From assembly GCF_009914755.1 (NCBI RefSeq), contig NC_060925.1: a DNA stretch of 64,000 nucleotides; one strand, given 5' to 3'. Below are positions 1-64,000 of the stretch, piece after piece. This DNA comes from the human T2T-CHM13v2.0 reference genome, Homo sapiens. The notes under the pieces are model-generated. The model did no database searches. It was not told the origin of the DNA and saw nothing but the letters and a program-made list of their open reading frames with translations. How positions within the stretch are numbered: the first letter of the stretch is position 1; every line of letters begins with the position of its first letter. Made by a program: the position numbers and the translations under genes.

Positions 1-577
1 ATGTCTTCTTAAGCTACTTAAAATGACTTATTTTAAAACCCCATGAACGAAATTTAATTGAAAGTTAATGTCAAATACCATTATTATCTTTGAACTAAAT
101 GTGAAATTAAATACTGATAAATTTTCATTAATTCTAGAACGATTGATACTCTGTCAAAGTCCTCCTATAATTCCTTTGATTTCTCCTGACTGATTTGGTT
201 GTAACTATGTGGGCTCTTTTTTTCTTCTAGCTTCTTAAATGCTGGTATTCTCCAGGGTTCTCCCTTCAGATTTCTATCTTCCCACAACCTATTCTCTTTC
301 CCTACATAATCTCACCCATATCCAAAATTTAAGTTATCACCTACTTACTGATAATTCCTGGATTAATATTTCTCACTCTGATCTATCTCTGAAACTCCAG
401 TTTCATTTTGTGATTGCTACCAAACATCTCCACTGGGGGTCCCACAGGCACTGCAAATTCAACATGTCTACATGTTAATTTATATTCCTTCCCAAACTTG
501 CTCCATCTCAGCCCCCTTTTTCACTCTTCACCTAGTCGCTGAGAATGAAATACTGAATTGTTTAAATATGAATAATA

Positions 578-862
578 GGCGGCTGGTGGCTCACACCTAT
601 AATCCCAACACTTTGGGAGGCCAAGGCAGGTGGATCACCTGAGGTCAGGGAGTTCAAGAACAGCCTGGCCAACATGCTGAAACCCCATTTCTACTTAAAA
701 TACAAAAAATTAGCCAGGCTTGGTGGCGGGCACCTGTAATTCCAGCTACTCAGGAGGCTGAGGCAGGAGGATCACTTGAACCCAGGAGACGGAGGCTGCA
801 GTGAGCCCAAATTGTGCCACTGCCCTCCAGCCTGGGCAACAAGAGCAAAACCCTGTCTCAAA
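578..862 (+). mobile_element. Alu (AluS)
   Basis: Dimeric Alu consensus. Confidence 0.9.
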
Positions 863-1272
863 TACGTACATAAAATATTGAATGTCTACCATACCCTAAT
901 ATGGTAGGATGAATACTTAACACTAAGTATGAACTTAACACTAAGTATTTTGTGTAAATTAGCTAATTTAATTATCAAAAGAAGCCTGTTTTCTGTGCTC
1001 CTGTGCCCTCTTCCCACCTCTTTTCTGGTCCTCATACCATTGCATTGTTGCTGTTTGTTCCCATGTCTATGTTCATTTCAGTGACCATGTCATATTCACT
1101 TTAACATCTTCACTATTGTGCGGTGTTTGGCATACATTAGATAACTAAATATTTGTTGACCGAATTAATGAATATATAACTGAGTGAATAACATTTTAAT
1201 AATAATATGTTTCCTGGATAGTCTACGGGGAAAACAGGATCATTAAAATAGTCACAAAACTGCATTCTCTGG

Positions 1273-1710
1273 CTGTGGTGGCTTGTTTACAAAATGGCCC
1301 CTAATGAACCATGCCTCCCAGTATCACATATTCTTGTAGAAACCATTCCCACATTGAATCTGGGGTAGCTCTGTGGTTGGTTTCAATCAATAGAATGTGG
1401 CAGAAGTGATATTTTGTAGTTTCTAAGGTTGGGCTTCAGGTGTCTACAGCTTCCAACTTCTCTCCTTTTGGGATATTTGTTTTTGGAAACCAACCAATAT
1501 GCTGTGAGTAGCCCAAGGCACAGAGAAGCCATGTGGAGAAAAACTGAGGGTCAACAGCCCCAGCTGATTTCCCAGGTGCCAGTCAGCATGAACTCCCAGG
1601 CCTTTGAATGAGCCATCTTTAATATTCCAGACCATTTGAGTAACAGATGACTGCAGCCTCAGTCAACATCATGTAGGCCAAAAGAGCTTCTCAGCTGAGC
1701 CCAGTCAATT
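1273..1710 (+). mobile_element. MaLR LTR (MLT1-type)
   Basis: AAAATGGCCCCTAATGAACCATGCCTCCCAGTATCAC, AATAGAATGTGGCAGAAGTGA motifs. Confidence 0.55.
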
Positions 1711-2928
1711 CCTCTCCTACTGTGGGTTCATGTGATCATGTCTTATGTGCATGCAATATCAAAAGTGATAATTTTGTGGACTTGTAAAGTCTTTGCCACT
1801 GCCACAGTGCCTGTCGATGTCTATGCTAATGCCGCTGGTACCTGATGTTGAGGGTGCAGATCTCTACACGGGTGTGGTCTCAGGTTACCACAGAACTGTT
1901 GTCATGAATACTGCTGATCTGTTGCCCTTTAGAGTCTCACAGAGATCACTGTGAAACAGCCTTTAATATTTACCCATATTTTTATTGAACCCCCTTCACT
2001 CTAGGACTCAGGCCTGAATTGATGGGGACTGGTCCAATAAATAATATAAAAGTGATAGACAGACAGACAGAAATAGTGCTACACCCATAATCCTTACTCC
2101 TTTTATCCTGGCCCATTATCTTTTAGGCATGCTTCTGTGCCATGGCATTCTCTTCCCTTGGATTCAAGTCTTTGCAAGAAAACTCCAAGGTATTTCATGT
2201 AATCAGATCCAAGAATATGAACCCTACCAGATCTTTAGACATGCCCAGAGAAGACCGAAACCAAGATGTTCAACATGTCCAGACAAGTAAATCTAAGACT
2301 AGAGACATTTATCAGTGCAGGATACCTCCCCTATCTTCACGATTATCTGCTAACAGCTATACCCTTCTTCTTGGAGAAATTGCTCTTCCCCCTTTCCAAG
2401 TAGTTGTGGTTGGACTGCTGGTTATAGAACATCACTCCACCCCGGTCCATAGGGATGGGCACATGATCTTGTTCTGGTCAATCATAGAACTTCAGTTCTC
2501 TAGGGAAAGGAATTGTTCTAACGGGTGAGTACAGGCCCCAAGACAGAACATTCAGAGTCCTTCTCTGAGATTTTTTTTTTCTAGGAAGGGACTCTTTCTT
2601 GAGTGAGAAGGTTGTAATCCTGGGCTTCCATGGGGCAAACACCTAGAGGAGACAATGAGGCCCAAAAGACTTAAGCAGATGAGAGGTGGATGTTGCAAGC
2701 AAGAGTGAGTGCTGGTTCTGTCAAGTCTGAAGTTTCTCTCCCTGACATACCTGAAGTTACCTGCTCCCCACAGAAATTCTGTCAGTTCCATAACAGGCCC
2801 CATTCTTCTTCCATTAATTCCCATTTTTTCACATAGTGAGTTTGAGTTGAATTTCTGTCAGTTACAATTAAAAAAACTTTGGACTATTGCAAATATAAGC
2901 ACAATAGAAGGATAGAAATACTTTTTCT

Positions 2929-3228
2929 GGCTGGATGTGGTGGCTCACACCTGTAATCCCAGCACTTTGGGAGGCCGAGGCAGGTGTATCACCTGAGGTC
3001 GGGAGTTCGAGACCAGCCTGGCCAACATGGTGAAAGCCTGTCTCTATCAAAAACTACAAAAATTAGCCAGGCGTGTTGGCAGGCACCTGTAATCCCAGCT
3101 ACTCAGGAGGCTGAGGCAGGATAATAGCTTAAACTTGGGAAGCAGAGGTTGCAGTGAGCCGAGATCATGCATGCCACTGCACTCCAGCCTGGGCGACAGA
3201 GCAGACTCTGTCAAAAAAAAAATAAAAA
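2929..3228 (+). mobile_element. Alu (AluS)
   Basis: Alu consensus plus A tail. Confidence 0.9.
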
Positions 3229-3377
3229 GATTGTAGGGGCTAACTAGTTCTCTCGTACTGCTCTCTCTAGCATTTTGGAACTGATAAAATCTACTAGCTA
3301 CTTCATTTTACTGTGTTTGTATCCAATGTAATAATACTACATTGGATACCTATTACTTTGTTTACCCGACATCCCTT

Positions 3378-4139
3378 TGTTACTGGCGGGTCTTTGTTCT
3401 TAGAGCTCCCAAGATGGGGTAAGCCGCTTCCAAGATGGTGGCAAGCCTTTTGTTCTCTGACCTGGGGTTCTTGGCCTCATGGATTCTAAGGAATGGAACC
3501 TTGAGCCATGTGGTGAGTGTTATAGCTCTATTAGAAGCCGTGGGTCACGGAAGAGAACCGTGGAACCCAGCCACTAGTGTTCAGCTCGATTGGGATGAAC
3601 CTGGGCACTTAGCCGTGAAGGAACAATGGCGAGCCTCTAGCCCGATCCGCAGCGGCGATGGGCGCCTCGCTGGGTCAGAAACGCAGTGTACACCCTGCCG
3701 GATCCAGAGGGGTGGAAGTCAGTGGTGGGTCTGCGACAACGGCAATCAGCAGTAGTGGACGGCGAGCGAAAGCTCAGCTCCAGCCAGAACAAACGTGGAC
3801 CAGAAGAGTGTGCAGTTGCAAGATTTAATAGAGTGAAAACAGAGCTCCCATAGAAGGGGAGGGGACCCAAAGGGGGTTTCCCCTGCCCGCTCGAATTCCT
3901 GGGTTTATATCCCAATCATTGTCCCTCCCGCTATGCGCTCAGGCGATAGATGATTTGACTATTTCTTTACCTCCTGCTTTTAGCCTAATTGGTATTTTAG
4001 TGAGCCCTCTTTACTACCTGATGGGTCAGGTGTGAGCTGAGTTACAAGCCTCGTGTTTGAAGGTGGGTGTGGTCACCTTCCACAGCTAGGCTTAGGAATT
4101 CTTAGTCGGCCTAGGGAATCCAGCTAGTCCTGTCTCTCA
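3378..4139 (-). mobile_element. Solo HERV-W LTR (LTR17), full length
   Basis: Minus strand begins TGAGAGACAGGACTAGCTGGATT and ends CAGTAACA; TATA GATATAAA at 3904-3911; colinear with recalled LTR17. Confidence 0.9.
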
Positions 4140-5760
4140 CTATCTTCTGAGAATTATTTCTCACATTAACCTTTTGTGGTAGATTAAAAGATTGGCGCTA
4201 CCCTTCCTGCTTCCCTGTCCCCCACTTTAAACAATAGCTTCACTGTGGGCAGAAGGTATTTCTTTCCCCTTGACTTAGTGTCCAGTCATGTGACTTTCTT
4301 TGACCAATGGCTTGGTCAGGCAGTAGCAGCAGTGTTAGAACGGCTCTGAACCTAAACTTCAGAGGCTCTTGTGTTCCCTGTCTAGCTTAGGGGCCCAGGA
4401 GGAGTGAGATCTGGGTTCCTAAGACCCACTATTCCACTAGAATGGAGTACAGCCACTCTAGTCATCACTGCCTGGCAGGGCTGCCCTAGCCAACCGTCAG
4501 ATCCGTGAAAATGAATGATAGTGGTGTTAAACCACTAGTTGGGGCACTTTGTTATAGAACATTGTAGTGATAATAACCTAACTGATATACCTCCCACCCC
4601 AGCCCACTCACTCCCAATCATAGGGTTCCCACACAATTTACCAGGTTCTTCTTACACTATCAGATCCTCTTTCCTGTCATCAGTTAGTCCAGAGGCTGAA
4701 TGGGCCCCTGGGAGCTCTTCTCAGCATTTTGTACTTGGAGGGGGAGCATTGAGCACTCTTTCTTGTGGCAGAAAGTCTGAAGTGTGAGACCTGGGAGTTG
4801 TTAGCCTCGTTGGCCACCCCGTGGGGAAAGCAGATTTGCAGTGAGAAAGAAGTCAGGAGGCGGAGAGTGACACCTAGGGGCTTTTTAGAGTTCCTAGCTG
4901 CAGTTATTCCACACTTCAGCTTGAACCTCCGTGACCTGTCTCCGCTTCTCCTTGGCTCTTAATCGCATTTTGCTTCTCTTATTCCCCATTTTTTTCTGTT
5001 GTAATCTTTCTGAAGAACAGGACAGGGTCTCATTCACGTTTGTATTTCCCGAAGTACTCTATCAAGTGTCTTACATGTTATAGACACTCAATAAATACTT
5101 GTGGAATTAAAGTGGTCCCCCTGCCCAAATCCCTGAGTGAGAACTAGATCCTCCTCCTTTGTCTGAACATGTCCATATGTACTCTAAGCTACCTACTTTA
5201 TACTGGAGGTTCATTTTTCAATCATTTCCCATAATTTGACTAAAATTAAATCCGTAAGTTGAAATTGGATGAATGACCCAGTAAGCTAGTTTTTTAAAGT
5301 TCAGAGTATTTGCTGTTGAAAAACCAACAAGTTGAATTTATTATCCTTTAGGTTAAGGTCTATTTTAGTCTCAAGATTCCATAGTTTCATGGTATATACA
5401 GTTAACTACTTTTCCAATCATAAATACAAAAATTTTCTGGTAACCCTCTTAAGGAGAGTTAGTCGAAAAATTGCTTTGGCTCTGAGTTGCTCAGCTGAAA
5501 AGAAAAAGAAATGCCTAGGTTTATTTTTCCTGATATCTTTACATAGGAATTTTCTGGGCTCAATCCTAGAACTTCTTTCCTTTTCTATCTATAGTCTATA
5601 TCTAATTTCTTGGTAATCCCATTCATGCTTGTGGCTTTAAATTCCATCTATATGCAGGTGATACTCAAATTTATATATCCAGCTTGGTCTCTCCTCTGAA
5701 TTCCAGGTTCATATGACCCAACCAATTCAACATCTTATCTAGATAACAGGCATTTCGAAC

Positions 5761-12772
<7,012 letters not shown>

Positions 12773-13440
12773 GTATTTCAAATTTAACATGTTCCAAAAC
12801 AAATTATTCATTTCCTTCCCCATTCCTCTACAAAATATATTCCTTTTAAAGTTTTACCCATCTCAGTTAATGGCCACTTTACCCAACCTTTCTAGTTACT
12901 TTTGCCAGAATCTGTAGAATAAAATTGTTTTCACTTCTTGGCTTAATACCCTTCAACAGCTTCCCATCTCAACCATCAAAAGAGCTTCCCTACACAACTG
13001 TCCACTACTCTTCACTGCAGTTACGTCTCTGACCCCCATTTCCTTTTATTCATCTGCTACTGTTCTCCTCTTGCTCTTCCCACACCGGCCTCCATACTGA
13101 TCCTTGAACTCTTTTTCTTACTCTTCGCCATCTCCTGTCTGTCTGAAATGCTCTTGTCCAAATTAACTCCATGGCCTGCTTCCTCGCTTCTATTAGATCT
13201 TTGCTCAAATATTGTATTTCAGAGTGATCTTCTCCGAGCATATTAAACTTGCTGTCTACCTTTCCCACTTAATTTTCTCCAAGTGCTTATCACCATCTAA
13301 TATTGTATTTTACTTTCTGTCTCTCTTCTCAGACTAGAATGAAAACTCCATGGGGACCAAACTTTTGTCTGTTTTGTTTACCCCTTTATCCTCAGTGCTA
13401 GAATAATTATTGGAACATATTACACACTCAAGAAATATTT
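12773..13440. mobile_element. L2 fragments
   Basis: L2 3'-region motifs continuing from 5600-5760. Confidence 0.55.
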
Positions 13441-13443
13441 TCT

Positions 13444-14238
<795 letters not shown>

Positions 14239-14253
14239 AAAGTAGATAAGTAT

Positions 14254-15105
14254 TGATAAGGTTTGGATTTGTGTGCCAGCCTAAATCTCATGTGAAATTG
14301 GAGGAGGGGCCTGGTGGGAGATGATTGGATCATGGGGGCAGATTTTACCCTTGGTGTTCTCCTGATAGTGAGACTATCACTATCAGTGATTGATAGTGAG
14401 ACTATCACTATCAGTGATTGATAGTGAGACTATCACTATCAGTGATTGATAGTGAGACTATCACTATCAGTGATTGATAGTGAGACTATCACTATCAGTG
14501 ATTGATAGTGAGACTATCACTATCATCAGTGATTGATAGTGAGACTATCACTATCATCAGTGATTGATAGTGAGACTATCACTATCAGTGATTGATAGTG
14601 AGACTATCACTATCAGTGATTGATAGTGAGACTATCACTATCAGTGATTGATAGTGAGACTATCACTATCAGTGATTGATAGTGAGACTATCACTATCAG
14701 TGATTGATAGTGAGACTATCACTATCAGTGATTGATAGTGAGACTATCACTATCAGTGATTGATAGTGAGACTATCACTATCAGTGATTGATAGTGAGAC
14801 TATCACTATCAGTGATAATGAGTGAGTTCTCAGAAGATCTAATTGTTTAAAAGTGTGTGGCACTTTCCCCTGCTCGCTCTCTCTCCTGCCACCATGTGAA
14901 AAAGGTGTTTGCTTCCCCTTCGTCTTCCATCATGATTGTAAGTTTTCTGAGGCCTCCTAGTCATGCTTCTTGTGAGTCAGAACTGTGAGTCAATTAAACC
15001 TCTGCAATTAAACCTGCAGAACTGTGAGTCAATTAAGCCTCTTTTCTTCATAAATTACTCAGTCTCAGGTAGTTCTTTATAACAGTGTGAGAACAAACTA
15101 ATACA
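14254..15105 (+). mobile_element. Solo MaLR MST LTR expanded by an internal minisatellite
   Basis: TGATAAGGTTTGG...ACTAATACA termini; 5-bp TSD AGTAT (14249-53 / 15106-10). Confidence 0.85.
14363..14816. repeat. Minisatellite, 16 units of TGATAGTGAGACTATCACTATCAGTGAT (14 x 28 bp + 2 x 31 bp)
   Basis: Units counted directly; units 6 and 7 carry an extra TCA; otherwise identical. Confidence 0.98.
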
Positions 15106-15570
15106 AGTATATAAGTCAGGACAAAGATGGATGGACCAAAATGATAAATAATAATTCTCATGCAGTGGTGCATGCTTGTGGTCCCTACTTGGGAGGCTGA
15201 GGCTGGAGGATCCCTTGAGGCCAGGAGTTTGAGGCTGTAGCATGCTATGATAGTGTCTGTGATAGATGCTACATAAACATTCTTATTTAATAGCCATATG
15301 CTTATTTTAATGTGTATCAGGAAAAATAAAACAGCATATCACAAATGTGATTTTCTGGATATGACTTATTAGGATGAGGCTAAAGCAGGTAGAGCTGTAG
15401 TAATCTGTACGACGCATTAATTACAGAAGAAGACTCAGACCTGCCCATGATTGTTATACACCTGCAGGGACTGAATTTTCTCCTGTAACTGTTCATAAGA
15501 ATGTATAACTTGGATGATGCTATTCACTAGTATGTTTTTAAATTTTTAATATTTATTTATTTATTTTTAA

Positions 15571-15705
<135 letters not shown>

Positions 15706-16266
15706 TGAACTGAATTTTCAAGCTCATTCCTGCATTATTTTCAGCACTAAATTGAAATATGACTTTGAGAAGCTGACAATTGTTGAGTACTGAAGTATTA
15801 AAATGATTGCTTGAAAACACAATCTAGTCACTGTTGTATACACCAGCAAAAAACAAAAACAGAAAATACCTGAGAATGCACTTGAAGTTTGGAGAGAAGT
15901 GTTTAAATGGTACTTTTCAAATTGCCAATTGAATTGTAAAAACCACTGAAGACCATTGGCTTCTATGCAGATGGGTCCTCACTCTTTCATTTGAATAGAT
16001 GGCACCCTAAATCTTTCTGGAGAAAATCCTCATGTTTTAGAATTGTTTGTATGAATAGATTTGCAAACCAGACTATCTTATTGATATCTTTGTTAATTTG
16101 GACAACTTACAATCACTATTAGAATGCACACTTACATTATATGTGAAGGCCAAGTGAATGAGAAGATCTGCAAAACAGAATGATGGGTGTGCACCTTGAT
16201 CATGTGAACTCTATTCTTTTTTGTTCCCCTTTTTTTTAAGAGACAAGGTCTTGCTCTGTCACCTAG

Positions 16267-16356
<90 letters not shown>

Positions 16357-17144
16357 TAAGACTACAGGTATGTGCCACCATGCCCAGCTAGCAGAGCTCT
16401 ATTCTTTATCTGAAAAATTCTCTAAAAGTATTTAGGACATTATGAAAGACTTCATAAGATTTTTTCTTATTGATTGGCAAGAGTGAATCAATAAAACCTT
16501 ATTTACCTTATCATCAGCTATTGTTTATAGCAATTGATACCAATTTTCCATCCAAACAATAATACTAATAAGTAATAATAATGTGTCACTGTTAACAATA
16601 ACTATTATCATTGCATTTCTGAAATGGCCTTTTTTACTTACAGTCACTGAGGCTCTAGGTCAATTTTGAAGCAGACAGAACAAGCGGGAAGGGGAAGTTA
16701 ATGGGATAAAATCTTTCTCTCCCCTTCCACTCATAGTTGAATTTGCCTAAGTGAAATCGTACATCAGTAGGCCAGTCAGTAATTCCCTGCAGCTATCTCA
16801 TATTCTAGAATTGACTAGGAAGAATCCTCTATTTACGTTCCTTTCCTTGAAGTTTTTCTTGTCTTTAATGTGTTCAGTATTTTATAAATTATTTACAAAT
16901 TATCACATATAATATACTCCTCCTAAAAATAGGAAGTTATAGAAAAGCAAAAGGAAGAAAAAAATCATAATTCCATAATCCAAAGAAAACTACTATTGAT
17001 AGCTTGTTGTATTTTTTTCTACATATAGTTTTTGTTTGGCTTATAAAGTTGAGCTTCAATGCAGTGGTCTTTCAAATGTTTTCCTTGAGTCTTCTTAAAA
17101 GAAGATTTTCAAACTACGTACTCCCTTGCATATTTTAGAATTAA

Positions 17145-17466
<322 letters not shown>

Positions 17467-17723
17467 AAAATATTTTTAAAGCTCTAAATAAACTTACTTT
17501 CTTTTAAATATAATAGAGTGATTGAACATTTCAAAGACGAAAAAACTAAGACGAGGCTGTTAAAGACACAGATATGCCATGATATGATTTGATAAAATAG
17601 CCTTTTACTATCTTATTGAATAAAGTTAACCAAATCTGAAAGAAATCAAGTAAAATTTTACATATAAATTTTATCCAATGTTTAAAAAAAAAAAAGTAAT
17701 GGTTCATCAAAAATCCCATTTAT

Positions 17724-18078
<355 letters not shown>

Positions 18079-18701
18079 CTAGATTCAGAGATCCAAAATG
18101 GGCTCAAATATCCCTGAATTGGCTAAAATTCTGAGTATCCCAGCATGGGCTGAAATAGAAATATTTTAGTGAGCTTCACATATATCTATATGACAGGAAA
18201 AGGCTTAAAGTCTTGGATGTTTAAAATACCTTGATTAATTATCCAAGGAGCCCTCCCTAAAACCAGTATTTCCATTTATCCATTTGTTTGATATTCTGGA
18301 GCTATTTACACCCAAGGCAATGCACTACATGAGATTTGAGATGGAGGGATGCTATTCACTATGAATTTAGAGAATGATTACTGTGAACCCCGGCTCATTT
18401 TCAAGGAAATCAGATTTAGGAAAGAGCACATATGGAATTTGAGAATCTGAAAACTGACCTCCTTAAAGGTGTGCACGCAGTCTTCAAGAGCTAGAGTTGT
18501 ATGTTGAAGGTTTTGAATTTACCTTCACTTACTGGCGTTGTAAAGTCTCTAAGAAGCTCTTAGGAAATAAGTCAACATTGGCTTTTAATGCACACCTCAC
18601 AGGAAATGGTGATGATTCAATCTTTTTTCTCCAACAAAGCTGAATGAGCCATGAGGTGCTGGACACTGAGAAGAAAAGAGCAGCTGCTACAGATACCATC
18701 A

Positions 18702-19447
<746 letters not shown>

Positions 19448-19449
19448 CT

Positions 19450-21665
<2,216 letters not shown>

Positions 21666-21839
21666 GAAACAAGTGTATAATTAATAACAATGCTGGTTGT
21701 AAATTAAAACTAAGCGTCATATTTTTGGTGTCAAAATGTTTGACATTTTTAAGAAAACATGTATAAGTGTTCTGCCTCTTGGATGAGACCATTTTAAATT
21801 AAGCTGTAAAAAAAAAGTACCGACAAAACAGTTCACTTT

Positions 21840-22030
21840 CAGTAATCTGGATTTCCCCAAATAGTGACACGAGAGCCAGTCATTTCGAATTGGACAGTTT
21901 GAGTTCCTCTTCAAGAGTCTGCAATGTAGGTCAGGGCTCTGCTGACATTTCCATTGACCTCAGAAGTGAAAATCTAAAGTGAGTGCTGACAGGCAGGCAG
22001 TGAGGAAAGAAGACATGACACAGCCAACAA
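21840..22030 (+). promoter_or_regulatory. IL23R proximal promoter with consensus RORE AATGTAGGTCA (21923-21933) and near-NF-kB GGATTTCCCC (21849-21858)
   Basis: Repeat-free sequence directly 5' of exon 1; exact match to WAWNTRGGTCA. Confidence 0.6.
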
Positions 22031-22082
22031 GGGTGGCAGCCTGGCTCTGAAGTGGAATTATGTGCTTCAAACAGGTTGAAAG
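22027..22082 (+). other. IL23R: IL23R exon 1 (5' UTR, non-coding); start approximate
   Basis: ACAAGGGTGGCAGCC...GTTGAAAG matches the recalled IL23R mRNA leader; donor AG|GTAAAT at 22083. Confidence 0.85.
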
Positions 22083-22654
22083 GTAAATAGGCAGCGATCA
22101 TCCAAATACTTAAAGACAGCTATATTTCCTTTTGGAAATACATGGGCCAAGTTGTTTTCTCTTGCAAGTTCTCATGATATTCCATGCAGTGGTTACTGAT
22201 GAAAAGGGAATCTATAATATTATATGGCATCACATTACTTTAAATAATAATTATTGCATATTTCCATCAGTTAACTTCTAACTAGGAACATTTTTAGGGC
22301 TTCTGTTGCTTCTTATGAAGAGAAGAATTACTATTGCTAACAAATAATGAAAGGGATCCCTATATTTCTGAGCCAAGGGGACCCCAGTTTTTTTAAATGT
22401 TACTAGATATTTTATGCGATATGATGAGCCATGCATTGCGTTCTCTTGTAGTTTTATAGAAAAAGCTCAGGTTTTATTAAACAGATAAAATAACTGAATA
22501 ATGTTGATCATTGAGTAAATGAGTTAATTCATGTAACTGATTAATCAAATAGTGTAACTCTAGTTGTAAACTAACAACGGTATTATTAGGAATTTCTATA
22601 ACGTGTTCCTTTCGCGTTCTCTACAGATGAAAGGCTTTTTCCTCTTTTTTAGGG

Positions 22655-22912
22655 GGTGCGGGGGACAAGGTCTCACTCTGTCGCCCAGGCTGGAGTGCAA
22701 TGGTGTGATCATGGTTCACTGCAACCTTCACCTCCCGGGTAGCTGGGATGACCGTCACATGCCACCACACTGGGCTAATTTTTGTATTTTTAGTAGGGAC
22801 AGGGTTTCACCCTGTTGCCCAGCCTGATCTCGAACTCCTGGGCTCAAGCAATCCACCGGCCTCTGCCTCCCAAAGTGCTGGGATTACAGGCATGAGCCAC
22901 CACGCCTCCCCA
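22655..22912 (-). mobile_element. Alu (AluJ-like, internal deletion) in intron 1
   Basis: Reverse Alu consensus. Confidence 0.8.
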
Positions 22913-23116
22913 GATGAAACGCTTTTTAGAGTCTCACTGGTGAGAGCACATATTGCTTAATCTCACTTCACTTTTCTTAATTTTGAATCCATTTTCTCTG
23001 GGAGTTCTGAAATTTTTGGCTCTTCCCAAGTTTAGCTCATCAAAGACTAGTATTTCTGGAGTGTGATAAGTATGTAACTTTGGCAGGGAGAAGAATTCAT
23101 CACCAGAAGTTAGCTC

Positions 23117-23296
23117 AGCCCAGGCACCATGGTTCATGCCTGTAATCCTAGCACTTTGGGAGGTTGAGTTGGGAGGACCGCTTGAGCCCAGGAGTTTGAG
23201 GTTACAGTGAGCTATGATAATGCCGCTGCACTCCAGCCTGGGCTACAGAGCCTGGCCCTTGTCTCTAAAAAAATTTAAAACATAAAATAAAAAAAG
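23117..23296 (+). mobile_element. Alu monomer (FLAM/FRAM)
   Basis: Single arm plus A tail. Confidence 0.75.
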
Positions 23297-23480
23297 AAGT
23301 TAACTCAGAGGAGGAGGTTTCTGATGAGAAAGGCTAGATTAGGAGGCACTGTAATGGATCAAATGCCCTACTGAGTTAATTCATAGTGACTTTTGAAGAG
23401 TATAAAATTCCATTTATTTGCTTTACTTCTCCATCTCTTGTTATATCTCCTAAATATACCAGTAACATTTCTTTGCTCTG

Positions 23481-23525
23481 TTTCCTTCCTTCCTTTCTTC
23501 CTTCCTTCTTTCCTTCTTCCTCCCT
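23481..23525. repeat. (CTTC)n-like pyrimidine microsatellite
   Basis: Seen directly. Confidence 0.8.
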
Positions 23526-23661
23526 AATCAAAGGTTCCCATCAAATACAATAATTCTTAGGGAAAAATGTTATGCTTTTTATTATTTTACTAAAATACTA
23601 CAATTTAAACATTTTTCATATTTTTTTTCCAGAGGGAAACAGTCTTTTCCTGCTTCCAGAC

Positions 23662-23731
23662 ATGAATCAGGTCACTATTCAATGGGATGCAGTAATAGCC
23701 CTTTACATACTCTTCAGCTGGTGTCATGGAG
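23662..23731 (+). CDS. IL23R: IL23R exon 2, coding part (exon 23633-23731): signal peptide MNQVTIQWDAVIALYILFSWCHG
   Basis: Acceptor ttttttttccAG at 23631-32, ATG at 23662, donor G|GTATGG; 70 nt, phase 1; recognisable IL-23R N-terminus. Confidence 0.97.
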
Positions 23732-24402
23732 GTATGGTGTTTTATGTATCTATTGCTATCTTTCATTCAACAAATGGAATATTGAGTGATTATCATTTTC
23801 ATGGTTTTATGTTAGAATCTCTGAAGAATACAAATATTATTAGACTAGAAAAAATGTGTGCATAAAAATTACATAGAATGAAATAAAAATGGCCCAATCT
23901 CCTTCCAAATGCAGGATTTCTTTCTCAAATTTCCCTTCTAGACAGCCCTCTTACTCACATGTGGATATTTCCACAAAGGAGCTTATTAGTTTGAGTTGGC
24001 ATGTTCTATTGTCAAACTATTATAACTGTTATATAATTACCTGTCAAACATTTGGATGCAATTCTATTTCACAAACCACTTGTTGATAGTTACTTTGTGC
24101 CGGGCACATAGTAACTATGTGGGCCATTGGCAAGAGTATGATTTTATTCATTATATTCAAACTTTACTGAAAAAAGTAGGCTTTATCTAAAAAAGAACAA
24201 AAGATTGGTTGAGTAGCTAGAGAATGGGGTTCAGATTCTACAGTGCCTAGTGTTATTTCTAATCTTACCTTTGAAAAATACTGTAGCTTTATAATCTCTC
24301 GGTTCTCTACTTTAAAGTAGGAGAGCTAATTATATTTGCTCTTTAGACACTTAGAGAAGCTTCCAGGCTGACTCTAGTCTTGTGTCATGGTGCTGAACAT
24401 CA

Positions 24403-24701
<299 letters not shown>

Positions 24702-24882
24702 GCCTAACAGAAACACACTGTAATAGGCTAGTTTATGAAAAGATACATCTAGTCCTAAAACTGTTTTCAATGGAATCATTTAGTTAATAGAAATGATAAA
24801 TTTAAAATGCAATAGCATATTCTTCTGAATCTCTTGATTTAATGTTTTACGTGTAATTTATTATTTTTCCATTTATTTCTAG

Positions 24883-25179
24883 GAATTACAAATATAAACT
24901 GCTCTGGCCACATCTGGGTAGAACCAGCCACAATTTTTAAGATGGGTATGAATATCTCTATATATTGCCAAGCAGCAATTAAGAACTGCCAACCAAGGAA
25001 ACTTCATTTTTATAAAAATGGCATCAAAGAAAGATTTCAAATCACAAGGATTAATAAAACAACAGCTCGGCTTTGGTATAAAAACTTTCTGGAACCACAT
25101 GCTTCTATGTACTGCACTGCTGAATGTCCCAAACATTTTCAAGAGACACTGATATGTGGAAAAGACATTTCTTCTGGAT
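24883..25179 (+). CDS. IL23R: IL23R exon 3 (Ig-like D1: GITNINCSGHIWVEP...CGKDISSG)
   Basis: tttctAG acceptor, 297 nt, donor T|GTAAGT; overlaps ORF 24942-25250. Confidence 0.97.
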
Positions 25180-26819
25180 GTAAGTGTTGGGGCACATTTG
25201 AAATGCAAACAAAAGCTAGTTTAACAATTAACTGGTCATTACCACACTAGTCTAAAAATAGGGACAAAATAATATAGTTCAGTTTTTAGATTAGTTTCAT
25301 ACAGGAGCTGCAAACTCAAATGTCTCCAGGGCCAGGTTGGTGAACTATATGAACTGTAGCCACTGCCCAGATCCAGTAATCACAGGTGCCCGGTATTCCT
25401 ACATCTTTTGGCTTTTCAAAGGAAGACAGAAACATAAAATTTTAATGTGTACTCTCTAAATTTTAAAATGTTGCCAATACATTCAAAAAACAATTTTTCA
25501 CCTCTACCCTGAACGAACACTGCATATGTGAGGGCCAGCCCCGTTAGATTTAAAATGTTGCTCTTTTAATCTTCTTGTTTATTTTTCTAAACTAATATAA
25601 TATAATTAACCTTGAAGCAGATCCCATTGAGAAATTTTGAGGCCAAGGTTTAGGGAGAGTTGCAAAACTAGTTTTGTGCTCCCACTGTACTGCTAGGTTT
25701 GTGACCTTGGACAAGTTGCTTAAGCCTCAATTCCTCGCCTGTAAAAGGAGGCTAATTATACAGGCTGTGTTATGCACTTAATTTCAATAATTTATTTGGA
25801 AGCATATGATAAAGTTTAAAGTACATCAGTACCCAAATCCTTAAAAATGCATCCTTTTGATAAAACATAGGGAGAGTCTCCTACAGTCCTCTGTTCCTAA
25901 TCTCACTATTCCAATTTAGAATCACTGTGTTTGTTATTGTAACTATTAATTTTTTTCTTTTTCTTAAAACCCACCTTGAAGGGAATAATTATTAATTTAT
26001 TTAAAAGCTTAGTCAAGTCAATCTTAAAAATATACGCTAAATTCAATGTGTGCTCTGAGTGTCCTGGAGGTGTTTAAATCACTATAGTGATATGGGCTGG
26101 CTCGTATAATTATATACCTAGTTTGGGTTCTACTATTATGAAGGGTGTAAATCAATAAGTTCAGCACTGTTTTAACTCAGATATTCATTCTCTATAGCAC
26201 TTGAACCCATTTTCAGTAAAAAAATAAAGGAATTTGTGTCTTTGCCATGTTCCCGTCCTCCACATTTTTGAGAATCAAGCCTCAGTTCTTGCTTCTTCTT
26301 CACCTTTACAACTTAGCTGGGGGGCAGACCCATATCACCACTACCACCTGACCCCATTGTGGCTGCTTGGAAAGTAAGAGGCTTCCTTGCTCTATAATGA
26401 GGCCATTGTCCTACTTAACTCTGAGCAGCTGATCTTGCAAGCTTTTCAAGAGAAGGAACTATAGAAAGTTGTAGAGGTGAGTTGAGGAAGGAAAGTCATA
26501 GGTTTTGGAGTCAAAGAATAAATCTACCTTAAACTGATGCCTTAAAGCTGCTAAACTTGCCCTAAATTGTGGAAATTAAACCGCAGGCAGACATCTTATC
26601 TGATGTAAGAAATCTTCTTAGCTTGTCCACATCCTCAGGAAACATAACCAAACCTCAATGCCCAAATACTTTACTATTTATCCTTTGGGGGTGGGAGTTG
26701 GGTAGAGAGACTATACAATTTCTTTGGAGGGCAAATAAGCAACTTTCACAGTTACAGAAAAAGCTTAGTTGTTAATTTAAGCCAGAGGAAAAAAAAGGAA
26801 GCAAAATAAACATTGTCTC

Positions 26820-27353
26820 TGTTAAAAAACAAAATTTCAGCAAATTTAGTTTTTAGATCTGATAGGTTTTTATGTGTGATTCATGAATCGGCAGCATCTC
26901 TTTCTAAAAAACTGATATGTGCTCTGAGTGTCCTGGAGGTGTTTAAGTTACTATAGTGATATGGGCTGGCTTGTATAATTATATACTTAGTTTTGGCTCT
27001 ACTATTCTAACAGAACAGTTGGTTTTTGTAAGGTAGGAACAAGAAATAGAAATTTTTATAAAAACTACCAGATTGGTTAACATTGTTACTTCAGGTTATT
27101 TTCCTTGTAATGGTTAAAGCAGAGGGGATTTCCTTATCATCCCTGCTCAGGTTGACTGGGCTCTTTCTACGTGGTTGCTGTGAATTTTCTGTTTTCAGGA
27201 AAAACTAGTCTGTGGGAGTTTTACCTGCTTCCTTAAAGTTTCAGCTTGGTTATATGTCACTTAACAGGAGTGACTTCATTTTGGTTTGGTATGTGGGGGC
27301 CTAGTGCAGGAGCTCAGTCCAAAACAATGGTCTCCTATACATTTTATTTAACA
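26820..27353 (-). mobile_element. ERV1 MER4-group solo LTR (MER31-like)
   Basis: TGTTAAA...TTTAACA termini; minus strand GGAGACCATTGTTTTGGACTGAGCTCCTGCACTAGGCCCC. Confidence 0.6.
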
Positions 27354-27699
27354 CCACCTTCCGTGTGTTGCAGTTTGTATAACTGATTACTCCCAAAAGC
27401 CCTCCCAAGTGTTGGCTGGGGGGCCTCTGTCCCCAAACCCAACACCAGGCAATGTAGAAGGTAAGAGAATGGACTTTGTTCCTCTTCCAGGACAGCCTAA
27501 TAGAAATACATTCTCTGCCGATGGCTGCTTAGAAAGAACATCACTCTTTCCACTTATTTAACTTTTGAGTTTGTGAATTGTAACTCCTTACATAGGCCTC
27601 TGGTTATGAGTGTAAAAATGTAACTGCCAGGTGAGAATTTACTCAAACCCCTGGATTCAAGCTGAATGTCTTCTTGAGCTCTACATTCTTAGCAAACAA

Positions 27700-27925
27700 A
27701 ACTTCCTATTTAAGTAGGTCAAAAAAGGGTTTTTGAGGGTTTTGTGGCATTCTAGAAATCACATTGCTTTCACTGGACCACTTTGATCACAGGATATTTG
27801 TCATGTGAGATTTATTATGTCAACTTATCATCACTGCTTTGAACAAAATGATTATATGTATTTTTTTAGACTAGAGACAAATTGTAAAAGACAAGATAAA
27901 TGAGTCATTGCTTTCCTTGAAAAGC
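27700..27925. promoter_or_regulatory. Candidate intronic Th17 enhancer (RORE, GATA, AP-1, STAT motifs)
   Basis: TAAGTAGGTCA 27711-21; AGATAA 27894-99; TGAGTCA 27901-07; TTCCTTGAA 27913-21. Confidence 0.45.
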
Positions 27926-30859
27926 TATCCAAATATATTTTAAAGTGCTGTGCTTTAATGTATAATTTGTGAAATATAAACCATATTATCACAATTTCCA
28001 TTTTTAGCCACAATCCTAGACACTTCTTAGATTCTTATCTAAGACTAAATGCACACATATTATGGGAAATTTGTTCTAATCAGGCCACACCAATCATGGG
28101 ATAAAATACAAGATGTCTTTATTCATTTAAAAATACCAAATTAAACCATGCACAGTCATGTTTCCACTTAATCATTTGTTTAAAATTTTAAATATCTTTG
28201 ACTTTTTAAATTTTAACTTTTGGACTTTATTTACAATGATGAAAGCACATTTGTTATTCAATAAAAGCCTCTGAATATTTGTTTCTAACATTGCTATTAA
28301 GTATGATTACGGAACAATTAGGCTGGCCTGTGCCCTGCTTGAGTAAGAAATTATAGAGTGATCTTTGCCAGAAGCATTGCATCTCTCTCCATTTTAATCC
28401 TTCATGTTATTATCTTAATCAAGCCAATCAATTCATGGAATAAACTTTATTGAGTGGTTACTATGCACCAAAAATGTGTTAAATGCTAGAAGTACAAAGA
28501 AGAGGAAATCACGGACTGTTTTCAAGAAGTTCTCAGTAGAAAGGGATCCTTGGCTAGACTCTGAATTAACAAGAAACCTGGCCTGTGATTCCTGAGTGTC
28601 CCAATAATAGGGGAGGGGTGGGATTGGCAAGAAAGAGCAAAAACATAAGCCCCCTTTTGTATACCTCAGAGTATTCTCTAGTATCTAGTTGTATAGCCAG
28701 GTTTTGTTCTTGGATATTGAATAACCTGGCAATGAGGCCTAACAACAACTTGATGTTATTATCATAAGCATACTCACAGGCCCATCTTTACATTGCTTCA
28801 TGTTAACAAACACTTATTTGCATGTGTGTGTATAGTCATCTTTTTGATCTTTTGCAAAGTTAATTGACCACCAGACATTTGTAACCCCAAGAATTCACTT
28901 CATGTAGATGCCGTGGAGTAACACAGCCCAAACAATCTGATAGCCAAATCAATGGCACTCTGTATCTGAAACCAGAGGAAAAAATAACTTCAGCACAAAT
29001 CATTGTAATCAATGAGGGACCACAACTCAAACTCCAAAATGATTTAAATTTATGTTTCCACACCTACTTCATTTAAGGCTCAATTAAAACAAAGATTTAT
29101 TTTACCCTACTTGGAGCCCAGTTTCTCTCCATTGTAACTCAATGCTACAAGTCGCCAAAATGTTGTAAAGTACTTTTTAGTGTGTTCTTACTGTTTGAAT
29201 ATAGGTTTTTTTAAAAGGATATTAGACCTTCGATATATGAAAATAGTTTTTTAATTATAAAATCAAATTGCATTGAATATAGAGAGTTTTTAAAATGTAG
29301 ACCAGCAAAAAAGAAATACCTATCATTCCCATAAAACCATAACTTTACTAGTAACCATAATCCCTCTTTAATAATTTGGAATATGTCTTTGAAATTTCAG
29401 ACCCTCTCTTTCTCAGTCTCTCACTTAAATGAAACCACTAATTGAACCATTTTGCAACCTGCTTTTTTCACTTTGCCATATGATCATGACTTCACTACAT
29501 ATACTTTTAATTCCTTCCAAAGGCCAAGTACTTAAACTGTCTTCTTCAACATTGCTTTTGGATGTGTTTAGGACTGTATTATAGTTTATTTAACCTTATT
29601 TTGGAAAATTAAGTTTGTTTACAATTTTTTCATTGTTATGAACAATAAGGGAACATCCTTTAAGCCAAATATTTTATATATCTATGAACATTTCAATAAG
29701 GATGCATTCTTAGATGTATAATTGCTGAGTTGCAAAATATTACACCTGCTTTTACAGATTGTGATATGTAAAGTGCTCTCCATAAAGGCTGTACCAATTT
29801 GTACTTCCACCAGAAGTGTGTTAGAGGATTTCCATGAGTCCACTCCAACACTGTGTACTATCATTTTTCAAAATCCTTGCTAATTTGATAGGCTTGAATG
29901 ACATCTAGTATTGCCTTGATTTGCAGTGAGAATAAAATTTTTAATATATTTGTTTATTGTTCTACAAGCAATATTTTTGGTAAGCAATTTGCAGGTGAAG
30001 TGAAAGCATATATGTACTTAAGATAAATCTTTGGATGTAACTTCAGACGCATAAATGTCTGTATTTTCATTCTTTATGAGCCCCTATCCTTCCATTTGTC
30101 TTGTCATTCTCTGAGCAGTCAAGTGTCCCAGCAGTATTTCACACGTAGGGATGAACTAAGAGAGCCACACCTGAAAAGTGAATATTTAACAAACACTCAA
30201 TATTTCTATACTTAAAAAAATCTTAATCTTATTCACTATTGAATGATATAACTGAAAATTCTAGGTGTCATTCTATAGTTGTTGGGGTTTCATAGGCTTT
30301 AGAGGCCCCCAAAACTCAATGTCATCAGAACTCTCTCATCTTTTCCAGTCTGCTAGGTATTGTTTTCCCCTGTGTTGGCTTCATTCTTAAATAGACTAAA
30401 GACTGTGAAAAAGCCTGTTTCACAATGACAGCAAGATGGCCACCAGCAACTTACAGCTCACATGCTACTCAGAGATAGCAGTTTCAGGAGGAAAGAGTGT
30501 GCTTCTTTTACAGTGGTTTAGAAAAAGTGCCTTGGAGAATTCTGATTGGTTCATCTTGAGTCATATGTTCATTCCCAAAGGCACACTCCTATTAGTCGGC
30601 CTACCTCAGAGGCACACTTCTGTGGAGAGCCTCTTGATTGACAGGTCTTGGGGTTGGGGTGGGGGTGAGATTGGAGTGAGGGGCTGGAGGGGATGTCAGT
30701 TCTCAAGAGGGAAAGACGCTAGCCAATGAAAAATAAAAATGTTTGCCATAACATGGCCACCTGGAGAAAGAGCTGGGCAGGAATGGGGGTGGGATGAGTT
30801 GAGTGGAGTGACAGGAAAAGAGCCTTGAAATAGAGTTGCATGAATACCAAACTTTAAAA

Positions 30860-31250
30860 AAACCTTGTTGTGTTGGTGGTAAAATACATAACATAAAATG
30901 TACCATTTTTACCATGGTTAAGTGTGCAGTTCAGTGGCACTAAGTACACTTACACTGTTGTACAACCATCACCACCATTTATCTCCAGAACCCTCTTATT
31001 GCAAATGGAAAGTCTGCAGCCTTTAAACAAATATCCACTTCCCTCTCCTCCAAGCCCCAGCAACTGCCATTCTACTTTCTACAAGTTTGACTCTTCCAGA
31101 TACCTTGTGTAAGGGGTCATGCAATGTTTTTCCTTTAGGGTCTGTCTTACTTCGCTTAATATAATGTCTTCAAGTTTCATCCACATTGTAGCATGTGTTA
31201 AAATTTCCTTCCTTTTTAAGGCTGAGTAATATCTTATTGCATGTATGAAC
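30860..31250 (-). mobile_element. L1M 3' end fragment
   Basis: YYSALKRKEILTHATMWMKLEDIILSE remnant. Confidence 0.7.
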
Positions 31251-31988
31251 ACCCAACTTTTAAAATGAGTAGTGGAAAATGTGCAAGAGAAGAAGATAGT
31301 CTGCCAGAGTAGTAGAAGAAAACTACAAAGAACCCATTCGCAAGAGCCAAAGGCAAAGAGGTTTCTTTTCTTGTCTCGTTTTTGAGACAAGGTCTCACTG
31401 TGTCACCCAGGCTGGAGTGCAGTGTCTTGGTCATAGCTCACTGCAGCCTCAAACTCCTAGGCTCCAGGAATCCTTCCAGCCTCAGCCTCCCAAGTAGCTG
31501 AGACTACAGATATGAGCCACCACACCCAGCTTTAAAACAGAGAGCTTTCAAGGAGGGAGTGAGCAAAATATCAAATGCTGCTCAATGACATCAAACTCAA
31601 ACTCAATGACAAATGACCAGAGATGGGGTCTGTTGAAGAGAAAGTCATCAATGACCTTAGCAACAATGGTTTTGGTGGAATTGTGGAGGCTGAATCCTGA
31701 TTGTTTTGGGTTTAAATGCATATGGGAAATGAAGAATAATAGGCTCTTTAAAAGTGTTTAGCTGTTAAGAAAAAAAGAAAGATACAGGAGTAGCTGGGGG
31801 AGACTGAATTTAGGATAATATAGTCAAGTATAAGAAGAAGAGGAATGGATATTTGATGGTAAAGTGGGTTGCAAGGTAAGGTAGTAGGGATGGAATGAGG
31901 AGCAGGGAGGTGCTGAGTACTGATTGGCCTGACTTCTCAAATAAAATTGTCAGTTTCTCAACGGACTATAGAGAACTTCATATTTCTT

Positions 31989-38324
<6,336 letters not shown>

Positions 38325-38376
38325 AGAGAACTTCGTATTTCTTACAGCACCTCCTAAGTGTTATGTTTTGTTGCAG

Positions 38377-38500
38377 ATCCGCCAGATATTCCTGATGAAG
38401 TAACCTGTGTCATTTATGAATATTCAGGCAACATGACTTGCACCTGGAATGCTGGGAAGCTCACCTACATAGACACAAAATACGTGGTACATGTGAAGAG
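38377..38500 (+). CDS. IL23R: IL23R exon 4 (YPPDIPDEVTCVIYEYSGNMTCTWNAGKLTYIDTKYVVHVK)
   Basis: ttgcAG acceptor, 124 nt, donor AG|GTAGGT; cytokine-receptor C-x10-C-x-W motif; phase fits exon 3. Confidence 0.97.
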
Positions 38501-38730
38501 GTAGGTCACTTCCTCACGGCTTCATATAAGCAGTTCCACCCCAGTTCAGCCAGAGCTCTGCCTCCAGCAGAGATCCAAGAAATCAGCCTCAAACATTAAA
38601 TATATACCCTGATTTATCCCTTATTTCCTACTTATGATCAGTGAAACTACCAAAGCCCTTTTCAAGCCATTAATATTTTCACTCTGGCAGGCAAAGTGCT
38701 CTATGATCTTTCTGTCCTTTTTATTCATTA

Positions 38731-39105
<375 letters not shown>

Positions 39106-39492
39106 TTAAATCCCTGCTCTATTCTTCTTCTAGGGTTTCAACAACTTAATTTCCCCGAATTGCTATTATTTTTAATCTTTAAATGGGCCTAAAAATAAAA
39201 CATAACACACAGGTTTGTTCTAATTAATTATGTGGAATTTGGCTTTTAAAGTGTATATAATTATGCCATATTACCACTAAATTCATGGAAGCTATTGTTA
39301 ATAATGACCCTCAGATCTTAAATTTAGTGTCTACATAGCTGATCAACTTTCCTGTTTGCCTTATACTAAGGGGGTTTTCAGGACAAAGGATTTTCAGTTT
39401 TAAAACCTGGAAAGTTGTGGGCAAACTAGGACAAGTTGCTTACCTTATCCGTGTTTCTTGTTTTGTTTAGTTTATTAAAAAATAAAATTCCA

Positions 39493-40140
39493 GGCCAGGC
39501 ATAGTGGCTCATGCCTGTAATCCCAGCACTTTGGGAGACTGAGGCTGGTGGATCACCCGAGGTCAGGAGTTCAAGATCAGCCTGGCCAACATGGTGAAAC
39601 CCCATCTCTACTAAAAATACAAAAATTAGCTGGGCGTGGTGGTGGGCGCCTGTAATCCCAGCTACTCAGGAGGCTGAAGCAGGGAGAATTGCTTGAACCC
39701 AGGAGGCAGAGGTTGCAGTGAGCTGAGATCACGCCACTGCACTCCAGCCTGGGCGAAAGAGCGAGACTCCATCTCAAAAATAATAATAAATAAAATAAGA
39801 TGCCGGCTGGGCGCGGTGGCTCCCGCCTGTAATCCCAGCACTTTGGGAGGCTGAGGTGGGTGCATCACCTGAGATCAGGAATTTGAAATGAGCCTGGCCA
39901 ACATGGTGAAACCCCGTCTCTACTAAAAATGCAAAAATTAGCCAGGTGTGGTGGCACACACTTGTAATCCCAGCTACTGGGGAGGCCGAGACAGGAGAAT
40001 TGCTTGAACTCAGGAGACAGGAGCTTGCAGTGAGCCAAGATCGTGCCATTGCACTCCAGCCTGGGCAACAAGAGGGAAACTCTGTCTCAAAAAATAAATA
40101 AAATAAAATAAATAAAATAAAATAAAATAAAATAAAATAA
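39493..40140 (+). mobile_element. Two tandem Alus, the second with an (AAAAT)n tail
   Basis: Consensus at 39493-39800 and 39805-40140. Confidence 0.9.
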
Positions 40141-40331
40141 AATAAAATAAAATAAAATAAGCCTTCTGTGGTGTTGTTGAAGTATGCTTTTTTTTTTCTG
40201 TCACTAATTCTTAAAAATTTCACAAACCATTTTGTAAAGCATTTATTGGACCCTTACTGTTTGCCAAGCACTGGGCCAAGAGCTTTATAAATGCTGCCTC
40301 ATTTAATACCCTATACAACCATGTGAAGCCC

Positions 40332-40694
40332 TGGGATCATACAAATGCTTATATCCTCCTAAAATTCATATGTTGAAACAAACCCCCAATGCAATAGTAA
40401 CAAGAGTTGGGGCCTTTGAAGTGAGATTAGGTCATGAGGGTAAAGCCCTCATGGATGGAATTATTGCCCTTCCATAAGAGGCCTGAAAGAGAGCTTGTTT
40501 GCCCTTCTACCCTGTGAGGACACAACCAGAAGGTGCTGTCTGTAAAGCAGAGAGTGAGCCCTCACCAGACACTGAATCTGCTGATGCCTTGATCTTGGAC
40601 TTCCAAGCCTCCAGAACTGTAAACAATAAATTTCTGTTGTTTATAAATTGCCTAGTCTAAGGTATTTGTATGGCAGCTCAAAGAGACTAAGACA
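40332..40694 (+). mobile_element. MaLR MLT1A/B LTR inside a MIR
   Basis: AAAATTCATATGTTGAA...CAGAACTGT...AATAAATTTCTGTTGTTT...ACTAAGACA. Confidence 0.75.
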
Positions 40695-41869
40695 GCTGCA
40701 TACAATTATTTTTCCCATTTGTATAGACAAGGGAACTGAGACTTAGTGAGGTCAGGTAATGAATGTATCCAGGACCACACAGCTGCAGAGAAGGAGAGGT
40801 GGAATTTGAACATAGGTTGCCTGACTGTCTTCTCAACTTATTTTCTGCTGAAGGTGTGTGGAGGACCAGATCGCAGGGCATATTTAAGATATTCTACTCA
40901 GTTCTCATCATTATGGAAGGGAATAACCTTCTTTTTAAAAAAAATCTTTTTATTTATTTATAGGGTTTTTGTTTTGTTTTGTTTTCGTTTTTGTTTTTGT
41001 TTTTGAGCCACGGTCTCTGTCGCCCAGGCTGGAGTGCAGTGGCACAATCTCAGCTCACTGCAACCTCTGCCTCCTGGGTTTCAAGCAATTCTCCCAGCCA
41101 CCAAGCCTGATCTCTATGGAAGAGAATAACCTAATCTTGCTCTCTCTCTCCACTTTTTGGATACTCAGAATAATTTTGATTAAGTGAAACCTAAAAAGAA
41201 ACACCTCATCAGTCAAGAAAGTCCACGTAGAAACTAGACAGATTTTATGAACACATTGCCAGGCCTAGAGTTACCAGCTACATGCCATTGGCAAGAGGCG
41301 TACACCTTTCATTCTGAACAGGAGTTAAACAGAGGCATATTCTGGTACCAAAGAGGTGATGAAAACTCTGATATCAGGGATGGGTGGAATTGATTGAAGA
41401 GATGCAATATGCTAAGTACTGTGCTCTGTACTTCATGTGCATGACATCTTCAATTCTCAACTTAACCTTGTGAGGGAACTATCGTTATTGTTCCCATTTT
41501 ACAGATGGCGTGGGGAGCTCACATTACCTCTCCAAAGTCACTTGACTAAGAAGTAAAGGAGCAGGGATTCTAACAGGGATTTCTCTGGCTACACCACTGG
41601 AGACTAAACCTCTACCCCTTGCCTATAGGGTAAAGTAGAAAAGCCATGAGAGCAAGACAACTAGAGTCTCATTGCTAAGTCAACTTTAGGAATGTGAAGG
41701 TGAGGGCAGTATGGCAGCAAACTTTGCACTTCAAGCACACAGAAAAACCAGGCAGTGCCAGATTGACAGAGATAGCCTAGTGTCTTGAGGATCTTCACTA
41801 TCTCCCAGAACCTGGAAGGATCTCCTGAACTGCTTATCCTGGTTGTTTGGTTAATTCATTCTTTCTTTT

Positions 41870-42820
<951 letters not shown>

Positions 42821-43324
42821 GTTAATTCTTTCAAGCCTGACTTACCTGCCTTCTGAGGTTCCTGATAGTAAAACTGCATTGCAAATTCCAGACAGATGAA
42901 CCACAATTTGAAAAAATATATTTGTTGGATACAATTTTAAACTTGCTAACCCCCACCTAATTTCCTATTTAGTATCATAAAAATATTTTCTGAATATTTT
43001 ATATGACTATGTATTATATATTTCTTTTAAAATCCTTTAATGTGTTCAAAATTATGTATGTTTACATTTATTTACACATGACTTTTGAGGAACACATTCA
43101 CTTTATAAAGTAAGGAATATTTGTAGTAGTTATGAGTACTAAGATTGTTCTCAGTACTCAAAAAGTCACTCTGAAAGTATTAAGAATGAGTTTACTAAAG
43201 AGAATGCTTTCAGAAATATTCATTGGGAAGAGCATGGGCTTTAGAGTTTTAGATTTAATTTCCAGTTCTGAAACTTACCAGTCAGGTGTCTTTTATGATA
43301 CAAATATCAGAAAACTCAAGTGCT

Positions 43325-43640
<316 letters not shown>

Positions 43641-44136
43641 TTAAATAGACATGGACTTATTTATATCAGGTCATAATTATATGTAGTAACAGATGGCATG
43701 ATAATTCAGTAATACCCCAGGGATCTAGGCTCTTTTCCTCTTTCTACTCTGCCATCTTCAGTGTGTTGACCTTAATCTTCAGATGCTGTATCTCCAGGCT
43801 TCTTATCCAAGTTCCAGGCAGGAAAAGTGGTAAAGAGCAAAGGAGTTCCTCCTGTGGACTTCGACCTACACTGAGTTGGCCACAACAGTGTCACATGTCT
43901 ACTCTGTCTGGATGGGAACCTGGCAGAAGGGCATTGTAAATGGAGTTGGATACCGTCATCCAACAGTATCTGCCATAGTTGCTAGCTGTGTAATCTTAGA
44001 AGAGTTATTTAGCCTTGCTGAGCCTCAGCCTCCTGTGAAATGAGGATAATTAATGCCACAAAGCTTATAAAAAAGCAAATTATAGGAAGTGACTTGCATA
44101 TAGGAAATGCTTAGAATTAAGTACAACACAAAATGA

Positions 44137-44483
44137 TGTCTTAGTCCCTTCAGGTGACTATGACAAAGCACCTAGACTGCGTAATTTGTAAAAAACAGAA
44201 ATTCGTTGCTCACAGTTCTGGAGGCTAGGAAGTCCCAGATCAAGTGTCAACAGATTTTGAAGGTCTGTTCTTCATAGATGGTGACTTCTATATGTTCTCA
44301 CATAGTAGAAGGGGCCAGGCAGCTCCCTTCAACCTCTTTTATAGGGGCACTAAATTGATTCATGAGGGAAAAGCCCTCATGACTTAACCACTTTCTAAAG
44401 GCCCCACCTCTTAATACTATTACATTGGGGTTTAAGTTTCAACATGTAAATTTTGAGGGTACACTAATATTCAGACTATAGCA
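44137..44483 (-). mobile_element. MaLR MLT1 LTR
   Basis: TGTCTTAGTCC...CACAGTTCTGGAGGCT...ATTCAGACTATAGCA. Confidence 0.75.
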
Positions 44484-45166
44484 AAGGATATTATAATATT
44501 ATGGCCTAAGGGAAACCTGACCGATTTGATTGAGGGAAATATTAATGTAAAGCCATAAAAATTATTATTTATAGGATATTATAGATAATTTTATTCATAT
44601 ATTTTTAAGTAATACAATAATTTTGGAAAAATCTAGAAAGAGATGTTGCATGTGCTCTAATAGAAAGACTTATTTTTTGTATGTCAATAGTACATTTATT
44701 CATTCAAACTAGAATGTAGGCTTAATGTGGGCAAGAATTTTTGTTTGATTTTTTCATTGCTATGTTGATTGAATCTAGAATGGGGCCTGACACATAGTAA
44801 ATGCTCAATAAATATTTGTTGAGTAATTATTCTAGTTGATAACTAGAAATAGACATTTCCTGAATCTCCCCTTCACTGTCTAGTTAAGTAATAATATAAG
44901 GTCATATATATTTTATAAATTATTTTTCCCATCTTCTTTCTTAAAATCCAACAATAAACTATAACCAAACTCTGATAAACCTAACCAAGTTCTGAATTGA
45001 TGGAGGCCAGATTAATGGGATTTTATTACATTCTAAACAGGACATAAAAGATATAAAAGGTTAGAATAAAAGTGAATGTTCTCCTCTAGAAAAGTCAAAG
45101 GACTAACTTATAAATATAGACAGGTCAGAAAAGGAAACAAACACCTATTTATCTAATGATTAGTTA

Positions 45167-45492
<326 letters not shown>

Positions 45493-46439
45493 AGAGCAAG
45501 TCAATTTCCCTAACTACCAGAAAAAATCTTTCCCTCAAGGAGAAAGCTGACTTATAATGAATGTTGTGGTCGAGGTAGTATTATGTTTAAAGGAGCTCTT
45601 CTAAACGTTCAGTTATTAGGGTATTTTCCACATTGGTAACTAGGCAGAGATCAGCATGTGCAAGGTTTCACTTCTAACTCATGTGGTTCAGTTTTCCAGT
45701 AAAATCACATGTAGAGAGAAGCTTTTTACCTGAGACCACCTACTCATTTCTCCAGTTGCAGAAAGGCAGTGTTTCCCCTATGGCAACATAGGTGCCATCA
45801 CAGGCCTCCTCATGTTGGGGTGAAGTTGTAAAGTAGAATTTTGTCTGTTTTGCTTCAAGAGCTTTCTTTCTTCCCAGCTCCTTTGCGGTGGCCTCACCAG
45901 ACAGAGCCTCCTGGCTGTTCACATACCTTCTTTTACCTCCTGTATTTTGCTGTTTCAAAGGGTAATGATAGGGAAAAAAAAAAACCAAAAAAAAAACAAA
46001 ACCAGTGCTAATAACCATCTCCCTACTGTAGTCCCACTATCTTCAGCAATTTCATGTAAATATATTTTTTATTTATCTTGGAAACACTGGTAATGTCTGG
46101 CTCAGTGTATTCTACTCCATAAATATTTGTTGAATAAAAATGCATGAATGATAGCCCTGCATTCTGTTCCATTCAAGTCATCTTAGCAAATATTTATTTA
46201 GCATTTGATGGTTTCCTGGAATTGTATTAAACTGTAGATATTTAAAAAAAAGAGATCATCTCTGTGCATGACAAGCTCATAAACAGTTTAGAATAACATC
46301 AATGTTGGGATTTTCACGCACCGTAGAAGACCAATAAGGCAAATGTTTTCAGATGCAGTATCATGTTAGAGCCCTTAAATTCAGCGGCCTACTCTGCTAA
46401 TTCATAAGGCCTGTTTGTTTTTGCCACAGCTTCTCTACA

Positions 46440-49015
46440 TGCATATTTTTAATAACCAGAAAGAGTTCTTAGGTGTGATTCCAAATACTATTTTTAAGGC
46501 TACGTTAGGTTTCAGTAATTCCTTTAGGACTCAAAATGTAGTTTATATTTTAGAATCCATTTCCTCACTGATTATGAGCCCAGAGAGCTAATTGTGGCTG
46601 GAGACAAACAGAACCTTGCTGACTGATACTGCTTTATATTCATGACCACTAACCTCAACTGGGCCCGGAGAGCCACACAGTAATCCTACTACATTTCACT
46701 AGCCAAGTCACTGTCTTGCTAAGCCAGGTCATTGCTTCATTACTTTTTCTGTCATCTCTCCTCTCTAGTATCTTCCCTTCCTCACTCTCTATTGAAGACC
46801 TGCTTCCTACTTTCCTGAGAAAACAGAAGCAATGAGAAATACCACAGCCTCCCTCATTGACTAATGCATTGACATCTGTACCCATATAGTTGATCTTTCC
46901 TGCTATTGCTATGGATGAATTACCATTGCCCTAAGGTCAACTCTCCACTTGGGTACTAGATCTTATCCTGCCTGCCTACTGGAGGACACTGCTCCAAAAC
47001 TTTCCTCTCTTCCTTCTGCATTGTCATTGTCTCTGTCTTTACTGGATCATTCCCATTGGCTTTTAAGCATGCTGTAGCCTTTGCCCTTTTGAAAAATATA
47101 ACCCTCCCTTTGTTCCTGACCTCTACCACCCAATTTCTCTGTTTCTTTTTATGAAAAAAAATCAAAAGAGTTGTCTGCACTGTCTGTCTCTATTTTCTCT
47201 CTTCTCTTTTATCTAGTTTAGTCATGTTTTATGTCCTCACCACTCCACTGAAACAGCTCCTGTCAAAGTCACTGATGATTTCCCCATTGCCAGATTGAAT
47301 GGCTTATTCTCAGTCTTTATCTTACTTATGAAACATTTACTATCCGAGCATTTAATGTAGCTCTTCACTTCCTCCATTTGGCTTCCAGGACAGGACTCCC
47401 TTTTGCTGCTCCTCCCACCTTCCTGGAAACTTTATCTCAGTCTCTTTTGCTGATTCATCTTCATTTCAGATAAATTCATAGTGACCCAGAGCTCTATATT
47501 TTGTCAGCCTAAAAAAAGACACTAGGGAAGATTATCTTCAAATTTGTTGGGTTTACTTGAGAATATAAATAAGGAGTATAATACAGAATGCATGACATGG
47601 CAAGCCAGCAGTGCATTTGGTGAGGGAAAGGATAAAGGGAAGCTTTTATTACCAAAAAGGAATATATGTGAGCTATTTAGGAACAGAGTTCATTAGTTCC
47701 AGAGGCTCAAAGCCAGAGTGATTGTCAATTAATAAGTGGAGATGTATTACTGGGTAAGCGGTCTTCCAAAAACATCTTATCTGGATTACTGCAGTCCTAA
47801 AGGATGTCTAGTGATAAACCTTATCAAAGCAGGGGATGACTGAAAGGTTTTTAGAAAGTCCTTGGGAACAGTTCTTATCTCAGACATGTAAGCATGGGCC
47901 TCTTCTCCTTCAGGCCTTTCTTGCCCTATTTTGTCTGGGTCTGACAAAAGTGATTTCATCCTGGTATGTGCAACTTTCACACCTAGGACCTTTTATTATC
48001 TCTATTTACAGTCATTACCTAAAGGATAGCCTTCAAATTTGTGGTTTAAAATTCCTCAATGTATATCTGTGTCTAAATATCTCCACCAAATACAGCTGCC
48101 ATGTTTCTAACCTGTCATTCAAGGTATCTTGAAGTTAACATTTTCAAAACCAAACACCCAGTTTCCTCTCCCAAGACTTGCATTTTCCATTTCAGTAAAT
48201 GGCAACTGTATCCTTTGCATTATTCAGGTCAAAATCAGGTAGATTCTCCTGGATTCCTCTCTATTATGGCCTTCATCTAATTGATCAGCAAAACCTTCCG
48301 GCTCTATCTTTTAAAATGACCTCACCACCTACACTGCAATCCAAGCCAGATCATCTCTCACTTGGGAGTATAAGAACTTCTAACTGGTCCACTCGCTTCC
48401 TCCAGAGTCCCTTATTCATGAGTTTTCACAGTAATCCTTTTCACATGCACCTCAGGCCATGTCACCCTTCTGCTCATGAACCTCCCATTTCATTCAGAGA
48501 TCAAAGCCAGAGTCCCTCAAGGACTCTATGTGACCTTGCAAGTCTTCTAAACTTTCCCCTCTTCCAAAACTCTCTGATTTCGTCTTTAATCCCTTTCCTA
48601 GTAAAACCTCACTGACCTCCTTGCTGCTCTTTGAACAGGCCAAGCAAGGTCCTGCCTCAGGGCCTTTGCATGTTACCTAGAATGCTCTTCCTCCAGAGAG
48701 CCACAGGGTTTCCTTATTGCCCTAATGTCACCCTCTCAGATAAGACTTTCCTCATCTCTCTAAAAAACAAAAACCTTAAAACCCACCCCTACTCTCAGAA
48801 CTGCCTAACCTTTTTACTCCGCTTTAGTTTTCTTCTGAACATTTCTCACCATACATAGATCAGATTCTATATTTATTTGTTTCCACCAAAATGTGTGCTT
48901 CATGACAGTTGGGACTTTATCTGTTTTGTTCATTGTAGCCCCAATATCTAAAAATATACTTGGAATATAGTCAGTGTTAAATAAATATTTATTGAATGAG
49001 TGATTAAATGAATGA
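46440..49015 (+). mobile_element. L2 remnant interrupted by an ERV1-type LTR (~47502-47980, -)
   Basis: L2 ORF/3' motifs ending ATAAATATTTATTGAATGA; TG...CA bounded insert. Confidence 0.6.
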
Positions 49016-49213
49016 AAGACACTATTTACCATTATCAACATAAATCTGCAATGTTTTTTGAAAATCTATAAATTACAACTATATCTAGGTGCTCAGGGAA
49101 CATCAGAAAAATATGAATTATACTAACTCCCTTCACAAATCATCTGTCATGTATTAGCCCATGAAAAAAAGAAATAGAAATAAGATATTCAAAAACTTTG
49201 TAATATACAGTTA

Positions 49214-50033
49214 TGTAAAAGATAGAGGAAAAACCAAAGTGTTGTTCTCCTTTCTACTCTCAACAGCACTCCTGACACGAAATGTGGGAAGATTTTCCCC
49301 ACACACCAATCAATTCTCCTGCAGACATCAGCTAGATGTCCTCTAATTTAATTCAATTCTGACTCTGTCTACCTGGAGGTAGCATCAGATCCCACAGCTA
49401 AAGGCTCAGTCCCACAAGACTCAACCCTGTTTTAAATGTCAATCACAAGCCCCAGGTCATGACCTGTGCTTTTGACCAACCGGCTAAAAATTGTGGTTTC
49501 CACGATACACTCCTCAGGTTTGATTAACTTGCTAGAGTGTCTCATAGAACTCAGGAAGACACTTTACTTATATTTATCCATTTATTATAAAGAATATAAC
49601 AAAGGCTACAGATGAACAGCCAGATGGAAGAGATGCATGGGGCAAAGCATGCGGGAACACCACCCTGCAGGCATCCTCATATGTTCAGATATCTGGAAGC
49701 TCCCTGAACCCAGTCCTTTTGGGTTCTTATGGAGGCTTCATTACATAAGCACGGTTCATCATATCATTGGCCATTGGGGATCATTCAGCCCTTCTCTCTT
49801 CCCAGGAGATGGGGGTGGGTAAAGGGCAAGGGGGTTGGGGGGACTGAAAGTTTCAATCTTCTCATCACATTGTTGGTTCCCCTGGCAACCAGCCCCTACC
49901 CTAAGCCTATCCAGGAGCCCCCAGCCATCAGCCATCTCATTAGCACTTTGGAGATTCCAAGGGTTTTAGGAGCTGTGTGCTGGGAACCAGACAGAAACCA
50001 AATATATATTTCTTATTATGTCACAATATCACA
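49214..50033. mobile_element. MER21-like LTR
   Basis: TGTCCTCTAATTTAATTCAATTCTGAC..CTACCTGGAG..CATCAGATCCCACAG motif. Confidence 0.65.
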
Positions 50034-50584
50034 AGTTCTATATAAAAATAACCCTAAGGTGTAATTAGTCATTATTATCAGATTCTTCAATTAAAACAGT
50101 GCTTTGTGGTCTAGGTGCTAATATGGGGTAGACTTTAAAAGCAGAATTAAATTACTTAGTAACTATGGTTACTGTCAGTTTGAAAATACATTTCCATTTT
50201 GACTTGTGGTCTCAGTATGTGTGGTAAAAGAATTAGCCACAAACCAATGAAGAACATATAATGTGGTTTTCTCTAACTGGAAAATATTCAAAGATGTCCT
50301 ACTTACCATTTACACATAGTTGCCATTTTCTTGTTTTCACATTTGAATTCTTACTTAGCATGAGGTTAACATACTTTAACAAGTTCTCTGTTAAGGTATT
50401 TACGTTTCATCTTATTTCAGAAAGAATATAAGGTAACTATGTAAACATCTCAATTTAACGGCATAATTTAACTTAAGATACAGTGATATAAGAGAAATTT
50501 TACTGGTAAGAAATATAGCAATTTTAAAAGTTTCATTTGTATTCTTTAGAATGTGTCAAAGTCACATATCATAAATATCTTCTT

Positions 50585-50873
50585 TTTTTATTTAAATGGA
50601 CACATAGTCTCACTCTGTCATCCAGGCTGGAGTGCAGTGGTGCAATGTTGGCTCACTGCAGCCTCCATCTCCTGGGCTCAGGCAATCCTCAGCTTCCTGA
50701 GTAGCTGGGAGGACAGGTGCCTGCCACCACACCTGGCTAATTTTTGTATTTTTAGTAGAGACAGGGTTTCACCACGTTGGCCAGGCTAGTCTCAAACTCC
50801 TGACCTCAAGTGATCTGCCTGCCTCAGCCTCCCAAAGTGCTGGGATTACAGGTGTGAGCCACCATGCCTGGCC
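50585..50873 (-). mobile_element. Alu
   Basis: Reverse consensus. Confidence 0.85.
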
Positions 50874-51679
50874 TCAGCCAGTATCTCTTAATTCAGAAAA
50901 ATTGTTGTTTAATGAGTCCTTCATTAGGTGAGAAGCCATCTACTCTGTTTCTTATTTAATTTACTCATGATAACAACAACGTTATCATTCCTATACTGAG
51001 GATGAGTAAACTGAGCTGTATAGAGCTTAAGTAACTTGCTCCAAGTCTTACAACTTATCAAGGGGCAGAGCTGGGATTTGAAGGTAGGTCTGTCTCTAAA
51101 ATCCAAGCCCTGTGATTTTAGTCACCATGACATACCCTCCTCGTCCTCTCATGGTGTTCATAGTGATCTCACGCTGGTATGAGGAAAGAGGTAACACAGA
51201 AAAAATGCACTGGAACCGAAAAACCTGAGCTGAATAGGAGGAGTTGCTCCTCACCCCTCCAATGACTATCAGCCTTAGAGAGATTCCTTGACCACTTGCT
51301 GAGGTTGTCTTGTTCTGATAGTAGCAATAAGTTTATATAAATTATATAAAATATAGAATTTCTATAGTACTTAGATGCACACATCTGCTTATTGCTTGGT
51401 ATTAATAGCATAAGGCTGGTTCCTTTTCTCTGCGTCTCAGCAAGCACGTTTCTTGGATTCCAAAAGATGTAAGTGGCTAGCAAGTTTAATCCTGGTGGGA
51501 TATTTTGGGGCTAGAAAAATTTAGGAGTTGCTGAAAAGATATATAGTAGTAACAGGACTTGGTGGAGCCTTGGTGGAGGGACAGTGATTTTTAAGCTTTA
51601 TCTTCTCCACAAATCCAATCAAGGCAGTCCCCTGAGAGAGAGGGCAGTTGATGGTATTAGATTTAAAAAATCAGGTTAG

Positions 51680-51782
51680 AGTCTGCCTCAACAGCACAAA
51701 CAGTGTAATTGGAACAAGACAAAGAAGATGGCATGACCCCTGATCAAGGACGGCATGCAAATTTGTGAAGTATTTCCATTTG
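51680..51782 (+). pseudogene. Degenerate U6 snRNA retropseudogene
   Basis: Colinear with U6: CAGCACA..AATTGGAAC..ACAAAGAAGATGGCATGACCCCTG..CAAGGA..GCAAATTTGTGAAG..TTCCAT; ACAGAGA box mutated. Confidence 0.85.
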
Positions 51783-51802
51783 ATACAAATAAGAATGTAT
51801 AT

Positions 51803-52092
51803 GGCTGAGCACGGTGGCTCATGCTTGTAATCCTCACGTGGGAGGATCCCTTGAGGCCAAGAATTTGAGAACAGCCTGGGCAACATAGCGAGGCTGCATC
51901 TCTTAAAAAAAAATTATTTTAAATAAAAAAATTAGTTAGGCCTGGTGGCACATGCCTGCGATCCCAGCTACTCAGGAGGCTGAGGTGGGAGGATCACTTG
52001 AGCCCAGAAAGTCAAGGCTGCAGTGAGTTATGATTTGTGCCACTGCACTCAAACCTGGGTGACAGAGTGAGACCCTGTCTCTAAAAAATAGA
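51803..52092 (+). mobile_element. AluJ inserted at the U6 tail
   Basis: Consensus with deletion; TSD AAATAAGAATGTA. Confidence 0.85.
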
Positions 52093-53163
52093 AGAAAATA
52101 AGAATGTAGGCTACTTGGCTTTCCAGCATTGTTCAGATTTCAAGGTTACTTTCCTTCTAAAGTAGTATATCTATATCAAGTTAAGTTTCATGATGTAATG
52201 CAATTAACTTAGGAGTCTGAAAGTCATAAACCAAACAGGTAACAAAGACCTAGACCATTGCCATAGCTATCAAAACAGGGAAAAAAGATAACATAGGAAA
52301 ATAATATTTTAATGCTTAAAAAAATGCTTAACCTTCTTTAGTAATTGGTTGGCTCTTAAAGGTGACGAAGAGAAAATTGTTAAAAATGGCAAACTGAGAA
52401 AGGTGGACCGCATGCCTTTGACAACAATGAAGACACTGGCAAGAAGTGCTGATTTGCATGGAAAGATAATTTAGTTGTCAGTTTTCTATAGTTCTGGTTC
52501 CAGTCAGACATCCAAATGAAGCTCCCAGTGAGGGCACAGGTATGCGTGAGACACACATGTGAAATAGCAGGTGAAGCTGAGAAGGGAGTGAGCCCAGAAA
52601 AAGGGGTCAGGGAAAAGGCAAACACCAGGGCTGACCTTCAATGTGAGTGAACTCAGAGAGTAGGGAAAGAAACCCAGGTGGAAGGCTGGAGGGGGACATG
52701 CCACTAAGTAGGTGTGAGAGAGGAAGGCCCTCTAACCCAGAAGACAGGCTTTGGGTAGCAAGGAAGTGAGAATTATAACCAATCAAGAGGGATAAATGCT
52801 TAAATGAGGATTCAGAGGACTTCACCTTGTAAAGGACACCATTTTAAAAGAGCAGTTTCAAGGAAAAGTAAAGGCAAAGATCACAATAAAAGGACTAAAG
52901 ACCAAATGGGAATAAGTTGGATGTAGTTACTAAGGAGGTAGAAAATCTGAGAAGCTTAAGAACATGAAATAATGGAGTAGGTAGTTCAAGGGGCTCAAGA
53001 AATGGGAACTGAGGAAATTCTAGTGAAAATACTTCCATGTTACAAATGAATCTGATTACAGATTATGTTGTGTTTTGGAGTCTGAGGGGGGCCCTATTCA
53101 TCTCTGCAGAAGAATGAGTGAACAAGGGGTGGGACAAGAGGCTAGGAGATTTGAGGACACTCC

Positions 53164-53790
53164 TGTGTTAGTCCATTCTTGCCTTGCTATAAAGAAATAT
53201 CTAGACCAGGTGTGGTGGCTCACACCTGTAATCCCTGAACTTTGGGAGGCCAAGGCAAGAGGATCACTTGAGCTCAGAGCTCGAGGCTGGCCTGGGCAAT
53301 GTGGCAAAACCCTGTCTCTACAAAAAATTAGCTGAGAGTGGTGGTGCATGCCTGTAGTCCCAGCTACTCAGGAGGCTGAGATGGGAGGACCTCCTGAGCC
53401 TGGGAGGTCAAGACTGCAGTGAGCTGTGGCCATACCACTGCACTCCAGCCTGGGTGACAGAGTGAGACCCTGTCATTAAAAAAGAAAAGAAAAGAAAAGA
53501 AAAGAAAAGAAATACCTGAGGCTCGGTAATTTATGAAGAAAAGAGTTTTATTTCAGCTCACAGTTCTGCAGGCTGTCCAGGAAGATTGTGAACAAGATAG
53601 AGGGAGGGGGGATATGCCACACTCTTTAAAATGACCAGATCTGCCTGAACTCAGAGGGAGAAGTCACTCATTACTGCCAGGAGGGCAGCAAGCCATTCAT
53701 GAAGGGTCTGCCCCACAAGTCCTCACCTCCAACACTGGTGATGACTTTGCAACATGAGATTTGGAGAGGATGAGGGTGGAAACAATATCA
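53164..53790 (-). mobile_element. MaLR MST LTR with nested Alu (53204-53512, +)
   Basis: TGTGTTAGTCCATTCTTGC...AACAATATCA; Alu TSD AAAGAAATA. Confidence 0.75.
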
Positions 53791-54201
53791 AATCTCTTCA
53801 CAGAAATCAGAGGAGCAAAGAAGCATTCTCCAGCACTCCTTTCGCCACCGCCTCCAACCCTCGTCCACTAAAAACATCATGTGATTATTTAGGGGTAGAG
53901 ATTTAAAAACAGAGGCTCAAACATTCTGTCCAAAGCCAGTGAAAACAATTTGAAACTCTGGCATTAACAGATATCATTCGGAATTCTACCAAGTTTATTG
54001 GGCTACTTGGATATTCTCATTCAATTATAAATACTTAGATAAATATGCTTTGAAATGATACTTAATAGCCCTCTCTATTCCCCTGTTCTAAACTAGATCT
54101 TTCCTCTTTATCTTTTCCATCCTCTTCCACAGTGCATGACTCCCTTTCCCCTCATCAAACCTGTCATTAGGTCCAGTCAGTTCTACACTCAAAATCCTTC
54201 A

Positions 54202-54490
54202 TGGGTTGGGCGAGGTGGCTCATGCCTATAATCCCAGCACTTTGGGAGGCCAAGACGGGCAGAGTGCTTGAGTTCAAGAGTTGGAGACTAGCCTGGGTAT
54301 CATGGGAAAACCCCATGTCTACACAAAATACAAAAATTAATTGGGCATGGTAGTACGTGCCTGTGGTCCCGGCTACTCAGGAGGCTGGGGTGGGAGGATC
54401 ACTCGAGCCCAGGAGGTCAAGGTTGCAGTGAGCCAAGATGGCCCCACTGCACGCCAGCCTGGGTGACAGAGCCAGACCCTGTCTCAAAAT
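54202..54490 (+). mobile_element. AluJ
   Basis: Consensus; TSD AAAATCCTTCAT. Confidence 0.85.
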
Positions 54491-55434
54491 CCTTCATATC
54501 CACCCCCATTGGCTTCCACCTATTTCAGACTAATAATCCAATTCTGGATTATTGTATAGCCTTTTGATTTTTCCACTACCACCACTTTCATTTCCCACAA
54601 ATCCTCCGTAAAGGTGCTAGACAGTCCCAGAGACCCTCAAAATAGTGTGAATCTCACTATATGCACTCACTTTCTATCACTTACATGATACAGTCCTGAT
54701 CCATCAGTAGCTCATGGAAGGTCTTCTGACAGGCCTGCTCCACTACAAGTTTCTTCTTGCATTTTCAGGATCCAGGCTATTGCACTTGTTGAACCTTCTC
54801 AGAAATGTCATGTTATTTCACGTATTTGTTTCAGAACATGCTGGTTGTCTCTGTCCAGGAGGTTGGCCTTCCCCCTACCCCATTGCGATCTCTCACCCCA
54901 TCCTGACTCCTCCCCACCACTCCATCCTCACCCTATGTCCTGATAGAAATGTCTGACTTCACAGTCCTTGCACTGAACCAAAATGCAGTGCTCTTTTCCA
55001 AAGGCAGCTATTCTGGCTATTCCAAGCTATGTCCAGTGCCGACTTCCCTAACAGGCACAGTAGGCACAGTGGCTAGGGCCCACAATAATTTTAGGAGTCC
55101 ATGAAAATGTTTAATTTTACTTAAAATCAGAAGAGAAAAATAACTGTTATGTTCATGTATATGCATGTATATGGCATGCATATGTATACATCTATGTATA
55201 TGTGTGTATATTTTTGTGTATTTTATATATTTATATAATATATACGCTCATTGTTTTTTTAATGGAGGAAAGGGTCCATGAAGGCAGAAGTGTTCAGGGC
55301 CCATTGAAATCATACTGTGGCCCTTGTCAGATTTGAATTTATTTTTTAAAATTGTGAAAATAAAATCAATTTTGAAATATTTTTCAGTAAAAGGTTGCAT
55401 ATTTGAAAGCAGGCTTAAAAAGTTAGCGTTTTTG

Positions 55435-56225
<791 letters not shown>

Positions 56226-56277
56226 AATTAATTCAAACTAAATACAATTTATGATCATCTTTTTTTTTTGTTTTAAG

Positions 56278-56438
56278 TTTAGAGACAGAAGAAGAGCAAC
56301 AGTATCTCACCTCAAGCTATATTAACATCTCCACTGATTCATTACAAGGTGGCAAGAAGTACTTGGTTTGGGTCCAAGCAGCAAACGCACTAGGCATGGA
56401 AGAGTCAAAACAACTGCAAATTCACCTGGATGATATAG
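56278..56438 (+). CDS. IL23R: IL23R exon 5 (SLETEEEQQYLTSSYINISTDSLQGGKKYLVWVQAANALGMEESKQLQIHLDDI)
   Basis: ttttaAG acceptor, 161 nt, donor G|GTAAAG; FNIII 'VWVQAANALG' motif. Confidence 0.97.
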
Positions 56439-56662
56439 GTAAAGAATAAGAAATTCTGTAAGTCTTTAATAATAACCAGTTTGTGCTGACCTTGTCAAAT
56501 GAGGTCTAGATCTGAAAGAAGTTCCCCTAAAGTTCCTGCAGAGCATGATAAAAGAAACAGAAATTACCCATAATTCTACCTGCCCAAGACAACTTAGAGA
56601 TGAGTAGTGCTGCTGCCATTTTGTTGTATATCCTTCCAGTCTTATTTCTAAATTGTTGTATG

Positions 56663-56991
<329 letters not shown>

Positions 56992-57725
56992 TTATTGGAA
57001 ACTTCTTATTTTCAAGCATTGTTCTAAAGGCTAGAGTGAATAAGATAGACAAGGTGCCTGCCCTGAAATAACTTACAATCTACTAGGGAAGGCAAAAAAA
57101 AAAAAAACAAAAAAACACTATGATCATGATAAAGTTTGTTGAGTCTTACGTTGTGAAAAGTACAGCATGCTAAATTCTTATACTCTATACACTACTTGGG
57201 GACTTATGTAAGGTTTTTTTGTTTGTTTGTTTTTATTTTGAAAAGTTTTACAAAATACATAGAAAATTGCAGAGAATTATGTAGACCTCTCTATGTTCAT
57301 CAGCCAGATTTAACAAACATTAATAGTTTTTGTTTCAGATATTTTATACCCTGCCTTTTTATACTTATATATTAGTAATAAACATTTCTATTAATTTAAT
57401 CTATAGTTTTATTTTTAATGTTGTCTGAATATATAGCAGTTTAATCCCTATTGTTGGAGATTAACACTGTTTTCAGTTTTTAACCATATAAACTATATTG
57501 CCATGAACAACTTTGTGGCTGAATTTTAGCATAGTTTTTGATTGTTTCCTTAAGATAAATTCCAAAAAGTAATTACCCTTGAGCCTTTTACAACTACATC
57601 CAAGTCCTAAAACCACAATTCAGCCAAATGACACCAAGTCTGAATCATCCTGTCTTTGCAGATCCCAGTACCAATGATTCCTGTTGTTATAATTAAAGAT
57701 ATTTCAATAAGCTAACATTTATTGA

Positions 57726-58072
<347 letters not shown>

Positions 58073-58994
58073 AGCTAACAGCTTTTCACATACGTTATTT
58101 AACCCTCATATCAACCCTATTTTGTAGATGAGATTATAATTTATATATTAGAAAACTGAGGTTTGATGGCATTAAAAAATTTGAGATCACAGAGGTAGGG
58201 AACATTTAATTCAGGGGATCCTCCTGCCTTAGCCTCTCGAGTAGCTGGGACGACAGGCCACAGGCCACAGTGCCTGGCTAATTTTTTTAAATCTCTTTTA
58301 GAGACAGAGTCTCATTTTGTTGCCCAAACTTGTCTCGAACTCTGTGGCTCAAGCGATCCTCCTGCCTTGGCCTCACAAAATGCTGGTATTTCAGGCGTGA
58401 GCCACCATGACCGGCCTGAATATTAGATTTGAAAACACACTCTGTTGAATATGATGATGGACAATTATTCCATTTTATTGTATATCCTTGGAGTTACAGT
58501 TCTCTTGACTATGCTCTATACATTTTTGTGAATTTACATTTTGAGGTAGAATGCAGTAATATACCCTTTTCTTACGATAGATAAATTAATGATGTTTAAG
58601 AGCTATCATGACCAGTATCATTTTAGCAGTGCAATTTTTAGGAACTAAATAATAATAATAATACTTGTATTATTATTACCATTCTGATCTTAATATCATT
58701 GCATCAATTTATTTAGCACCTTCTGTGTTCCAGACACCTCTCATGCACATCACGTTTCATTCTGGAAACAACCATACATGATACTACTGTCCCCATTTTA
58801 CAGATGAAGAAAGTGATAAAATGATTTGCGCAAAGTCACTTAGCTAGTAATGAGGAAAGCCAGATTTCATCCCAGACATGCTGACTTGCTATAGTTTACC
58901 ACCATCCCACCTCCCACAAAGGAAAAAATCCCATCTGGCCTCTACTTCCAGACTGACTTCTCACACTGGGAACTAGGAGTTTGGAGTTGTGGTT

Positions 58995-59070
58995 CCTTTT
59001 CCTTCTTCTCCTTCTTTCTCTTTCCCTCCTCCTCTTCCTCCACCTCCTCCTCCTCCACCTCTTCCTCCCC
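58995..59070. repeat. (CCT)n/CT-rich low-complexity tract
   Basis: Seen directly. Confidence 0.8.
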
Positions 59071-59512
59071 TTTTGTCTCTATTCCTTTCCTTGCCTTTTC
59101 ATTATCCCAGAATGTACTCAGAAACTCAGGTTGAAAAATATGGATTAATTGTATAGGAGGCCCCAGCCAACAAAACCACCAGATTATTAACAGATGAGCC
59201 GTCTTCATGGGTAACACTTTAAGAATGAGACAACGCAAATTAGATAAATGAACTGTTCTATGCCACTGAGAACAGAAGACTGTCCTGGGAACAATTTCCA
59301 CATAGCAGCTACGGGCTGGGCTTTAATGACATTAGGGAGGTTATGCTGAATGGCAGCGCAGAGTTAGTAGCACATTAACACTTGCCAAAAAAGCATATGA
59401 GAGGAATGCTTTTAACTTCTCTTGTAGGGAAATAAATTCGGGTACAGAAATTGCTGTGCTTTCTGCCTGCCATTTTGAATATTACTTCTCCCCATTATAT
59501 AAATATGGATAA

Positions 59513-59864
<352 letters not shown>

Positions 59865-60297
59865 GATACTTTTTTAAAATGTAAGATCTGGTGGAAATAT
59901 GTGAAACCTAATCAGTAAGAATAAAAATTCAACATCTGAGTCTTGTGTAACAAACTAAATATTCAAGTATGTATTACATAATAAATGCCAGTTTGCAAAA
60001 ATATGAACTCATTCAAACTTAAAGACTTAAATCTGGATTGCACTGACCTGCTTTATGCTGTGATTCTTACTGTGCTATCTGCATTTCTCATAAGACTAAA
60101 CAGATTTTTACTTTCTCCTCAGAATAATTCTTTTGCCAAAAGGGTCCTAGAATGCTTGTGCTGCTATAACAGTGGCCAAGCCGAACTCAGAGGTGGAGGT
60201 GGGTGACAGGAGGAGGTGAGAAATTTATGGCCTTGAGGGTGCTTAAAATGGTCCTAAGCAATTTCAGAGCCCCAGGGATCCATGCCCTTGACTCTAG

Positions 60298-60623
<326 letters not shown>

Positions 60624-61414
60624 GAATACTGATTCTTATTACAAGAAGCTTGCACTAGCAAAAGGAAATCAGCTATGGAATTCAGATGATAAAGGTTGAG
60701 TACAGTAAACTTGTTAACTAAATTAAAGCTACTGCTACTTCTACGCCAGGTGTAGCCCCCAAAATTTTATTAGAGGACTGTGTTACTAGACAGCAAATCC
60801 TTAATTTTTGTTTTTCTCTGTAAATCATCTACCTTTGCACATAATTTTAGATAATAATAGTATAATAGTCATTGTAGTAAAACAATAATTTTCTTAAAGA
60901 AAGTTTTATAAACCTAGAATAAATGAAAATAAACTAATTCATAGAGAATATTAACCTGTAATAGTGGTCTCTAAAACCACGCCTACAGGCCCTTGAGTTC
61001 TTTGTTAAATAGTACAGCTATCAAAGTCATAGGTTTTCATTGTTCCTTAGGGGAGAAATGGAAAGTGTTAATGATTCTATTCTGTTCAGACAAAACAAAC
61101 TTACAAGTATTTACACAGTTTAGAAACATAGCGATTCCAACTATATACCTCCTACTATAACAAAACAACTAATAAAATAACCAATCAGAATTTCAGTTCC
61201 TTCTGTGAAGGTTATTATTATAGAACATGCCAACAATTTACAAAGCCTTAGAGTCTTATGAGATCTGCTTTCTTCAAATAAAATTTCAAGGAAGGACAGA
61301 TTTATTTTAAAGGAGAACAAAACAAGTTAGCAATAGATATAAATATTCATATGTTTCCCTAATACACAAGAGAAGGAGAAGATTATTGTGATAAAAGATC
61401 TGAATTGAACATCC

Positions 61415-61415
<1 letters not shown>

Positions 61416-61471
<56 letters not shown>

Positions 61472-61574
61472 TTTCTTTCTTTCTTTCTCTTTTTTTTTCT
61501 TTCTTTCTTTCTTGCTCTTTCTGTCTCTTCCTTTCTTTCTCTTTTCCTTCCTCCTTTCCCTTCCTTTCTTTCTT

Positions 61575-61578
<4 letters not shown>
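61416..61578. repeat. (TTTC)n microsatellite derived from an Alu tail
   Basis: Seen directly. Confidence 0.9.
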
Positions 61579-62022
<444 letters not shown>

Positions 62023-62455
62023 AATTTAACATCTTTTCAAATCTGATCATCTGAACTAAATTTGGGTGCATATCATCTCTCCTCGAACAGATGGAGGGAA
62101 GAGGGGATAGCTCCTTTATCTCATTTTTATACTCTTTTGTTAACAAGGCTAGGCTCTGGAATTTTATTAGTTAGGATTGTAAGGGAGTGAAAGGTGGGGG
62201 AAAGACAGGACTATTAGAGTTCAGTTTTTTTTTTTTTAATGGGGAATGGGCTGAATAGAATTTTCCTTAACAGCAGTTTTCTTCTATGTAACAAATTAGC
62301 AAATAAGAAAATGTCCATAATTGTTCATTAGACCATGAATTTTATTTTTTTTTACTTTGAGCTTTCTCATATCTAGATATTGACGAAAAGATGCCAGTTT
62401 CTCCCTAGGCAAGTTTTAAACAGCCAGGTCTTTTTTTTTTTTTTTTTTTTTCTAG

Positions 62456-62601
62456 TGATACCTTCTGCAGCCGTCATTTCCAGGGCTGAGACTATAAATG
62501 CTACAGTGCCCAAGACCATAATTTATTGGGATAGTCAAACAACAATTGAAAAGGTTTCCTGTGAAATGAGATACAAGGCTACAACAAACCAAACTTGGAA
62601 T
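62456..62601 (+). CDS. IL23R: IL23R exon 6 (VIPSAAVISRAETINATVPKTIIYWDSQTTIEKVSCEMRYKATTNQTWN); gene continues beyond window
   Basis: T21-ctAG acceptor, 146 nt, donor AAT|GTAAGC; cumulative CDS 798 nt = 266 codons with no stop. Confidence 0.96.
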
Positions 62602-62744
62602 GTAAGCTCAACTTTCATTATGCTTTAGCATGTGAATGAATGATTTAAAAGCCAACCATCAGTGGCTACAGTGGACTTATTATGTCTATTTTACATGTTT
62701 TTAATCTGATTGTTTGCATGATATTCAAGCCACTTTAGTTTTTG

Positions 62745-62967
62745 TTTTATAATTTCAACTTTTATTTTAGATTCGGGGGCACATGTGCAGGTTTGTTACC
62801 TGGATATATTGCATGGTATTGAGGTTTGGGGTATGATTGATCCTGTCACCCAGGTGCTAAGCATAGTTACCAATAATTTGCTTTTCAACCCTTGCCTTCC
62901 TACCTTCCTCCACACTCTAGTGTGGTCCCCAGTGTCTATTATTGCCATCTTTATGTCCATGAGTACC
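62745..62967 (-). mobile_element. L1PB/L1MA 3' end fragment
   Basis: ACATGTGCAGGTTTGTTAC...GATCCTGTCACCCAGG. Confidence 0.7.
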
Positions 62968-64000
62968 TGATATGATTTGGCTGCATCCCCACCAAATCGC
63001 AACTTGAATTGTGTCTCCCAGAATTCCCAGGTGTTGTGGGAGGGACCCAGGGGGAGGTAATTGAATCATGGAGGCCAGTCTTTCCCACACTAGTCTCGTG
63101 ATAGTGAATAAGTCTCACGAGATCTGATGCGTTTATCAGAGGTTTCCGCTTTTGCTTCTTCCTCATTTTCTCTTGCCACCACTAAGTAAGAAGAGCCTTT
63201 TGCCTCCCACCATGATTCTGAGGCCTTACCAGCCATGTGGAACTGTAAGTCCAATTAAACCTCTTTTTCTTCCTAGTCTTGGGTATGTCTTTATCATTAG
63301 CATGAAAATGGATTAATACAGTAAATTGGTACCAGTAGAGTGGGGCATTGCTTAAAAGATACCCGAAAATGTGGAAGCAACTTTGGAACTGGGTAATAGG
63401 CAGAAATTGGAACAGTTTGAAGGGCTCAGAAGAAGACAGGAAAATGTGGGAAATTTGGAACTTCCTGGAGACTTGTTGAATGGCTTTGCCCAAAATGCTG
63501 ATAGCAATATGGACAATAAAATCTAGGCTGGGGTGGTCTCAGATGGAGATGAGGAACTTGTTAGGAACTGGAGGAAAGGTGACTCTTGTTATGTTTTAGC
63601 AAAGAGACTGGCAGCATTTTGCCCCTGCCCTAGAGATCTGTGGAACTTTGAACTCGAAAGATGATTTAGGGTGTCTGGTAGAAGAAATTTCTACGCAGCA
63701 AAGCATTCAAGTGGTGATTTGGGTACTATTAAAGGCATTCAGTTTTAAAAGGGAAACAGAACATAAAAGTTCAGAAAATTTGTGGCCTGACTATGCAATA
63801 GAAAAGAAAAACCCATTCTGGGGGGGAGAAATTCAAGCCAGCTGCAGAAGTTTGCACAAGTAGCAAGGAGCCTAATGTTAATTCCCTAGACCATGGGGAA
63901 AATGTCTCCAGGCCACATCAGAGACCTTTACAGCAGCCCCTCCCATCACGGGCTTGGAGGCCCAGGAGAAAAAAGTGGTTTCATGGGCTGGGACCAGGGT
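62968..64000 (+). mobile_element. THE1 (MaLR): 5' LTR 62968-63320 plus internal region, truncated by window end
   Basis: TGATATGATTTGGCTG...GGATTAATACA followed by THE1-int GTAAATTGGTACCAGTAGAGTGGGG. Confidence 0.88.

What the first reader, a model, noticed from the sequence alone, without database searches (positions are those of the whole stretch)
14363..14816. Self-complementary 28-bp minisatellite forming a ~48-site GATA array ~7.2 kb upstream of IL23R
Seen: 16 near-perfect units. Each has TGATAG once on + and twice on - (CTATCA), i.e. 3 WGATAR sites per unit. Each unit folds (TGATAGTGA-gacta-TCACTATCA, or GATAGT-gag-ACTATC), and adjacent units pair across the junction (TCACTATCA-gtgat-TGATAGTGA), so the array can form alternative hairpins or cruciforms. 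It grew from the MST LTR's own TGATAGTGAG word: the LTR resumes at TGATAATGAGTGAGTTCTC. Inference: a template-switch inversion created the seed and slippage amplified it. Unit identity implies recent expansion and probable length polymorphism. It could be a copy-number-tunable GATA3 platform for a Th17/ILC3 gene, invisible to SNP arrays at an immune-disease GWAS locus.
Basis: partly seen in the sequence, partly recalled or inferred. Interest (0 to 1): 0.85.

Follow-up and report, generated by a model that had tools for sequence, protein, structure and literature searches.

The report
Young hairpin-forming minisatellite upstream of IL23R
A perfectly repeated 28-base unit sits inside an old retrotransposon remnant about 7 kb before the main IL23R start site; it is real and recently expanded, its many GATA words come from copying one word, and no function is shown.

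Summary
Window 14363-14816 holds 16 head-to-tail units. Fourteen are the same 28-mer and two adjacent ones carry an extra ATC. There are 48 WGATAR words, 16 on the + strand and 32 on the - strand.

The array lies in a solo LTR (14254-15105) with a 5-bp target-site duplication, AGTAT. The LTR belongs to a dispersed family with thousands of copies. In 54 paralogous copies the two flanks abut, and none carries the array. The array's junction words occur nowhere else in this genome.

All 28 bases of the unit can be traced to the LTR's own CTGATAGTGAG. The steps are a fold-back inverted copy, two microduplications, and slippage between flanking copies of the word.

The functional idea, a copy-number-tunable GATA3 platform for IL23R, has no support here. 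All 48 words descend from one ancestral word. The dimer spacings published for GATA3 are absent from the 28-bp unit. No functional element is annotated at the site. I found no paper or VNTR table listing it.

Length polymorphism and ape orthologues could not be tested. My best reading is a neutral, young, retrotransposon-derived minisatellite.

The parts
14363..14816 (+). Minisatellite: 16 units of 28 bp. Fourteen are identical and two are 31 bp. It holds 48 WGATAR words, has 35.7% G+C and no CpG.
14254..15105 (.). Solo LTR that hosts the array. It has TG...CA ends, is 852 bp long (398 bp without the array), and belongs to a dispersed family. The names MaLR/THE1/MST are recalled, not tested.
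   Evidence: (7490 and 1879 first-look candidates)
14249..14253 (.). Left target-site duplication, AGTAT.
15106..15110 (.). Right target-site duplication, AGTAT.
14363..14372 (+). First copy of the LTR's own word TGATAGTGAG, at the left edge of the array.
   Evidence: 30 of 54 paralogue junctions hold this exact word
14813..14822 (+). The word where the LTR resumes (TGATAATGAG). It is the right-hand direct repeat bounding the array. Its first 4 bases are counted in the last unit. This junction lacks the extra TGAT found at the 15 internal junctions.
14503..14564 (+). Two adjacent variant units of 31 bp (+ATC). They mark a duplication that happened after the variant arose.
13777..14240 (.). Neighbouring second dispersed repeat. 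With the Alu at 13447-13729 it shows the setting is a patch of transposon remnants.

Best explanation
This is a young minisatellite, private to this locus, that arose by mutation inside one old solo LTR. It most probably has no selected function.

Shown:
- The host is a solo LTR with an intact 5-bp target-site duplication.
- Its paralogues have the word TGATAGTGAG once, followed directly by the right flank.
- The array and its junction words occur nowhere else in this genome.

Inferred sequence of events:
1. A nascent strand ending in the word folded back on itself. This is a short template switch. It copied the word in reverse, including the C that precedes it in the left flank. If one of the two tandem ACTATC copies is set aside, the left-flank C, the word and the next 8 bases form a perfect 8-bp palindrome with a 3-nt loop.
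2. A 6-bp microduplication (ACTATC) occurred. Synthesis also re-started at the beginning of the word, leaving two direct copies of the word around the new bases.
3. A 4-bp duplication (TGAT) produced the 28-bp period. The right-most junction still lacks it.
4. Replication slippage or unequal exchange between the direct repeats amplified the unit to 16 copies. The competing hairpins probably helped. The two adjacent +ATC units record one such late duplication.

The three GATA words per unit are the ancestral LTR word plus its inverted, duplicated copy. The 48-site array is therefore a by-product of how the unit was made. The array is likely to vary in length among people, but that is an expectation, not a result.
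For: - Anatomy of the array and its perfect units.
- Solo LTR with AGTAT target-site duplication, 398 bp without the array.
- Dispersed family: 7490 and 1879 first-look candidates. The 39 other scored copies are 73-79% (right flank) and 83-91% (left flank) identical.
- In 58 paralogue loci, 56 flank pairs were found and 54 of these are adjacent (52 loci). Fifty-three have 4-11 bp between the matches and one has 27 bp. Thirty of 54 hold the exact word. None of 54 holds the inverted word. None of the 58 loci holds the word/inverted-copy junction.
- Uniqueness in the genome: the 84-bp query hits only the array (7 of 7 matches). The 17-mer junction gives 16 of 16 hits here with reversed-pattern controls at 0. 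The 21-mer unit junction gives 13 of 13 hits here.
- A 10-nt inverted match to the adjacent CTGATAGTGA, including the flank C. Chance is 96 of 200,000 random 18-mers.
- Hairpins and many competing registers.
- Youth: 0 substitutions in 454 bp. At a recalled rate of 0.5e-9 per bp per year, the probability of 0 substitutions is 0.10 after 10 My and 0.011 after 20 My.
- The setting is transposon remnants on both sides.
- Paralogue L067 has an independent 20-bp tandem duplication starting at the same word.
- Known classes fit. 23% of human minisatellites/satellites are reported as TE-derived, and one initiation model expects flanking direct repeats and an incomplete terminal unit (PMC3389668, abstract and passages). 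Short template switches are reported to create hairpins and inverted copies in human DNA (PMC5453318, abstract).
Against: - Absence of function cannot be shown from sequence.
- No population, ape, chromatin or binding data were available here.
- The order of the four inferred steps is not determined. Other orders give the same unit.
- Perfect unit identity could also reflect very recent expansion under selection, or ongoing conversion.
- GATA cores recur at centre-to-centre distances of 11, 6 and 11 bp. Palindromic pairs therefore lie about one helical turn apart, an arrangement that might favour cooperative binding (read from the sequence).
- The family name of the LTR is recalled only.
Confidence: 0.72

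Rival explanations
1. The array is a homotypic cluster of GATA-factor sites (GATA3 in T cells and innate lymphoid cells, or GATA1/2 elsewhere). On this reading it acts as a copy-number-dependent enhancer, silencer or factor sink for IL23R or a neighbouring gene.
For: - 48 WGATAR words in 454 bp, against 2.6 per kb elsewhere in the window.
- Cores are phased at about one helical turn (read from the sequence).
- The position is 7179 bp upstream of the main first exon and inside longer IL23R models (supplied gene table).
- GATA3 is reported to use WGATAR and pairs of GAT triplets (PMC7434886, passages).
Against: - All 48 words are copies of one LTR word, so their number needs no selection.
- All 48 are TGATAG. 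None is AGATAA, TGATAA or AGATAG.
- The spacings reported as enriched at GATA3 peaks are absent from the 28-bp unit. GAT N3 ATC occurs 0 times, GAT N4 ATC 0 times and GAT N6 GAT 0 times. ATC N6 ATC occurs only twice, both created by the +ATC variant units (PMC7434886, passages).
- The supplied RefSeq table lists one functional element in the window (21747-21936) and none at the array.
- Passages in PMC5334638 name TBX21 and ROR-gamma, not GATA3, at the mouse Il12rb2/Il23r locus.
- No paper linking GATA factors to this site was found (listings only, passages).
Confidence: 0.1
2. The array matters through DNA structure rather than protein words. Hairpins or cruciforms would stall replication or transcription. 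That would make the site unstable, or make it a local barrier within the long IL23R transcription unit.
For: - At least four nested or alternative hairpins per unit on both strands, and a strongly non-random fold of the whole array (z = -14.6) with many registers.
- The array lies within longer IL23R transcript models (supplied gene table).
Against: - The stems are only 6-9 bp with 3-5-nt loops, worth -2 to -7 kcal/mol per unit as single strands.
- From general knowledge, such short arms extrude from duplex DNA only under strong negative supercoiling.
- The folds are single-strand predictions, not evidence of cruciforms in chromatin.
- Nothing here shows instability.
Confidence: 0.06
3. The array binds another factor. 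For example, the word TGATTGAT, created at 15 unit junctions, resembles a PBX/HOX-type site (a recalled motif).
For: TGATTGAT occurs 15 times in the array and 3 times in the rest of the window.
Against: - Any 28-bp unit repeated 16 times multiplies whatever short words it contains.
- The word was created by the 4-bp TGAT duplication.
- The motif assignment is recalled and was not tested. No binding data are available.
Confidence: 0.03
4. The array, or its copy number, is an assembly artefact.
For: None found. The possibility is listed only because perfect repeats can be mis-assembled.
Against: - At 454 bp the array is far shorter than long reads.
- The two +ATC units give internal landmarks.
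- The flanks join cleanly to both halves of one LTR with matching target-site duplications.
Confidence: 0.02

Closest known systems
Transposon-derived minisatellites (Ahmed and Liang 2012, PMC3389668; abstract and passages read)
   Same: A tandem array of a 10-100-bp unit lying inside an annotated-type transposon copy. It is initiated from the element's own sequence and bounded by direct repeats with an incomplete last unit. It expanded by local duplication.
   Different: The unit is not a plain segment of the element. 18 of its 28 bases are an inverted, microduplicated copy of the adjacent word. At 35.7% G+C it would have been excluded by that study's 40% G+C filter (passage).
Short template-switch mutations that create hairpins (Loytynoja and Goldman 2017, PMC5453318, abstract read; related titles PMC8794818 and PMC10710096 seen in the listing only)
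   Same: A short inverted copy of adjacent sequence gives a perfect stem without stepwise substitutions.
   Different: Here the product then became the unit of a 16-copy tandem array. The switch itself is inferred from one present-day sequence, not from an outgroup comparison.
Microsatellite or VNTR transcription-factor platforms whose activity depends on length, for example GGAA repeats bound by EWS-FLI1, the INS VNTR and the MAOA uVNTR (all recalled, not checked here)
   Same: Many copies of one factor's core word in a length-variable array near a gene.
   Different: No binding, no length variation and no expression effect is shown for this array.
Hairpin- or cruciform-forming AT-rich repeats, for example the FRA16B/FRA10B AT-rich minisatellites and palindromic AT-rich repeats at translocation breakpoints (recalled)
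   Same: Self-complementary, AT-rich, tandem or palindromic DNA that is prone to secondary structure.
   Different: The arms here are 6-9 bp rather than tens to hundreds of bp. The array is 454 bp. No fragility is known.

Membership tests
Minisatellite / VNTR | Head-to-tail copies of a unit of about 10-100 bp | tested here: met
   Period 28, 16.0 copies, 98% matches. Unit list.
Minisatellite / VNTR | Copy number varies among individuals | not testable with these tools
   Only one human genome is held. The held supplement text has no IL23R or C1orf141 term in Bakhtiari 2021, Lu 2021, Eslami Rasekh 2021 or Course 2021 (one file not searched). There is no chr1 row at my recalled hg38/hg19 positions. 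The Lu file was cut when stored.
Transposon-derived minisatellite | Lies in, and shares sequence with, a transposon copy | tested here: met
   It lies inside a solo LTR with a target-site duplication. The unit starts with the LTR's own word, found in 30 of 54 paralogue junctions.
Transposon-derived minisatellite | Bounded by short direct repeats, with an incomplete terminal unit | tested here: met
   TGATAGTGAG at 14363 and TGATAATGAG at 14813. The last junction lacks the TGAT present at the 15 internal junctions.
Solo LTR of the MaLR (THE1/MST) kind | TG...CA ends and a 5-bp target-site duplication | tested here: met
   It begins TGATAAGG, ends AATACA, and has AGTAT on both sides.
Solo LTR of the MaLR (THE1/MST) kind | Thousands of dispersed copies of similar length | tested here: met
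   7490 and 1879 first-look candidates. The 39 scored non-self copies of each flank are spread over many chromosomes.
Solo LTR of the MaLR (THE1/MST) kind | Match to the curated family model (Dfam/Repbase) | not testable with these tools
No repeat library is on hand.
GATA-factor site cluster acting as a regulatory element | High density of WGATAR | tested here: met
   48 in 454 bp against 2.6 per kb elsewhere.
GATA-factor site cluster acting as a regulatory element | Paired GAT triplets at spacings reported as enriched at GATA3 peaks (GAT N3-4 ATC; GAT N6 GAT) | tested here: not met
   0, 0 and 0 in the array. ATC N6 ATC occurs only twice, in the two 31-bp units. The spacings come from PMC7434886 passages.
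GATA-factor site cluster acting as a regulatory element | Occupancy by a GATA factor, open chromatin, and an effect on a gene | not testable with these tools
   No ChIP, ATAC or expression data are available. The supplied RefSeq table lists no functional element at the array.
Structured RNA or microRNA gene | Reaches the curated score of an Rfam family | tested here: not met
   The best hit in the array is MIR2600 at 32.9 bits, against a gathering score of 98. All array hits are far below threshold.
Cruciform-forming palindromic AT-rich repeat | Long near-perfect inverted arms (tens to hundreds of bp) | tested here: not met
   The longest stems are 9-10 bp. The whole-array fold is a string of local hairpins.

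The most novel reading that the evidence does not exclude
The array is length-polymorphic in people. Through its 48 phased GATA words, or through its hairpins, it acts as a copy-number-dependent cis-regulator of IL23R in lymphoid cells. Given what is known of GATA3, it would more likely be a silencer or factor sink than an enhancer. It would contribute to immune-disease association signals at this locus that SNP-based fine-mapping has not explained.
Probability: 0.07. Interest if true: 0.75.

Novelty: new member of a known kind. Interest (0 to 1): 0.3.

Why it matters
If the array is only a neutral minisatellite, its value is modest. It is a clean, fully traceable example of how a short template switch plus microduplications can seed a tandem array inside an LTR. 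It is also a probable multi-allelic marker within the IL23R gene span.

One practical point follows. The junction 17-mer and 21-mer occur only here in this genome. Copy number, and any factor occupancy, could therefore be read from existing raw sequencing reads by counting these words, without alignment.

If the array proved to modulate IL23R, it would be a hidden structural variant at a major locus for inflammatory bowel disease, psoriasis and spondyloarthritis. Nothing found here points that way.

Tried and rejected
Literature searches:
- IL23R + VNTR: 51 papers, 15 listed.
- IL23R + tandem repeat + long-read: 2 papers.
- The 28-mer itself as a search term: 0 papers.
- IL23R + VNTR + eQTL: 4 papers. 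I read passages of one, PMC9842386, where the VNTR mention concerns the CEL gene.
- IL23R + GATA3 + enhancer + upstream: 87 papers, 20 listed.
- 'IL23R locus' + GATA: 7 papers.
- No title or abstract in these listings concerns this array.
- Passages read in PMC13447110, PMC9135711 and PMC5334638 do not mention it.

Supplementary tables:
- No IL23R or C1orf141 term in the held text of Bakhtiari 2021, Lu 2021, Eslami Rasekh 2021 or Course 2021.
- Searches by coordinate prefix used hg38/hg19 positions that I estimated from memory. They found no chr1 row.
- One part of Lu's table, read in full, covered only chr1 23-26.5 Mb.
- Limits: the Lu file was cut when stored, one Course file was not searched, and Sulovari 2019 is not held. 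These tables may still bear on polymorphism.

Other steps:
- The Rfam scan gave only sub-threshold microRNA-like hits in the array, which I take as artefacts of the hairpin repeat.
- A coding reading is rejected. The period is not a multiple of 3, and TGA and TAG occur in every unit.
- An assembly artefact is rejected, as explained under the rival explanations.

Full report
**What is there**

Window 14363-14816 is a tandem array with period 28 and 16.0 copies, 98% matches and score 854. It is the highest-scoring of the 6 tandem-repeat rows with score >=80 in the 64-kb window.

Cutting at each TGATAGTGAG gives 16 units. Fourteen of the 16 are the same 28-mer. Units 6 and 7 (14503 and 14534) are 31 bp because of an added ATC. 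There is not one substitution. A search allowing 3 mismatches finds the 28-mer 14 times, against 0 in 100 shuffles. The array is 35.7% G+C and has no CpG.

**GATA words**

WGATAR occurs 16 times on the + strand and 32 times on the - strand within the array. One more (TGATAA) lies in the word where the LTR resumes. The rest of the window has 2.6 per kb, and the next densest 454-bp stretch has 7. All 48 are TGATAG. None is AGATAA, TGATAA or AGATAG.

**Self-complementarity**

Folded as single-stranded DNA:
- The unit forms a 9-bp stem with a 5-nt loop at -7.1 kcal/mol (2 of 200 shuffles fold as well).
- The register across the unit junction gives an equivalent hairpin at -7.0 kcal/mol (0 of 200).
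- The minus strand gives -6.8 kcal/mol.
- The smaller GATAGT-GAG-ACTATC hairpin gives -2.1 kcal/mol.
- A further one, ATCACT-ATC-AGTGAT, gives -3.0 kcal/mol.

The whole array with 20-nt flanks folds to -124.9 kcal/mol, against -65.5 +/- 4.1 for 100 shuffles (z = -14.6). The minimum-energy structure has a frequency of about 0, and the centroid is largely open. That is what many competing registers would produce.

These are single-strand predictions. They do not show cruciforms in duplex chromatin.

**The host element**

The two flanks belong to a dispersed repeat family:
- The 289 bp to the right gave 7490 first-look candidates. Forty were scored, and the 39 non-self matches are 73-79% identical.
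- The 127 bp to the left gave 1879 candidates. Forty were scored, and the 39 non-self matches are 83-91% identical.

The element runs from 14254 (TGATAAGG...) to 15105 (...AATACA). It is flanked on both sides by AGTAT, so it is a solo LTR with an intact 5-bp target-site duplication. It is 852 bp long, or 398 bp without the array. The names MaLR, THE1 and MST are recalled and could not be tested, because no repeat library is available.

The surroundings are also transposon remnants:
- An Alu-type match at 13447-13729.
- Further Alu-type matches at 15575-15691 and 16238-16388.
- A second dispersed repeat at 13777-14240, with 1498 candidates.

**The array is private to this copy**

I compared the site in 58 paralogue loci fetched.
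- 56 left/right flank pairs were found.
- 54 of them (in 52 loci) are adjacent. Fifty-three have 4-11 bp between the two matches and one has 27 bp.
- The other two pairs join neighbouring, different copies.
- 30 of the 54 read exactly TGATAGTGAG at the site, and 34 of 54 keep a WGATAR there.
- 0 of 54 hold the inverted word ACTATCA.
- 0 of the 58 loci hold the word/inverted-copy junction.

Whole-genome searches agree:
- An 84-bp piece of the array matches only the array itself, 7 of 7 matches.
- The 17-mer at the word/inverted-copy junction occurs 16 times, all here, with 0 for the reversed-pattern control.
- The 21-mer across the unit junction occurs 13 times, all here.

The DNA search of this genome skips very common words. 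The two exact-pattern scans are therefore the stronger evidence.

**How the unit was made (inference from the sequence)**

The unit is the LTR's 10-nt word followed by 18 new bases. The reverse complement of those 18 bases contains CTGATAGTGA. That is a 10-nt match to the word together with the C before it in the left flank. Internal units have a T at that position, so the copy was templated at the original left edge. Only 96 of 200,000 random 18-mers of window composition match the 70-nt context that well.

Three features account for all the new bases:
- The new bases contain ACTATC twice in tandem. If one copy is set aside, the flank C, the word and the next 8 bases form a perfect 8-bp palindrome with a GAG loop. 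That is the product expected from a strand that folds back and copies itself.
- The 15 internal junctions carry TGAT twice in tandem.
- The last junction, where the LTR resumes with TGATAATGAG at 14813, carries TGAT once.

So 10 + 8 + 6 + 4 = 28, and every base of the unit derives from one 11-nt stretch of the LTR.

The resulting direct repeats of the word are a substrate for slippage or unequal exchange. The two adjacent +ATC units show that a unit was duplicated after it had mutated.

One paralogue (L067) has an independent 20-bp tandem duplication starting at the same word.

Both processes are described in print:
- Short template switches that create hairpins (PMC5453318, abstract).
- Transposon-derived minisatellites, reported as 23% of human minisatellites/satellites, with an initiation model that expects an incomplete terminal unit (PMC3389668, abstract and passages).

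**Age**

The flanks have diverged to a median of 85% (left) and 76% (right) identity from their paralogues, whereas the 454-bp array has no substitution. With a recalled rate of 0.5e-9 per bp per year, the chance of 0 substitutions is 0.32 after 5 My, 0.10 after 10 My and 0.011 after 20 My. This dates the last homogenisation, not necessarily the seed.

**Function**

Nothing I could run supports it, and several results weigh against it.
- The number of sites is explained by copying one word.
- The spacings reported as enriched at GATA3-bound sites are GAT N3-4 ATC and GAT N6 GAT (PMC7434886, passages). They occur 0, 0 and 0 times in the array. ATC N6 ATC occurs only twice, in the variant units. 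The array instead has ATC N3 GAT 16 times, GAT N9 ATC 16 times, ATC N3 ATC 16 times and GAT N1 GAT 15 times.
- The gene table supplied with the finding lists one RefSeq functional element in the window (21747-21936) and none here.
- Passages in PMC5334638 name TBX21 and ROR-gamma as the factors recruited at the mouse Il12rb2/Il23r locus. That is weak evidence, since this LTR is not expected in mouse.

In favour of the proposal:
- The words fit the WGATAR consensus.
- Their cores recur at 11, 6 and 11 bp.
- The array lies 7179 bp upstream of the main first exon.
- It lies 1511 bp upstream of an alternative exon and inside longer IL23R models (supplied table).

Any 28-bp unit repeated 16 times multiplies whatever words it holds. 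TGATTGAT, for example, appears at 15 junctions.

**Known or new**

Nine literature searches found no paper on this array. Six of them were aimed at this array or at the IL23R locus, and one used the unit itself as a search term.

The held supplements of four VNTR studies contain no IL23R or C1orf141 term, and no chr1 row at my estimated positions. Limits apply:
- One file was cut when stored.
- One file was not searched.
- One paper is not held.
- The positions were estimated from memory.

The array is part of the public reference and is presumably in generic tandem-repeat tracks, though I could not check that. As a kind of object it is ordinary. As an individual locus it appears undescribed.

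**Verdict**

- The mutational origin is supported.
- The regulatory interpretation is unsupported and untested.
- Best reading: a neutral, young, LTR-derived, hairpin-prone minisatellite (confidence 0.72).
- Length polymorphism is likely, by analogy with other pure multi-copy minisatellites, but it is not shown.

Noticed in passing
window 16238-16388 (exon 16327-16367): The alternative IL23R exon listed in the supplied gene table lies inside an antisense Alu-type sequence (SRP-type match on the minus strand, 58.3 bits). This looks like Alu exonisation.
   Followed up: no
window 13777-14240: A second dispersed repeat of about 465 bp lies directly upstream of the LTR (1498 first-look candidates, 75-79% identity). 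It contains a 32-bp repeat in two copies at 14036-14100.
   Followed up: partly
window about 14979-15040: The right part of the same LTR carries an internal duplication of roughly 35 bp around GAACTGTGAGTCAATTAA. Paralogues match 289 query bases with only about 250 of their own.
   Followed up: no
L067 (G000:C13:89394146-89397270), junction site: Another copy of the LTR family has an independent 20-bp tandem duplication that starts at the same TGATAGTGAG word. The site may be prone to slippage in general.
   Followed up: no
window 14363-14816: The 17-mer and 21-mer junction words occur only in this array in the whole genome (16 of 16 and 13 of 13 hits). Raw-read word counts could give copy number or occupancy without alignment.
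   Followed up: yes
window 61416-61575: An impure (TCTT)n microsatellite of about 39 copies with 80% matches. It lies about 0.9 kb upstream of the IL23R exon at 62456-62601.
   Followed up: no
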